From an uncultured bacterium (GTDB taxonomy: Bacteria; Chloroflexota; UBA5177; JANWHV01), in the NCBI GenBank assembly GCA_963729625.1, contig CAVSOU010000011.1, positions 160,001 to 224,000 of the forward strand: DNA of 64,000 bases. The letters run 5' to 3'. The notes beneath the pieces are model-generated. The model was not told the origin of the DNA. It ran no database searches and saw nothing but the letters and a program-made list of their open reading frames with translations. The position numbers and the translations under genes were made by a program. Positions 1 through 64,000 of the stretch are shown here, in pieces. The stretch's first letter is position 1, and each line of letters opens with the position of its first letter.

Positions 1-2110
1 TCGCGGTATCGGGACACGTTACGGTCTTTGGCAGCGATCAGCCAGACCTTACCTTTGAGCTGAAGTTCCGAACTAGTGCGGGACAGATGCTCCAGAGCGG
101 CCACATGGGCATCCGCTTCGGCACACACCGACTCATCGCACTCCAGGTTGCCGTATGCCATTTTCATGAGTTCAACTGCGACCGCTACGTCAACGAGCAC
201 TGGTCACCCCCGTCGCCGAACACCTCCGCGATGCGCTATCACGCATCTTAAGGGCCTTAGCGCCGGAGTGCGGCCACGGCTGAAACCCGATAGAACCAGC
301 CGGCGACCCGGCCTTATGCTCACGACATCGGAGAACAGTATCTTGTTGGGAGAACAAGGAATCAACCTGTTTGAGGCGTCCTTCTGGATGAAGTACACTC
401 CGCCATCGGTACCCCTGGCCTCGAACGCCTCCCGCAGCGCCGCATCGAATGCGTGAATCCTCTGCATGATCAGGTAGACCTGTAGAGGCGCATAGAACCT
501 CGTCACCGCGATGTCGGCAGACGAGCGCGCCCCGTACATCCTTGAATGCTGTAGCACCGTGTCCTGCTGAAACCGATTCGGATTCCTTCCATAGTAGAAT
601 CCGATGAGGTTGTTGATGGTGATGCCGCGGTCAAGAATCTGGCCACCTATGAAATGGTGAGGCGGCGTGCGAATCTTACTGACCATCTTCAGCAAGCAGG
701 TGCTTACGTCCTTTCAGAGTTGACTCTCTGACTGAGCCGGAAACCGTCTCAAGCGATTCCACGTCCTGCATGCTATCCTCTAGCCAGGCGGCAGTATGCC
801 TTCCAATCGATGGACCGCCGAAGTCGTGTACGCGGCGCGGATCAGGTCGTTGAACCGCGGGCTATCAGCATTGGCCTGATCTACCAGCCCATCCCTAATC
901 GCGCTTGCGACCCGCTCCTGCCACTGATGTGAATCTCGGCTCTGCTCGGTATGGAAGAGAAAGCTATACTTCTGAGCTCGCTGGCCAGAGGCCCGTTGCT
1001 GCAAGCGGCGTATGGTGCCGCCAACAAGGAAGGTCACAATGGCATCGGTGAGAACCTCTGCATTCTTCGCCGACAACACTCGCTCGATCTGAAAGCGCCG
1101 CCGGTCTTCCTTCTTAAGGGCATCGCGCTCTGCAAGTGGGACCTCGCGATACATATAGAACGCGGGCGCATCGGGGTCGCCACTCTGCTCGAAGTATTCG
1201 TCGCCGCCGATGTACTTGTTGTGCGTTGGTAGGAGTACGGTAAACGCCGGGCGCTTCGGCTTGAAGAGTGAGTCTCCGTTGACAACGGTCTCATCGTCCG
1301 GCTGCAAGTACAGCGCGTAAGGTGTTGCGGTCACCTGCAGGTAGGCTGAGTCCGCCACCGAATCCCGAAGCTGGTCGATCTGCTTTGATATCACCCCTGG
1401 TGTGGCAACACCGTTCTCCTTGCGGAAAGTTACTGAGGCGAGGTCAGCCTCGTCGTCAATGATAAGTACAGCCTTGTCTCGCAGAGCCGGATATTTCGTG
1501 TTGAATAGCTGCAGGAGTCGCCGCAGGTTGTCGTCTTCCTTCTTCACAACGAAGATCAGTTTTCGCGTCAGTTCGTATGGGGTAAGGTCTGGCACGGTCA
1601 GAATGTCGTACACGTCGACCTGGTCCGTGGCAATGAACTCTCTAAAGTCCTCCTTAATGCGACTGAGCGTCTGTTCCGCAAGGGACTTGGTGCCCTTCGT
1701 AAGCAGCGATCGCAACATCGTTTCCTTGGTCAGGAAACGCCCGTGCTGCAAACCCCAGGAAGGCTCGAGTCTTGCCACTCTGAATACTGCCGAGAAGTAT
1801 GCCCGGGCGCATGGTCGATGTGGCCTGCTTCTGCAGCTGCTTTAAGACCTCTTGCACGTGTCCCGCAGCTCTGGCGAATCTCCGCGCTTGCTAGCGAGTT
1901 GGAGGTAGAAGAGTTCCACCTCCGGGGAATCCCCGGCAGGCCGTCGTGCCAGGCACAGCTTGATCTGATTCACGGCAAACACGGCCCGGATTTCAGGTAA
2001 GCCAGCGGGGCAGGAAAGTCAGAAAAGCGCTTGCGCCAGTTGACGACGGCCGAGGAACTCACGCCGGCAAGGTCGGCCACCTCGTAGATTCCGATGAGCG
2101 CTTCGGTCAT
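1..2110 (-). pseudogene. N-terminal HTH fused to SF2-helicase-like/Z1-domain protein; several frameshifts, runs off the window start
   Basis: Fragments in successive frames: HTH (IGIYEVADLAGVSSSAVVNWRKR), Walker A-like GSIQSGKT, IIDDEAD, VTATPYA, Z1-type GGQILDRGITINNL...DTVLQHSRMYG; open frame continues to base 1. Confidence 0.75.
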
Positions 2111-2124
2111 TACCCCCTCGATTC

Positions 2125-2208
2125 CCTGAATGTAGTTCACACTCAGCAGTTTATTACGTTCACAAGCAGTTGTCAACGTTGTTCACGACACTCCTGAATG
2201 TAGTTCAC
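2125..2208 (-). promoter_or_regulatory. Sigma70-type promoter TTGACA-17-TAAACT overlaid by four GTGAAC repeats
   Basis: tgtcaa 2171-2176 and agttta 2148-2153 with 17-bp spacer; gttcac at 2135, 2158, 2181, 2203; cctgaatgtagttcac at 2125 and 2193. Confidence 0.75.
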
Positions 2209-2514
2209 GAACATCGCAGGGTTCTCTAGTAGGGTAGAGAACAGGATTGGGCCCGCCTGAGACGTGGAATCCACGGCAAGGGCACGAGTACGACGTTCTG
2301 CGCGGGATGACTAGCCGAGGCCCGGCCACGCGACATCTCGCATCGGCCGACGATGAGCGCAAGCCGGCTGCGGCATGGCTGGGCTCGAGGGTTCCTGATC
2401 AGTGTGAATCGCCTGGGCGGCGGATCGGGGCAGTGCCCCTGCGCGACTCAAGTCGCGGTATGCTTGCCTCAGCAGAGACTAGCTGCTGAGGATCGTTGTC
2501 GAGGCGAGGTGAAA

Positions 2515-2696
2515 TGATGCCGAGAAATCCGTTGTTCTCCACCTATCGGCAGGGCGAGAATCGCGTCACCGCCTCCATGCTCGCCGTCTTCGAGCGACTA
2601 GACTTTTCGTTGCTCGAACGACTCCTGCATGCCGTCCAGGCGAAGCCTCACTGCCATTTGTGTAGTTCACCAATCAGGTCGCTGCGAAATGCCTAG
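2515..2696 (+). pseudogene. N-terminal remnant of a hypothetical gene
   Basis: RBS gaggtg then MMPRNPLFSTYRQGENRVTASMLAVFERL, followed by frameshift and stop. Confidence 0.4.
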
Positions 2697-2718
2697 CCTG
2701 GAGGGGAAGCACACGGAT

Positions 2719-5697
2719 ATGACCCAGGTTGTGATCGAGAATCCGATTATTAACTCGCCATATGACGAGCCGTCTCGCCATTTCAGGTTTTCCGACGAGG
2801 GGATCACAAATGAGATAGCTGCCGGCCGGCGCACCAGCTCGTATTTCATCCCCATCGCCAGGCCGAAGAAGAAGAACAAGCTTCAGCCTGTCCTCGACAC
2901 GGAGTGGGTGCAGGATCGTATCGAAGAGAACAAGGAGATCAACCAGATACGCGACCGCGTCGCGCAATGGCGCCGCGGCGGTTACCTCGGCGTCACGCCG
3001 GTTACGGCTCGCCTGATCGCCTACTGGATCGATCCGGGCCGCGATAGGAAGCTCTTCTTCTGCCAAAATGAGGCGCTCGAGACCGCGATCTACATCACCG
3101 AAGTGGCCAAGAGGTACGGAGACGCTTGGATCGAGAATGAGCTCCGCGCGGCGAACGATACCTCCAACCCCGGGCTGCCGCGTATCGCCTTCAAGATGGC
3201 GACTGGATCAGGCAAGACGGTCGTCATGGCCATGCTTATCGCCTGGCAAACACTCAACAAGCAGGCGAGCTCGCAGGATGCCCGGTTCTCCGATACTTTC
3301 CTGATCGTCACGCCCGGAATCACCATCCGGGATCGGCTGCGGGTCCTACTGCCGAACGATCCTCAGAACTATTACCGCCAACGCGACATCGTTCCGGCAC
3401 AGCTTCAAGAGCAGCTCGGGCAGGCCAAGATTCTGATCACCAACTACCATGCTTTCCAGCTGCGCGAGACGGTTGAGGCCGGCAAGATCACAAAGTCGAT
3501 ACTCGCCAAAGGCCGGCCGAGCCCGTTTGTCGAAACGCCCGACCAGATGGTGCGCCGCGCCTGTCGGGAACTCGGCACCAAGAAGCAGATCATTGTCATC
3601 AATGACGAGGCCCATCACTGCTACCGCCGCAAACCCGATGGTGAGGACGAAGCACTAACCGGCGACGATCGTGTCGAAGCCAAGACGCGTGAAGAAGAGG
3701 CGCGTATCTGGATTTCCGGCATCGAGGCCGTGAAAGAGAAGATCGGCGTGAAAGCCATTTACGACCTTTCGGCCACGCCGTTCTTCTTGCGAGGCTCGGG
3801 CTACCCCGAAGGCACGTTGTTCCCTTGGGTCGTCTCTGACTTCTCTCTGATCGACGCCATCGAGGCCGGAATCGTCAAAGTGCCACGGGTGCCAGTGGCG
3901 GACGATTCGATGACTGGCGAGCAACCCACCTACCGCGACCTCTGGCTCCGCATTCGCGATCATCTGCCCAAGAAAGGACGAAAAACCGACGAGGTGGGAG
4001 GCGAGCCAAATCTGCCGGTTGAACTGCAGGGTGCGCTGCTCAGTCTCTATGGCAACTACGAGAAGTACTACCGCCTGTGGGAGCAGAATGCCCAGGCTCA
4101 TGCCCGCGGTATCACGCCGCCGGTCTTCATCGTCGTCTGTAACAACACCAACGTCTCCAAACTCGTGTTTGACTATATTGCTGGCTGGGAGAAGCGGATT
4201 GGCGACCAGACCATCGTCCAGGCCGGCCAACTAGCCATATTCCGCAACGACGACGGCAACGGCGCCTGGTTGCAACGCCCGAATACCGTCCTGGTGGACA
4301 GCCAGCAGCTCGAATCCGGTGGCTCAATGAGCGACGACTTCAAGAAGGTCGCCGCCCGCGAGATCGATGAGTTCAAAGCTGACTATCGCGCCCGCTTTCC
4401 TGGCCGCGATGCCGAGAGCCTTACCGACGAGGATCTGCTCCGCGAAGTGATGAATACCGTCGGCAAGGCCGGTAAACTCGGCGAGCATGTCAAGTGCGTG
4501 GTCAGTGTCTCAATGCTTACTGAGGGCTGGGACGCCAACACCGTCACGCACGTGCTCGGCGTCCGCGCATTTGGCACGCAGTTGCTGTGCGAGCAAGTAG
4601 TCGGCCGCGGCCTGCGTCGTATGAGCTACGCGGCAAATGAAATGGGGCATTTCGACCCCGAGTACGCGGAAGTCTACGGCGTACCGTTCTCCTTCATCCC
4701 CTGCAGCGGCGCCACGGTCGAACCGAAACTCGGCCCGCTGCCCACCCGAGTGCGCGCCCTCGAGAGCCGCATCGCCAGCGAGATAACCTTTCCTCGGCTG
4801 CTTGGCTACCGCTACGACGTGGCCGGCGAGCGACTGGCCGCGACGTTCACCGATGAATCCAGGCTTGCGCTCTCGACTGCCGACATCCCGACCAAGACTG
4901 AGAACGCACCGATCGTGGGTGAATCAAGCATCCACACCCTCGACGATCTCAAGCACCGCCGGCTCAACGAGGTCGCCTTCCTGCTTGCCAAGCTCACGTT
5001 GGAGAAGTACTTTCGCGATGACGACGGTAACGACAAGCCCTGGCTGTTCCCCCAACTACTCTACATCGCGAAACGGTGGCTTGCTGAGTGCGTCACGCTC
5101 AAGGACAACACGTTCCCCCAGCTACTGCTGCTGATTGGGTTCGCGCATGACGCCGTCGATCGCATATACAAGGCCATCGTCGCCTCAACTGACGGCACCT
5201 CCGCTCTCAAGCCGATCTTGCGACCGTACGACACCGTCGGCTCGACCCGCTATGTCGACTTCGACACTACGCGGCCGGTATTTTCCACACGCGCGGACAA
5301 GTGCCACATCTCCCATGTGGTGGCCGATACGGACTCCTGGGAGCAGAAGATGGCGCAAGCCATCGAGGACCCGCCCGAGGTAACGCGCTATGTCAAGAAT
5401 CACAACCTCGGTTTCACTATCCCGTACACCTTGAATGGTGAGGAGAAGAACTACATTCCGGACTTCATCGTTTGCGTCGAAGACGGCCACGGCCCGAACG
5501 ATCTCCTGAACCTGATCATCGAAGTGACCGGCGAGAAGAAGAAGGACAAGGCTGCAAAGGTCGCCACCGCGAGGACGCTGTGGGTACCGGCGATAAACAA
5601 CCACGGCGGCTTCGGGCGCTGGGCTTTCCTGGAAGTGGCAGATCCGTGGGACGCGCAGAGTCTCATCCGCGGTTTTCTGAAGGGGAGAGCAGCATGA
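2719..5697 (+). CDS. res: Type III restriction enzyme Res subunit (DEAD-box helicase/endonuclease, BPTD_3080-like)
   Basis: MATGSGKT, NDEAHH, LSATP, MLTEGWD, EQVVGRGLR, C-terminal YIPDF...IIEVTG nuclease motif. Confidence 0.93.
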   Translation: MTQVVIENPIINSPYDEPSRHFRFSDEGITNEIAAGRRTSSYFIPIARPKKKNKLQPVLDTEWVQDRIEENKEINQIRDRVAQWRRGGYLGVTPVTARLIAYWIDPGRDRKLFFCQNEALETAIYITEVAKRYGDAWIENELRAANDTSNPGLPRIAFKMATGSGKTVVMAMLIAWQTLNKQASSQDARFSDTFLIVTPGITIRDRLRVLLPNDPQNYYRQRDIVPAQLQEQLGQAKILITNYHAFQLRETVEAGKITKSILAKGRPSPFVETPDQMVRRACRELGTKKQIIVINDEAHHCYRRKPDGEDEALTGDDRVEAKTREEEARIWISGIEAVKEKIGVKAIYDLSATPFFLRGSGYPEGTLFPWVVSDFSLIDAIEAGIVKVPRVPVADDSMTGEQPTYRDLWLRIRDHLPKKGRKTDEVGGEPNLPVELQGALLSLYGNYEKYYRLWEQNAQAHARGITPPVFIVVCNNTNVSKLVFDYIAGWEKRIGDQTIVQAGQLAIFRNDDGNGAWLQRPNTVLVDSQQLESGGSMSDDFKKVAAREIDEFKADYRARFPGRDAESLTDEDLLREVMNTVGKAGKLGEHVKCVVSVSMLTEGWDANTVTHVLGVRAFGTQLLCEQVVGRGLRRMSYAANEMGHFDPEYAEVYGVPFSFIPCSGATVEPKLGPLPTRVRALESRIASEITFPRLLGYRYDVAGERLAATFTDESRLALSTADIPTKTENAPIVGESSIHTLDDLKHRRLNEVAFLLAKLTLEKYFRDDDGNDKPWLFPQLLYIAKRWLAECVTLKDNTFPQLLLLIGFAHDAVDRIYKAIVASTDGTSALKPILRPYDTVGSTRYVDFDTTRPVFSTRADKCHISHVVADTDSWEQKMAQAIEDPPEVTRYVKNHNLGFTIPYTLNGEEKNYIPDFIVCVEDGHGPNDLLNLIIEVTGEKKKDKAAKVATARTLWVPAINNHGGFGRWAFLEVADPWDAQSLIRGFLKGRAA

Positions 5698-6551
5698 GCG
5701 AGGAGCAGCCTGCCGAAGGACACGGCAAGATGATTGTCTTTGGCGCCAAGGAGATCCGCCGAATCTGGCACGATGACGAGTGGTTCTTCTCGGTCGTGGA
5801 CATCGTCGGTGCGCTCACCGACAGCGAGAATCCGCGCAACTACTGGAACATGATGAAGGCTCGAGAGCAACGGCAGAGCGAAGTTCAGTTGTCCACGCTT
5901 TGTGTACAACTGAAGGTGCCCTCCTCTGACGGCAAGAGCTACAAGACCGACTGCGTGAACACTGAAGCCGCTTTCCGCATCATCCAGTCCATCCCCAGCC
6001 CGAGGGCGGAGCCCTTCAAGCGCTGGCTGGCAGAGGTCGGATATGAACGCGTTCAGGAGATCGAGAACCCCGAGCTTGCGCAGCAGCGGATGCGAAGCCT
6101 TTACCAGCAGAAGGGCTATCCAGACGATTGGATTGAGAAGCGCGTGCGCGGCATCGCCGTGCGTGACGAGCTGACGGGCGAATGGCAGAAACGCGGCATC
6201 GCCGACCAACGAGATTTCTCGATCCTCACTGCTGAGATCGCCAAAGCTACCTTTGGTCTGACTCCCTCCCAATACAAAGAGCTCAAGGGTTTGAAGCGCG
6301 AGAACCTGCGCGACCACATGACCGACCTCGAGCTAATCTTCACCATGCTGGGCGAGGCAGCCACTACGGAGATCGCGCGCACGACGGACGCCCAGGGCTT
6401 TGTCCCCAACAAACGCGCCGCCCGCGAGGGCGGTGCGGTCGCGGGTACTGCCCGCCGCCAGCTTGAATCCAAATCGGGCCGGAAGGTTACTACCAGCGGC
6501 AACTACTTGAGCGACAAGCCCGCGCCCAGCCTGCCGCCCAGATCGGAGTAA
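5694..6551 (+). CDS. Bro-N domain protein
   Basis: EIRRIWHDDEWFFSVVDIVGALTDS, IIQSIPSPRAEPFKRWLA, NLRDHMTDLELIF; ATGA overlap with res. Confidence 0.85.
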   Translation: MSEEQPAEGHGKMIVFGAKEIRRIWHDDEWFFSVVDIVGALTDSENPRNYWNMMKAREQRQSEVQLSTLCVQLKVPSSDGKSYKTDCVNTEAAFRIIQSIPSPRAEPFKRWLAEVGYERVQEIENPELAQQRMRSLYQQKGYPDDWIEKRVRGIAVRDELTGEWQKRGIADQRDFSILTAEIAKATFGLTPSQYKELKGLKRENLRDHMTDLELIFTMLGEAATTEIARTTDAQGFVPNKRAAREGGAVAGTARRQLESKSGRKVTTSGNYLSDKPAPSLPPRSE

Positions 6552-6559
6552 TTGCGATC

Positions 6560-9217
6560 ATGGAACGTGTGAAGCCCGCCAAGAGCGTCAAGCCGGCGCA
6601 GGTCGACTCCATTCGCCACAAGGACCGGAGGTCCAATATACCCACGGAGGAGCTGCGCGACTTCGTCGCGGATGATGAGTCAGCGCCGAGTACGATGCTA
6701 TACCCGCGCGATCCCTCGCTCGATCCGCAACTGGTCTGGAAGGGCAAGGACGAACAGGACCGCGAGGATCTCGCGGTACCAGTGGTGCCGATCTATATCC
6801 AGGAGAAGATCCACCCACAGGCGATTATCGACGACCTTTTGGCCCACGCCAGACGCCCGGCAGATGGCCGCTTGGCCGAGGAGGCAGCCGCCTATCAGCT
6901 CGAGCTATTCGAGGACTTCAACGGCGGGCCTCACGACTTCGAGCAGAAGGTCGAGTTCTATTACCACGATCAGAACTGGACCAACCGCATGGTCCTGGGC
7001 GACTCCCTGCTGGTTATGACCTCCCTGGCTGAGAAAGAGGGGCTGAAAGGGAAGGTCCAGACTGTCTACCTCGACCCTCCATACGGCATCTAGTTCGGCT
7101 CCGACTGGCAGGTCAGCACGCGCAAGCGCGATGTGAAAGACGGCAAGGCCGAGGACGCCACGCGCCAGCCAGAGCAGGTACGCGCGTTTCGCGACACCTG
7201 GAAGCTCGGAATACACTCCTACCTAGCGTACTTACGCGACCGTCTGCTGGTCGCTCGTAGCCTATTGACTGAAACGGGCAGCATCTTCGTACAGATTGGC
7301 GATGAGAACGTCCATCTTGTGCGAAACGTGTTGGACGAAGTATTTGGACGGAGCAATTTCTCCGGACAGATCTCTTTCACAAAGACAAGTGGAAGTACAG
7401 CAAGCACGATTCCCTCTGTCTCAGACTACCTGCTATGGTATGCCAAGAACGCTGAGGACGTTAAGTATAGAAAGCTATTCGTTTCAACAGCACCGGGAAG
7501 CGCCGGAGCGGTTGAGTACAAGAGGGTAGAGCTAGCTGACGGCACTAACGCACCAATAAGCCAGTTCATCTCGGATAAACAGCTGGTTCTACCCGCTGAT
7601 GCTAGGATATTCGCAACGGATAGCATAGTTTCTGCAGGTGGTGACGATCCGGATATTGATCTCGAGTGGAATGGAACGAGCTTTCGTCTGTCGTGTAAAC
7701 CAAACCGTCATTGGAAACCTGGGGTAGACGGGATCAAGAGGCTGTGGTCAGTGGGACGGCTTCTTCGTCAGCAAGGACTTCGAATCTACAAGCGGTATTT
7801 TGACGACTTTCCATATCGAGAATTAGTGAAGAATTGGACCGACACCCGTGGCGAGGACGACTCGGTCTACGTCGTACAGACCAATACAAAGGTAATTGAG
7901 CGCTGCCTGTTAATGACCACCGACCCTGGAGATCTGATACTCGACCCAACTTGCGGTAGTGGCACGTCTGCTTTCGTTGCTGAGCAATGGGGGCGCCGCT
8001 GGATCACGTGTGATACCAGCCGAGTTGCATTGGCCCTGGCCCGCACGCGCCTGATGGCTGCTAAGTACCCGTACTACCTTCTCGCCGATTCATCCGAGGG
8101 CAATAGGAAGGAAGCAGAACTTACGGGCAAGCTGGCGCCGGATTACCTGATAGAAGGCGACGTTAGCAAGGGCTTCGTCTACAAACGGGTGCCGCACGTT
8201 ATGCTCAAGTCGATCGCAAATAGCCCGGACATCGTGGAGGGGATGACACGGGAGCAACTTGATGCAGCGATCGCGCGCCACGCCGACAGTGAGACGCTGT
8301 TCGACCAGCCCTACGAGGACAACAAGCGAGTCCGTGTGTGCGGACCCTTCTCGGTCGAAAGCCTGTCGCCACATCGCGTGCTGTCCATCGCCGAAGATAG
8401 CGTTAGCGGAACGGTCAGCGAGCAGGAGGGCCAGCAGCAGCAAGACTTTGCCGTAATGATCCTCGAGAACCTCAAGAAGGCGGGCGTGCAGAACACGCGC
8501 AAGGCAGAGCGGCTCACATTTGACCGTCTGGATCCCTATGCAGGAGCGTGGTTGAACGCAGCCGGTGAATACACGGGCGCCGATGGCAAGACACGGCGTG
8601 TGGCCGTTTCCATCGGTCCTGAACATGGCACCGTCGGGCCGGATCAGGTGAAGGAAGCGGCCAAGGAGGCCGTGCAGGGTATCGGCTTCGACGTGCTTGT
8701 TGTCTGCGGCTTCGCCTTTGATCCCCACGTCGGCGAAGAGGCAAAACGCTACGGCAAGCTGACCGTGTTGCCCACCAAGATGAATCCCGATCTGGCCATG
8801 GGCAATGAGCTGCTCAAGAAGACGGGCGCCGGCAATCTGTTCATGGTGTTCGGCGAGCCAGATGTGGAAATCACGAGACGAGCGGACGACCAGATCGTCG
8901 TCGAGATCAAGGGTGTCGACGTCTACGATCCAACCACGGGGCAGATACGCAGCGCGTCGACCGACGATATCGCCTGCTGGTTCATCGATACCGACTACAA
9001 CGGCGAGAGTTTCTTCGTTCGTCATGCCTACTTCACCGGGGCGGATGAGCCATACGAGAAGCTGAAACGAGCGCTACGGGTAGAGATCGACGAAGGCGCC
9101 TGGAGCAGCCTCTACAGCACGGTAAGCCGTACCTTCGAAAGACCGAAGTTGGGCGAGATCGCGGTGAAGGTCATCAATCACTACGGCGACGAAGTGCTGA
9201 AGGTCTTTGCAGTCTGA
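6560..9217 (+). pseudogene. mod: Type III site-specific adenine DNA methyltransferase (Mod) with in-frame TAG at 7091-7093
   Basis: ORFs 6560-7093 and 7133-9217 share a frame; DPPYGI*FGSDWQ, DPTCGSGT motif I, C-terminal AVKVINHYGDEVLKV. Confidence 0.9.
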
Positions 9218-9219
9218 CG

Positions 9220-9384
9220 GTGTCTGCGGATGAAGCCCGCTGGCAGACTACCGGGATGATTGGTGGCCTTGTGGTCGTCGTCCTGCATACCTGGCCGGAT
9301 GACGAGGATGAACCGGGGCGGATTATCAGCGCTCGACAAGCAACACGGCGCGAGCGAAAGGAGTACGAACATGGCACAGTATGA
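9220..9384 (+). pseudogene. brnT: BrnT toxin, C-terminal half only
   Basis: Hand translation ..EARWQTTGMIGGLVVVVLHTW...RIISARQATRRERKEYE; N-terminal half missing. Confidence 0.75.
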
Positions 9385-9655
9385 AGACCTGACCCCTGCC
9401 CAGCGCGCGGAGATCGACGTCTTGGCAGCGCGGGCCGACGAGGAAATCGACCTCTCCGATATTCCCGAGATTACCGACTGGAGCGATGCGAAGCGCGGAC
9501 TGTTCTACCGGCCGATCAAGCAGCAGTTAACCTTGCGGCTGGATGCAGACGTTGTGGCTTGGTTCAAGGCGCACGCCTCGAAGGATGCAGGATACCAGAC
9601 GACGATCAACCGCGTGCTGCGCGCGTACGTCACGGAGCACGCACGCTCTGCCTGA
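9371..9655 (+). CDS. brnA: BrnA family antitoxin
   Basis: IDLSDIPE...RPIKQQLTLRLDADVVAWFK...GYQTTINRVLRAYV. Confidence 0.88.
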   Translation: MAQYEDLTPAQRAEIDVLAARADEEIDLSDIPEITDWSDAKRGLFYRPIKQQLTLRLDADVVAWFKAHASKDAGYQTTINRVLRAYVTEHARSA

Positions 9656-9919
9656 TATGTAACTCGTCTAGATCCCGGCCTCGCGCCGCAAAGCGCGCGG
9701 TCGATTCCGTCCCGAAGCCATTCCTGATCAAGCGCATCGTGCGGATAGCGCTCGTCGAGGCCGATCGCGTCTGCGTGCGCTTCGCGCATCTTACTCGTGT
9801 TACACATCGTTTACGAATTGATGACGTTGCGACAATGTGTGCGCTCTACATTGTGTTCATGGGCACAAGACCGCCGTTCGGCAGCCTTGCCCGACAAGTA
9901 GCCTGTACAGGAGAAAGTC

Positions 9920-10633
9920 ATGATCGAACACCGCTCCGTCTCGCGTATGCTCTTCACGGCCGCTCTGGGCGGCCTGGTTCTTGCCGGCACGCTCGTGCCT
10001 GCCGCCGGTCACGCCGCGGCCCTGACCGTTCGACCTCAGTCCTTCACCGTCGTGTCCGTACCGAGCGCCACGCCCAATACGCTGATTGTGCAGCGCAGCG
10101 TCACGGGTCCCGAAATCACCGTCACGCTCAGTCCCGCGGCCACCATCGTCCGCCGGTTTGATGGCAAGTCCAATCTCGGCGAGTTCAGCAGCGGCGACCA
10201 CGTCCTTATCACGCGGGTGGCGCCACCCGTGGCCACCGGCGCCGCGACAACCGCGCCTGCGGCAGCCATCACGGCCAGTGCCGTGAAGGATGACAGTATT
10301 CAGGTCGGTTACACCCAGATCAACGGCCGGGTCGTCTTCCTCAATCAGGCGCTCAACCAACTGGTGCTGATCGTCACGGCCGACGAAGGTAAGCTGTCTG
10401 CCATTCCCGTCGGGGACCGCGCGTTCGTCGATGTGACCCCCACCACCCCGGTCAGTCTGGTGGGCAAGCCGGCTGCTACCATGGCCGACGTGCGGCCGGG
10501 CATGGTCCTCACCATGTGGGGTCTGACGCAGAATGAAGCCCATGTGCTGTTCGCCCCGCACGACATCACCCAGCTGCTGGGCAACGCGGCCTCCCTCACG
10601 AAGGTGGCGCCGAACGATAGCACACCAAGGTAA
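9920..10633 (+). CDS. Secreted hypothetical protein with two beta-rich repeats
   Basis: RBS aggag, signal peptide ending AGHAA, repeated VT..TPTT.I/V....G....D..PG..V pattern. Confidence 0.7.
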   Translation: MIEHRSVSRMLFTAALGGLVLAGTLVPAAGHAAALTVRPQSFTVVSVPSATPNTLIVQRSVTGPEITVTLSPAATIVRRFDGKSNLGEFSSGDHVLITRVAPPVATGAATTAPAAAITASAVKDDSIQVGYTQINGRVVFLNQALNQLVLIVTADEGKLSAIPVGDRAFVDVTPTTPVSLVGKPAATMADVRPGMVLTMWGLTQNEAHVLFAPHDITQLLGNAASLTKVAPNDSTPR

Positions 10634-10658
10634 CTTACCGAACGCACGCGCATGCGCC

Positions 10659-10694
10659 GAGGACCCTGCCACACGATTCGGAGGCAGGGTCCTC
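10659..10694 (+). terminator. 12-bp hairpin after secreted-protein gene
   Basis: gaggaccctgcc / ggcagggtcctc; no U-tract. Confidence 0.5.
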
Positions 10695-10989
10695 ACGTGT
10701 GCCGGGTCCGGCGCCCGTGTGCTGTATCGGAATCCGCCGTCCGTGCGCGCTGCGTGTGCTTGCGCAATGTCGGCGAGCCCAACATGCCGGGCGCGGTAAC
10801 CGGCACAGACGGACATCCCTGGGCTCCGGCCGTGCGCTTGGCCAGAGACTCCAGAGCACCAGGGCGAGCAGAGCTACCGGCGCCCGGGGCCGGAAAGGCG
10901 GCGATGTCGGGCCACGTATCAGCCCGTCACGACCGGGCGTCGAGGGGCAGACGCCGGTGTTCGGACGTGCTTGCCGGCAGCATCTGGGC

Positions 10990-11545
10990 GGCGCTGGTCA
11001 GCGCTTCTTCAGCCCATTCGTTGACACCAGGAGACTCTCGACGTCGCTCCACCGGATGTCCGACCGAGTCGAGTCCTAGCTTGCAGACTGTCGAGGAGCG
11101 CCAGCGTGGGCATGCTCTCGGGAAAGAGTCGGGCGATCTCCGCAGCCCGATTGGGGAGTGCCTGTATAGCCAATGCCTGACGCTGCTCGCCTTCGTGGGT
11201 GCCGAAAGTCGTTCCACAACAGGCGAACGCGGAGAATGGATCCTACCTTCGAGCCTCAGTGGTCATTTCGAAGCTGGCGGGATCGTAGATCAGGACGTTC
11301 GGGCTCGCGCCGTCACCACCGTTGCTCCCATTCAATCGGCGATATGCCGACTCGGCGGAGCGTCTGGCCTGCAGGGGCGACCCACCGGCAGAGACTGAGA
11401 TCGCTCGGGGGGCTTCCAAGCCCCTTAGCAGGTCCGCGAAGTCGCGCTGCGAGTCATACCAGACCACTACTCGGGGTTCACGCAGCAGGGCGTTGACGCG
11501 GTCACGGATATGGGCGGAGACCGGCCCCGGCGCGGCAGTCGTCAT
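10990..11545 (-). pseudogene. pglZ: BREX PglZ N-terminal remnant with internal TAG; 3' boundary approximate
   Basis: RDRVNALLREPRVVVWYDSQRDF...NVLIY...*DPFSAFA..G..FG; located downstream of a pglX C-terminus. Confidence 0.65.
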
Positions 11546-11586
11546 CTATATCCTCGCGCCTCACTCCTATCGTGAAGCCATGCCGA

Positions 11587-11700
11587 GATTCACGTGCCAC
11601 GATGTCTGCGTCGATGCCCCAGGATTCACGTGCCACGATGTCTGCGCCGATGCCCCAGGATTCACGTGCCACGATGTCTGCGTCGATGCCCCAGGATTCA
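11587..11700. repeat. 36-bp tandem repeat, 3 copies plus partial
   Basis: gattcacgtgccacgatgtctgcg(t/c)cgatgccccag at 11587, 11623, 11659; no spacers. Confidence 0.95.
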
Positions 11701-11819
11701 TCCTGGGCAGCCTCATGGCCCACCTAGCGTGGGCTTCGGCCCGCTTCCGCGGGTTCACCTTGGCCTGAGTTTAGTGGTGGCCTCCGATGCCAGCCTTAAT
11801 GGTCGAGCGCGTGCAGCTG

Positions 11820-12389
11820 TCAGGGGCCCATGTCCTTTGCGCCTGTTCCATTTGGCGGTTCTTCAGCTTGCCGACTTCGCCCCTGCTCGCGCAGGAGCAA
11901 CGTGGCTTCTAGCAGCGGGAGCATGGCCAAATCCTTGGCGCGACCAGCAGCCCGCTTTGCCTTCATCAGACCGGCGAGGTCGAGTACTGCGACATCAAGT
12001 TCATCAAAGCGGACAGTGGCCGCCTCACGAAGGACTTCCGGATATCCACCCAATCCGTCTACCTGGCTCAGTAGATCGATCGGACCAGCATCAGTTTGCA
12101 GAGTCAAGTTCGGTGAATCGCGCAGAGTGCGCTCGTCCCAACGCCAAGGAAGCGTGTGGGCCACCTCGTCCGGCATCCCTTCCACGCGCAAGCGTGGAGC
12201 GAGCGGCGCGAGGGCGTCAACCAGGCGAGCACGGTTTTCGGAGTCTGAATCGTAGCAGAAGTCGACGTCCTGCGTGACGAAGGGGACCCCCATGGCCACG
12301 GCTGCCATGCCGCCGATCAGCACCACACGAGCGCCGGTTTCGCGAAAGCGGCGCAGGAATTGGAACGTGTCGAGCTTCGGCGTGTTCAT
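11820..12389 (-). CDS. Nucleotidyltransferase (Pol-beta superfamily, AbiEii/DUF6036-like putative toxin)
   Basis: VLIGGMAA...TQDVD...GPIDLL...LMKAKRAAGRAKD. Confidence 0.8.
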   Translation of the reverse strand: MNTPKLDTFQFLRRFRETGARVVLIGGMAAVAMGVPFVTQDVDFCYDSDSENRARLVDALAPLAPRLRVEGMPDEVAHTLPWRWDERTLRDSPNLTLQTDAGPIDLLSQVDGLGGYPEVLREAATVRFDELDVAVLDLAGLMKAKRAAGRAKDLAMLPLLEATLLLREQGRSRQAEEPPNGTGAKDMGP

Positions 12390-12880
12390 TGTCTGGCTTC
12401 ACTCTGCCTAGTCGCACGCTGCAGCCGCCGCACGAGCATGAGCTGTCTCTCCATATTGGCGATGCGCGCGGTCGGGGTTTGCGCAAGCGTTGACTCCACC
12501 AGCGACAGGTCCACACCCCAGCGCTGCAGATCGCGCAGACGTGCGTTCCGTCGAGCCGCCTCAGCAGCGCGAGGTCCGGACGGAGAAGGTTCCGCATGCG
12601 GGCGCTCGCCCTGCACAAAGCGGCGTACCAGATCGGGCAGGCTGTCGGTGCTGCCGCGATCCTCCGCCTGCCTGATGAACGCGGGTAGCAAGTGAATGTC
12701 GCGTATGGGCGTCTCGCGGGCCAGCATGCCCCCGGGGCCACCAGCCAGGTCCGTCTCCGCCTGCGCGGCAAGCAGGGCCAGCGCCAGCGCTCTGCTGCCG
12801 GCGGTATCCGGCGATAGCTCGGCCCCCATCACTGGCTGCAACCGGGCGTTGAAGGATTGCACGCGCGCCTCACTTATCAC
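12386..12880 (-). CDS. Putative partner/antitoxin of the nucleotidyltransferase
   Basis: C-terminal WGVDLSLVESTLAQTPTARI motif; ATGA overlap with NTase. Confidence 0.55.
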   Translation of the reverse strand: MISEARVQSFNARLQPVMGAELSPDTAGSRALALALLAAQAETDLAGGPGGMLARETPIRDIHLLPAFIRQAEDRGSTDSLPDLVRRFVQGERPHAEPSPSGPRAAEAARRNARLRDLQRWGVDLSLVESTLAQTPTARIANMERQLMLVRRLQRATRQSEARQ

Positions 12881-13391
12881 CGTCTGCCTCGGTGTCCGGC
12901 GTGGCGACGGTGGAGCGCGCGCGCCCGCGCCGCTTCTTGGCCGCGGCACCGACCGGCTCCACGTACAGTTCCTCCAGGACGTGTGCGATGGCCAGAGACT
13001 TGTCGGTGCGGCATTTCTCGTGCACCCGATCGGGCCAGATCGTGTAGGCCAGGTGCGCCCAATCGTAGTCGCCGCGCTCCAGCCTATTCCAGCACTCCTT
13101 GGTGTCTTTCGCCCACTTCGGCACGCGGAACAGGCGGTGCAGCGGGGCTGCGTTGATGATCACGCCGTCGTATGCGCCGAGCCGGCCGATCTGCTGGTCG
13201 TGCACGATGGCAGCGGCGCGACTGACGGTCTCCAGACTGGCGCTGAGAACGGTGCGGGGAAACAACCGAGCCAGCATGCGCCTGCCCACGGGGCTGGTCA
13301 CGGACGTGCCCCACCACGGCGTTGCCGCGTCTTCGCCGGGGCTTCCCACGAGGTAGCGCGCCTGGATGATCGACTCCGCCCACTGTGCCAT
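12870..13391 (-). pseudogene. In-frame chimera of BrxE N-terminus and PglX-type methyltransferase C-terminus
   Basis: RYLVG..GE..WW...LFPRT...AAAIVHDQQIGRLGAY joined to DGVIINAAPL...GDYDWAHLAYTIWPDRV.EKC.TDKSLAIAH. Confidence 0.75.
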
Positions 13392-13550
13392 GTCGCGCAC
13401 CCTTCAATAGCGTGACCAGGTCGTGAGTAGCGACAACGTCAGCACGCACAACGGTACCACTTTTCGCCCGCGCTAAACTAAGCAGTATTCAACGCTGTGC
13501 GTACTGACTGGCCTGAGCCATGCCCGCAGCCAAACGTCCACGCCGCGTCC

Positions 13551-14399
13551 TCACGCACGCCGGGCGCCCGATCCAGCACTGCGTTGCCCGGCCGGAGCCG
13601 GCCCCTTCAACCAGTACTCGAACGGACCGATATCGGCGAAGCCGAGTCGCAGATAGATGGGATGGCCCATGTCCGTGGCCTGGAGGACTGCTGGTAGTTC
13701 GGGGGCGGAGGCGATCGCCTGCGCGGTGAGGGCGGTTCCGTATCCTCGGTCGCGCGCGTCGGGAAGCGTCGCTACGGCCGTCACATCGAGCACGTGCTGA
13801 TCGGCAATCGCGGTGGCGGTCGCTACCGCGCGATCATCTACATATCCAAGCCAGGTGCGAATGCGTCCGGTGAGTCCCCGCGGGTCAAATAACGAGCCGG
13901 GCGGCGCAGTTTGGAGGTCGGTCAGGCCAAGGCCGTCGATGGCCACCCGTTCCGCGTCCGCCAGCATGGTGGTATCGGTCGCTTCCACCACGCGCAGTTC
14001 GCGTGGCGTGCCGGGCAGGACGCCGCCGGATCTGCGCGCCATGCACGTGTCGGTAGAGAGCAGGTCGTAGCCCAGTGCCTCGAGAGCAGGGGACGGCCAA
14101 CTACACAGGAGCAGCCATAGCGCTCCGGGCCGCTCGGCATAGAACTGACTCAGTCGGCCATGCAAGTCTCCGACACTTCCCGGGTCGATGGGGCGAAGGA
14201 GCGTTGCGCAATTGAGGAAGGGGCTGGGACTCTCTAGGTCAACTGCAGATGCGTCCTCCCAAAGGAACCAGCGGCCATTCCGGTCATGCGCAAGTTGCTC
14301 GTACAGGAAAGACAGGCTAGCGGCCGAGAGGTGCAGCCATGCTGCGACATCGGCCAGTGACGGCACACCAGTGTGGTGGGACCCAGTGGGCGCTGCCAT
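13551..14399 (-). CDS. GNAT family N-acetyltransferase
   Basis: VATLPDARDRGYGTALT...LQATDMGHPIYLRLGF. Confidence 0.85.
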   Translation of the reverse strand: MAAPTGSHHTGVPSLADVAAWLHLSAASLSFLYEQLAHDRNGRWFLWEDASAVDLESPSPFLNCATLLRPIDPGSVGDLHGRLSQFYAERPGALWLLLCSWPSPALEALGYDLLSTDTCMARRSGGVLPGTPRELRVVEATDTTMLADAERVAIDGLGLTDLQTAPPGSLFDPRGLTGRIRTWLGYVDDRAVATATAIADQHVLDVTAVATLPDARDRGYGTALTAQAIASAPELPAVLQATDMGHPIYLRLGFADIGPFEYWLKGPAPAGQRSAGSGARRA

Positions 14400-14652
14400 G
14401 AGCGTCTCCATTTCACGCGCAACGTTCGTTTCCGGCCGAGGTCGGGCCGAAGGCTCGCCCGTCAATGGGAAGCATTGTATCAGGAGGCCCCACGCCAGGC
14501 ACACAGTCACGACTAAGCCTCCATGCAACGGTCGGTGGCGGGAAGGAACGCACAAACGAGGTGTGTGCGCTGCGCCTTGTAACATCACCATCGGCTCGAT
14601 CGGGAGGGTGGAGGCAACAGGGCGCACGCGGTGCCGCCTTTGACGCCCGCCA

Positions 14653-14687
14653 TTGACACTGTCGTAAGACAACGTTACAATTGTCTT
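14653..14687 (+). promoter_or_regulatory. Promoter TTGACA-17-TACAAT with inverted repeat AAGACAA/TTGTCTT flanking the -10; leaderless start
   Basis: ttgaca 14653, tacaat 14676, IR arms 14666-14672 and 14681-14687, GTG at 14688. Confidence 0.75.
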
Positions 14688-15140
14688 GTGATTCCCCCGT
14701 GTGCAGCTGATACCGGACGCCTCCCGCCTGGCATGCATGAGGCAACCTGGCATGAGATCCTTGTACGCTACGGGTTCAACGCGAGGCGCCTGCGGTTGCT
14801 CGCGGGATTCAAGGCCGCGCTGGATAGCCTGCGCCAGGTTGGCTGCGCGAGAGTCTACCTCGACGGGAGTTTTGTCATGGCGAAGGAGCTACCAAATGAC
14901 TTCGACGCCTGCTGGGAAATGGCTGGGCTGGACTTCGATGCCCTCGACTCCCTCCAACCGACCTTGCTCGATTGGAGTCACCGCCGAGCAGCGCAGAAAG
15001 CGATGTTCGGCGGTGAGCTGTTCATTGCCGAATCCGCCGCCGATCCCTGGGGCACGCCCTACCTCGAGTTCTTCCAGCGCGATCGGGATTCCGGGGAGCC
15101 AAAGGGCATCGTCGCCCTCAGTCTAGGAGACCTGCCATGA
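14688..15140 (+). CDS. DUF6932-like nucleotidyltransferase-fold protein (putative toxin)
   Basis: GRLPPGMH...YLDGSFV.AKELPNDFD...FFQRDR..PKGIV. Confidence 0.75.
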   Translation: MIPPCAADTGRLPPGMHEATWHEILVRYGFNARRLRLLAGFKAALDSLRQVGCARVYLDGSFVMAKELPNDFDACWEMAGLDFDALDSLQPTLLDWSHRRAAQKAMFGGELFIAESAADPWGTPYLEFFQRDRDSGEPKGIVALSLGDLP

Positions 15141-15607
15141 TCACCAATGAGCGCCAATATCGGATTACCAAGAGCTGGCTTGAGCGCTTTGCCCAGGCAC
15201 GGGCGGGCGTCGAGACGCACGCGAGCAGCCTGCAGCCGCGCGCCGCTCAGGCCCTGCGCGATCAATACGACAGCCAGCTTGAGGAGTTCCGCCAAGACAT
15301 CGCGGACTACGAGTCGCTGCGCCGCGGTGAGATTACGGTCCTTGAATTGCATTCGCTCGGCGAACTGCCGGAAGCACTCATACGCGCGCGTACGGCGGCA
15401 AAGCTGTCACAGCAGGACCTAGCCATACGCCTCGGCCTGAAGAAGCAGCAGGTACAGCGGTACGAAGCGACACGCTATGCCGGCGTCAGCCTCGCGCGCA
15501 TCCAGGCCGTGGCCGAGGCGCTGGGCCTGACGATCCACGAACAGGTCGTGTTCGGGGTCCTCCCTGCTGAAAGAGGGGCAGAGCCGGCGGAGTCGGTGTC
15601 GGCATAG
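15137..15607 (+). CDS. XRE-family HTH protein (putative antitoxin)
   Basis: MITNERQYRIT...LIRARTAAKLSQQDLAIRLGLKKQQVQRYE; ATGA overlap. Confidence 0.85.
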   Translation: MITNERQYRITKSWLERFAQARAGVETHASSLQPRAAQALRDQYDSQLEEFRQDIADYESLRRGEITVLELHSLGELPEALIRARTAAKLSQQDLAIRLGLKKQQVQRYEATRYAGVSLARIQAVAEALGLTIHEQVVFGVLPAERGAEPAESVSA

Positions 15608-15776
15608 TCTCCGTGCTGTCGAACGGGACCGCAGAGAAGGAGAGTGTGTCGGCACTGCTCGATGGGGCGTGCACACGGGCCACACCGCGCCGGATTAGCG
15701 ACCACGGAGGCGGAGGCGGTGCTCATGACCTCAGTGCGTCACTTGCCACGCCACGCAGGGGCTACTTGTAGGGCAA

Positions 15777-15944
15777 CTACGAAGCATTCTCGGCCGTTGG
15801 CAGTGTCAGCTGGGCTCGGATACGTACGCCAAGTGCGTCCACTATCGCCTGCGCGCGCTCCAGACTCACACCGGTGTAGCGGGTGGATTCGTAGCGTTGC
15901 ACCTGCTGTTCCTTCAACCCAAGTCGCACAGCAAGCTCTTTCAT
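15777..15944 (-). pseudogene. Fragment of a paralogous XRE HTH gene
   Basis: KELAVRLGLKEQQVQRYESTRYTGVSLERAQAIVDALGV, close to the C-terminal part of 15137-15607. Confidence 0.75.
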
Positions 15945-16123
15945 CGCCGACCTAGCGACCCGCCGCACGCCCTGGAACGATCTGAAAGCCGAGCCCGATC
16001 GCCCCACGCGCAAGCATCTGCAGGAGTTGTTGGCCCCGTCGCCTCCGCCCCTTCGCGCGCCTGCACCCAGACCGCCGGCATGCAAAACTGCCAAACGAAC
16101 ACGCTCCCTCCATCGCTCCCACC

Positions 16124-16473
16124 CCTGCCCGCTGGCCACGGCAGCCGCCCTCGGTCGTCCCGCGCTCAGGCCACCGTGCGCGGGCGGATCCATCTGCGGC
16201 ATCGGTGAACATCTGTGGCATCGCTGTCTCTGCAGACCGCCTGCCCGCTGGCCACGGCAGCCGCTCTCGGTCGTCGTGCGGACAGGCCGCCGTGCACGGG
16301 CGGGCCCATCTGCGGCATCGGTGAACATCGGTGGCATCGGTGTTTCTGGAGACCGCCTGCCCGCTGGCCACGGCAGCCGCTCTCGGTCGTCGTGCGGACA
16401 GGCCGCCGTGCACGGGCGGACCCATCTGCGGCATCGGTGAACATCGGTGGCATCGCTGTCTCTGCAGACCGCC
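16124..16473. repeat. 116-bp tandem repeat, 3 copies
   Basis: Units starting cctgcccgctggccacggcagccgc at 16124, 16240, 16356. Confidence 0.93.
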
Positions 16474-16599
16474 GATCGATCGATCACGACCCTCTGCGTA
16501 GCACTGCCTGTGACCCTCCGCCCCCAGATTCTGTATCATGCTGACGATCCCACCGGGACTCGGTGGATCGGGCAGACAGGAGCGAGGAGCTGTCGAGTG

Positions 16600-17538
16600 A
16601 TGGTTGCCGATGGCGAGCGCATTCCGGTCATCCTGGATACCGATATCGGGACAGACGTGGACGATATCCTCGCTCTGGCTCTCCTGCTCCGTTCAGCCGC
16701 CATCGACCTGCGCGCCGTAACGACCGTCTACGCAAATGCGGCGCTTCGCTCGCGCATCGTCAAAGCCGTGCTGTCCGCCGCCGGCCGGCCGGACGTGCCG
16801 GTCGGCTGCGGGGTCGATTGGCCGCTGGTCGTTCGCGGCTCGACCTACTGGGGAGGCTGCGAAGGCGAAGGAATCCTGGAAGGCGCCCCCGAGCTGCCGG
16901 AAGCGTTGCCGTACGCCGTCGACCTGATGACCGATCTCGTGCTCGCCGATCCCGGCGCCGTGACCGTCCTCGCCATTGGGCCGCTGACCAATCTCGCCCT
17001 GGCAATCGCCCGCGAGCCGCGCGTGTCCACTTCTGTCCGGCGCATCGCGATCATGGGGGGCATCGTGCAGCGCCGCTTCGACCAGCTCACGTTGCCCTAC
17101 GTCGAGCACAACATGCGCTGCGATCCGGAGGCGGCACAGCTCGTGCTGGCGTCGGGCGCGCCGATCACTCTTGTGCCTCTTGACGTCACCACTCAGGTCA
17201 TGCTCCGGCGAAGCGACTTGACCGGCCTGGCCGGCGACAGCCTGGGCGCGTTGCTGGCAGACCAGATCGATCGGTACCTCAAGCACGCCGGCCGGGACTG
17301 GACGCACCCGCACGATCCGCTTGCGGCCGCGCTGTTGCTCCATCCGGAGTTCGTGCGGACGCATCGTATGCACGTCTCTGTGGAGACTCGCGGCGAGGTG
17401 ACGTGCGGACAGACTGTCGCCACAATGGCAGGGGATGGCGATCCGGCCCGGGCGGTCGTCGACGTGGCCCTGAGCGTTGATGCCCATGCCTTTGAATCAT
17501 GGCTGGTGCCTTGTCTGGCCGGGGCCGCGACTGTCTGA
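16600..17538 (+). CDS. Nucleoside hydrolase (IU-NH family)
   Basis: ILDTDIGTDVDD, IGPLTNLA, EHNMRCDPEAA, PLDVT, HDPLA. Confidence 0.92.
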   Translation: MVADGERIPVILDTDIGTDVDDILALALLLRSAAIDLRAVTTVYANAALRSRIVKAVLSAAGRPDVPVGCGVDWPLVVRGSTYWGGCEGEGILEGAPELPEALPYAVDLMTDLVLADPGAVTVLAIGPLTNLALAIAREPRVSTSVRRIAIMGGIVQRRFDQLTLPYVEHNMRCDPEAAQLVLASGAPITLVPLDVTTQVMLRRSDLTGLAGDSLGALLADQIDRYLKHAGRDWTHPHDPLAAALLLHPEFVRTHRMHVSVETRGEVTCGQTVATMAGDGDPARAVVDVALSVDAHAFESWLVPCLAGAATV

Positions 17539-17672
17539 AGACGGTTGTCAGCAGCTACTCCCGCTGGGACCGCAGTGTCAGGCCGCGCCAACAACATAAC
17601 AAATGACGATTGACAGGAGCTCTGGTCGCCCACGTCGGGAACGCCCTCGGTTTCAGAGCGGCTCGAATCGGT

Positions 17673-18548
17673 TCATGAAGAGCCTGGTTCAGGCTCGGTG
17701 AAACGCGCGATCTCGATTTGCTCGAGACGCGCCATCATGCGCACAAACAGCCACAGCAAAGCGATGCCGAGCACCGCGTCGCCGCCATCCATCATGATGT
17801 TGCCGGCCAATACCTGATCGTCGAGTACTGACATACCCCAGAGGCGCGGAACGCGGGTGTAGTAGGCGTAGACCGGCGAGCCGGCAAGAATAATGATGAA
17901 CCCGAGAGCCGACTCGGGAATCGTCGCCAGCAGCACGTACAGGAAGCGCCAGGCGTAGCTCAGCTGCGGCTTGCCTGGATAGGGCTGCAGGATCACCCAC
18001 CAGAACGGGAGCGCCGCGGCGAAGAAGCAGGCGTGCTCCAGCACGTGAAGATTCTCATCCTGCAGCGCGGCGTCAAAGAGAGTCGGGACATGCCACCCCA
18101 ACACCACCCCTGCAAAGAGCGGCCAGGCGAAGAACGGTGATGTCAGTATGTCGGTCAGCCGCCTGAACCAGGTGACTCGAGCATGTCGCGCGGCTACCCA
18201 GCGGACCAGCCCGCGAGGTGCGCCCACGACAAGCACCGGAATCGGCTTGCCCAGCAACAGGAGCGGCGGCGCCACCATCAGCAGCAAGAAGTGCTGGACC
18301 ATGTGCACGGACAGAAGGTCATTGCTCAAGCTGTCTATCGGCGAGAGCAGAGCCGCAGCCACCGCAAGCAGGCCCAGAGCAAAGTACGACTCGTGCAAAA
18401 TTGTCACTGTTCGCCGCAGCCGCCCGCGCCGCCGGAGCGTGCGCAAGCCTCTCACGTAGATGAGCGCAGCCAGTACTGTACTTACGATCACGCTCGGCGT
18501 GAAGGTCCACTGCTGGAGAATGGTGACGAGCGATGGATTGGTACTCAT
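17673..18548 (-). CDS. ctaG: Cytochrome c oxidase assembly protein (caa3-type CtaG)
   Basis: SVHMVQHFLLLMVAPPLLLLG, WHVP.LFD, HVLEH, DQVLAG.IM. Confidence 0.9.
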   Translation of the reverse strand: MSTNPSLVTILQQWTFTPSVIVSTVLAALIYVRGLRTLRRRGRLRRTVTILHESYFALGLLAVAAALLSPIDSLSNDLLSVHMVQHFLLLMVAPPLLLLGKPIPVLVVGAPRGLVRWVAARHARVTWFRRLTDILTSPFFAWPLFAGVVLGWHVPTLFDAALQDENLHVLEHACFFAAALPFWWVILQPYPGKPQLSYAWRFLYVLLATIPESALGFIIILAGSPVYAYYTRVPRLWGMSVLDDQVLAGNIMMDGGDAVLGIALLWLFVRMMARLEQIEIARFTEPEPGSS

Positions 18549-18754
18549 AGCTCAGAGTAGCACAGCTTTCGCCACTCTCCCGCGGCTCAGGCTCACAACA
18601 GTATGCAGCTGTCACCAGCCGGTAATGGCGCTGTCATGAAACCATCATCTTCTTGTTGCGGTCTGGTCATGCAGCGAACGCACAATTGCTTGTGTAGCCT
18701 GGTGGGGAGAACTATGTGCGATACAGCAGGCATTGACTCTCGGAAGGAGTGACG

Positions 18755-21700
18755 ATGGACACACGATCCCGATTCTTCTTCAGGTACGCGCCTGGCGGCG
18801 TTCGACCCCTCTACGCGGTCTTCGCCGCGGTTGTGGCAGTATGCATGGTCGTGCAGCTTTGGAACCTGATGCCGGCGCACGCGGCCGCTACGTCGTCCCC
18901 GGCGAGTGGCCCTCACGCTCACGCCATCCAGCGGTCCGGTCGGCACGCTCGTTCAAGCCCAAGCCACCGGCTTTCAGGATGGTGAGATCGTCTATCTCTA
19001 CGTAAACAGCCAGCTAAACACCTATACTACGGCCTCCATCGGTTCCGTGAACTTTCACGTTCGCGTTCCCAACAACCGCGAACATTGGCGCCCAGACCGT
19101 TCGACTGCATGGAGTCACGAGCGGCATCGACGTGAGCACGACCTTCAACGTCACGTCGCTCGCCAGCGGCAACCTTTCGCTCGTGCCGACGTCCGGGCCT
19201 GTGGGCACACAGGTAACCGCCACTGGATACGGATACAACCCGTACGAGCAGGTGTACGTGTCGGTATTGGGCTACGGTACGGTATCCACTACCACGGCGT
19301 CGAGCACGGGCGCGGCCACGACTGCCTTCAGCTTCCCGAGCGTCGCCACTGCTGCCGTGGTGACAGTGACGATGTATGGCGCCACCAGCGCCGTCCAGAA
19401 CAGCGCGTCGTTCAGCGTAACGTCTTACTCCAGCAGCACCCTTACGCTCACGCCGGCAAGCGGGGCAGTTGGTACCCTGGTAACAGCCAGCGGCTACGTG
19501 AGCACCTTGACGTATGGCACGTACGCTAACATTCCGGTCACGCTCACCTTCGCAGGCCTGCTGGTAGCGTCGACGTCGACGAACACGAGCGGCTACTTTA
19601 GCGCGACGTTCGTCGTTCCCAGTGCCGTCACTGGTGCGCAGATCGTGACTGCCGCCTCCGCGATCTACGGATTCACGAGCTCTCAGATGTTCTACGTGAC
19701 CTCCGGTTCCAGTACCGCCCTCACCCTCGCGCCGTCGAGCGGAGCGGCGGGAAGCTTGGTAACAGCGAGCGGCTACGTGCCTAACACGACATACGGCGCG
19801 TACGCCAACATCCCGATCGTCATTACGTTCGCAGGCATCCAGGTGGCTTCGGCCACGACGGACAGCACCGGATACTTCACGACGGCGTTCGTCGTTCCGA
19901 ACGGCCTGAGTGGCGTGCAGACCGTAACGGCCACTTCCGCGTATTACGGCTTCAGCGCCTCGCAGGTGTTCACACTCGGTTCGAGTACCGGCCTCACGCT
20001 GACGCCGTCGAGCGGGATCGTGGGGACATCGGTGACTGCAAGCGGCTACGTGACCACCTCGACGTACGGAACCTACAACTTCATACAGATCACGATCACG
20101 TTCGGCAGCACCCAGGTGGCCTCGACCATGACCAACAGCATCGGCTACTACTCGGCAACGTTCAGTGTCCCGAGCGGCGTGAGCGGCTCGCAGACGGTGA
20201 CGGCCACGTCCGCGTCCTACGGCTTCACCGCCGCGCAGATATTCACGGTCGTCTCCCCCAACATCACGCTCAGCAGTACCACGGCAGTGCCTGGGACGCT
20301 CGTGACCGTGACCGGAGGCGGCTTCACGCCGAGCGAAGCGGTGACCTTAAGCTGGTCAAACGGGACCAGCGCCGGGTCTGCTACCGCCGATGCCAGTGGT
20401 AACTTCACTGCGACCGCTACCGTTCCCACAGGACTGACCTCGACCAGCGTCACGATCAGCGCCATCGGCGCGTCAAGCCAGATGACGGCAACGGCCGCGT
20501 TGACTCTTACCGCCGCCACACTCTCAGCCAACCCGGCGAGCCTGGTGGCCGGGAATCAGGTCACATTTGCGGGAGCCGGCTTCGCGCCGGGTGAGGTGGT
20601 GGCGCTGACCGATTCAACCGGTGGCAGCCAGAGCGCGACAGCCGACAACCAGGGGAACTTCAGCGTGACCATCACTATTCCCGGCGCCAGCGCCGGAGGG
20701 AACATCACGTATACCGCGCATGGCGCTACGAGCAAGTCTACCGCCAGCACCACGGTGGCGGTCACCGCGACCGCACCTACTGCGACCGCCACGCCGCAGG
20801 CAACGTCGACGCCGGCTTCATCTCCGACGCCGGGCGTGTCGGCTACGCCGGCAGCCCCGGTGATAGCCACAGGAAGCTCGGCCTGGTATTTTGCGGCAGG
20901 GAGGACTGATCGTGGCTACAGCGAGCAGATCGACCTGCTCAACCCAACTAGCGGCTCCGTACAGGGTACGATCACCACGTATTTCGGAGCAGGAAAGAGC
21001 GCTTCCCAGTCGTTTACCCTGGCGGCACTGAGTCGAGGCACGTACGACGTAGGCACGATCGCGGGGCGGCAAAGCAGCGTCGCCGTCGCCGTCCAGGCCG
21101 GCCAGCCGATACTCGCTGCTGCCACCGGAACGAACGGCACCAGCAACAAGACGGTGCTGAACGGCGTCTCGGCAGGCTCAACCCAGTGGTACTTCGCCGA
21201 CGGCTACACAGGCCTTACGTTCAATGAAACGCTCAGTCTGTTTAACCCGGGCTCGACCGCGGCCAACGCGCAAGTGGTGTGGCCGCTGGAGAGCGGTCAG
21301 CCTGTGCGGCTCGCCGTAAGCGTGCCGGCACATTCGGTCGTGGCAGTGCCGGTCAACCAGCACGTCAACCGCGCTTCGCACGCCACGATCGTCACCGCGG
21401 ACCAGCCCGTGATCGCCGCGCGCACCATGGCCTTTGGCTCCAACGGCCAGGGAACGACGGTCACGCCCGGCGTGACGAATGCCGCCAATGTGCTCTATCT
21501 CGCCGAAGGATCCACCGCTAACGGCTTCCAGGAATTCGTGAGCGTGCTCAATCCGCTGAACACGATAACCGCACACGTGACGGTGACATTCTATGGAGGC
21601 GCCGGGACGGCATTGGGATCTCGAACCCTCACCCTCGGCCCGCTCCGACGCGGCAGTATTGGCGTCAATAGCGTGACACATGCTTCATCCGTGGCTGCCG

Positions 21701-22125
21701 TGATCCGAAGTGACCAGCCGGTGATTGCCGAGCGCGCTATGTACATGGGGGCCCCGAATGGGCCTTCCGGCGGTGGCACGGATGTATTTGCTGCCTCGCA
21801 GACCAGCACCGGCTGGGCATTTGCATCGGGTGATACGAGCGGCGGACAGAAGGAATTCGTTGCGCTGCTGAATCCTGGCGGGACCGCGACCACCGTGCTT
21901 GCCACCTGGTACAACAGCGACGGGCAGCTCACGCAGCAAGGCTTCAACTTGGCTGCCTACGCCCGCATGACGGTAGATGTCGTTCTGTCCGCCCTGTCGC
22001 TTCCAGCCGGCACTCACGGCCTGGTGCTGCAATCGAAGACCGGGGTGCCATTCGTGGCGGAGGAGGCTTTGTACAACAGTACCCTGCAGCAAGGAGGGGC
22101 AGTGCCGGGAATCCCAGTGAGCTGA
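18755..22125 (+). CDS. Large secreted Ser/Thr-rich protein with Ig/IPT-like repeats and C-terminal WYFA(E/D)G repeats; two apparent frameshifts near 18900 and 19070
   Basis: Signal peptide in 18755 frame; LTLTPSSG.VGT.VTASG repeats in 18906 and 19132 frames; WYFAAG/WYFADG/YLAEG/WAFASG repeats. Confidence 0.75.
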
Positions 22126-22300
22126 ATGCTTCCTGCAGCCCGGGGTGCCACGACCCGCGCTTCGCGCCGGTACCCAGTGGGTCGCCCTTCCATTCTGCCG
22201 CAACTGGAGGTCAAGTTCAGAGCAGTCGCGGGCCAGGCCCCCGATACCGCACGTTCAAGTTGGAAGCATAGAGCGCCAGTTAGCGGATAGCGGTGGGACA

Positions 22301-22345
22301 ACAGGCCGGAATGAGCACGTATCGTCTGCTCATTCCGGCCTGTTT
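22301..22345 (+). terminator. 17-bp hairpin, probable terminator
   Basis: acaggccggaatgagca / tgctcattccggcctgt followed by tt. Confidence 0.65.
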
Positions 22346-22563
22346 GCGCGGTCGAGAGCCCTGTCGCGTAACCGAGCCCAGTGCCGCAAGCGTCGGGTCT
22401 ATGCTACTATCTATGACCGAGGCTGGTGCATGCCGCGGCTCGCTGCGGCATCCGGAGCCGGCTTCTACGCTGCACCGGCGTGTCGCGAATCGTGCGTGCG
22501 CTCGAATGCGTGCCGGGCGCTCGGCGCTCGAGTTCACGCGGAAACCGGTCTAGAGGGAGAGGC

Positions 22564-23268
22564 GTGGAACAGATAGAGCTTCGCGGCGTTACGAAGGCTC
22601 TCGGCAAGGGCAACCAGCGCATTGTGGCCATCACCAATGTGAATCTGGTCATCTCCAGAGGCGCCTTCCTCAGCATTACCGGACCGTCGGGATCCGGCAA
22701 GACCACATTGCTCAGGCTGATCGGCGGCTACGAGAAACCTTCGGCCGGCTCCGTCCTGGTGCAGGGCGTGAATCTCGACACGCTGAAGTTTCTCAAACGG
22801 CGCCGCTTCATCGCGAGTACGTTCGCGTACATGCCCCTGTTCATCGACACGCGCCGCTACCGTACCGCGCTGGCCATGGTGATGGCCGATCTCCCTCGCT
22901 CCATGGCGAAAGATGAGAAACGCCGGCGAGCCATGGCGATGCTCGAACGCGTCGACGTCGCCAATCATCACGCGGCATCGCCCCTCAAGCTATCTGGTGG
23001 CGAACAGCGACGCGTCGCTCTGGCACGGGCGCTGGTAACCGAACGGCCCATTGTGCTGGCTGAGGAACCAACAGGGCAGGTCGATCCGGTCACTGGGCGG
23101 GCGCTGCTCGCACTGATGCGCGAAATCAACGCTCTGGCCAGCACGACGTTCATCGTGGTGACAGAGAATGAAGCCCTGGCGCGTGAAGCAAAGCGCACGA
23201 TCCGGCTCGAGGAGGGCCGAATCACCTACGATCTCGGAAGATCGATTGCGCCCTTACCACGCTCCTGA
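22564..23268 (+). CDS. ABC ATP-binding protein (LolD/FtsE-like), degenerate motifs, no adjacent permease
   Basis: GPSGSGKT, LSGGEQRR, Walker B IVLAEEPT, H-loop VVTEN. Confidence 0.85.
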   Translation: MEQIELRGVTKALGKGNQRIVAITNVNLVISRGAFLSITGPSGSGKTTLLRLIGGYEKPSAGSVLVQGVNLDTLKFLKRRRFIASTFAYMPLFIDTRRYRTALAMVMADLPRSMAKDEKRRRAMAMLERVDVANHHAASPLKLSGGEQRRVALARALVTERPIVLAEEPTGQVDPVTGRALLALMREINALASTTFIVVTENEALAREAKRTIRLEEGRITYDLGRSIAPLPRS

Positions 23269-23534
23269 GCTCGCGCGACCACTGAGGCGCCAAGGTCCCT
23301 GCACATCCAGTCGAATTCGCATATAATAGGGAAAGGTGCGCGGCGCCCAGCCTCGGTCGTTGCCGTACCGCGAGAGTTGAGTTGCGGGTCCGACACCCGC
23401 TAGACGTCGGGAGATCGCCTAGAGGATACGAGCGAGACAGTTGGTCGGCTGGTTTACCCAGCTTTGGGAGAGCGGTTTTTACCGAAAAGTTCTGTCTTCG
23501 ACGGACCACGCGTGCCTTAGAAAGGTATGTGCAC

Positions 23535-24638
23535 ATGGCTAGCGTATCCTTGAAACACGTCTACCGCAAGTTCGGCGACGTTATCGCCGTAAACGACGTC
23601 AATATCGACATTCTGGACAAAGAGTTCCTGGTCCTCGTCGGCCCGTCCGGCTGTGGCAAATCCACTACCCTCCGCTTGATTGCCGGTTTGGAAGAGATTT
23701 CCGGCGGCGAGATCATGATCGGCGAGCGCATTGTGAACGACGTGCCGCCGAAGGACCGCGATATCGCAATGGTATTCCAGAGCTACGCGCTCTACCCGCA
23801 CATGAATGTCTATGACAATCTGGCCTTTGGTCTGCGGCGCCGCAAGACTCCCAAGCAGGAAGTCGACAAGCGCGTCCGCGCTACCGCGCAGTCGCTGGGC
23901 ATCGACAACCTTCTCGACCGCAAACCCAAGCAGCTTTCAGGTGGCCAGCGCCAGCGCGTCGCGGTTGGTCGCGCCATCGTGCGCCAGCCAAAGGTCTTCT
24001 TGATGGACGAGCCGCTTTCGAACCTCGACGCGAAGCTGCGCGTCGAGACCCGCGCCTACCTGATCAAGCTGCACCAGCAGCTGCAGACTACGGTCATCTA
24101 CGTCACCCACGACCAAACTGAAGCCATGACCATGGGAACGCGCATCGCGGTGATGAAGGACGGATTCCTGCAGCAGCTGGCGGCGCCCCAGGAAGTCTAC
24201 GATCATCCGTCCAACATCTTCGTCGCCGGCTTCATCGGCAGCCCGTCCATGAACTTCTTCGATGCGCGGGTGGTTACCGAGGGTCAGTCGTCATGGGTCG
24301 ACACGGGCGTGTTCCGGGTGCGCTTGCTTGGTGAGAAGCGGCAGAAGGTTCTCGATCACAGCTCGCAGGAGCTTGTGCTCGGCATCCGCCCCGAGGATAT
24401 CTACGACCGCGCGCTCCTCTCGGAAGCGAATCCGTCCGATGTCGCTACCGTGAATGTCGAAGTGGTAGAGCACATGGGCAGCGAGATCTACGTGTACTTC
24501 GTTGCCGGCAAGGCGCAGTTCGTCGGCCGGCTCGATCCGCGCAGCCGAGCGACCTCGGGCAAGCCGTTGGATGTCATGTTCGACTCCGACCACATTCACC
24601 TGTTCGACAAGAACACGCAGGCCTGCATCTCGAATTAG
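23535..24638 (+). CDS. Sugar ABC transporter ATP-binding protein (MalK/MsiK/UgpC family)
   Basis: GPSGCGKST, VFQSYALYPHM, LSGGQRQR, MDEPLSNLDAKLR, YVTHDQ, C-terminal TOBE region. Confidence 0.95.
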   Translation: MASVSLKHVYRKFGDVIAVNDVNIDILDKEFLVLVGPSGCGKSTTLRLIAGLEEISGGEIMIGERIVNDVPPKDRDIAMVFQSYALYPHMNVYDNLAFGLRRRKTPKQEVDKRVRATAQSLGIDNLLDRKPKQLSGGQRQRVAVGRAIVRQPKVFLMDEPLSNLDAKLRVETRAYLIKLHQQLQTTVIYVTHDQTEAMTMGTRIAVMKDGFLQQLAAPQEVYDHPSNIFVAGFIGSPSMNFFDARVVTEGQSSWVDTGVFRVRLLGEKRQKVLDHSSQELVLGIRPEDIYDRALLSEANPSDVATVNVEVVEHMGSEIYVYFVAGKAQFVGRLDPRSRATSGKPLDVMFDSDHIHLFDKNTQACISN

Positions 24639-24770
24639 TAGTCTACCGGCGGTCGCTCACCCCGCTGCTGGACGGCCCGGCAGCGGGGTGATTGGCAAGC
24701 CGTGATCGCGGGGCTGGGCGACCGACCACGGCGGGGCTGTGGTGGCCGCCGGCACAATGGCAGATGGATC

Positions 24771-24804
24771 GCAGGAGGGGACGCCATTCGGCGTCCCCTC
24801 CTGC
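24771..24804. terminator. 15-bp hairpin between convergent genes
   Basis: gcaggaggggacgcc attc ggcgtcccctcctgc. Confidence 0.7.
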
Positions 24805-24826
24805 GCATGTCCTGTCGATACGGTTT

Positions 24827-25157
24827 TCAGCCCGCCAGGGCACGGAGCAGCGCCATCGCCGCCACTCCGGTAACGACAGTCCCGAGCAGGCTGCGCGTGC
24901 GAGCCGCGACAAGCAGCGTCGGTATGGCGGCAAGCAGGGCGATGTTGTCGGGCGGCAGCGCAAGATGCCCGTCGGGCCGCGTGACGGACTGGGCAAGAAG
25001 TGCCGCCAGCACGGCAATAGGGACATAGCCAAGCCAGCGGATCACCCACCCGGGCAAGGTCGCCCGGCTCAGCAGGGCCAGAGGCAAGCACGCGAACACC
25101 GACGGTCACCAGGCCCGATCCCACGATAGCCGCGAGCACCCACAGCCTCACTTCCAT
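24827..25157 (-). CDS. azlD: AzlD family membrane protein; frameshift near 25095
   Basis: MEVRLWVLAAIVGSGLVT..R then LPLALL...WLGYVPIAVLAALL...RTRSLLGTVVTG in another frame. Confidence 0.8.
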
Positions 25158-25882
25158 CGCGTCTGCTCCTCCAGGGTCACCCCGGCAGTTGCCGAGGTGA
25201 CTGCGGCGGCGATGATCGCCCAGCTGGCAGGGACGATCTGAGCGCCGCCGACGGCGATCATCGCGGAAACACCGGCAACGACAATCGCGTGGCGCAGCCG
25301 TGGATGGCTCGAAATCTGCAGCACCAGCAGCGCCGCGAACATGGCGGCCAGCGCAAAATCCAGCCCCAGTGCGCGCGTGTCAGGGATAGCGCGTCCCACC
25401 AGGGCGCCTGTGGTAGTGGCTGTCAGCCAGGTTGCCTGCGCTGTCACGTTGAGCCCAAACAGCCATGGCGCCGAAGCGACGCGCCCATCGGCAAGATGGT
25501 TCATGGCCACCGAGAAAGTCTCGTCGGTCAGCTCGGCGCCTATGAGCGCGCTCTTCCAGAGCGGGAAGTGCCGTACGCGGGGCGAGAGCGCGGCGCCGTA
25601 CAGGAAATGCCGGATATTCACGAGAAACACCGTAATCACGATGGCCGAGACGGAGGCGCCGGCACCGATCAGCCCGGCTGCTACAAACTGGGCCGATCCG
25701 GCGTACAGCAGCAGCGACATCATGCCGACCTCCAGCGGCGATAGTCCGGCGGTCCGCGCCACCACCCCGAAGGCAAGGCCAATAGCCAAATAGCCGAGAA
25801 TGATCGGCAGACACGCACGGGCGCCGTCGCTGAGCTGCTCTCTCTCTGTCCTGGTACGTGCCGTTTCGCTTGGCTCAGGCAC
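25148..25882 (-). CDS. azlC: AzlC family branched-chain amino acid exporter
   Basis: LGYLAIGLAFG, YAGSAQF, VNIRH.LY, LTDETF, LGLDFAL.AMF. Confidence 0.92.
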   Translation of the reverse strand: MPEPSETARTRTEREQLSDGARACLPIILGYLAIGLAFGVVARTAGLSPLEVGMMSLLLYAGSAQFVAAGLIGAGASVSAIVITVFLVNIRHFLYGAALSPRVRHFPLWKSALIGAELTDETFSVAMNHLADGRVASAPWLFGLNVTAQATWLTATTTGALVGRAIPDTRALGLDFALAAMFAALLVLQISSHPRLRHAIVVAGVSAMIAVGGAQIVPASWAIIAAAVTSATAGVTLEEQTRWK

Positions 25883-26045
25883 GGGCAAGCATCCTTTCCA
25901 AGATCGGCCGGCAACCATGGAGCCCGCGCCCGCCGAATAGCGCAATTCGCTTCCAAGTATGACGCCTCCCGGCGGAACGCGGCCACTCGGTGCGCGACGG
26001 ACACGTCGCTCCGGGGTGCCGCCGCCGGAAACCGGGTACCCCACG

Positions 26046-26154
26046 CTCAGTGGCGCACCGTATATGACCGTCGTCGAAACCATTGCCGTGATGGGCTCAG
26101 TCGCACCCGGACTCAGCACTCAGTGGCGCACCGTCTATGACCGTCGATGAAACC
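26046..26154. repeat. Two 36-bp direct repeats separated by 37 bp
   Basis: ctcagtggcgcaccgt(a/c)tatgaccgtcg(tc/at)gaaacc at 26046 and 26119. Confidence 0.85.
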
Positions 26155-26158
26155 CCGG

Positions 26159-26178
26159 CATCACCCACTCTTGTGGGT
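26159..26178 (-). repeat. REP-like hairpin element, also at 41283-41302
   Basis: Reverse complement acccacaagagtgggtgatg is identical to 41283-41302. Confidence 0.7.
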
Positions 26179-26631
26179 CCCCGGCCGGGGAGTCTCACTG
26201 ATGACCTAACGGCGGTGTTCAGACCGCCTTCGTCCGGTTTCGTATCCACGGCGACCCATGCTGATTGGGTCTTGCTCCCCCGCTGCTCAGCATGTCCTTT
26301 CGACGGCGGCCCGTGCGCAGGGCAGGGGTCGTCTGGCAGAATGCGGCCCCGCCGGGCGCGACCGACGGCGACCCGCTGCAGTAGGTGCCTCGAGCAGATA
26401 CCCGGGCCTGTGGGCCCGAGCCTCGCCGCTACGGCGGGCCGCCGCCAGAGTCGATCCGCCTGCTCCCTGCGGATCGGCACCCGATCAAAGAATCCAGGCG
26501 CACCCGGTGCTCAGACCCGGCAATCGGTGACGGTGCCCAGGACGTACACTGAATTTGGAACGGCAAGGACGGTTCTTGCCCTGCTAGTATCGGTGCGCAC
26601 GCTGCAAGCGGAATGAAGGAGAGCGCGTCAA

Positions 26632-27486
26632 TTGTACCAATATCGAGATAAGGTAGCTCTCGTCACGGGTGCGTCATCGGGAATCGGCGAGGCATTTGCC
26701 TGGGCACTGGCGCGGCGGCGCATGAGGCTTATTCTCGTGGCCAGGTCAGACGACAAACTTCGCCGGCTTGCCGCCGAGCTCATCCGCAACTACCGCGTAC
26801 GCGTCGAAGTGGCAGCTATCGATCTGGCTGAAGAGGGTGCGACGGATCGGCTGCTTGCGGAAGTAGAACGGTTGGCGATGCCGGTCGACCTGCTTGTCAA
26901 CAATGCCGCATTCAGTAGTCACGGTCCCTTCGAGAGCATTTCCCGGGAACGCGATCACCGGCAGGTGCTTCTCAACGTCGCGGCAGTGGTCGATCTCACG
27001 CATGCCGTGGTGCCGGGAATGCTCGCCCGGGGTGGTGGCGCGATCGTGAACGTCGGCTCGATTCTCTCGTTCTGGCCGTTGCCCGGTGAATCTGTCTATG
27101 CTGCCGGCAAGGCCTTTGTTCTGTCATTTTCCCGGGCACTCGCGGCGGAGTATGGGGATCGCGGGCTTCGCGTGCTGGCGTTGTGCCCCGGCACGACCGC
27201 CACGAACTTCGCCCGAGCCGCGGGAGCTCCCAAGTCTCGCGCCCGCTTTGGCCTGCTCAGCCGGGCGCTGGTTCGCCGGCCGGAGCAGGTCGTATTGACG
27301 GCGATCAGGGCCCTGGAGTCGGGCAAGCCCGTGGCCGTGGACGGCCCGTTCAACCGGCTCGCGGTGTATATGCAGCACCCTGTGCCGAGGATGTTGATCG
27401 CGCGGTGCTTCGCTGCCGGCCAGCCGGCCCTCCGGGCGGCCAAGGTCAGGAGCGCCGAAGCGAATCCCTCCGAGCCTCCGTCGTAA
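26632..27486 (+). CDS. SDR family oxidoreductase
   Basis: TGASSGIG, LVNNA, YAAGK, CPG.TAT. Confidence 0.92.
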   Translation: MYQYRDKVALVTGASSGIGEAFAWALARRRMRLILVARSDDKLRRLAAELIRNYRVRVEVAAIDLAEEGATDRLLAEVERLAMPVDLLVNNAAFSSHGPFESISRERDHRQVLLNVAAVVDLTHAVVPGMLARGGGAIVNVGSILSFWPLPGESVYAAGKAFVLSFSRALAAEYGDRGLRVLALCPGTTATNFARAAGAPKSRARFGLLSRALVRRPEQVVLTAIRALESGKPVAVDGPFNRLAVYMQHPVPRMLIARCFAAGQPALRAAKVRSAEANPSEPPS

Positions 27487-27610
27487 GCCGAGGAGCTGCC
27501 GTAATCGCGCGGCTGGCGCTTCAGGTTTTCATGGCCCTTAGGCCGCCACCGCGGCCCACACCGCAGTGGGGATCCCCTTCCATTCGACCTCAGTCGGAGG
27601 CATCCTCAAG

Positions 27611-28501
27611 TCAGGCGCCAAACGCAAGCTCTGCCTGTACCGCCTGGCCTGACGAGTGAAGCCAGTCCACCAGTCCGTAGCGCTCTCGGATCTCGGCAAC
27701 CTGATCTGCGAGCTGTTCGGACGCCCGGCGCGGAGGATACTTGCCCGGGTAGAGCCGAGCGTGGAGCGGGAGGAGCTCCGGATATTCGAGCTCGAGGAAA
27801 CGCAGGTAGTGAGCGCGCTCACCGGCTCCGAGGTGCAACGCGCCGGCGGCGAAGAATGAGGCTCCGTGCTCGGCCGCCGCGCGTACCGTCGCTTCGAGCT
27901 GGTCCGGCCTGCCACTGAGGCCGGGGATAATCGGCGCGGCAAGCACGCCAACGCGCACGCCTGCGCTGGCCAGCGCGGCCATAGCATGGAGCCTCTTGGC
28001 GGGCGGGGCAGTGCCCGGCTCGGTAGCACGCCAGATGGATCGGTCGATCGTAGGAATACTGAAGCACACGACGCATCCCGCGCGCCGCTCGACGTCCGCC
28101 AGCAGATCGATGTCTCGCATGATGAGCGTGCCCTTGGTGACCAGGCTCAGCGGGTTCCGAAAATCGTTGAGCACCTCGAGCATGCGCCGTGTAATGCGGA
28201 ACCGTCCCTCTGCAGGCTGGTACGGGTCGGTCGCGCTACCGATCGAAATGCTCTCTCGGCGCCAGGAAGGCAGTCTCAGCTCGTGGAACAACAGTTCTGG
28301 CGCGTTGACCTTGGCAAGGATGATGCCGGAGAAGTCCTCGTCGACGTTCAGATCCAGGTAGGTGTGCGTGCCGCGCGCGTAGCAATAGTGGCAACCGTGC
28401 ACACAGCCCCGATAGGGATTGATGCTCCACTTGAAAGGCATGCCGTACACGCGATTGATGATTCGCTTGGAGGCGATCTCGCGATACTCGACCCTGGCCA
28501 T
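27611..28501 (-). CDS. SPL-like radical SAM protein (Rv2578c-like)
   Basis: NPYRGCVHGCHYCYAR, ATDPYQPAE, APIIPGL. Confidence 0.9.
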   Translation of the reverse strand: MARVEYREIASKRIINRVYGMPFKWSINPYRGCVHGCHYCYARGTHTYLDLNVDEDFSGIILAKVNAPELLFHELRLPSWRRESISIGSATDPYQPAEGRFRITRRMLEVLNDFRNPLSLVTKGTLIMRDIDLLADVERRAGCVVCFSIPTIDRSIWRATEPGTAPPAKRLHAMAALASAGVRVGVLAAPIIPGLSGRPDQLEATVRAAAEHGASFFAAGALHLGAGERAHYLRFLELEYPELLPLHARLYPGKYPPRRASEQLADQVAEIRERYGLVDWLHSSGQAVQAELAFGA

Positions 28502-28638
28502 GCTGCCGCCCTCGCTACCAGTAGTCTGTCGCCGGTGAATAGTAGCGCTCACTGGGACCGCAGTCTTGGTGCGCTGCCCTGATGCCGCAGCTTCAGGCAT
28601 GCACCACAGTGCAACCACGGCACCCAGACAAGATACTA

Positions 28639-28660
28639 GATCATATGTTCCAGTATAGCA
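28639..28660 (-). promoter_or_regulatory. Extended -10 (TGcTATACT) followed by a LexA-box-like GAAC-ATAT-GATC
   Basis: gatcatatgttc 28639-28650, one mismatch to GAAC-N4-GTTC, upstream of a DNA-repair-type gene. Confidence 0.6.
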
Positions 28661-28708
28661 GGCTTCGACGAACAAGGCTGTTTGGCCTGGGCGGATCGCT
28701 CTTGTACC

Positions 28709-29914
28709 TCACGCCTCCGATTCGAGTGGAAGCACGACTCTCATTTCCGTGCCACCATCCGGCGGGAACGCAGCGTCCATCCGTCCGCCGTGCAGTTCGA
28801 CTATCTGGTGCGACACATAGAGTCCAAGACCCATGCCCGAACGATGGGCGCCTGCGTGCGCCTGGTAGTAGCGGTCGAAGATATGCGCGCGCTCCGTTTC
28901 GGGAATGCCGATACCATGGTCGCGAACGTATATCCGTGCCGGCCCATCGGTGTCTCGCGACACGCTAACGGCTATCTCCCCTCCGTCTGGGCTGTACTTG
29001 ACTGCGTTGTCGACCAGGTTCGTGATCACTTGCTCCAGACGCAGGCCGTCCACCGAGGCGATCAGGCTGGCGGGCGCGTGCACGACCAACGTGTGCGCGG
29101 ACGTGCGCGATTGCGCATCCGACGCTACGGTGCGAATGATAGAAATCAGGTCGGTTTGCTTGCGTTCCAGCTGCAGCCGGCCGGCCTCGATACGCGACAC
29201 ATCGAGCAGCTGGTCAACGAGGAGGTTGATCTTCTCCGATTGCCTGGCGATGGTCTGCAGGGCACGACGTACCAGGGCTGTGTCGGGTTCACGCCCACGC
29301 CCGTAGATCCGGTCCAGCGCTTCCGCGAAGCCCAGGAGACTGGTCAACGGCGTCTTCAGCTCATGCGCCGCGACGGAGAGGAATTCGTCGCGCTGGCGGA
29401 CTGCCTCCTCCGCCGCTTCCGCTCGCAGGCGCTCCGCCTCCGCTTGCCTCCGCTCGGACGTATCGCGTATCACCGCCGTGACCAGTGCCTGGCCGTCGGA
29501 GACGAATGAGCTCAAGCTGATCTCGACAGGGAACATGGAGCCATCCTTCTTCCGCCCGTGCAATTCTAGCCCTGCGCCCATCGGACGCACTCGAGGGCTC
29601 TGATGATATCCCGCGCGATGAGTCACGTGGCGAGCCCGGACCAGCTCCGGCACGAGCGCTTCAACTGTCATGCTCAGCAGCTCTTTGCGACTGTAGCCGA
29701 ACATATGCAACGCCTGGAAGTTGACGAAGACAATTCGACCACGTCCGTCGACGGTCAGGATCGCGTCTGGGACGGATTCTAGCAAGTTGCGGAGATACGA
29801 TTCGGTGATGATCGCGTCGTTCGCCAGATCGCTGAGGCCGTCGCCCGAACCCTCGGCTCCGCGGTTGCTGTCGGGCTCATGGTTTGTCGGGAGCTCTCTG
29901 GTGGGTGGTGGCAT
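28709..29914 (-). CDS. PAS-domain sensor histidine kinase
   Basis: PAS (PDAILTVD..G.I.FVN, DGSMFPVEISLS), HELKTPL, NLVDNAVKY, DHGIGI, GMGLGL. Confidence 0.95.
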   Translation of the reverse strand: MPPPTRELPTNHEPDSNRGAEGSGDGLSDLANDAIITESYLRNLLESVPDAILTVDGRGRIVFVNFQALHMFGYSRKELLSMTVEALVPELVRARHVTHRAGYHQSPRVRPMGAGLELHGRKKDGSMFPVEISLSSFVSDGQALVTAVIRDTSERRQAEAERLRAEAAEEAVRQRDEFLSVAAHELKTPLTSLLGFAEALDRIYGRGREPDTALVRRALQTIARQSEKINLLVDQLLDVSRIEAGRLQLERKQTDLISIIRTVASDAQSRTSAHTLVVHAPASLIASVDGLRLEQVITNLVDNAVKYSPDGGEIAVSVSRDTDGPARIYVRDHGIGIPETERAHIFDRYYQAHAGAHRSGMGLGLYVSHQIVELHGGRMDAAFPPDGGTEMRVVLPLESEA

Positions 29915-30447
29915 TGGATCACTCTCCTGCTAACTGGCGAGATCCTGGCCATTGGTGCGGGCTCGGACATGACGCCCTTTCCGCACTGTCGCCACGCGTC
30001 GCTGCTCAGGCATGGCAGACGGTTAGGATAACATTTCTCCTGCCGGCATGGCGGGAATTGCATCGGCGATGGTTACTTGCGGCACTGCGCTCCGGCTGTC
30101 ACTGCTCTGCGGTGGAGCTTTGTCGTCCCTAGGCCAGGTCACCTTGATATACCGCGCTCGTCGCGTTTCGGCAAGGCTGCCGCGTTCCGCATGCCAGCCG
30201 GCAGGCGCATCACATCACGTCGTCCTCACGGCAACTTCTGCTCGCGGCAACCCGCACCCCACGAGCCGTGCTTGCACGAGGTCCGCCCCCTCAGTAAGCC
30301 GCACAGTGTCGATGGCTTTGGCCGAATTGCCCTCAGCCACAAGAGCCGTTGTGCAACATCGCGCTGCTCCCGTATCATGTCGGTCAACCACGGCGTGGCG
30401 CGAGTCCCATGTCCCTAGTGGCACCATTTTGACATAAGGAGTTACCC

Positions 30448-32157
30448 GTGCGCAGGAGTGCACTGCTCTGCGAGACGTTGAGGCAAGCCCCCGCCGACGC
30501 GGAGTTTGCCGGTCATCGGTACCTGCTGCGTGGTGGGTTTGTCCACCCGCTGGCTGCAGGAATATATTCTCTGCTTCCGCTTGGCCTGCGCGTGAAGCGC
30601 AAGATCGAGCGGGTCCTGCGAGAGGAAATGCAGGCAATCGGCGGGCAGGAGATCGTGTTGCCTGTCGTGCAGCCGGCAGATCTCTGGCAGCAAAGCGGTC
30701 GCTGGAGCTCCCTGGGCCCAGAGCTAGCGCGCCTGAAGGACAGAAACGGCCGTGACCTGGCGCTGGCCATGACGCACGTGGAGGCCGTCACCGACGTTCT
30801 GCGCAGGCATGTTCATTCGTATCGGCGGTTGCCTTTACTCGTGTTCCAGATGCAGACGTCGTTTCGCGACGAGCCACGATCGCGTGGCGGCCTGATCGGC
30901 TTGCGCGAAGTCACGATGCAGGATGCCTACAGCGTCGATTTGTCGACCGGCGGCCTCGATTCGTCGTACCAGCGCGTCTACGACGCGTATCTCCGCATAT
31001 TCGCGCGGCTGGGCCTCTCCGTGCTGGCGGTGCGCGCGGACTCGTCGGCGATCGGCGGCTCCGCGGCGCATGAGTTCATGTTCGTCTCCGATGCCGGGGA
31101 AGATACCGTCGTGGTCTGTGACCAGTGTGGCGCGGCCGCCGATCAACGGGTTGCCGTCTTCCGAAAGGACGCGCCGCCTGCGGAGGATCTGCAGCCGCTC
31201 GAACCGGTCGAGACATTGGCGACGCCGACAATCGCCGCGCTCGCCGCTTTTCTCAAGGTGCCCGCGTCGCGCACTGCCAAGGCCACGTTCTTCACGGCCG
31301 ACGGCCGCCTCGTGTTTGCCGTCGTGCGCGGCGACATGGAGGTCAATGAGACAAAGCTGGCCGCGGTCATCGGCGCCGGCGACCTTCGCTTTGCTGCTCC
31401 GGAGGATCTCGCCGGCGCGCGCATCGTGCCGGGCTACGCCTCGCCCATCGGCATCCACGGCGCGATCGTGGTCGTCGACGATCTGGTGGCTCGCTCACCC
31501 AATCTGGTGGCCGGCGCCAATCGCCACGGCTTTCACCTTCGCAATACCAACGTGCCTCGCGACTATCAGCCGGATTTCATTGCCGACATCGTGAAGGTCC
31601 AGGAGGGCGCGCCGTGCGCCGCCTGCGGCGCATCTGTTCGCCTCACGCGGGCGGTGCAGGTCGGTAGCGCTGTCAAGCTTGGCACCCGCTATTCGCGAGC
31701 GTTCGGCGCCACCTGCCTGGGTGAAGACGGGCAGCTGGCGGAGATTGTCATGGGCTCCTACTGTATCAGTGTCGAGCGCCTGATCGCCTGTTTGGCTGAG
31801 GCGCATCACGACGCACAGGGACTGGTGTGGCCGGCTATCGTCGCCCCGTACGACGTGTATCTCGCAGGCCTGGATCTCGAGAACGAGGCGGTGAGGTCGG
31901 CTGCCGACACGCTCTACGGCGAGCTTCGAGCCGCGGGAGTGGACGTGCTCTATGATGACCGCGACGAGCGGGCAGGAGTGAAGTTCAAGGACGCAGATCT
32001 GCTCGGGCTACCCTGGCGCGCGACGGTCAGCCGAAGGACGCTGGAGCGCAACGCCGCGGAGTTGAAGGCCAGGATCGGAGCTGAGACGCGCGATGTGGCG
32101 CTGGAGCAGGCAGCGAACGCGATCGTTGAGGAAGTTGGGAAAACCAATAACCGTTGA
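30448..32157 (+). CDS. proS: Prolyl-tRNA synthetase-like protein (bacterial type, with INS editing domain) with divergent active-site motifs
   Basis: LWQQSGRW, FRDEPRSRGGL, HEF..GED, VRGDMEVNETKL, GYASPIG, DDRDERAGVKFKDADLLGLP. Confidence 0.85.
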   Translation: MRRSALLCETLRQAPADAEFAGHRYLLRGGFVHPLAAGIYSLLPLGLRVKRKIERVLREEMQAIGGQEIVLPVVQPADLWQQSGRWSSLGPELARLKDRNGRDLALAMTHVEAVTDVLRRHVHSYRRLPLLVFQMQTSFRDEPRSRGGLIGLREVTMQDAYSVDLSTGGLDSSYQRVYDAYLRIFARLGLSVLAVRADSSAIGGSAAHEFMFVSDAGEDTVVVCDQCGAAADQRVAVFRKDAPPAEDLQPLEPVETLATPTIAALAAFLKVPASRTAKATFFTADGRLVFAVVRGDMEVNETKLAAVIGAGDLRFAAPEDLAGARIVPGYASPIGIHGAIVVVDDLVARSPNLVAGANRHGFHLRNTNVPRDYQPDFIADIVKVQEGAPCAACGASVRLTRAVQVGSAVKLGTRYSRAFGATCLGEDGQLAEIVMGSYCISVERLIACLAEAHHDAQGLVWPAIVAPYDVYLAGLDLENEAVRSAADTLYGELRAAGVDVLYDDRDERAGVKFKDADLLGLPWRATVSRRTLERNAAELKARIGAETRDVALEQAANAIVEEVGKTNNR

Positions 32158-32164
32158 AAGGCTT

Positions 32165-33584
32165 CTAGCCCGTCGACATTTGCTTTCGCAGGAGTTCGGC
32201 CTCTCTCCTGGCGGCTTTTGCCTTCTCGGGCTGGCCGATTTCCACATACGATGATGCCAACCTCTCGAGCTCCCGAACTGTCTCGCGCCGCATTCCGGCA
32301 TCGCGATACTGCGCGACGTTCTTTTCCAGAAAATCCACCGATCCAGCGCGATCGCCGCGCCGCCAGCGCGATCGCGCGATGACAAAATAGGCCCGTGCGC
32401 AGGCTTCAGGATCGCCGGTCTCTTCGGCAAGCGCTTGCGCCTGTGCAAACATCTCACGCGCCTCTTCGACCTGGCCCTGCTGATCAAGGACGGTTGCGCA
32501 GTTACCAAGTGCTTCGGAACGACCGATGCGGTCTTCGGTCTGAGTGCGAAGCGCGAGCGCCCGCGTGTAGTGGTCAAGCGCCTCAGAAAGGCGATTCTGC
32601 CCCTCGTACGTTCTACCAAGCTCGTTCAGCGCAACAGCCTGTCCATTCTCATCGCCGAGGCTCTCGCTGATAGCCAGCGCACGGCTCAGGTTCGAGACCG
32701 CAGCCGCCAGCATGCCCTGGGCTGCGAGCGACTTCCCAAGCCTCACTCGAGTGGCGGCCAGAAGCGCTTTATCGCTCTTGCTCTCGAGAAGTGGAAGGGC
32801 CTGCTCCAGCATGCGCCGTGCGGCGTCGTGATTGCCTTGACGCTGGTACACTTCGGCAATGGCGCTCATGGCTTCGCCCGCCTCAGGCGACGATCCACGC
32901 CTCTTCGCGAATGCGAAGGGCTGTCCGCAGGCGCTCAAGGGCGGTGGACTCGCGATCCTGCCTGGAGGCGACGACGCCCGCGGCGTGGTACGCCTCGGCC
33001 AGCAACGGTCGGTCACCGAGCGTCTCAAGCATGGCAATGGCGCGTGTGTAGGTCGCTTCCGCGTCGTCCAGGTTGGCAAGCTCCGTCTGGACGGCGCCGA
33101 TTTGCAGGAGACAGTCGGCGATTAGCGGAACGTTATTCTGTTTTTCACGCATAAACAGCGCCTGGTTGAAACCGGCAAGTGCCTCAGGATACAGCTTCAT
33201 GGCTACGAGAACGCGAGAGGCGGCGCCGACCGACGATGCTGTGGCGTCCAGGTCACCCAGTCGCTCGCATACGGCGACGGATCGCTGCGCCATCGCGTAG
33301 GCGTTCTGATATTGCTCAAGCTGCACATAGAGGCCGCTCATGTCGCGCAGCACCGTAGCAGCCACGGCGAAATTGCCAAGACGATCGTGCAGCACAAGCG
33401 CGCGCTGGCACACCTGCAGAGCCTCGGCCGTCATGCCGTGCTGACGATAGAGGCCGGCAATCCTATCCAGTGCACTTGCTGCGCCCGCGAGATCACCGTC
33501 GGCCTCGCACTCGATCACGGTACGTTGCCACTTGGCGAGCAAGATCCTTCCGGACGATGTTAACGGTGAAGGGGTTTCGGGCAC
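32165..33584 (-). CDS. Tetratricopeptide repeat protein; frameshift near 32890
   Basis: Tandem ~40-aa TPR units across ORFs 32883-33941 and 32165-33079. Confidence 0.8.
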
Positions 33585-33757
33585 GGTCCGCACTCTCCTG
33601 AACCGGCGGGTAACTGCCGGTCTCCATGATACCGCGTGGCGTCCATCCACCGCGACAGTTGTGCCACACCGCGTGCTCTGATAGTAGCGCAAATGCAGGC
33701 GCTTCGCTCGGGAATCGAAGACACTACGACACGATCCGATGACTTCCGTGCGGCGAG

Positions 33758-36700
33758 CTACGGCAGGAGTGCCACCCGGAACGAGCGCACCTGGAACGGT
33801 AGGATCGTGAATGTGAGTGATGCGCCTTCCACGCGCACCGGCCCTGCCGCGCTGTCGGGCTCCTCCAGAATTGTGACGGACGAAGCCTTGACGACCTGAT
33901 TGGCGAACGTGAGCGTTACCGCGCCTCGCTGATTGGCGCAATCGTACACGCGCACGATGAGCCCGCTCCCGTCCTCGGCCGGTTTCACGGTATCAACGAC
34001 CGCATGCCCGCGGTCACTGCGCACGAAGGACGCCTGGGCAGGCAGCCTGGTGCCGGTCCCGGGCACGTACCGTGCGCGCACTGGCAGATTGAACGCAATC
34101 GCGGCCCGCACCGTGTCTTCTATGTGCCAATCGGCGCCGTGAGGGAAGAGCGCGTATGCGAAGCTATGTGCGCCCTCGTCTGCCAGCGGATCCGGCTCGA
34201 TGCCAGATTTGAGGAGTGTCAGGCTCAACACATTTCCGAGGCAGTCATAGCCGTACTTCCCGTCGTTGAGCAGGCTCACGCCGTACGCGCTTTCTGACAG
34301 GTCAGCCCATCGGTGGGCAGGGACCTCGAATCGCGCGGCGTCCCAACTCGTATTGCGGTGTGTCGGCCGCTGCAAGCAGCCGAACGCGCACTCATAGGTG
34401 GCCGCCGTCGCGTGGATCGCGAGCGGGAAGGCCGCCTTGAGCAGAACCTGCCGCTGGTGCCAGTCAATGGTGGTCTGGATGTCAACGCGCGGCGTGTCGG
34501 CGTGCACAAGGATCCGCTGGCGGATCGTGGAGAGTCCATAGCGCCGGACAATCTCCACGCCTGCGCGGACCGGCCCGGTCTCGACAACCTGCCAGGACTC
34601 AACATCGTCAATCTCGACACACTTATCGACATAGAAATCGTCGATATCCCACGCGTCGTTGTGAGTCGGTTTATCTTCAAAGGCCAGGAGCCGGTTCCCA
34701 CCTACGGGCGCAAGCACTTCCCGATTGAAGCGTTTGTCGAAGAGTGACGCAATCCGGCCGCGATCGTCCAGATTCAGGTGGAAGAAACGATTCTCGAGCG
34801 CTCGCTCGCTCACCGAGATCTCCGTGGACGGGGTGGCTGCGGCGCCTCCGGCAAAGACAAGGGCATAGCCCAAGGGCGGCACCGTAAGCCCGGTGACCAA
34901 AACGCCGCGCTCAGCGCCGGTGGCCACGACCTGCGACGGCAGCGCACGCCCTCCGCCGGTCACAAGCGTGCTATCTGCCGGCACGTTTTGCGGCAACCGG
35001 AACTCGAGACTCTCGCTTCGCGGAAATGGAGATGCGTTGAAGACGGCGATGGCGGGCGTGTCCGACTGAATGTGCAGTGCGATTGCATCCTGTGCCTCGG
35101 CAAGCACTCCTCCGGCGGTGGCCAGAACCGACGCGTGCTGTCTGCGCTCGTCCTCATAGACTTCGCCGATCGAAGAGCCGGGCAGAATGTCGTGAAACTG
35201 GTTGAGGAGCACATCCTCCCAGCATGCTGTGAGGCGTTCTCTGCGCGCGGTCTGGTCACGGTCGAACAGCGCTGCCCAGGCGCACCACAGCTCGGCATCG
35301 TGGAGCACGTGCTCGGCGCGCCTGTTATTCCATTTGACGCGTCCCTGGCTGGTATATGTGCCGCGATGCAACTCAAGGTAGAGCTCACCCTCCCAGACAG
35401 GCGCCTTCGCATCGTGGAGAATGCGATCGCTCAGCGTGGCAAGGTACGTTCCGACACTGGTCTGCGAGACGCGAGGTAAACCGGGGTAGTCGCGTAACCT
35501 GGCCGCGTATTCCAGCATCTGTTCGGTCGGCCCGCCGCCGCCGTCTCCGAAGCCGAAGGAATACAAGGTCTCCGTGTTCAATCCCTTGTCGCGGTATCGC
35601 ACCCAGCTTCCCATCACTTCCTTCACCGAGAAGTTGGCGTTGTACGTGGACTGCCCGCGCTTCACAGGATACGGATCGGCCATGTAGTCAAGCGGCTCCC
35701 AGTCGGCGCCGGCCGTCATAAAGTAGCCCAGGACCTCCGTACCATCGATGCCGCGCCAGCGGAACGTATCGTGCGGCATACGGTTGGTCGAATTCCAGCT
35801 GAGCTTGATGGTGGCCATAGCGTTGATTCCGGCACTGCGCATCAGCTGTGGCAGCGCTCCGGTGAAGCCGAAGACATCAGGCAGCCATAGGTAGCCACAT
35901 GTCGCGCCGAAGCGCTCGCGCATAAAGCGCTGGCCGTAGAGGAACTGCCGCACGAGCGATTCGCCGGACGTCAGATTGCAGTCCGGCTCGACCCACATTG
36001 CCCCTGCCGGCTCCCAGCGACCCTCGGCCACGCGCTCCGCGACCTGGCGATACAGCTCCGGCTCGTCTTCCTCCAGCCAGCGATACTGCTGGGGTTGGCT
36101 ACATACGAATCGGTAGTCGGGGTAGCGCTCCATCAGGCGAAGCACTGTGGACCAGCTGCGAGCCACTTTTCGTCTGGTCTGCGATAGATGGCCATAGCCA
36201 GGCAGTGTCGATGTGCGCGTGTCCGACGGCATTGATCGTCGGTCTGTGGGCGGCGCCGTCGACCGCGATCGCTTCAAGTCCTCGCTGTACATGCGCGCGC
36301 GCGCGTGCTACCGATTGTCTGAACTCGTCCAGGGTAGGCTCGGTGCGGTTCACCGTGTTCTCCGCCTCGACCAGTAACCTGAGCAGCGCCACCCGCTCGA
36401 CTGACGCTTCGGGCAGGATGGCGAGCGCTTCGACGCCAACGGCCAGGTCGTAGTAGAACGCTTCAGATTCGCTGTCGAGCAGTTCCAGGCGGCACTCGCC
36501 CACGGTAAACATGTCGGTTGGCTTGCGAGCAACAGTGGTAACCGGCGACGCATAGGCTTCAACCGCCGCGACATGGGAAGCGCCGTCGAAACACTGCGGC
36601 GGCAGGACCACCGATCGATGGTTTTCGTCCAGGCCCTGCCAGGGTCGCCCGTCGAGATAGACCATTGCCTGGCCCCCCAGCGGGAGCGACAGCCGAACCT

Positions 36701-36944
36701 TCTGGTCGGCCCACGAGGGTGGAACGCGGAACCAGGCTCGAAACCACGTCCACTCCTGCGAGCCGCCCCAGCTGCTGCCGATCATCGCATGCGACCAGTC
36801 GCGCTCCTCCTCCGGCGACACATCCAACCCGCGGACTCGGCCCGGGTGCATGAGCAGGCGCTCCAATGGGAGCGACGCCCGCACGATCGCCCGCTGCTGC
36901 TCACGCACGCGTGCCCGCAGACGCGCCTCCTGCGACCCGCTCAC
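33758..36944 (-). CDS. Alpha-mannosidase, GH38; frameshift near 36185
   Basis: GHAHIDTAWLWP, WVEPDCN..SGESLVRQ, WLPDVFG, GDGGGGP, ELYLELHRGTYTSQ, NQFHDILPGSSI. Confidence 0.92.
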
Positions 36945-37945
36945 TGCAGAAGTCGGCGGTGCACGGCGTCGATCACCGCCTGCGATGCATTGATGGGGAT
37001 AGAGCAGTTCCCGGCAAGGATCAGCCCGCGATTCCGTGCCTGGTCGGCTGCCATCGCCAGCTCTTTCAATGCTGCGGAGTCGTCCGCCGCGGTGAGTGCA
37101 TTGTTTGACAGGCCGCCCGCGACCGCACGTCCAGTTACGGAGTCCGCGACGTCGCCGAGGCTCGGGTTGCCTTCCTCGGTGACAGCCCAATTGAGAACGT
37201 GCGCCGGATAGTCGAGCAGTCGCAGCGCCATATCGTTCTTGCGGCAGATATGCAGCACGTTGACGCGGGCCCCGGTTGCCGCGGCCAGCACGCGCAAGTC
37301 GTAGGGCCGGCCGAACGCTTCGTACTCGGCGGCGGTCAGCGTGTCATAGGTGGCCCACGCTCCGGTGGCGAAGAAGATGCCGCTCGCGCCGGCGTTGAGC
37401 ACTTCCTGCACGAACGCCACGAACGTTTCGGTAATTGCCTGAAGCGCGCCATGAACCGCGGCAGGATCCTCGTGAATGTGCTGCAGCAGCACCTTGACGT
37501 CGCCTCCAGCGAGGTAGCCGGCGACCGAGATCGGGCAGAAGATGGTCTCGACAAACGGCACAGCGCCGCGCAGCCCGCGCCTGATTTCACTCAAAGCCCG
37601 CAATTGCTCGTCGAAGGCCGGCGTGGACGGCGGCTTTACATCGATGTTGTGCCAATCCCCTGCGGTCGTTACGACGGCGGTTTCGATCACGGGCTTCACG
37701 TCGGGTTGGCCTGAATAGTGGTAGCGATTGCCCCACGCTTCCGCATGGTATTGCGCCCTGGGGTTGACTTTGAGCAGGTCAAAATCGTTTCGCGTCTGCC
37801 AGTCCAGCATGGCGCGCGCCAGACTCGAGGCCGTGGTTTCGCGATCGTAGAAGTGGCGCCAGAGTGCCCATGGAATGCGATCGGTCGGTTGCTGCTGGAT
37901 GCTGGCTTCTAGCCGCTCCCACTTGTCCATCTGTGCTCGAGGCAT
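36941..37945 (-). CDS. Uroporphyrinogen decarboxylase (URO-D) family protein
   Basis: TDRIPWALWRH, ETIFCP, GASGIFFA, FGRPYD, VLHIC, LILAGNCSIP. Confidence 0.8.
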   Translation of the reverse strand: MPRAQMDKWERLEASIQQQPTDRIPWALWRHFYDRETTASSLARAMLDWQTRNDFDLLKVNPRAQYHAEAWGNRYHYSGQPDVKPVIETAVVTTAGDWHNIDVKPPSTPAFDEQLRALSEIRRGLRGAVPFVETIFCPISVAGYLAGGDVKVLLQHIHEDPAAVHGALQAITETFVAFVQEVLNAGASGIFFATGAWATYDTLTAAEYEAFGRPYDLRVLAAATGARVNVLHICRKNDMALRLLDYPAHVLNWAVTEEGNPSLGDVADSVTGRAVAGGLSNNALTAADDSAALKELAMAADQARNRGLILAGNCSIPINASQAVIDAVHRRLLQ

Positions 37946-37993
37946 TGCCTGATCCTCCTGACCGCTTCACCAGTTTGCGGCGACCGGGCCGCC

Positions 37994-38236
37994 CTACGAC
38001 GGCGGCTTGACTCCCACGATCCACGGCCAGCGGCGCCAGAAGGCGCGGATCTGCCTCCGTAGCACTGCGGGCTTCATGAGCGCGACGGCGCTCCATAAGA
38101 GCAAGATCAAGCTGACAAGGCCATTGAGGCTGACCAACCGCTCGGCGACGAGATTGGGCTCCGGAATGTTCTCCGGCTCGGCCGGGTCTGCCCCTGTCTC
38201 GATGGGAAATGGCGAATTCTTGTCTGTGTCGTCCAT
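37994..38236 (-). CDS. Small hypothetical membrane protein
   Basis: RBS aggtg; acidic N-terminus, single hydrophobic helix, basic tail. Confidence 0.5.
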   Translation of the reverse strand: MDDTDKNSPFPIETGADPAEPENIPEPNLVAERLVSLNGLVSLILLLWSAVALMKPAVLRRQIRAFWRRWPWIVGVKPPS

Positions 38237-38418
38237 GGCTTGAGCATAGCCAGGTGAATGGATGCGGGGCAAGGCGAGCATAGCTCGGGGCTGACTGCGG
38301 CAGATACGGCGCATTCCCATGGCTGAACCGGTATCATCAACTCCAATCGTCCATCTCTCCCTGTCGCGCGTCGGATCCGCGCGGCCGGCAGCCTGCTCCA
38401 GGTGAAGGTAGTCGCGTC

Positions 38419-39201
38419 GTGTTGAGAACCGTTACCGCAGTCCGTTATCTCACTCCGCTGCGCGAAGGCGGCTCGCTGCCGGCTATCGTGGAGGCTGACG
38501 ACGGCGAGCTCTACGTGCTGAAGTTTCGCGGTGCCGGCCAGGGGCAGCGTGCCCTGATCTCGGAGATGCTCGCCGGTGAGATTGGCAGGTTGCTCGGCCT
38601 GCGCGTGCCAGAGATCGTGGTGGTCTTGCTCGATCGTGCATTTGGACGCTCCGAGCCGGATCCGGAGATCCATGACCTGATCGCGGCAAGTACCGGACTC
38701 AACCTGGGACTTCGCTATCTCTCGGGCGCGCTGGCCTTCGATCCGATCCTTACGCCGCCGCCGTCCTCGGATCTCGCGTCAACGATTGTGTGGTTCGATG
38801 CCTTTATCACTAACGTCGACCGCACCGCGCGGAACACAAACATGCTTCTCTGGCGGGATCAGCTCTGGCTCATCGATCATGGTGCGTCACTCTACTTCCA
38901 TCACTCCTGGGAAGGCTACGTGGAGAGGAGTGCCTCGCGTTTTCCGCGTATCAAGGACCATGTGCTCCTGCGTTCCGCTTCGCTGCTTCCGGACGCCGAC
39001 GCGTACCTTGCTTCCCGCCTGGAGGTCCCAGCCCTCCGCCAGATCGTGGAGGCCATTCCAGCGGAATGGCTATCGGATGAGCCCTCGTTCAGCTCGCTTC
39101 ACGAACATCGCGACGCGTACATGGTGTTTCTCACCAGGCGGCTTCAGCCGCCGCGAGCGTTTGTTGAGGAGGCAGTCAGTGCCCGGCACGCACTCGTATG
39201 A
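38419..39201 (+). CDS. HipA-like kinase family protein
   Basis: PLREGGSLP, YVLKFRGAGQG, NVDRTARNTN, LIDHGA. Confidence 0.88.
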   Translation: MLRTVTAVRYLTPLREGGSLPAIVEADDGELYVLKFRGAGQGQRALISEMLAGEIGRLLGLRVPEIVVVLLDRAFGRSEPDPEIHDLIAASTGLNLGLRYLSGALAFDPILTPPPSSDLASTIVWFDAFITNVDRTARNTNMLLWRDQLWLIDHGASLYFHHSWEGYVERSASRFPRIKDHVLLRSASLLPDADAYLASRLEVPALRQIVEAIPAEWLSDEPSFSSLHEHRDAYMVFLTRRLQPPRAFVEEAVSARHALV

Positions 39202-39571
39202 CTACGCCATAGTGCGAATAGTGCCGCGGGTGGAGCGTTGCGAATTCGTCAACGCAGGCGTCATTCTGTATTGCCGCGTACGTCGATTCCTGCGTGCGTC
39301 GGTCGAGCTCGATCGCGAGCGGCTTCGCGCGCTTGCTCCATGCATAGACATCGAGGAGGTTGAGCGGCATCTGGCGGTCATCCCACTGGTATGCGCCGGA
39401 GGCCGTGCGGCCGGCCCAATCGGATCGCTGAGCATGGCGGAGCGGTTTCACTGGCTTGTCTCGCCGAGGAGCACGCTCGTGCAGCCCTCGCCGGTGCACT
39501 GTGGCCTCTGCGACGATCCGGCGAGTGAGCTGCGGCACTTGCTGGAAACCATGGTTTGCCCCTTGGACTAG
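39179..39571 (+). CDS. DUF3037 domain protein
   Basis: YDYAIVRIVPRVERCEFVNAGVIL, ERFHWLVSPRST.VQPSPVHCGL; overlaps kinase end. Confidence 0.88.
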   Translation: MPGTHSYDYAIVRIVPRVERCEFVNAGVILYCRVRRFLRASVELDRERLRALAPCIDIEEVERHLAVIPLVCAGGRAAGPIGSLSMAERFHWLVSPRSTLVQPSPVHCGLCDDPASELRHLLETMVCPLD

Positions 39572-39601
39572 CTCCGCCCAGCCGGTATCATCCCTGGCGA
39601 G

Positions 39602-41248
39602 ATGCAGACCGCCAGCCCACCAGTCCGCCCCGTGTCCTCTACTACGGCCGGCGCCAAGAAGGCGTGGCGGCAGTACGTCGCTCTGCCCGCGGCGACCATT
39701 TTGATGATTGCCTTCCTGCTAAGCCGCGTGCTCGGCATGTTACGTCAGGTTCTTTTCGCCGCCTTGATCGGCACGCATACGACGGGCGCCAGCGCGTACG
39801 TCACGGCGTTTCGCGCTCCCGACTTCGTGTTCAATCTGGTCTCTGGCGGCGCCTTCGCGTCGGCCTTCATCCCCACGTTTGCCGGCTATCTGGCGAAGAA
39901 CTCGCAGGATGAAGAGGCCGAGGGCTGGCGCGTGGCAAGTACCGTGTTTTACCTGACGATTCTCCTGCTGCTGCCGGCGCTCATTCTGGCTATCGTCTTG
40001 GCGCCGCGCTACGTGCCGCAGATGACTGGACCCGAACACGCCGACCTGATCAGCACGACCATCCCGCTCACTCGCATCATGCTGCTGCAGCCGCTCTTCA
40101 TGGCGCTCATAACCATCTGCCAGGGCGTGTCGAACTCGTACCTTCGTTTCACGGTCCCCGCGCTGGCGCCTCTGGTCTACAACCTCAGCATCATCGTGGG
40201 AATTATCATCGGCCACTTCGTGGGCGTCACGGCGATTGCCTGGTCCGTCACTCTCGGGGCGGCGCTCCAGCTCGCGTTGCAGATTCCGTTTCTGCCGCAG
40301 GGGCGCCGCTTGCTGCACCTGTCACTTAGCCTTGGATCGGCCGGCGTGCGGGAGATTGGCCGGCTGATGGCGCCCCGCCTGTTCGGTCAGGCCGGGATCC
40401 AGGCCACCTTTATCGTCACGACGTACCTTGCGAACAGGGTGCAGGGAGCAAATCCTAACCCGGCCCTAACGTACGGCTGGACGCTGATCCTACTGCCGGT
40501 CGGCATTTTTGCCGCCGCGCTCGGCCAGACCGCATTCCCGGTGATGGCCAGGCAAGCGGCGGCCGGCGATATGCCGGGGTTTGCCAGCACCGTCAATCAG
40601 ACGATTCGCATGGTGTTGTTTCTGACGGTACCTGCCGCGGCGGGTTTGATCATACTGGCCCCGCGCGTGGTTCGCGTGCTGTTCGCATACGGCACAAGCA
40701 ACAACGCCATCGATATTCAGCTGATCACGCTGGCCACCGTGTACTACGCGGTAGGTATCCCCGGCCACTCGCTGGCTGAAGTGCTCCCCCGCGCGTTCTT
40801 TGCCATCCGCAACACGGTCACTCCCGTGCTGGTAGTGGTATGGACGCTGGCACTTGCCATTCTCGTCAGCGTGGTATCAGTCAAGGTGCTCAGTCCTGAG
40901 CATGCCGTGGCAGGTCTGGCCTTCGCCATGTCGCTGGCGGTACTCGCCGAAGCGGTCAACCTGATCATCGCGCTGCACCGCGCGGTGCCGCAGTTCGCCC
41001 TGGGGCCGCTTGGATGGGCGTTAGCTCGCGCCAACATTGCCACTGGTGTGATGGTTGCTGGAGTCGGCCTCACGGCGGAGCGTCTCATTCACGTCATCAA
41101 CCCGAGCCGATTCGGATCCTTCGTCACGCTGCTCATCTGCGTGCCTCTCGGCGCGTGTCTGTACCTGGCAACCGCACTGCTGCTGCACGTGCCCGAGGCA
41201 GTGACTGTCGTGTCGCGCGCACGGACGAGGGTGGGAGGCACGGTCTGA
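39602..41248 (+). CDS. murJ: Lipid II flippase MurJ (MviN)
   Basis: SRVLGMLRQ, AFRAPD, GAFASAFIP, LPVGIF, RAFFAIRNTVTP. Confidence 0.92.
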   Translation: MQTASPPVRPVSSTTAGAKKAWRQYVALPAATILMIAFLLSRVLGMLRQVLFAALIGTHTTGASAYVTAFRAPDFVFNLVSGGAFASAFIPTFAGYLAKNSQDEEAEGWRVASTVFYLTILLLLPALILAIVLAPRYVPQMTGPEHADLISTTIPLTRIMLLQPLFMALITICQGVSNSYLRFTVPALAPLVYNLSIIVGIIIGHFVGVTAIAWSVTLGAALQLALQIPFLPQGRRLLHLSLSLGSAGVREIGRLMAPRLFGQAGIQATFIVTTYLANRVQGANPNPALTYGWTLILLPVGIFAAALGQTAFPVMARQAAAGDMPGFASTVNQTIRMVLFLTVPAAAGLIILAPRVVRVLFAYGTSNNAIDIQLITLATVYYAVGIPGHSLAEVLPRAFFAIRNTVTPVLVVVWTLALAILVSVVSVKVLSPEHAVAGLAFAMSLAVLAEAVNLIIALHRAVPQFALGPLGWALARANIATGVMVAGVGLTAERLIHVINPSRFGSFVTLLICVPLGACLYLATALLLHVPEAVTVVSRARTRVGGTV

Positions 41249-41282
41249 AAAAGGTCGCGACGTGCCTGACCGGGTACCGGGT

Positions 41283-41302
41283 ACCCACAAGAGTGGGTGA
41301 TG
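41283..41302 (+). repeat. REP-like hairpin element
   Basis: acccac-aaga-gtgggt-gatg; inverted copy at 26159-26178. Confidence 0.7.
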
Positions 41303-41934
41303 AGTGGGTGATAGGTCATGGCAGGGGCACGGCCCGGGGTGCGTAGCACACCGCAGCGGGTGATGGGGCAGACGACTACTTGCAGACCCTGGGGTGGGAG
41401 GGTAGTGCGCAGCTGCCCCCTCATGGAATGGCAGCGAGCGGGGCCTGAATGTGGTCGTTCAGAGCGAAATGGCTGGCCGTTCCCGTCACTGGCGTGTGTA
41501 CCCAGAGGAACGGCTTACTGGGCTGCGCCAACATGCCGAGCAGGAGAAGCGTGAGACGGTAGACCGCCTGCAGCAAGGGATCGCCGCACTTGTTGGCTCC
41601 ACGCGGCGTAGCGACAATCCAACGCGAGGCGGGGGCCGAAGACATACATGAGACCGCCAGCCGACGCGAACGTAGCGCCGACGTCGAGCATGCGTCTCGT
41701 ATCCGATGCGGATACTGGCAATCATGGCCCGTGCGCGAGCCGGCTTCGAGCGGCGCTCACGGGTGGAGCCTCGACTCAACCTCGGCCAGCGTTGGCGCCC
41801 GTCAGTCTTTCAGCATCTCAGAGGCTTTCAATCAATTATCCGTTCGCGGGCACTCGAGCAACTGGCTGCCCCGGGTGCATGAGTGAGGAGATTAGCGCCG
41901 GACTGCGGAGCCTCGTCCGGCAACGTGCCTCGCA

Positions 41935-42290
41935 GCGCTGGCGTGTTCGCCTGCCCCGTCGAGATGCACGCACGGGTCATGCCGAAGGCCCGCAGTCGGC
42001 ACAGCACTTCCAGCAGCGCGGACCGCGTCAATCCCTGGCGGCGGTAGGCGGTGCGCGCACCGACCGGGCGGATGACGCCGATCTGGTTGAGCGAGTCGAT
42101 CCAGCCGTGCGTGTAGGTGGCGATGACCCAGTTCGGGGCGATCGTCACAACATCGAGATCATGCTGGTAGCCGGGGAGTAGCATGAGGCGCGCGTAGTCG
42201 GTGCCGTCGATCTGGCCCACGTACCACGACTGCCACACCTCATGCTGGATATCGACGGCCGTGGGCTTGACGATTCGCTTGCGGGCCTGT
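41935..42290 (-). pseudogene. GNAT acetyltransferase internal fragment
   Basis: GWIDSLNQIGVIRPVGARTAYRRQGLTRSALLEVLCRL...NTPALR; truncated at both ends. Confidence 0.65.
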
Positions 42291-42310
42291 AACCTTGTAA
42301 CACAGTTACA
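42288..42310 (+). promoter_or_regulatory. TGTAAC repeat/palindrome, candidate RHH operator
   Basis: tgtaac-ct-tgtaac-aca-gttaca directly upstream of the RHH gene. Confidence 0.6.
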
Positions 42311-42323
42311 GGGGAATGGGATC

Positions 42324-42590
42324 ATGCAGACGAAGAGCAAGCCAGTCCGGATCTTCGCGAATGACGATAGCGCGCTCGAGGTACTGGCGCACCTGCGCCG
42401 GCAGAGCCGCGCCGAAGTGATTCACGAAGCGCTCGCCGAGTACGTGGCGAACCATCGCGACGAGCTGCACCGGATCTTCAGCGAAACGCAACAGGCCATC
42501 GCGGCTGGGGACCTCGAGCGCCTCGTAACCGCTTCGACGGCTGCGCGTGACGCCGAGATTGACGCCATCATGGCCGATATCCCCGAATAG
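42324..42590 (+). CDS. Ribbon-helix-helix (CopG-like) protein, putative antitoxin
   Basis: KSKPVRIFANDDSALEVLAHLRRQSRAEVIHEALAEY; acidic tail. Confidence 0.75.
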   Translation: MQTKSKPVRIFANDDSALEVLAHLRRQSRAEVIHEALAEYVANHRDELHRIFSETQQAIAAGDLERLVTASTAARDAEIDAIMADIPE

Positions 42591-42611
42591 CAGTGTGGGT
42601 GTGCGACAGCG

Positions 42612-43376
42612 GTGATGCCCGACGAATCGGCATGGACGCTCGGCGCCACCTACCGATGTCTCACCGAAGATCTGGACCAGGCTCCAGCTGCTGCTGATCG
42701 TCCGATTGCCGAGCTAGCAGGCGAGCACCAGGTCATTGCTGACTTCGTCAAGAAGCGGGCAGAGCAACCTGTCGGCATCGAGACGATTAGGGGTCTGCTG
42801 CCAAAGCTCGTCGCCTACTCGCTCCATAGCGGTCGGTACCGCGCGGCGACATGGCACCACGTAGCCGCAGGCATCGTCTGGCTCTTGGCAGCGCATTGGC
42901 ATGAAGCCGGTAGCGCGGACGATTCGTATCCCTATTTCGAGCGGCTCCTACACAGCGGCCGTCTTCTTCCGACCCGGCCAGATGTCGAACGTGTCGTGGA
43001 TCAGCGCCTGCCCACATTTGCCCGGGCACTACTGCAAGACGTGCCGCGGATTCGGCGGCTCGCCCTCGACCATCCAGGGGCACTCCAGGAAGCAGTGATC
43101 GGCGGTCGCGTCCGCGTGCGGGTCGCCTTCGAGAACGGCACTAGTGGCCTGCTCTACGTGGCAGTCACTCGCCGTCTCCTACCTGGGAGGCTGCCACTTC
43201 CTGTGGAATGGGATGTGCAGCTACTCGCTGCCTTCTTTCTGGGCACAAACCTGGAGGAGATCGACTACGCCAATGAGATTGCGGGTCACCACACCAGAGC
43301 TGGCGAAGTGTGTTATTGCGGACTGGTGTCGAGGGGCGGGGCGGCAAGTCCATCAGCTGCGGCTGCAGAACAATAA
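42612..43376 (+). CDS. Hypothetical protein, putative toxin
   Basis: 254-aa ORF 21 bp after the RHH gene; YSLHSGRYRAATW...IVWLLAAHWH. Confidence 0.65.
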   Translation: MMPDESAWTLGATYRCLTEDLDQAPAAADRPIAELAGEHQVIADFVKKRAEQPVGIETIRGLLPKLVAYSLHSGRYRAATWHHVAAGIVWLLAAHWHEAGSADDSYPYFERLLHSGRLLPTRPDVERVVDQRLPTFARALLQDVPRIRRLALDHPGALQEAVIGGRVRVRVAFENGTSGLLYVAVTRRLLPGRLPLPVEWDVQLLAAFFLGTNLEEIDYANEIAGHHTRAGEVCYCGLVSRGGAASPSAAAAEQ

Positions 43377-44125
43377 ACGCATTCGGCTGCAGGCGGGTCG
43401 CATCGCGACTACGAATGGCGGTCCGACTACGGGCCTGCAGACGGTAGCGAAGCCCGTTACCGCGGCCACTCAGCCTCGGTCATGTCGTCCCTGCCAGCCT
43501 CAGTACTGCACGTCTGTCCGCATGTTCACGCCGAGCCTTGCTCACTGCCATGAACGGCCGATTCCGCATCGAGCCTGCCGATGAATTGCATACCTGCGCC
43601 CACGGCACGCGCTTCAGTTCTCGCTTCCGGACCTGATTCAGGGATACCGAGACCGTTCGCGAGTCATGCCGAACTCTTGCATACAAATGCAACGTCGCGG
43701 TTGCACAGAGAGCAAGGGCGGCGCGGCGCAACAGCGGAGTTGGCGCGGGGATGGGGCCGATCGCGTGCATTTCCCGTTCGCCTGGCCGGCGCTCGTCAGC
43801 CCCTGTGCTAGACGCGGGTCCACGGGCAGCTACGGGCTTGGCCCAGCGAACAAGCCAGCAGGGCCGTGCCTTGAGACAAGGTCTATGATCGAGTTGAAGT
43901 GGATGCGCTGACCTGCAGCCCTAGAAAGGGTCCGACGCCGCAAGCACCGCGAGCGGCGAGACCGCTCCCGTCCTGCTGACGCCTGCTCTTGCCTGGCCAC
44001 CCCTGGACTGCAGCGAGCAACTGGTGAACCCGGCCACGATGGCATGATCGTGCGCCGGGTTTCTTGTGCCCGGCGCCATGCAGGCGGACGCCTCTCGCCG
44101 CTTGCTAAATCGAAGGGAGCTGGAC

Positions 44126-45472
44126 ATGCAGCGGCTTATCGCTCGTAGTCTCATCCTGGTCTTTGCCCTCCTGGCATCCCTGGCCGTTCCCGCTTCCCAC
44201 GCCGGCCCCACCCGTGCCGCCATCTCGGCGTCCGCTGGGAACTTACAGCTCACGGTCAGCCCCAAGACCTCAGCCTCGGACACACCGCTCACGATCCGGA
44301 TCAGTGGGCTGCGGCCAGGTGCGCGCGTCACGCTTTCGGTCGCCTCGGTGGACGCGGCCGCTATCACGTGGGGTTTCACGTCTACGTACACGGCCAGGTC
44401 AGCGGGCATCGTGGACCCGGCCACCGCGACAGCAAAAGGCGGCGTGTCGGCGTACGACGGAACCGACCCCATGGGCCCCGTTGACTTCATGGGGTCGGCT
44501 GCCTAACCCACTCCGCTCACCAACGCGACCTGGCCGCTCGGCCTGGACCCGATCTGGCCGTTCGGCCTGCTGAGTATCTATCCGAGCATGTATGCGTGGG
44601 CCAGTTGCTCGCTCCGCCTGCAGGGCCAGCACGGCTGCGTGTGGTCCAAGCCCCTCAGCTTCAAGTTCACCGCGACGAGCGGCGGGGCGCAGGCCTCGGT
44701 AACGATCCAGCGCGGTCCGGCGCTCCCGGTGACGGCGACCTACGAGAGCCCTGCGGCCACCGGCTTCTACGGCGTGTTCTGGCAGCCTCCCGCCGGCCAG
44801 GATAACCATGTCGGCATCGTGGCGTTCGGCGGCCCCGCCAGTGGCATCAACCTCCCGGCTGGCGCCATGCTTGCCTCGCGCGGTTATTCCACCCTGGACC
44901 TCGCCTTGTGAGACGCGCCAGGCCTCCACCAGGACTGCGCGGGTATCAGCCTGGAGTACTTCGCCAAGGCGCTCCGCTGGCTTGGACACCAGCCCGGCGT
45001 TAACGCGAGCCGCGTGTGGGCGATGGGCGCCTCGACGGGCAGCGAGGCGGCCCTCTTGCTGGGCGTCCACTACCCTAACCTGGTGCACGGGGTGGCCGCC
45101 CTGTCATCCGACGACGCGGCCGAGTGCACCATTTGGACCTTCGGGGGCCAATCGGTGCCCTGCACTGGCCTGATACCGGTGGCGAAGGTCCAGGGCCCGG
45201 TATTCCAGGACTGCGGGGAGTACGACTCTGCGGGGCAGACCTGCGACCAAGCCAGGACGGCCATGGCCGAGCTAACTGCCCTCCACGATCGTTACCCGCA
45301 TGAGCTGCTCGACTACCCCGATGCCGGCCACGGCATCTGCGACCTGCTGCCCTTCTACCCCGGTGTTGCTGCTGTCGACCAGGCGTTGGGCATCGATGGC
45401 ACCAGCGAGGTAGCGAACCCGCTCGCGCGTGCCGCCCAGTGGCCGAAGCTCCTGGCTTTCCTCCGCAACTGA
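44126..45472 (+). pseudogene. Secreted acyl-CoA thioesterase/BAAT-like alpha/beta hydrolase with two in-frame stops
   Basis: Three ORFs in one frame split by TAA 44504 and TGA 44909; GLRPG..VTL, DPMG, GASTGSE, YPDAGH. Confidence 0.8.
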
Positions 45473-45549
45473 CCTTGCGAACCGGCGCCCATCAACTTGG
45501 CAGCCCGCCTGTTCAGACAAGCAGCAGCAACGGCATGGAGGAGAATGAC

Positions 45550-46223
45550 ATGAATAGCACGAGGAAGCTGGTCGCGTTGCTGGTGGTCATGCTCGCCGTC
45601 CTCGCCCTGGGACCCGCGCCTGTCGCCCAGGCGGGAAGCGCGAAGCCTTACGTCACCCGCCCCAGGCACGCCCGTTTGGCCACACGTACACCGAATGGGA
45701 GGTGCGGTGGATGTAGTGGTGGATGGCCATACCCGCACCGGTGAACCCGGAGTCCGATCACACCGGAGCATACTGCGCCGTGGGCCAGTCCGGCCCGGTC
45801 TGGAACCTCCTCACCAACATGGGCGGCTCCGATGTCCGGACCTGCACGGTGCCTGCCGGCAAGGCGCTCCTCATCTCGCCGGTACTCTGGGAGAGTTCGG
45901 TGGCGGAATTAGACGGCACTACCTTTGCGGCACTGCGCAGTTGCGCCAAGGGCCATATGGATGGGACCGAAGCTGACGTGACGGTAGATGGTGTGCACCT
46001 CGCGAACCTGCCCACTCGCTACCGGTTCCAGACCCCCCTCTTCACCTTCAAGTATCCCGCCGACAATGTCTTCCGGTTGCCTGGGCCTGGGACCACCAAG
46101 TCGGTTACAGACGGCATCTTCGTGATGTTGGCTCCGCTGGCGGCGGGTCGGCACACGATCGACCTGAGCTATTTTGGCCAAGGGTCTGGAGAAGTGACGT
46201 ACCATCTGACCATTCGCCGCTGA
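45550..46223 (+). CDS. Secreted hypothetical protein; frameshift near 45690
   Basis: Signal peptide, then NP..DHTGAYC..GQSGPVW.L...DG.FVML.PL..G.H. Confidence 0.65.
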
Positions 46224-46445
46224 GCAGCGCCTTCCGCGCACTGCTCGTAGACAGCCTCAGGGCCTCGCGGCACCGCCTGCCGGAGCCTTGGGGCTAGGCG
46301 GCCATCAGGTTGCGGGCGATCACAGCGATGGCTGCCTCCTCGAAGCACTGCGGTCAAGACGCACTGCGCGCAAAGCGGCCTGATCGGCACGCCATGGACC
46401 CATGCAGTGAGAAGGATAGGCTGAGGCCGCCATCAACGCGCGCCG

Positions 46446-47093
46446 TCATGCCGCGGTTGTTCCCCTGAAGGCATTCAGATGTCGCCGCACGAAGATCGCC
46501 ACCAGCGCGACAATCGCCACACCGATCAGGATGTCGAAGCGATGGATCCAGTTGCCGACATCGTTCCAATGCTCGCCAAGCTTCCGGCCGATCAACCCGA
46601 GGATCGTACACCAGGTCAGCGAGCCCGCGGCGGTGAAGGCCAGGAATCGCGTGAAGTTCATGCGTGCGATGCCGGCAGGTAGGGACACGTACGCACGTAC
46701 AACCGGCAACAACCTGCCGATGAATATCGTGATGTCGCCGCGCTTGGCGAAGAAGGCGTCGGCACGCTCGGCATCGTGGCGCGAAATCAGCACGTAGCGC
46801 CCGTACTTGAGCAAAAGCTCGCGGCCGCCCGTGGCGCCGATGGCATAGGCGATGCTCGCCCCGATTACTTCACCGCAGGTACCGGTGAGCACAACGGCCA
46901 CGATGTTGAATGTATGGTCGAGTTTCAGGGTGGTCGCCATGCCCGAGACCGTGACCGCACCTGCCAGCGGTATCACCAGCTCACTGGGCAGCGGGATCAG
47001 GCAGCTTTCGATGATCGTAGCAATGAGAATGCCGCCGTAACCCAGGTTGTTAAACAGATAGCTGACGAAATCCTGTAGCACTGTCACCTCCAC
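46446..47093 (-). CDS. dedA: DedA family membrane protein
   Basis: ESCLIPLPSE, GRLLPVVRAYVSLPAG. Confidence 0.93.
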   Translation of the reverse strand: MEVTVLQDFVSYLFNNLGYGGILIATIIESCLIPLPSELVIPLAGAVTVSGMATTLKLDHTFNIVAVVLTGTCGEVIGASIAYAIGATGGRELLLKYGRYVLISRHDAERADAFFAKRGDITIFIGRLLPVVRAYVSLPAGIARMNFTRFLAFTAAGSLTWCTILGLIGRKLGEHWNDVGNWIHRFDILIGVAIVALVAIFVRRHLNAFRGTTAA

Positions 47094-47098
47094 AGGCT

Positions 47099-47170
47099 AG
47101 TATACCGGCTCGACAAATTCCCTCAGTCGAGTGATCTACCCTCTACCCTATTCTCGAACCTCTTTATACT
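47099..47170. promoter_or_regulatory. Divergent TATACT -10 boxes, each 5-7 nt before a GTG start (probable leaderless mRNAs)
   Basis: agtata 47099-47104 (minus strand) and tatact 47165-47170 (plus strand). Confidence 0.55.
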
Positions 47171-47177
47171 TAGTACC

Positions 47178-47930
47178 GTGAATGCGATTGGTCGTTTCGA
47201 AAGCCTGATGGAATCGCTGGTTGAACGCGGCTTCGCGCGGTTATTGCGGACGCGCATGCAGCCCGTGGAAGTAGCCAAGCGGCTGTCTCGAGAAATGGAA
47301 GCGCATCGCACGGTCGCCATCAATCATGTGTTGGTTCCCAATCGCTATACCGCGACGCTTAGCGTGAAGGATTTTGAACAATTCATCTCGATCCAGGCGA
47401 CTCTGCAAAAGGAGATGGCCAACTATCTGCTCGAGTATGCAGCGGAGCGTTCGTACACGATTCCTGGCGCGCCGACCGTGCAGTTCGACAAAGACGACCG
47501 GCTGCGGACGGGCAGTGTGCGGGTATCCTCACGCATGGAGGACCCAGACGATGACGAGGTAGGGACGACGCCGCTTCAGCCGACGCAAATTATGCCGGAG
47601 CCCGAGCCGCCCATAGAGGCATATGCTCGCTCAGTGCCGGCCGGGCGGGCGCGGCTCGACCTCCAGGGAGCGTCCTGCTTCATAGATGTCGATACGGCGT
47701 CGATCGGACGGGGGCTGGATAACGACGTCGTGGTCGAAGACGCGCGTGTCTCACGACATCACGCGCGGCTCCAGCGAGCCTCACGGGGTTGGCAGCTAAC
47801 CGATCTTGGCAGCACGAACGGTACGTTCGTAAACGGCAAGCTGGTTCGGCAGTGCCCGGTCGGTAGCGGTGACACGATCTCGCTTGGAGGACTTGATATG
47901 AAGTTCGTCCTGGAGACAGCCAAGCGGTGA
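47178..47930 (+). CDS. fhaA: DUF3662 + FHA domain protein
   Basis: QPVEVAKRL.REM...VPNRY; IGR..DND..VSRHHA..DLGSTNGT. Confidence 0.92.
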   Translation: MNAIGRFESLMESLVERGFARLLRTRMQPVEVAKRLSREMEAHRTVAINHVLVPNRYTATLSVKDFEQFISIQATLQKEMANYLLEYAAERSYTIPGAPTVQFDKDDRLRTGSVRVSSRMEDPDDDEVGTTPLQPTQIMPEPEPPIEAYARSVPAGRARLDLQGASCFIDVDTASIGRGLDNDVVVEDARVSRHHARLQRASRGWQLTDLGSTNGTFVNGKLVRQCPVGSGDTISLGGLDMKFVLETAKR

Positions 47931-48379
47931 GCTTCGCGATAGTCGTCCTCGTGGCACGACTTGCCCTCGTGGCCATGCTCTACCTGTTCCTGTACCTGGT
48001 GGTCCGCGTGCTCTACCGCGATCTGCGTGCTGCCGGACAGCCCACGGTTGCGCGCGACCCCATCCGCACGACGGGCGTTCCGCATCTCATCGTGCTGGCC
48101 TCCGGAGAGACGAAGCAAGCAACCGGCAAGATGCTTCGTCTCAGAAGCCCAACTCTGCTTGGCCGCGATCCGTCGTGCGACATACCGGTCGAAGATGATT
48201 GGGTCTCAGGACAGCACCTGCGTATCCTGCAGACTACCTCCGGCTGGCAGGCGCAGGATCTGAACAGTACCAATGGCACTCGCATCAACGATGTGCGCAT
48301 CCGCGGGACGGTCGTCCTGAAGCATGGCGACGTACTTGACCTGGGGCGCTTCCGCGTGCGGTTCACCCTTGAGGACTAG
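47927..48379 (+). CDS. fhaB: Membrane-anchored FHA domain protein
   Basis: N-terminal TM LYLFL; LGR...VSGQH...DLNSTNGT. Confidence 0.88.
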   Translation: MSFAIVVLVARLALVAMLYLFLYLVVRVLYRDLRAAGQPTVARDPIRTTGVPHLIVLASGETKQATGKMLRLRSPTLLGRDPSCDIPVEDDWVSGQHLRILQTTSGWQAQDLNSTNGTRINDVRIRGTVVLKHGDVLDLGRFRVRFTLED

Positions 48380-48403
48380 GCCGGCGGCAATGGGGCGGCG
48401 GTA

Positions 48404-49693
48404 GTGATGCAGGCGCCTGTGACCCACATTCGGCGGACGGAATACGGCCTGCTGCTGGTGACAGGGATCTTCCTGGCCATCGGCTGCTGGCTCTTGGTGG
48501 TCAATCAGCCGTCACTGCCGGCGTCTCAGACGCTCCGGCAGCTGGCGACCCTCCTCGGCTTGTTCGCCGTCGCCAGCCTCTTCTTGAGCTGGAGGCTGCC
48601 GCGGTGCGATCAGCTGCTGCTACCGGTCGTGGCGCTGCTCTCGGCGATCGGCACGCTATCGATACGGCGCCTGGGCGCCGACGCGCAGTACGCCGGCTAC
48701 TCAGAGCGCCAGGTCCTCTGGCTGGGTGTCGGCATCCTTGTCCTTGTAGCCACCATCGTGCTCGTTCCGCGCCTCGACGATCTGCGACGGTACAAATACA
48801 CGGCCGCGGTCGTAGGCTTCGTGCTCATCTTGGGCACGATACGGTTCGGGGTTGACATAACCGGGGGGCCGTATCGCCGCTGGTTCGGTTTCCACGGCGT
48901 CTACTTCCAGCCGGTGGAGATCCTGAAAGTCTTGGTAGTCGTGTTTTACGCCGCCTACCTGGACGAAAAGCGCGAAGTGTTGGCCCAAGCCGAGTTTCGC
49001 TTCGGAAGACTTCGACTGCCGCCGCTGCAGTATCTCGGGCCCCTGTTCCTCACGTGGCTGTTGTCTCTCCTGCTGCTGACCTTCCAGAACGACCTAGGCA
49101 GCGCGCTACTCTTCTTTGGCATCTTTCTGGCGATGCTCTACGTGGCGAGTGAGCGGCGCATCTACACGTGGATCGGCGTCGGCGTATTCGCCGCGGGCGT
49201 GGTTCTGGCCTTCCGGTTCTTTCCGCACGTGCGCCAGCGCGCCGACATCTGGCTGGATCCGTGGAGCTATGCGCACGACCAGGCATACCAGGTGGTGCAG
49301 GGCTTGATCGCACTTGCGAACGGAGGCGTGCTCGGTAGCGGACTGGGACAGGGTCACCCTGGCTATGTCCCGGTCGCCAATACGGACTTCATTTTCACCA
49401 GTATCGGTGAGGAGATGGGGCTCATAGGCGGACTGGCGGTGCTTGGCTTGTTCCTTGTACTGACGTTTCGAGGATTGCGCATCGCTACCGAGGCGCGCGA
49501 CCCTTTCGAGGGCCTGCTTGCAGTCGGCCTCACCAGTACGCTGGCAATCCAGGCGCTCGTCATTATCGGCGGAAACCTTCGTTTGATGCCGCTTACCGGC
49601 GTAACGCTTCCGTTCATGAGCTACGGTGGCAGCTCGCTGCTGGCGAACTTTGTGCTCATAGGACTCCTGCTCAGGATTAGCACGCATGATTGA
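48404..49693 (+). CDS. rodA: SEDS protein RodA/FtsW
   Basis: FQPVEILK, DLGSAL, NTDFIF.SIGEE.G, PLTGVTLPFMSYGGSS. Confidence 0.93.
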   Translation: MMQAPVTHIRRTEYGLLLVTGIFLAIGCWLLVVNQPSLPASQTLRQLATLLGLFAVASLFLSWRLPRCDQLLLPVVALLSAIGTLSIRRLGADAQYAGYSERQVLWLGVGILVLVATIVLVPRLDDLRRYKYTAAVVGFVLILGTIRFGVDITGGPYRRWFGFHGVYFQPVEILKVLVVVFYAAYLDEKREVLAQAEFRFGRLRLPPLQYLGPLFLTWLLSLLLLTFQNDLGSALLFFGIFLAMLYVASERRIYTWIGVGVFAAGVVLAFRFFPHVRQRADIWLDPWSYAHDQAYQVVQGLIALANGGVLGSGLGQGHPGYVPVANTDFIFTSIGEEMGLIGGLAVLGLFLVLTFRGLRIATEARDPFEGLLAVGLTSTLAIQALVIIGGNLRLMPLTGVTLPFMSYGGSSLLANFVLIGLLLRISTHD

Positions 49694-51137
49694 TGTGGGT
49701 GGCACCGGGAAACGATTGCGCCGGCTCGCGCTCTTCTTTGTCGCCTTCTATCTCGTTCTGTCGGGGCTCCTTGTGTACTGGCAGGTCGTGCGCGCGCCGA
49801 GCCTTATCGACCGCCCTGACGACCCCCGTCTCTACGCTGCGCGCCAGGCGGTGCACAGAGGCGCCGTCATCGACCGGCGCGGCACGATCGTAGAGCAGAC
49901 CACGTTTGTGGATGGCAACCCAGTTCGTTCTCTCTACGACTCCTCGCTGAGTCCAGTTATCGGCTATCACAGCCAACAGTACGATAACTCCGGCCTGGAA
50001 GCATCATACAACGACTATCTCAATGGCGACGCGGCAAGCCAGCCGCTAGACAACACCGTCCGGCGCATCCTGCATCAGCCGGTGCTCGGCGACACACTGC
50101 AGCTGACCATCGACGACCGCATTCAGCGCATTGCCGATGCCGCGCTAGGGTCTGGCGCCGGTGTGGCGCTCGTAGCCGATCCGCGCAGCGGACAGATCCT
50201 GGCCATGGTGAGCAAGCCGGCGTTCAACGCCGCTCGTATCGACGAGACGGGTTACTGGGCGTCGCTGCAGACGGGCGACGGGCTGCTGCTGAATCGTGCC
50301 TTGGAAGGACTATATCCCCCGGGGTCGGTCTTCAAGGCGGTCACGCTCGCTACCGCGCTGACCGAGCACGCGTATGCTCTGCAATCTGTGTTCTCCGGGG
50401 AGGATGCGACCGGTCCCCTGTATTTCGGCGGATCTGTGCTCACCACCTCAGCCAGCAATCTTCCGCCCGGAGTCGGCCGGGTGACGCTCGCCGATGCGTT
50501 CAAATACAGCGACAACATCGTCTTTGCCAGGATTGGGCTGAGACTGGGCGGGAAGGCGCTGATCGACGGGGCGTCCAGCTTTGGCATCGGGCGACCGATT
50601 CCGTTCGACCTGCCTGTCAGCACGAGTCATGTAACGACCGGGCAAGGCGCGATGAGCGACTACAACGTCGCGGCGACTGCATTCGGGCAAGCAGCAGTGC
50701 AAGTGACGCCGCTCCAGATGCTGCTTGTTGACGAAGCTATTGCCAACCAAGGAACGATCATGCGGCCGACCATCGTGCAGCGAGTGCGCGCGCCAAGCGG
50801 CGAGGTCCTTGTGGACAATCAACCGGAAGTCTGGAGGCAGGCGCTCGATCCGACTGTCGCGCATCAGGTCGCTCAGGCGATGATCAACGCAGTGAATGGA
50901 CCCGGTGCGAGCGGCTACGCGGCTCGGCTGCCCGGCGTCGTGGTGGCGGGGAAGACGGGCACGGCGCAGGTCGGCGGCGCACGATCGCTCCCCCACGCGT
51001 GGTTTATGGCGTTCGCGCCGGCCGATAGCCCGCGCCTCGCGGTTGTCGTGCTGAAGGAGCACGGCGGTGAGGGTAGCGCAGTGGCCGCTCCAATCGCCAG
51101 GCAAATCCTGGCCGAAGCGCTTCCGCTGTACCATTAG
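49686..51137 (+). CDS. pbpA: Class B penicillin-binding protein
   Basis: PGSVFK, SDN, KTGT motifs. Confidence 0.93.
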   Translation: MIDVGGTGKRLRRLALFFVAFYLVLSGLLVYWQVVRAPSLIDRPDDPRLYAARQAVHRGAVIDRRGTIVEQTTFVDGNPVRSLYDSSLSPVIGYHSQQYDNSGLEASYNDYLNGDAASQPLDNTVRRILHQPVLGDTLQLTIDDRIQRIADAALGSGAGVALVADPRSGQILAMVSKPAFNAARIDETGYWASLQTGDGLLLNRALEGLYPPGSVFKAVTLATALTEHAYALQSVFSGEDATGPLYFGGSVLTTSASNLPPGVGRVTLADAFKYSDNIVFARIGLRLGGKALIDGASSFGIGRPIPFDLPVSTSHVTTGQGAMSDYNVAATAFGQAAVQVTPLQMLLVDEAIANQGTIMRPTIVQRVRAPSGEVLVDNQPEVWRQALDPTVAHQVAQAMINAVNGPGASGYAARLPGVVVAGKTGTAQVGGARSLPHAWFMAFAPADSPRLAVVVLKEHGGEGSAVAAPIARQILAEALPLYH

Positions 51138-51422
51138 CACGGCTCGGCCCAGGCGCGCCGTTGACGTCTCGGCGCGTCCAGCAGGCGTTGCTGGCAGAGG
51201 GCGGGCATTGTGTGGCGGGACTGCCCCGCGGCGCCCTGCCATACCGGAGACGTGGCGCGCGGTTCGCCAGGTCCCGTGCACCACGATGTGACGAGCTGTG
51301 CGAGCAGGCAGTACCATGAGCTGTGTGCCGGCGACGGCGCCGCACCAAGCCGCGCCCGAGCACCCTGTTTGAGCTGGCTGTTTGCACCCTGAGCGCTGGG
51401 ATGCGGTATCGCGAGGAAATCG

Positions 51423-52553
51423 ATGACCAGTACCACAGCAGCTGAGATTCGCCCGGCATCGGGTCGCGTATATGGTTTCCTGAACCTCGCCGTGCTCCTG
51501 CTGATCGCTGCGGCAGTCACCGTCATATCGACCATCTTCCTGCTTCGCTACAAACAGCCTTCGGCACCGGCATCGCCGGCGCCTGCGCCGTACCGCGCGC
51601 TCGTGGTGCGTGGATCGCAGCTGTGGTCGACCGGACCGGGCGTTCAGCCGAGTGTGATGCCCGGTCTCCGAGTTCCGGGCGAGTGGCGCGGGTTCGAAGC
51701 GGCAAGCGACGGCAGCGGCCTGCTGGTGACTTCAAGGGTGTCCGGCAGAGACAGCGTGTATGTCGTCCACACCCTCGGCCGCGCCGCGCAGCCCTTGCCC
51801 GCCCCGCCAAGCTCGTACGGCCCAGGACCGTGGCGTGTTGTGGACACCGCCTGGGTCGGCAGCACCGATGCCGTGGTCCTGTGGAGTAAAGTCGCCTCGG
51901 GCGGCGCGGACGTAGTAGCGCGATATTCAGTGGATGGTACGGTCCCGAATGCCGAGCAGTGGATTCGCGCGTCGGCTGCGGGCGGCCAGTCTGTGTCGTT
52001 GTCGCCCGACGGTCTTCAGGTCGCGCGTGTCGAGGTTCTGCCGGCGGCGAAAGGGTTTGCCGGTCAGGTGCAAGTACGGCTTCGACAGCTGTCCGGCACA
52101 CACTCGTCGGTCGCGTTACGCTACTTTGGCAGCAGCGTGCCGTCCGCGGTGCTCTGGTCGTCGGATGGCGGCACGCTGGCCATCGAGGTACCCGGCCAGG
52201 GGCTGATCCTGCAAAAATCGAGCGGACGATCCGTCCACCAGACATCAAGCGGTGAGCTGCCCGCGGCGTTTAGTCCCGAAGGTGCGGCGATTGCCTACGC
52301 CGGCGGCGGTGCGGGCACCCCGTTGATTCACGTGCTGAACCTACACGGGGAAGTCGAGAACGAGCTGGCTTTGCCCGCGCCTGGCGCGCTGGCGGCTCTC
52401 GGCTGGACGCCGGATGCCCGCGCGCTGGTGTGCGCGATCGGCGGCGCGCTGTACCAGCTTGATCCCGCGACCGGCGCCTCCCAGAAGCTGTCCGGAGCCA
52501 TCTCCGGTATCCTGGTGGGCACTGTTCCGCTGTCGTCGCAGCTCGTGCGATAG
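51423..52553 (+). CDS. Membrane-anchored beta-propeller (TolB/WD40-like) protein
   Basis: N-terminal TM; repeated SPDG/SSDG/TPDA blades. Confidence 0.7.
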   Translation: MTSTTAAEIRPASGRVYGFLNLAVLLLIAAAVTVISTIFLLRYKQPSAPASPAPAPYRALVVRGSQLWSTGPGVQPSVMPGLRVPGEWRGFEAASDGSGLLVTSRVSGRDSVYVVHTLGRAAQPLPAPPSSYGPGPWRVVDTAWVGSTDAVVLWSKVASGGADVVARYSVDGTVPNAEQWIRASAAGGQSVSLSPDGLQVARVEVLPAAKGFAGQVQVRLRQLSGTHSSVALRYFGSSVPSAVLWSSDGGTLAIEVPGQGLILQKSSGRSVHQTSSGELPAAFSPEGAAIAYAGGGAGTPLIHVLNLHGEVENELALPAPGALAALGWTPDARALVCAIGGALYQLDPATGASQKLSGAISGILVGTVPLSSQLVR

Positions 52554-53693
52554 GTGCGCATGCGGTTATTGCGCGCGCTGCTTGCCGCGGTCGTCATGGC
52601 TGCAAGCGGGCCGGCTTGGCCGCGGTTATCTGCCGCGGGCAACGATGCAGGCGCGCGAGTCTCGTGCGCGTTCCAACACCTGGACACCGGGGGCAAGGTC
52701 GGCCAGGTCTTCATGGTGTCGTTTGACGGGAGCGAGCCATCGCGTGCACTGAACGACTTGGTGCGTGCCTGGAGGCCAGGCGGCGTCGTGCTCTTCGGTA
52801 GAAACATTGGTACAGCACGTGAGCTGAGGGCGCTTATAGCAAGTGCGCAGCATGCGGCTACTCTGCCCCTGCTGGTCGCCACGGACCAGGAGGGTGGATC
52901 GGTCGTGCGCATTCGGGTCGGACTGAATCCCCTGCCTGCCGAGGCCTACTACGGGACGATCGGATCGGTGGCGCGCGTCTATCAAGACACTTTGGCTCAG
53001 GGTCGGGCGCTGAAGAGCCTTGGGGTCAATCTCGATCTTGCCCCGGTCGTCGACGTGCGTGTCGACGCCAAGAGTGCAATCGGCAGCCGCAGCTTCGGGC
53101 CGAATCCGGCGCTCGACGGCATTCTGGCGGCTGCCGCGGTGCAGGGGTATCAGGCGGCCGGTATCGGCGCCACGGCGAAGCACTTCATCGCGCTTGGCGA
53201 GGTCAAGGCGAACGCCGACCTCGACCTTCCGGTGGTAAAGGCCAGCCGCGCGGAGATCGAGGCTCGAGACTTACCCCCCATGCGCGCGGCGGTGGCGGCT
53301 GGGGTGGCGGCGATGATGGTCACGCGCGTCCAGATCCCGGCACTGGATCCGAGCGGCACGACCGCCTATGCATCTCCGCGCATGATCAAGAATGTCATTC
53401 GTGGCGAACTTGGATTTGGCGGTTTGCTGATAACCGATAGCCTTGTTACACCTGCGATCTTCGCCGGGCCCGGTCCGGAGATCGCTGCAACTGCCGCGTT
53501 ACGTGCTGGAGACGACATGCTGCTTCTGGGTAGCGGCGTCAAGATCCCGGCAGCGCGCCTTAACAAGGTCATCCTGGCCGTGTCCCACGCGGTGGCAACA
53601 GGCAGTGTCTCCACGTCTCGCTTGAACTCGGCAGTCCTTCAGGTGCTCCGACTCAAGGCGCGACTGGGTTTGTTGCCGGCTTGTGGCGCATAA
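52554..53693 (+). CDS. Secreted GH3 N-terminal-domain protein (NagZ-like), catalytic loop divergent
   Basis: TDQEGG.VVRI, LAPVVDV, IGSRSFG, KHF, ITDSL; lacks DSH. Confidence 0.85.
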   Translation: MRMRLLRALLAAVVMAASGPAWPRLSAAGNDAGARVSCAFQHLDTGGKVGQVFMVSFDGSEPSRALNDLVRAWRPGGVVLFGRNIGTARELRALIASAQHAATLPLLVATDQEGGSVVRIRVGLNPLPAEAYYGTIGSVARVYQDTLAQGRALKSLGVNLDLAPVVDVRVDAKSAIGSRSFGPNPALDGILAAAAVQGYQAAGIGATAKHFIALGEVKANADLDLPVVKASRAEIEARDLPPMRAAVAAGVAAMMVTRVQIPALDPSGTTAYASPRMIKNVIRGELGFGGLLITDSLVTPAIFAGPGPEIAATAALRAGDDMLLLGSGVKIPAARLNKVILAVSHAVATGSVSTSRLNSAVLQVLRLKARLGLLPACGA

Positions 53694-54076
53694 GAGGGCG
53701 GCGTCTGGCGTGATACGCCCACGAGCTGCAAATCGTTCCACACGACCTCCGGGCAGATATGGATGGAAGTGACGATAGGCCAGAAGGCTCCGTGTACGCG
53801 CTGCAGTCGTCGCCCGGGGACTCATGGGACGGAACCCCTGCCCTGCGCTTTCAACCCGAGGTTCCTTGAGTATTTGGGGACTGGTATGAATGTGTCGAGC
53901 CTTGGCTGCATACTCGATCGCAGAATCCAGGTGTGCGCGGCGTGCCGGGGGTGCGGAGACCTGAGAAAACGCCTGTGGTACAATCCCAGTGAATGACGAG
54001 CCAAAGTGCGCTGGGTGCCACCCAGCCGGCTCCTAAATGATGAACGCGTGTTAGCGCGAAGAGGGACCAGACGACA

Positions 54077-54979
54077 ATGGCTGCGAAACGTTGGTACGGG
54101 CGAGATACTCAGCTCACGCTACGGATGGGCTTCACGCTCTTCCTCCTGGCGCTGTTGTACTCAGTATTTCTCGCGGTGCTGTGGAAGGCAACAGGCAGCT
54201 TCTTCTTGCTTGTGTTTGTGGGCGCCGCAATGGTGTTGTTCCAGTACTTCGCGTCGGATAAGCTTGTGCTGCTCAGCACAGGTGCGCGCGAAGTCACGCC
54301 GCAGCAGGAGCCCGAGCTGTATCGCATTATTACGAGGCTTTCGCAGCTCGCGGATCTGCCGACACCGCGCGTCGCGATCATGGAAACCATGGTGCCAAAC
54401 GCCTTCGCGACAGGTCGGAGCCCAAAGCATGCGGTGATCGCGGTGACCCGTGGCATCACTCAGCTCCTTGATCCGCAAGAGCTGGAGAGCGTGCTGGGGC
54501 ACGAGATGAGCCACATCAAGAATCGCGACATGATGGTGCTTACATATGCGAGCTTGTTCGCCAGCGTAGCCTCGTTCATCGTCCAGATCGGCATGTGGAC
54601 GGGATTCGGGATGAATGACCGTGACGATCGCGACGGCAATGCAGCCATGGTGGTGTTCCTCGTCTCAGCAGCCGTGTGGGCGATCAGCTTCTTCCTGCTT
54701 CGCGCGTTGTCTCGTTATCGTGAGTACTCGGCGGATCGCGGGTCAGTGCTGCTGACCGGCACGCCCGCCACGATGCGGTCGGCGCTGCTGAAGGTGAGCG
54801 GTACGATGCAGCGCATTCCAAATGCGGACTTGCGCACCGCGCAGTCGATGAACGCGTTCTTCATCGTGCCTCAGGTGAAATCTGCTACTGTCGAGCTGTT
54901 CAGCACGCATCCTTCGCTCGAGCACCGCCTGGCGCGGCTCGAGGCGCTGGAGAAGAACATGAACAAGTTGGGCCGGTAG
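54077..54979 (+). CDS. htpX: Zinc metalloprotease HtpX (M48)
   Basis: PNAFATGR, HEMSH, SRYREY.AD, STHP. Confidence 0.95.
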   Translation: MAAKRWYGRDTQLTLRMGFTLFLLALLYSVFLAVLWKATGSFFLLVFVGAAMVLFQYFASDKLVLLSTGAREVTPQQEPELYRIITRLSQLADLPTPRVAIMETMVPNAFATGRSPKHAVIAVTRGITQLLDPQELESVLGHEMSHIKNRDMMVLTYASLFASVASFIVQIGMWTGFGMNDRDDRDGNAAMVVFLVSAAVWAISFFLLRALSRYREYSADRGSVLLTGTPATMRSALLKVSGTMQRIPNADLRTAQSMNAFFIVPQVKSATVELFSTHPSLEHRLARLEALEKNMNKLGR

Positions 54980-54982
54980 CCC

Positions 54983-55555
54983 GTGAGCTTCCTGGATAAG
55001 CTGCTCGGTACGACAAAGCCTGTCGCGTCCAAGACCGAAGGTCTTTTTGCCATCTCCACCGCCGTCGTCACGCTGCAGGTGTCGCTGCATCTCGAGCCAA
55101 GCAAGGAGGCTGCGATCTGCTTCAAGTCGGTGGAAGCGCTGCGGTTCGAGGAGATGCAGCGTGACATCAATGACTTGCTCGCGATCCGAGCAAAAGATAC
55201 GGGCACGCAGTCTAATATGCGCGCACTGTCGGACAACCTTGGTTTCCAGTGGGCGATGATCCACACCGAGGACTTCGAGGATCTGGTAACGACCGTTCAC
55301 ATGGTGAGTGAAGAGCTCCGCTCGCGCGGGTATGGCGATCGCCTGTATTCGTCGGTCTTCAAGTTCATGGGCGAAGGCCAAAACGTATATTGGATGTATA
55401 ACTACAAACGCGGCAAGTGGTACCCCTTCGTGCCAAAGGGCGAAGGCGCGCGCGACAATTCGTATGAGTTGCGCCTATCCTCGTTGATGAGCGGAGAGAT
55501 GCCCATCGAGAAGGAGCTGGAGTATTGGTATCCGATGTGGGGCATGCCGGTCTGA
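54983..55555 (+). CDS. PspA-associated protein PspAB
   Basis: MSFLDKLLG, DFEDLVTTVH, YNYKRG.WYPFVP, RDN..ELR, WYPMWG; follows htpX. Confidence 0.8.
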   Translation: MSFLDKLLGTTKPVASKTEGLFAISTAVVTLQVSLHLEPSKEAAICFKSVEALRFEEMQRDINDLLAIRAKDTGTQSNMRALSDNLGFQWAMIHTEDFEDLVTTVHMVSEELRSRGYGDRLYSSVFKFMGEGQNVYWMYNYKRGKWYPFVPKGEGARDNSYELRLSSLMSGEMPIEKELEYWYPMWGMPV

Positions 55556-55600
55556 ACCGGCCTGCTTCTCGGAGGACGACGCAGTCGCCAGGATCGAGCG

Positions 55601-55630
55601 AGGGGTGCTGCCCCGATCGGCAGCACCCCT
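55601..55630. terminator. 12-bp hairpin between convergent operons
   Basis: aggggtgctgcc / ggcagcacccct. Confidence 0.7.
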
Positions 55631-55655
55631 TGACGAGTGGTAGGGAACAGAACGG

Positions 55656-55934
55656 CTATCCGGGAATGAGGCCGTCTTCCTTCAGGGTAGCCACGATTTC
55701 GTCATAGGTGAGGTCAGCGGGCGGAAGGATCGCATCCGACGGGACGATTTCGTCGTCACGCACAGGGCTGCCTTCGGCCTGCACAAACGCGATCATCTTA
55801 TAAAGAAGCGCTGTGACTGACTGCTCGTCGTGATGCGTCACGGCATCTTGTAACTGCGTATCCAGCGCGTTGAGCCCGTCGAGCACCGAGCTCTGCAATT
55901 GATACTGACCGCTGCCTTGTACTCGTACTATCAT
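55656..55934 (-). CDS. PspA-associated protein PspAA (copy 2)
   Basis: MIVRVQGSGQY...LNALD...PSDAILPPADLT...DGLIPG. Confidence 0.85.
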   Translation of the reverse strand: MIVRVQGSGQYQLQSSVLDGLNALDTQLQDAVTHHDEQSVTALLYKMIAFVQAEGSPVRDDEIVPSDAILPPADLTYDEIVATLKEDGLIPG

Positions 55935-56130
55935 CGATGCTGTCCGCTTTCACTCTCCATCGGGCCACGAAGGTAGGATCTGGACTGCGTGCGGCTCACG
56001 GCAGACACGCTGCTCTCGCGGCCAACCATTGCCGACACCGCGAGGCCAGATAGCCCGGGCGGCCATTGCCACTACCCGCGCGGCACCCCCTTGCTGGGTC
56101 CGCGCTCCGTGAACCATCCCCGCTCATCCT

Positions 56131-56424
56131 TCACGTGGCCGGGCTGCCCAATCCCGCGCGATCTTCGCGACCGAGCAAGGCATGAAACTCCTCGATTGTG
56201 AACGTGTCATGTGGGAGCACTGCATCGGACGGAACAAGCTCATCGAGGCCGACGGGCGCGCCCTCTCGTTGGACCAGCGCAATCATCTCCTCGAGAAGCT
56301 GATGCGTTCGAACGTCGTTCTTAGCCTCGACTGCTGAAAGCAGGCTGCGATCGAGATCGTGCACCGCCTGTTCAGTGCTTTCGGACAGGCGATACTGCCC
56401 GCTCCCCAGCACTCGCACGATCAT
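56131..56424 (-). CDS. PspA-associated protein PspAA (copy 1)
   Basis: MIVRVLGSGQY...PSDAVLP; ATGA overlap with pspA. Confidence 0.85.
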   Translation of the reverse strand: MIVRVLGSGQYRLSESTEQAVHDLDRSLLSAVEAKNDVRTHQLLEEMIALVQREGAPVGLDELVPSDAVLPHDTFTIEEFHALLGREDRAGLGSPAT

Positions 56425-57170
56425 TGGCCACTTCCCGTGCTCTGGCCCAACTGCTTCGGCGGTTCCGCGCCCTGACCAAGCTGGGCCTTGAGCGCGGCGA
56501 GTTCCGCGTCGACATTTCCTCCCGCCGACAGCTGATCGAGCTGCGCTTGCAGATCGTCGCCGGGGCCTAGCACGTCAGGCAGGGTCCCGGCAGCGGTTAG
56601 CTCGCCGATGGCGTTCGCTCGTGCCTGCATCGCCTGCGTCTTGTCCTCGGCGCGCTGGATGGCCGCGTTGACATCGGCCATCTCCTCAGACAGGCCGCTG
56701 GCCGCTTCACTGATACGTACCTGAGCTTGAGCGGCGGTAAACTGCGCCTTGATTGTTTCTTTCCTGGTCTTGAACGACTCGATTTTCGCGGCAAGACGCT
56801 GCTCGCCCTGCTGCAACTGCGCCTGCTGTGCCTCGAGCGTCTCAACCTGTGCCTGCATGCTCGTCACCTGGGTCTGGAGATCTGACTTGCGTTGCAAGGC
56901 GAGGCGGGCGAGGTCCTCGCGGTTGGCAGCCAATGCCTGACGCGCTTGGTTGTCGTACTTTGCCGAGTCCTGTTGGAGCTTAGTCAGTTGCAGCTGCAGA
57001 CGCGACTTGGCAGTGACGACGTCGGCAATGCCGCGGCGCACCTTTTGGAGCTGTTCGATCTGCTGCTCATAGGAATAATCGAGCGTTTCGTTAGGATTCT
57101 CGGCCGCATCGAGAGCGGAGTTCATCTTGGACTTGAATATTGTGGAGATGCGGCCCAGCACGCCTGCCAT
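56421..57170 (-). CDS. pspA: PspA/IM30 family protein
   Basis: LDAAENPNETLDYSYE, REDLARLAL.RK, RAEDKT..MQARA, VDAELAALK. Confidence 0.93.
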   Translation of the reverse strand: MAGVLGRISTIFKSKMNSALDAAENPNETLDYSYEQQIEQLQKVRRGIADVVTAKSRLQLQLTKLQQDSAKYDNQARQALAANREDLARLALQRKSDLQTQVTSMQAQVETLEAQQAQLQQGEQRLAAKIESFKTRKETIKAQFTAAQAQVRISEAASGLSEEMADVNAAIQRAEDKTQAMQARANAIGELTAAGTLPDVLGPGDDLQAQLDQLSAGGNVDAELAALKAQLGQGAEPPKQLGQSTGSGQ

Positions 57171-57807
57171 CAGAACCTCCCTGCTGACGCGATTGACGTC
57201 ATAAAGCCGTGGGACGGTACCCGGGATCTCGTGGTGCCCACCCATAGCCTTCCTACTATAACATTAGTGTCCTTGCCATGCGACACTCCGCGCAATCGTA
57301 AGCACGAAGGGCTGACCGGCGGGCGCGGATTGCATGGACGCTATGACACTAGTCTACCGTCGGTAGAAGACTCACGTGAAACCCTCGCTGACGAAGGGCA
57401 GGGTGTAACTGTGCCATCCGTGTTTCGGGCTACAGTGCTCCCGCGCCTCAGTCGGTTTCCGACGCCGCGGGCGCTTCGAGATCCGGCGCGCTGTCGCGCC
57501 GTGCGTCGAAGAACTCAATGTCGCGCTGCAGGAGATCGAGGCTGAACCGCTTCTGGCCGTCGTTCCCGGTCCACTCGCGGGCTTCCAGCCAGTACTTCTT
57601 CGTCTTTGCGGTCTCTTGCCGATCTTGCTAGAGTAGGGTTGGGTTCCGCCTATGCACGTCTAACGTGAAGCCACGGCGAGATCTCCATTGACGCGCACGA
57701 TCCTGGGGGCGCGGGCGTCTCGCCCGACTTGTTTTGTGGCCGGCTACGGCCTTAGTTTAGAGTCAGAATGGGTTTCGCGGACCCGCGTTGGAGGGACGTC
57801 GGTGGTC

Positions 57808-58398
57808 ATGCTGCCGGACCAACAGAGGAAGTACGGCTCGGCTATGAAAGTCGTGGCCGCCTTACCGATCCTGGTCGTTCTGGCGGTCGTCGTGGCGTTC
57901 GTGGTCCATCTCGAATGGTCCGCCCTGGCTGGGTCGCAGCAAGCCGTGCCCACGGCTGCCGCAACGCTCACGGGGGACCAATCGGGGGAATCTCCGGACG
58001 CGACCCTGACCTATCCTGGATCAACGGACATCAAGCGGCAATCCGGGACCCTCGCGAGCCTGGCAGGGTCGAACCCGTTCAGCTCCGGAATGGTAGCGCA
58101 GTTGGCTGATGCCGCGAAGGGTTACTCGTCGGCGCCGATCTTCGGCACCCAGTTCGACACCGGCGACGGTCCTGCTACTGTGCTGCAATGGTTTGACGGA
58201 TCGCTTAGAGCTCGCGGCTGGTGCGCGCCAGCGAGCGTAAACCTCAACACTGCTATCCACGTCTATGTTAATCCACCGCTTGACGCATATGCTGTGATTG
58301 CGATGCCTGCGCAGTCGCTGACCAGTGGTCAGACGGGTTCGAGCGTAGCGACGTGGTACCTGCGCTTCCCGACTTCCGGCGCCGTCCCGTCGTGCTAG
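57808..58398 (+). CDS. Hypothetical membrane-anchored/secreted protein
   Basis: Hydrophobic N-terminal helix followed by soluble domain with YPGS and WF...L..RGW. Confidence 0.6.
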   Translation: MLPDQQRKYGSAMKVVAALPILVVLAVVVAFVVHLEWSALAGSQQAVPTAAATLTGDQSGESPDATLTYPGSTDIKRQSGTLASLAGSNPFSSGMVAQLADAAKGYSSAPIFGTQFDTGDGPATVLQWFDGSLRARGWCAPASVNLNTAIHVYVNPPLDAYAVIAMPAQSLTSGQTGSSVATWYLRFPTSGAVPSC

Positions 58399-58680
58399 CG
58401 GTCTGTCGGCTTGCATCGGATAAAGTGGAAGGCCGGCCTGACATTGCGCGGGGCCCGACCCACTCTTCGGGGGGTACCCCGTGCGGCTCGCGGGCAGCCC
58501 CGGCGCGAATGCGGTCCCCGGAGCCGCAAACACGTGTGGTAGGTGAGCTACGCGTCATCCGTCAGCCCTCTGCAGTTGCGCTATCCCGACAGTTCACCGT
58601 CCGTGCGATGCCCTGCCGCAGCTTCAGGCTGGGCGTCCGACCCTGCCCTTGCACGCACCCTACGCATGCATGACCCGCCG

Positions 58681-59373
58681 CTAGCGGTCCCGGTCGATCG
58701 TCGCGAGCGCCAGCACCGCGGCATACACGTGACGCGCGCCCGATCCGCGGAGGGCGTCTGCTGCCGCTCGCAAGGTTGCGCCCGTCGTGCACACGTCGTC
58801 GACGAGTACAACGCTCCTGCCCTTGTACGCGCCGGCTTCGGCTGAGAACGCGCCTCGGATGTTCCGCGCCCGCTCCTCGGCGCTCATGCCGACCTGCGGC
58901 GGGGTCGCTCGGACACGCTGCAGGCCGGTGTCTTCCACGCGCATTCCGTGCTTGACGCTTGCGGCCCGTGCGAGCAAGGCAGCCTGATTATAGCCTCGCT
59001 GGCGCTGGCGACCGGGGTGGAGCGGGATGGGCACGAGAATTGGGTCCATGCCTGCGAATGGGGCGATAGCCCTGTCGAGCACGACGGCCAGATCATCCGC
59101 CGCGGCTCTTTTGCCCCCATATTTGAACCGGTGGATGGCGAGCCGCAGTTGATTGTCGTACGTCCCCGCGGCCCTGACGTAGAGCAAGGCATGCCTGCGA
59201 CAGCGGCAGTGCGGTTGCTCCGGGTCAACCGCCACTCTGCAGGCTGGGCACATGGCATCGTCCAGTCGACGCGTGGCCTCGAGACAGGCCATGCAGAAGA
59301 ACGCGCCGACGACATCACAGCCGAGACAGCGGGGCGGGAACAGGAGATCGAGGACCGTTCGTAGCGGACCCAC
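58681..59373 (-). CDS. comF: ComF family phosphoribosyltransferase-like competence protein
   Basis: LFPPRCLGC, PIPLH..R..RGYNQ, LVDDVCTTGATL. Confidence 0.93.
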   Translation of the reverse strand: MGPLRTVLDLLFPPRCLGCDVVGAFFCMACLEATRRLDDAMCPACRVAVDPEQPHCRCRRHALLYVRAAGTYDNQLRLAIHRFKYGGKRAAADDLAVVLDRAIAPFAGMDPILVPIPLHPGRQRQRGYNQAALLARAASVKHGMRVEDTGLQRVRATPPQVGMSAEERARNIRGAFSAEAGAYKGRSVVLVDDVCTTGATLRAAADALRGSGARHVYAAVLALATIDRDR

Positions 59374-59442
59374 AAGTCGCGCTCTCCCATCCGGCCAGGA
59401 CGACCGCCGCTGTGCTTGCCAATCCGATCGTCGCGGCGCCAG

Positions 59443-59799
59443 CTACCGGTCTTCCAGCACGATCGCGTCGCCTTCCACCGTACCGGTGCGCGCAGCCGTT
59501 CCGGCCGGCAATTCGATGGCCATGCGGCATTTCCGCACGAACGGTCCCAGCCTCCACGGCTTGATGCCGTGCAGTACGCGGAGCACCGTACCCTGCTTGT
59601 CGGTATGCACGATATCCAGCGCGAAGCGCATGAAGAACATGTGGACGGGCTCGCCGGACATGATCACCAGTCCGCCGCCTTCCGGCAGGCCCCTTCGCAG
59701 CATCAGCCCCGCGAACTTGGCAAAGAAACTCGAGGCAAGCTCGGCGTCATCGGCGAGATACGCTCCCCGCGTGCTGTTCAGCACCCTGACGTGGCGCAT
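59443..59799 (-). CDS. DUF192 domain protein
   Basis: GLM.R, VHMFFMRFALDI, IKPWR, IELPAG. Confidence 0.88.
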   Translation of the reverse strand: MRHVRVLNSTRGAYLADDAELASSFFAKFAGLMLRRGLPEGGGLVIMSGEPVHMFFMRFALDIVHTDKQGTVLRVLHGIKPWRLGPFVRKCRMAIELPAGTAARTGTVEGDAIVLEDR

Positions 59800-60130
59800 A
59801 GTCGGTCTCCCCTTTAGCGCAGCCGCCTCTGCCAACACGCGCTCTGCCCGTGTCGCCGCTGGCCCGGGCAGCGTGGATGTCGTCGTTGAGTATACGACAA
59901 CTGCGACCTCTTCTGGCATCTCGTGACGTGGCGCATGACCTTATGTCGTGCCTTCCCTCGGATTCTCAAGTCTCCTCAAACGCAGACCCGGCTCTCACGC
60001 GCACCTCACATACTGACGTGCTCTTGACTTGGACCACCCACACGCCGGCATGAGTAGCAGGGCAGGAGGCACAAGGTGCCTGGCCCGCTGCTGGCATATC
60101 TGCTAGCATTACATGCAGGAGGTGATAGCA

Positions 60131-60376
60131 ATGGCAGCATTGAGCATCCGAAACCTCGATGAGCAGGTGCAGCGCCGCCTTAAGGTGCGCGCAGCGCAAC
60201 ACGGCAGGTCGATGGAGGCAGAGGCGCGCGCGATTCTCACAGACGCCGTTCGGGAGCCTGCAGACGCTGCCGGGCTGTTCACCGAGATTCTGGAGCGCTT
60301 CGGTGCACTCGGTGGGGTCGACTTGCCGATGCCAGAGCGCCACGACCCGGCGCGTGCCGCGGATTTCAACGCATGA
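60131..60376 (+). CDS. FitA-like RHH antitoxin
   Basis: MAALSIRNLDEQVQRRLKVRAAQHGRSMEAEARAIL. Confidence 0.9.
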   Translation: MAALSIRNLDEQVQRRLKVRAAQHGRSMEAEARAILTDAVREPADAAGLFTEILERFGALGGVDLPMPERHDPARAADFNA

Positions 60377-60798
60377 TCATCCTCGATACGAACGTGGTCT
60401 CCGAACTGATGCGTTCGGACCCCGCGCCACAGGTCGCGACCTGGGTTCGCAGGCGAGACAGGCATGAGCTTTGCACGACCTCGATCACGCTCGCGGAAAT
60501 CCGCTACGGTATCGCCAGGCTTCCCGACGGCCGCAGGAAACAGGCCCTCCTCGGCACCGCCGACGAGGTCTTCCGGACCTTCGAAGATCAAGTGCTGCCG
60601 GTCGACGCTGCAGCCGCGCTGCACTACGCAGAGATCGCGGGCAAGCGCGAGCGATCAGGAAAGCCAATCTCTGGCTTCGACGCGCTCATCGCGGCGATTT
60701 GTCGCTCCCAGAATGCCGCGCTAGCAACGCGCAACGTGTCTGACTTCGATGATACCGGCATCGAGATCATAGACCCCTGGGCACAGCGCGACACGTGA
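60373..60798 (+). CDS. vapC: PIN-domain toxin VapC/FitB
   Basis: MIILDTNVVSELM, EIRYG, FDALIAA, LATRNVSDF. Confidence 0.93.
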   Translation: MIILDTNVVSELMRSDPAPQVATWVRRRDRHELCTTSITLAEIRYGIARLPDGRRKQALLGTADEVFRTFEDQVLPVDAAAALHYAEIAGKRERSGKPISGFDALIAAICRSQNAALATRNVSDFDDTGIEIIDPWAQRDT

Positions 60799-60847
60799 GC
60801 ACCGTTAGGCAGGCCGCCAGGCTCGTCGTACCCGCGATTTCGTCCGT

Positions 60848-61189
60848 GTGGTGGCCAAGGTGTTGATCGCCTGGCACGACGACCTACCCGCGGATGACAC
60901 AGAGCCTGTCAACACCACCGTGGAGCGATTGCGCCGCCACGGGCCAGCGCTGCGCCGACCGACTGTCGGCCGGATCGAACAATCGCGGTACGCCAACATG
61001 CGCGAGTTGCGTGTGCCCAAGAAGCACGTCCGTAACCTGTTTGCCTTTGACCTGCGCCGCTGTGCAATCCTGCTGCTGGGCGGCAGCAAAGCCGGCGATT
61101 GGGACGCTTGGTATGATCGCAATGTGCCGACCGCTGATGCTCTGTACACCGAACACCTCGAGATTATTCGCAAGGAGCAACGGCCATGA
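60848..61189 (+). CDS. RelE/ParE-superfamily toxin (Gp49/HigB-like)
   Basis: GPALRRP...SRYANMRELRV...R.LFAFD.RR.AILLLGG.K. Confidence 0.85.
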   Translation: MVAKVLIAWHDDLPADDTEPVNTTVERLRRHGPALRRPTVGRIEQSRYANMRELRVPKKHVRNLFAFDLRRCAILLLGGSKAGDWDAWYDRNVPTADALYTEHLEIIRKEQRP

Positions 61190-61527
61190 CCAGGAAGTGG
61201 GACCAGATCAAACGGCCCGGCAATCCCGCCATGGAGCGCGGCTACGACGCGGCACTGACCACAGCTACCTGGCTTTCCGAGTTGCGCCAACGTTGCGGGC
61301 TGACCCAAGTCGACATGGCCCAGCGCCTCGGAAAAAGCCAGTCAGCGATCTCTCAGTTGGAAGCTGAGACGGACACGCACGTCTCCACCGTCGTCGCCTA
61401 TATCGCGGCACTTGGCGGCCGGCTCCAGTTCACCGCAACCCTACCCAGCGGCGAACAAGTTCAGCTCGACCAGATGCCACCCGATGACGCGGCTACCCAA
61501 GACACCCTGCTGGCCGAAGCGATCTAG
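61186..61527 (+). CDS. XRE HTH antitoxin (HigA-like)
   Basis: LSELR...GLTQVDMAQRLGKSQSAISQLE...YIAALGG. Confidence 0.88.
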   Translation: MTRKWDQIKRPGNPAMERGYDAALTTATWLSELRQRCGLTQVDMAQRLGKSQSAISQLEAETDTHVSTVVAYIAALGGRLQFTATLPSGEQVQLDQMPPDDAATQDTLLAEAI

Positions 61528-61654
61528 CAGCCTATCGGAGAGATAGTGTAGAACGCGATGCGTGTACGAACTGATCGGCGAGCCGGGCGTGCTCGCATAC
61601 GACCCGCTGATAGACCGGGTCCAATGCGCGATCTGCGGCCGGTGGTACCAGACA

Positions 61655-61800
61655 CACACGAACGGCCCCAGTCGCCAGGGCCGGATGCCGGGAAGGATGC
61701 GAAGCACCGTCCCCTGCTTGTCCGCATGGATCACGTCCAGCGCGAGTCGCATGAAGAACATGTGGATCGGCTCGCCGGACAGGATAGAGGTTATCACCGG
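61655..61800 (-). pseudogene. Partial second DUF192 copy
   Basis: SGEPIHMFFMRLALDVIHADKQGTVLRILPGIRPWRLGPFV vs SGEPVHMFFMRFALDIVHTDKQGTVLRVLHGIKPWRLGPFV. Confidence 0.85.
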
Positions 61801-61891
61801 CGAGCACTTCGTTTGAAGTCAAAGCGAACCAACGCCAATAACTCCTGAACACCCGCCAATAACTTGTGAATCCTACAACCGTACCTGAACG

Positions 61892-62842
61892 CTAGAGCGA
61901 ATTCATGATGCTGGGGACGACCGGTCCCAAGATGACTACGAAGATCGAGGGGAAGATGAAGAGCGCCATTGGGAACAGCATCTTTAGCGGCGCTTTCTGC
62001 GCCTGTTCCTCTGCTCGCTGCCGCCGGCGCATACGCATTTGTTCGGATTGTATACGCAGCACGTTGGCAATGCTAACACCCAACTGGTCCGCCTGGATGA
62101 TGGCAGTGATGAATTGCGCGAGGTCGGGCACGCCGGTGCGCCAGATGATGTTCCTCAGCGCCTCGCGGCGCGATTTTCCCAGTCGAAGCTCGACCAGATA
62201 GCGCTCGAACTCGTACGACAGATCGTCGTGCGCTTTGGAGGCAACACGCTGGCAGGCGGCATCGAAGCCAAGTCCTGCCTCAACGCTGATCGCGATGATG
62301 TCGATAGTATCAGGCATCGCGCGCGAAATGCGCTTCTGCCGGCGCGTTCTCTCGTCGTGAACCCACAGGTCGGGGAAGAAGAAGCCGACAACTATGGCGA
62401 CGACGCCCCACACCAGCGAAGACACGGGTGCCTTGGGCGGATACGGCACGACTCCAGGGTACGGATCGAAGTACATGAAAATCGTGAGCAGTACGGCAAA
62501 GGCGACAGCTACGACGCCTTTCAGCCCATAGAAGCCTTCAACGTTGATCCCGCGGGGATTTCCGGCCTGTGCCAGCCGTTGCTCGGTCTTCTCCAGAGTG
62601 TTGCCCGGCGAGAGACGTCTCGTCACCTTCGCCACCTGGTTGGTGAGCGGTATGAGCACGCGGTCGCGGAATGGCCGCGCGAGCTCAAGGTCCTCGAGTG
62701 GAGTGGACGATTGCAGCAGCTGGTCCGGCAAGTACGTGGCGAGGCGCTCTCGGATCGCGCCGCCTGACGAGTCGCGGAGCCCGAGGAAGACCAACGCCAC
62801 GGCGGAGGCGGCCAGTGCGCCGGCAAGGAGCGTGAGAATCAT
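61892..62842 (-). CDS. tadC: Tad pilus membrane platform protein TadC
   Basis: VEAGLGFD, QADQLGVSI, AEEQAQKAPLKMLFP. Confidence 0.93.
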   Translation of the reverse strand: MILTLLAGALAASAVALVFLGLRDSSGGAIRERLATYLPDQLLQSSTPLEDLELARPFRDRVLIPLTNQVAKVTRRLSPGNTLEKTEQRLAQAGNPRGINVEGFYGLKGVVAVAFAVLLTIFMYFDPYPGVVPYPPKAPVSSLVWGVVAIVVGFFFPDLWVHDERTRRQKRISRAMPDTIDIIAISVEAGLGFDAACQRVASKAHDDLSYEFERYLVELRLGKSRREALRNIIWRTGVPDLAQFITAIIQADQLGVSIANVLRIQSEQMRMRRRQRAEEQAQKAPLKMLFPMALFIFPSIFVVILGPVVPSIMNSL

Positions 62843-62845
62843 GGC

Positions 62846-63817
62846 CTAGACCTCGATCTTTGTGATTCTGCGCATCAGGAAGGTTCCGACGGACATGAAG
62901 AATAGTGAGACCGCCAGGAGGGGCAAGCCGCACGTGTGGTCATTCCAGAAGAAGCTTATATAGTGTGAATCGATGGTGTAGAGGATGAACGCCAGGCAGA
63001 GCGGAAGCGCTGAAATGATGTACCCGGACAGCGTCGCCTGAGCGGTAAGCGTCCTGATCTCGCCCTTGATGCGGACACGCTCGCGAATGGTATGCGCGAT
63101 GGTGTCGAGAATGATAGACAGGTTCCCGCCGATTTCACGCTGGACATTTATCGCCATCACCATGATCTCAAGATCGACGCTCTTGATTCGGCGGACCAGG
63201 TTGGCCAGCGCTTCTTCCGGTGACAGGCCGATGCCGACCTCCTTGATCACGCGATTGAACTCCGTGGAGATTGGCGGGTTCATCTCGCGCGAGACCAATT
63301 CCATGCTTTGCAGCATGCTGTAGCCTGAACGGAGGCTGTTGGCGAGCATGAGGATTGCATCCGCGAGATTGTTGTTGAAGAGCTTCAGGCGCTTGTTCGC
63401 TCGATACACGAGGTACCAACGAGGTCCGACAAGACCGATTGCACCGAAGACAATGATGTGGACCACCGTGCCAAATATGACCGCGCCGATGAAAATGCAG
63501 CCGATGAACACGCTCGTCCAGAGAATCAAGTACTCGCCGACCGTGAACTTCAGGTCGGCCCGAGAGAGCGCCGTACGAAGGTTCTGTGCAAAGCTCTGGT
63601 TCTGTACGGCACGGTCCACCGTGCGCACGATCATGTCGCCTGCTCTCGTGCGTTCGCGCTTGGTCCGCTTCTCTTGGGCGATCACCGCCTTGGCTTCGCT
63701 GTACCTGGTCAGGCGGCTGGCAATGCCGCCACCACCACCGAAGCGCATGGAAGCAGCATAGGCGAAGAAGAAGACTGCGGTCGCCGCGCAAAGTGCCGCA
63801 AGGAGCGTCAGGAGCAT
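62846..63817 (-). CDS. tadB: Tad pilus membrane platform protein TadB
   Basis: NSLRSGYS, VQREIGGNL, TIRERVRIKGEIRTLTAQ. Confidence 0.93.
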   Translation of the reverse strand: MLLTLLAALCAATAVFFFAYAASMRFGGGGGIASRLTRYSEAKAVIAQEKRTKRERTRAGDMIVRTVDRAVQNQSFAQNLRTALSRADLKFTVGEYLILWTSVFIGCIFIGAVIFGTVVHIIVFGAIGLVGPRWYLVYRANKRLKLFNNNLADAILMLANSLRSGYSMLQSMELVSREMNPPISTEFNRVIKEVGIGLSPEEALANLVRRIKSVDLEIMVMAINVQREIGGNLSIILDTIAHTIRERVRIKGEIRTLTAQATLSGYIISALPLCLAFILYTIDSHYISFFWNDHTCGLPLLAVSLFFMSVGTFLMRRITKIEV

Positions 63818-63835
63818 CGCCTACCTCCCCTCTTC

Positions 63836-64000
63836 TCAGAAGATTCGGTCAAGTCCGAACACGCTTGGCGGCAGATAGATGCCGTTCTCTTCGAACTTTT
63901 CGATGAACTTCGGGCGGATGCCGGTTGGCCGCAGACGACCAACAATACGGCCGTGCTCGTCGATACCGCTCTGCTCGAAAACGAATATGTCCTGCATGAT
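63836..64000 (-). CDS. cpaF: CpaF/TadA pilus assembly ATPase, C-terminal end (partial)
   Basis: Hand translation IMQDIFVFEQSGIDEHGRIVGRLRPTGIRPKF...PPSVF; upstream of tadB. Confidence 0.88.
   Translation of the reverse strand: MMQDIFVFEQSGIDEHGRIVGRLRPTGIRPKFIEKFEENGIYLPPSVFGLDRIF

Follow-up and report, generated by a model that had tools for sequence, protein, structure and literature searches.

A full-length bacterial-type ProRS with a rewritten synthetic site and retained editing and anticodon-binding domains in one Chloroflexota lineage

The window (the whole stretch of 64,000 nucleotides analysed here) carries a gene for a full-length bacterial-type (P-type) ProRS in which residues that contact prolyl-adenylate have been replaced in a single lineage while the remainder of the protein is conserved, and the same genome encodes a further ProRS that is intact and belongs to the archaeal/eukaryote type (E-type). 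We posit, with a probability of roughly 0.55, that the window protein is a ProRS that no longer charges tRNA and has been kept to deacylate Ala-tRNA(Pro), with specificity for tRNA(Pro). From sequence comparison we infer that it has lost aminoacylation, has retained deacylase activity and is expressed. The first-pass annotation of this DNA had described a repurposed protein with a lost synthetic site and intact editing and anticodon domains, and that core reading holds.

Gene, family and locus

The gene (30448..32157, forward strand) is an unbroken frame of 569 codons, as the first-pass annotation had stated, with a GTG start and a TGA stop, and a Shine-Dalgarno sequence, AAGGAG, can be read directly 6 nt 5' of the start codon (30436..30441, +). 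Pfam and NCBIfam profiles together with alignment to solved ProRS place the product in the P-type family: it combines tRNA-synt_2b, tRNA_edit and HGTP_anticodon domains, scores 608.3 bits against the NCBIfam ProRS profile NF006625 (cut-off 558) and 513.6 bits against TIGR00409 (cut-off 306.7), and matches the structure 5znj with ~450 bits over residues 1–559. Class IIa core, INS domain, anticodon domain and curated profile score are thus all those of a bacterial-type ProRS, and a quick tree nests the protein within the Chloroflexota P-type ProRS clade (SH-aLRT 99).

The gene stands alone on its strand, flanked by histidine kinase and TPR genes, and the canonical proS of the sister species (G001) has the same histidine kinase and TPR neighbours. 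It is the positional orthologue of that canonical P-type proS and not an extra copy, and would be the original P-type ProRS of the lineage. The first-pass annotation had called the gene a paralog and proposed to look for a second proS in the genome; a second intact enzyme is indeed present and is of the E-type (577.6 bits on TIGR00408, whose cut-off is 437). In the search for the syntenic locus, TPR matches in G002, G003 and G004 were 40–56% identical and lay on other contigs, and the kinase has many paralogues. An Rfam search of the whole window returned no match, so no riboswitch or T-box leader was found, and the 64-kb window is devoid of tRNA genes. The promoter and terminator scan gave one promoter-like site, located inside the CDS, and weak terminator-like sites; no RNA dataset is listed for the gene.

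Replacement of the prolyl-adenylate contacts

Residue-by-residue alignment with the solved P-type enzymes of S. aureus (5znj) and P. aeruginosa (5ucm) and with 119 homologues revealed about 16–18 lineage-specific substitutions at prolyl-adenylate contact residues. Every motif substitution listed in the first-pass annotation is borne out by this alignment, including the loss of the adenine-stacking Phe; the alignment also revealed changes that had been missed, namely the replacement of VGMM by SSAI in the proline-binding loop (199–202), I135M, N232D and P257L. The residues 'AM' before THEE and 'AV' before EVG are normal for the clade and are not anomalies.

The TXE loop (30772..30783, +) reads T-H-V-E in place of THEE owing to E111V, whereas the Glu is present in 119/119 homologues and pairs with the proline amino group in a P-type ProRS/Pro-AMP structure, as described in PMC13629369. 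The class II motif 2 region (codons 134–162; 30847..30933, +) carries I135M, K138S (QTK to QTS) and, where GLIRLREFTMKD has become GLIGLREVTMQD, R151G, F155V and K158Q, and a contig of run X2 reproduces codons 151–158 exactly. Among the motif 2 residues R140, E142 and M157 are kept, while R151G alters the loop Arg, which is present in 119/119 homologues and is in class II synthetases generally an ATP contact. F155V places Val at the position of the Phe that stacks on adenine (PMC13629369), which is found in 118/119 homologues. The proline-binding loop (codons 198–205; 31039..31062, +), given as residues 200–207 in the description of that structure (PMC13629369), has changed from the clade's D-V-G-M-M-G-G-S/T to D-S-S-A-I-G-G-S, and this is reproduced in an exact contig of run X3. 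In the strand contacting ribose, metal and alpha-phosphate (31657..31674, +), E-V-G-N-I-F has become Q-V-G-S-A-V through E404Q, N407S, I408A and F409V (an exactly matching contig of run X1 includes codons 404 and 407); the structure paper assigns service of these three ligands to Glu422, His425 and Phe427 (PMC13629369). Class II motif 3 (31750..31779, +) has changed from M-G-S-Y-G-I-G-V-E-R to M-G-S-Y-C-I-S-V-E-R (G439C, G441S; exact contigs of runs X1 and X5), and the same paper describes Gly459 as a ribose contact (PMC13629369). The EVG(H/N)xF signature with its metal/ribose Glu and the GxGxxR signature of motif 3 are consequently both broken; R444 is kept, as is E209. Replacement of the TXE Glu, of the adenine-stacking Phe and the loop Arg of motif 2, of the metal/ribose Glu, of two Gly in motif 3 and of four residues in the proline loop would make formation of prolyl-adenylate by this protein very unlikely.

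It is extremely improbable that these changes arose from sequencing or assembly errors or from a chimeric bin. The genome is a binned assembly (87% complete, 5% contamination), but exactly matching contigs from four public runs in three studies, one of which may be the sample behind the assembly itself, reproduce 13 of the 18 altered codons (151, 155, 158, 199–202, 232, 257, 404, 407, 439 and 441); codons 111, 135, 138, 408 and 409 fall outside the matching contigs. The changes are moreover in-frame substitutions, some of two to three bases per codon, and on the 943-kb contig that carries the gene the surrounding genes are syntenic with those of the sister species.

The substitutions are more concentrated than chance would produce. 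All 119 closest homologues (57–81% identity, Chloroflexota) keep the canonical motifs and only the window protein differs, so the orthologues sharing its substitutions that the first-pass annotation had proposed to collect were not found among them and the change is unique to the lineage. Unique changes on the window lineage affect 10 of 23 ligand-contact residues as opposed to 43 of 543 residues elsewhere (odds ratio 8.9, p=1e-5), the 23 contacts being those with roles in the structure paper (PMC13629369), mapped by constant motif offsets. Among columns conserved at ≥97%, the window protein breaks 13 of 161, compared with 0–4 in each of eight control homologues, and these breaks are distributed as 11/86 in the catalytic domain, 2/49 in INS and 0/26 in the anticodon-binding domain. 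The catalytic Pfam domain is likewise the only one to lose score (91.5 bits against 101.5–107.2 in four canonical relatives), with tRNA_edit at 88.5 bits (83.5–91.3 in the relatives) and HGTP_anticodon at 57.4 (58.8–62). Scans of metagenome and genome contigs for DNA of closer relatives returned nothing above 61% identity.

With regard to the character of the altered pocket, five charges are neutralised (E111V, E404Q, K138S, R151G, K158Q), two aromatic walls have become Val and the proline loop is rewritten. An active ligase with a re-tuned pocket, in which a smaller, uncharged and more hydrophobic site would accept another substrate or ligand, is nevertheless improbable, and the ligase with a new substrate put forward in the first-pass annotation fares poorly given the loss of several ATP contacts. 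The adenine-stacking Phe, the metal/ribose Glu and the motif 2 loop Arg, with its presumed role, are all lost together, without the TXE Glu the pocket has no anchor for an alpha-amino group of any kind, neither biosynthetic nor carrier-protein genes were seen near the gene, and no second lineage conserves the new residues. Such a ligase would on the other hand account for the orderly, non-random character of the replacements (E to V, F to V twice, K to S/Q, R to G, G to S/C), for the retention of Arg140 and Glu142 in motif 2 and of Glu209 and Arg444 (motif 3), and for the resemblance of the new loop SSAIGGS to SGAIGG of active ProRS in other bacteria; the human enzyme, furthermore, has Thr at the position of G441S (PMC13629369). 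A pocket re-tuned for another small molecule appears quite improbable; the protein would then be a tRNA(Pro) deacylase or sensor gated by a ligand, or would act as a ligase loading tRNA(Pro) with something other than proline.

Constraint on the rest of the protein

Codon comparisons indicate that outside the synthetic site the window protein is under purifying selection. Between the window genome (G000) and G001, dN/dS is 0.17 in every domain, a rough pairwise estimate given the saturation of dS, which reaches about 1 or more in all pairs. Relative to the canonical sister P0002, the window protein has accumulated 53 unique changes to 27 overall, and 35 to 27 (p=0.37) when the 18 motif sites are set aside, which leaves no rate excess. 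On the G000 branch 107 synonymous and 46 non-synonymous changes fall outside the motif sites (326 informative codons). Neither the disrupted frame nor the neutral evolution over the whole gene that would mark a pseudogene was found. Relaxed selection throughout, which the first-pass annotation had named as fatal to repurposing, is thus not what is seen. Several motif codons lie two to three nucleotide steps from their canonical state (AAG>TCG, GGC>TCG, CCG>TTG), which suggests that the synthetic site has long been free to change while the rest was held.

These observations bear directly on early gene decay, in which a P-type copy redundant beside the E-type enzyme was inactivated and is now being lost. 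In the quick tree the terminal branch is 2.8x that of the sister (0.27 vs 0.097), evolution of the INS domain is mildly accelerated, the altered gene is confined to a single lineage, and G003 of the same genus showed no P-type ProRS, all of which decay would explain. Decay is nonetheless unlikely, and could hold only if little time had passed: the replacement of 10 of the 23 ligand contacts, several by multi-step codon changes, points to a site long unconstrained, and over the same time the other 543 positions evolved without a rate excess over the canonical sister (35 vs 27). Set against it too are 569 codons without a stop or frameshift, the synonymous excess outside the motif sites (107 vs 46), an anticodon domain with 0/26 conserved columns broken, and an intact start codon and Shine-Dalgarno sequence.

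Editing and anticodon-binding domains

The INS editing domain (codons 226–395; 31123..31632, +), delimited by its Pfam tRNA_edit match and by alignment, retains the signature of INS and ProXp-ala enzymes, with Lys278 in RTAK (31279–31281), G-Y-A-S-P at residues 329–333 (31432–31446) and His363 (31534–31536). In the description of this signature these elements are a Lys (E. coli K279), a gatekeeper His (E. coli H369) and a GXXXP loop (bioRxiv 10.1101/2020.09.11.293571). Its two broken conserved columns are the unusual N232D and P257L, the latter removing an otherwise invariant Pro that sits next to Thr256, where INS starts. Its acceleration amounts to 17 unique changes against 8 in the sister, and non-synonymous to synonymous changes number 16:29 on the G000 branch against 7:37 on the G001 branch (p=0.05). 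The anticodon-binding domain (codons 466–569; 31843..32154, +), assigned by Pfam and by the column count, is fully conserved.

A non-enzymatic tRNA(Pro) binder, either a scaffold presenting tRNA(Pro) to YbaK-like deacylases, as happens between ProRS and YbaK in E. coli, or a sensor of uncharged tRNA(Pro), would be consistent with this fully conserved domain and with the two YbaK-like genes of the genome, and YbaK itself is described as having no tRNA specificity of its own and relying on ProRS (PMC3973320). Such a role is distinctly unlikely, as a pure scaffold would have no need of the INS catalytic signature that is kept, and the locus, where the gene has no companion on its strand between the histidine kinase and the TPR genes, offers no regulatory partner or operon context.

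A second ProRS and a possible trans-editing role

The E-type ProRS is carried on a 682-kb contig, lacks an editing domain and is 88.5% identical to the copy of the sister species, compared with 73% for the P-type pair. No canonical P-type partner is present in the genome, and the inactive heterodimer subunit suggested in the first-pass annotation is unlikely for this reason, whereas the trans-editing deacylase is the best supported of the three options it offered. The tRNA(Pro) genes of the genome are only the standard CGG, GGG and UGG, all three with C1:G72 and A73 of the prokaryote type.

Under the deacylase reading, tRNA(Pro) in this genus could also be charged by an E-type ProRS without an editing domain, and, in one species only, the P-type enzyme would have lost proline activation through replacement of its proline loop and of the residues that contact the amino group of proline, the adenine, the ribose and metal, and the gamma-phosphate of ATP, with the rest of the protein under purifying selection. 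The anticodon-binding domain would dock tRNA(Pro) through G35/G36, the tRNA 3' end would then enter the INS pocket formed by Lys278, His363 and the GYASP loop, and Ala-tRNA(Pro) mischarged by the E-type ProRS would be hydrolysed in trans.

Several observations count against the deacylase reading. Besides the INS acceleration and P257L, all eight other examined genomes with both ProRS types have a canonical P-type enzyme, which implies that the presence of two types alone does not drive the change. No P-type ProRS was found in G003 (92% complete, 420 contigs), so INS editing may be dispensable. Editing might already be covered by the two free-standing YbaK-like proteins, which both score under the YbaK equivalog cut-off and have 3op6 (uncharacterised) and 2cx5 ('putative trans-editing enzyme') as best solved relatives. 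The retention of R140, E142, E209 and R444 also counts against it, as some nucleotide binding is possible.

Relation to known systems

Editing-only relatives of synthetases include the small free-standing ProXp-ala, YbaK and AlaX as well as archaeal ThrRS-ed. Crenarchaeal ThrRS-ed is the editing half of a split ThrRS-cat/ThrRS-ed pair and an old family conserved across its clade; it joins an editing domain to a non-charging catalytic remnant and an anticodon-binding domain and proofreads for a separate enzyme that lacks editing. This is the layout proposed here for the window protein, although the synthetase family and editing fold differ and the window case would be recent and confined to one lineage. 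The job proposed for the window protein, clearing mischarged tRNA(Pro) in trans, is also that of ProXp-ala and YbaK, with which it has the Lys, His and GXXXP signature in common; these are however single domains of ~160 aa, whereas the window protein keeps the whole synthetase body. As described in PMC3973320, recognition by ProXp-ala is through the acceptor stem and YbaK is not tRNA-specific, in contrast to the window protein, which would read the anticodon through its own domain. With canonical P-type ProRS carrying INS in cis (NF006625/TIGR00409; 5znj, 5ucm, 2j3l) it shares architecture, descent and the INS and anticodon signatures, and it differs at the TXE Glu, the motif 2 Phe and loop Arg, the metal/ribose Glu, four positions of the proline loop and two Gly of motif 3.

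A full-text literature search returned no account of a full-length ProRS without charging but with INS and an anticodon domain, and the table of synthetase paralogues in a 2022 review gives only ProRSx for ProRS (PMC9437257). The case appears young, as the sister-species orthologue and the 81%-identical P0002 are still canonical, the altered residues occurring in one lineage only, and the order of events can consequently be read directly: a second, E-type ProRS was present, selection on the synthetic site was next lifted, and the parts for editing and tRNA binding stayed in place. Dead-core ProRS genes of this kind pass the curated profile cut-off and are annotated as proline--tRNA ligase, an annotation that leads inferences on metabolism and on essential genes astray.

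ProRSx of Streptomyces and Kitasatospora is likewise a diverged bacterial-type ProRS isoform coexisting with other ProRS genes, and is described as an active ligase found beside an anticodon-variant tRNA(ProX), with altered anticodon-contact residues (PMC10404621); in the window protein it is the catalytic site that has changed. A ProRSx/tRNA(ProX) system was rejected here, given that the window has no tRNA gene, the genome only standard tRNA(Pro), and the protein a place among canonical Chloroflexota P-type enzymes. Bacillus thuringiensis provides a further parallel in that both ProRS architectures occur in one genome with tRNA(Pro) of the prokaryote type; its P-type and E-type enzymes are described as both expressed and functional (PMC11229370), whereas in the window genome the synthetic site of the P-type enzyme appears to have been lost.

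Gene and genomic setting

The ProRS-like gene at 30448-32157 (+) is, as the first-pass annotation had it, an unbroken frame of 569 codons, running from a GTG start to a TGA stop with AAGGAG read in the sequence six bases upstream of the start. Pfam recognises a class II core, an aminoacyl-tRNA editing domain and an HGTP anticodon domain in its product, which scores 608.3 bits against NF006625, the NCBIfam bacterial ProRS model (cut-off 558), and whose closest solved structures are full-length P-type ProRS (the bacterial type, with an INS editing domain) from S. aureus (5znj, 449 bits), P. aeruginosa (5ucm) and E. faecalis (2j3l). The gene is the only one on its strand there, with a PAS histidine kinase gene on one side and two TPR genes on the other. 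In the sister species G001 the canonical proS has these neighbours too (kinase 74% identical, TPR genes 66-71%), so the window gene is the positional orthologue of that proS and no additional copy. The two TPR-repeat ORFs (32165..33079 and 32883..33941; window 32165-33941, -), both kept beside proS in G001, overlap by about 200 bases when listed from the first possible start, and the true start of the downstream ORF is probably later than listed. No Rfam element was found in the 64-kb window, where G+C is 0.57-0.60 across positions 1-10000 and mostly 0.62-0.67 in the remainder.

Changes in the synthetic site

A proofreader-only ProRS is the likeliest explanation of this gene, at somewhat better than even odds (about 0.55). 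The protein shares the descent of P-type ProRS but fails the catalytic features of that family. Every substitution listed in the first-pass annotation was recovered in a residue-level alignment to 5znj and 5ucm and in a 120-sequence alignment with the best database homologues, along with further changes in the proline-binding loop (V199S, G200S, M201A, M202I) and I135M, N232D and P257L. Canonical residues are present in all 119 homologues (57-81% identity; where a label exists, mostly Chloroflexota), including the nearest, P0002 (81%), and the sister-species orthologue P0003 from G001 (73%); orthologues sharing the substitutions, which the annotation had proposed to collect, are absent from these 119 best homologues. 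A quick tree places the window protein as sister to P0002 within (P0004,(P0003,(P0001,P0002))) (SH-aLRT 99), with a terminal branch of 0.27 versus 0.097 for P0002. The changed ProRS is known from one lineage and, because its nearest relatives are all canonical, its origin is, on this sampling, recent and confined to that lineage.

Of the 161 columns at least 97% conserved in the homologues, 13 are broken in the window protein, compared with 0-4 in eight equally treated controls; the breaks fall in the catalytic domain (11/86), INS (2/49) and the anticodon-binding domain (0/26). At a 90% threshold, 24/134 catalytic columns are broken versus 4/104 elsewhere (p=0.0009). Relative to four canonical relatives, the drop in Pfam score is confined to the catalytic domain (tRNA-synt_2b, 91.5 bits versus 101.5-107.2; tRNA_edit, 88.5 versus 83.5-91.3; HGTP_anticodon, 57.4 versus 58.8-62).

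In a P-type ProRS structure with Pro-AMP, as described in PMC13629369, Thr111 and Glu113 hold the amino group of proline, and residues 200-207 form the proline loop. Arg142 and Glu144 are motif 2 residues, the adenine is stacked by Phe157 with Met159 close by, and Glu211 is another contact. Contacts to the ribose, metal and alpha-phosphate come from Glu422, Gly424, His425 and Phe427, Gly459 touches ribose, and Arg462 is a motif 3 residue. With this numbering mapped by constant motif offsets (+2 N-terminally, +18 C-terminally), lineage-unique changes affect 10 of the 23 mapped contact residues versus 43 of 543 other positions (odds ratio 8.9, p=1e-5). A pocket that has been re-tuned rather than lost remains a rival reading of these contacts, of which Arg140, Glu142, Glu209 and Arg444 are retained. 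R151G eliminates the arginine of the class II motif 2 loop. In the proline-binding loop (31039-31062, codons 198-205), SSAI replaces the four consecutive residues VGMM of the clade, and individual codons differ by as many as three bases. The altered loop is similar to the SGAIGG loop of active ProRS from S. aureus and from G031 and G039, two Chloroflexota genomes with P-type only; convergence, a small conversion patch or chance might each account for the likeness.

A sequencing or assembly artefact is made very unlikely by exact contig matches from four public runs (three studies; one run may be the source sample of the genome). Of the 18 altered codons these matches reproduce 13 (111, 135, 138, 408 and 409 lie outside them), where the annotation had raised the possibility of canonical ones in reads. 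Several altered codons are 2-3 bases away from all relatives (e.g. AAG>TCG, GGC>TCG, CCG>TTG). The sole difference seen within a long matching contig piece affects one base, 31792, at the first position of the Leu449 codon; judging by the codons that encode Leu, we take it to be synonymous.

Selection

Between G000, the genome carrying the window, and G001, each of the three domains (catalytic, INS and anticodon) has a pairwise dN/dS of 0.17, a rough value given a saturated dS of about 1.1; the per-domain comparison that the annotation suggested gives no sign of relaxed selection over the whole gene. Taking P0003 as the outgroup, unique changes number 53 in the window protein and 27 in P0002 (p=0.005); leaving out the 18 motif sites brings them to 35 and 27 (p=0.37). 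At codons where the sister's codon equals an outgroup's, changes outside the motif sites number 107 synonymous and 46 non-synonymous on the G000 branch, and 100 and 29 on the G001 branch. The ligand-contact residues behave as though drifting freely for most of the branch, and the remainder of the protein is, by these counts, about as constrained as its active sister, which supports the annotation's core reading of a repurposed ProRS with a lost synthetic site. Gene decay remains a rival, but this pattern is at odds with a gene losing all function once its active site had died. INS by itself is mildly raised (non-synonymous to synonymous 16:29 on the G000 branch versus 7:37 on the G001 branch, p=0.05), a point of caution for the editing hypothesis.

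A second ProRS and its probable charging role

The check for a second canonical proS proposed by the annotation succeeded with a ProRS of the other type: the G000 assembly (5.41 Mb, 21 contigs, 87% complete) contains no second P-type gene but has an intact E-type ProRS (archaeal/eukaryote type) of 506 aa on a 682-kb contig (C7:232399-233817, locus L005 1498..3018, -). The latter scores 577.6 bits against TIGR00408 (cut-off 437), with canonical TSE, motif 2 and motif 3 and a C-terminal Tyr. Identity between G000 and G001 is 88.5% for the E-type pair and 73% for the P-type pair; the greater constraint on the E-type across the genus suggests that it is the main charging enzyme.

Across 41 related Chloroflexota genomes including G000 (one, G018, unpublished), profile scores exceed the cut-off for P-type in 24, E-type in 23 and both in 11. 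The P-type is canonical in all eight looked at of the ten other both-type genomes (G011 and G021 left out), and wherever checked both coexisting copies look canonical, the G000 P-type apart. Among members of the genus, both types occur in G001 and G004, a partial P-type lies at the end of a contig in G002, and in G003 (92% complete, 420 contigs) the E-type was found and a P-type was not seen.

Proposed proofreading and known systems

The INS signature described in bioRxiv 10.1101/2020.09.11.293571 comprises a Lys (E. coli K279), a gatekeeper His (H369) and a GXXXP loop, and the window protein has its counterparts in Lys278, His363 and G-Y-A-S-P. The claim of intact editing and anticodon domains holds for this signature and for the unbroken anticodon columns, with the two broken INS columns and the raised INS rate as a caution. 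E. coli ProRS hydrolyses pre-formed Ala-tRNA(Pro), for which it needs the anticodon-binding domain reading G35/G36 and does not require the acceptor stem, according to PMC3973320; a charging-dead ProRS should therefore still be able to deacylate in trans. Without a working synthetic site, the window protein would be a trans-acting deacylase specific to tRNA(Pro), serving the E-type ProRS, an enzyme that lacks an editing domain. A binder role remains a rival to this proofreader-only reading. A deacylase of this kind would share its purpose with ProXp-ala and YbaK, and its working would resemble in design that of crenarchaeal ThrRS-ed.

Full-text literature searching turned up no account of a full-length ProRS that has lost charging, and a 2022 review (PMC9437257) that tabulates synthetase paralogues has ProRSx as its sole ProRS entry. 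ProRSx is described in PMC10404621 as an active ligase tied to a neighbouring variant tRNA; on that description we rejected this identity, as the 64-kb window has no tRNA gene and the tRNA(Pro) genes of G000 are only three (CGG, GGG, UGG). Each of the three has C1:G72 and A73. An 89-nt ARAGORN call, 'tRNA-Asp(atc)' (C10 c[364370,364458]), has an odd anticodon and length and is probably a false positive. G000 also encodes two free-standing YbaK-like (tRNA_edit) proteins, of 163 aa (C14:32265-32756, locus L211 1429..1920, +) and 227 aa (C8:778571-779254, locus L217 972..1655, -), both under the YbaK equivalog cut-off; among solved structures the pair is best matched by 3op6, an uncharacterised protein, and 2cx5, a putative trans-editing enzyme from T. 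thermophilus.
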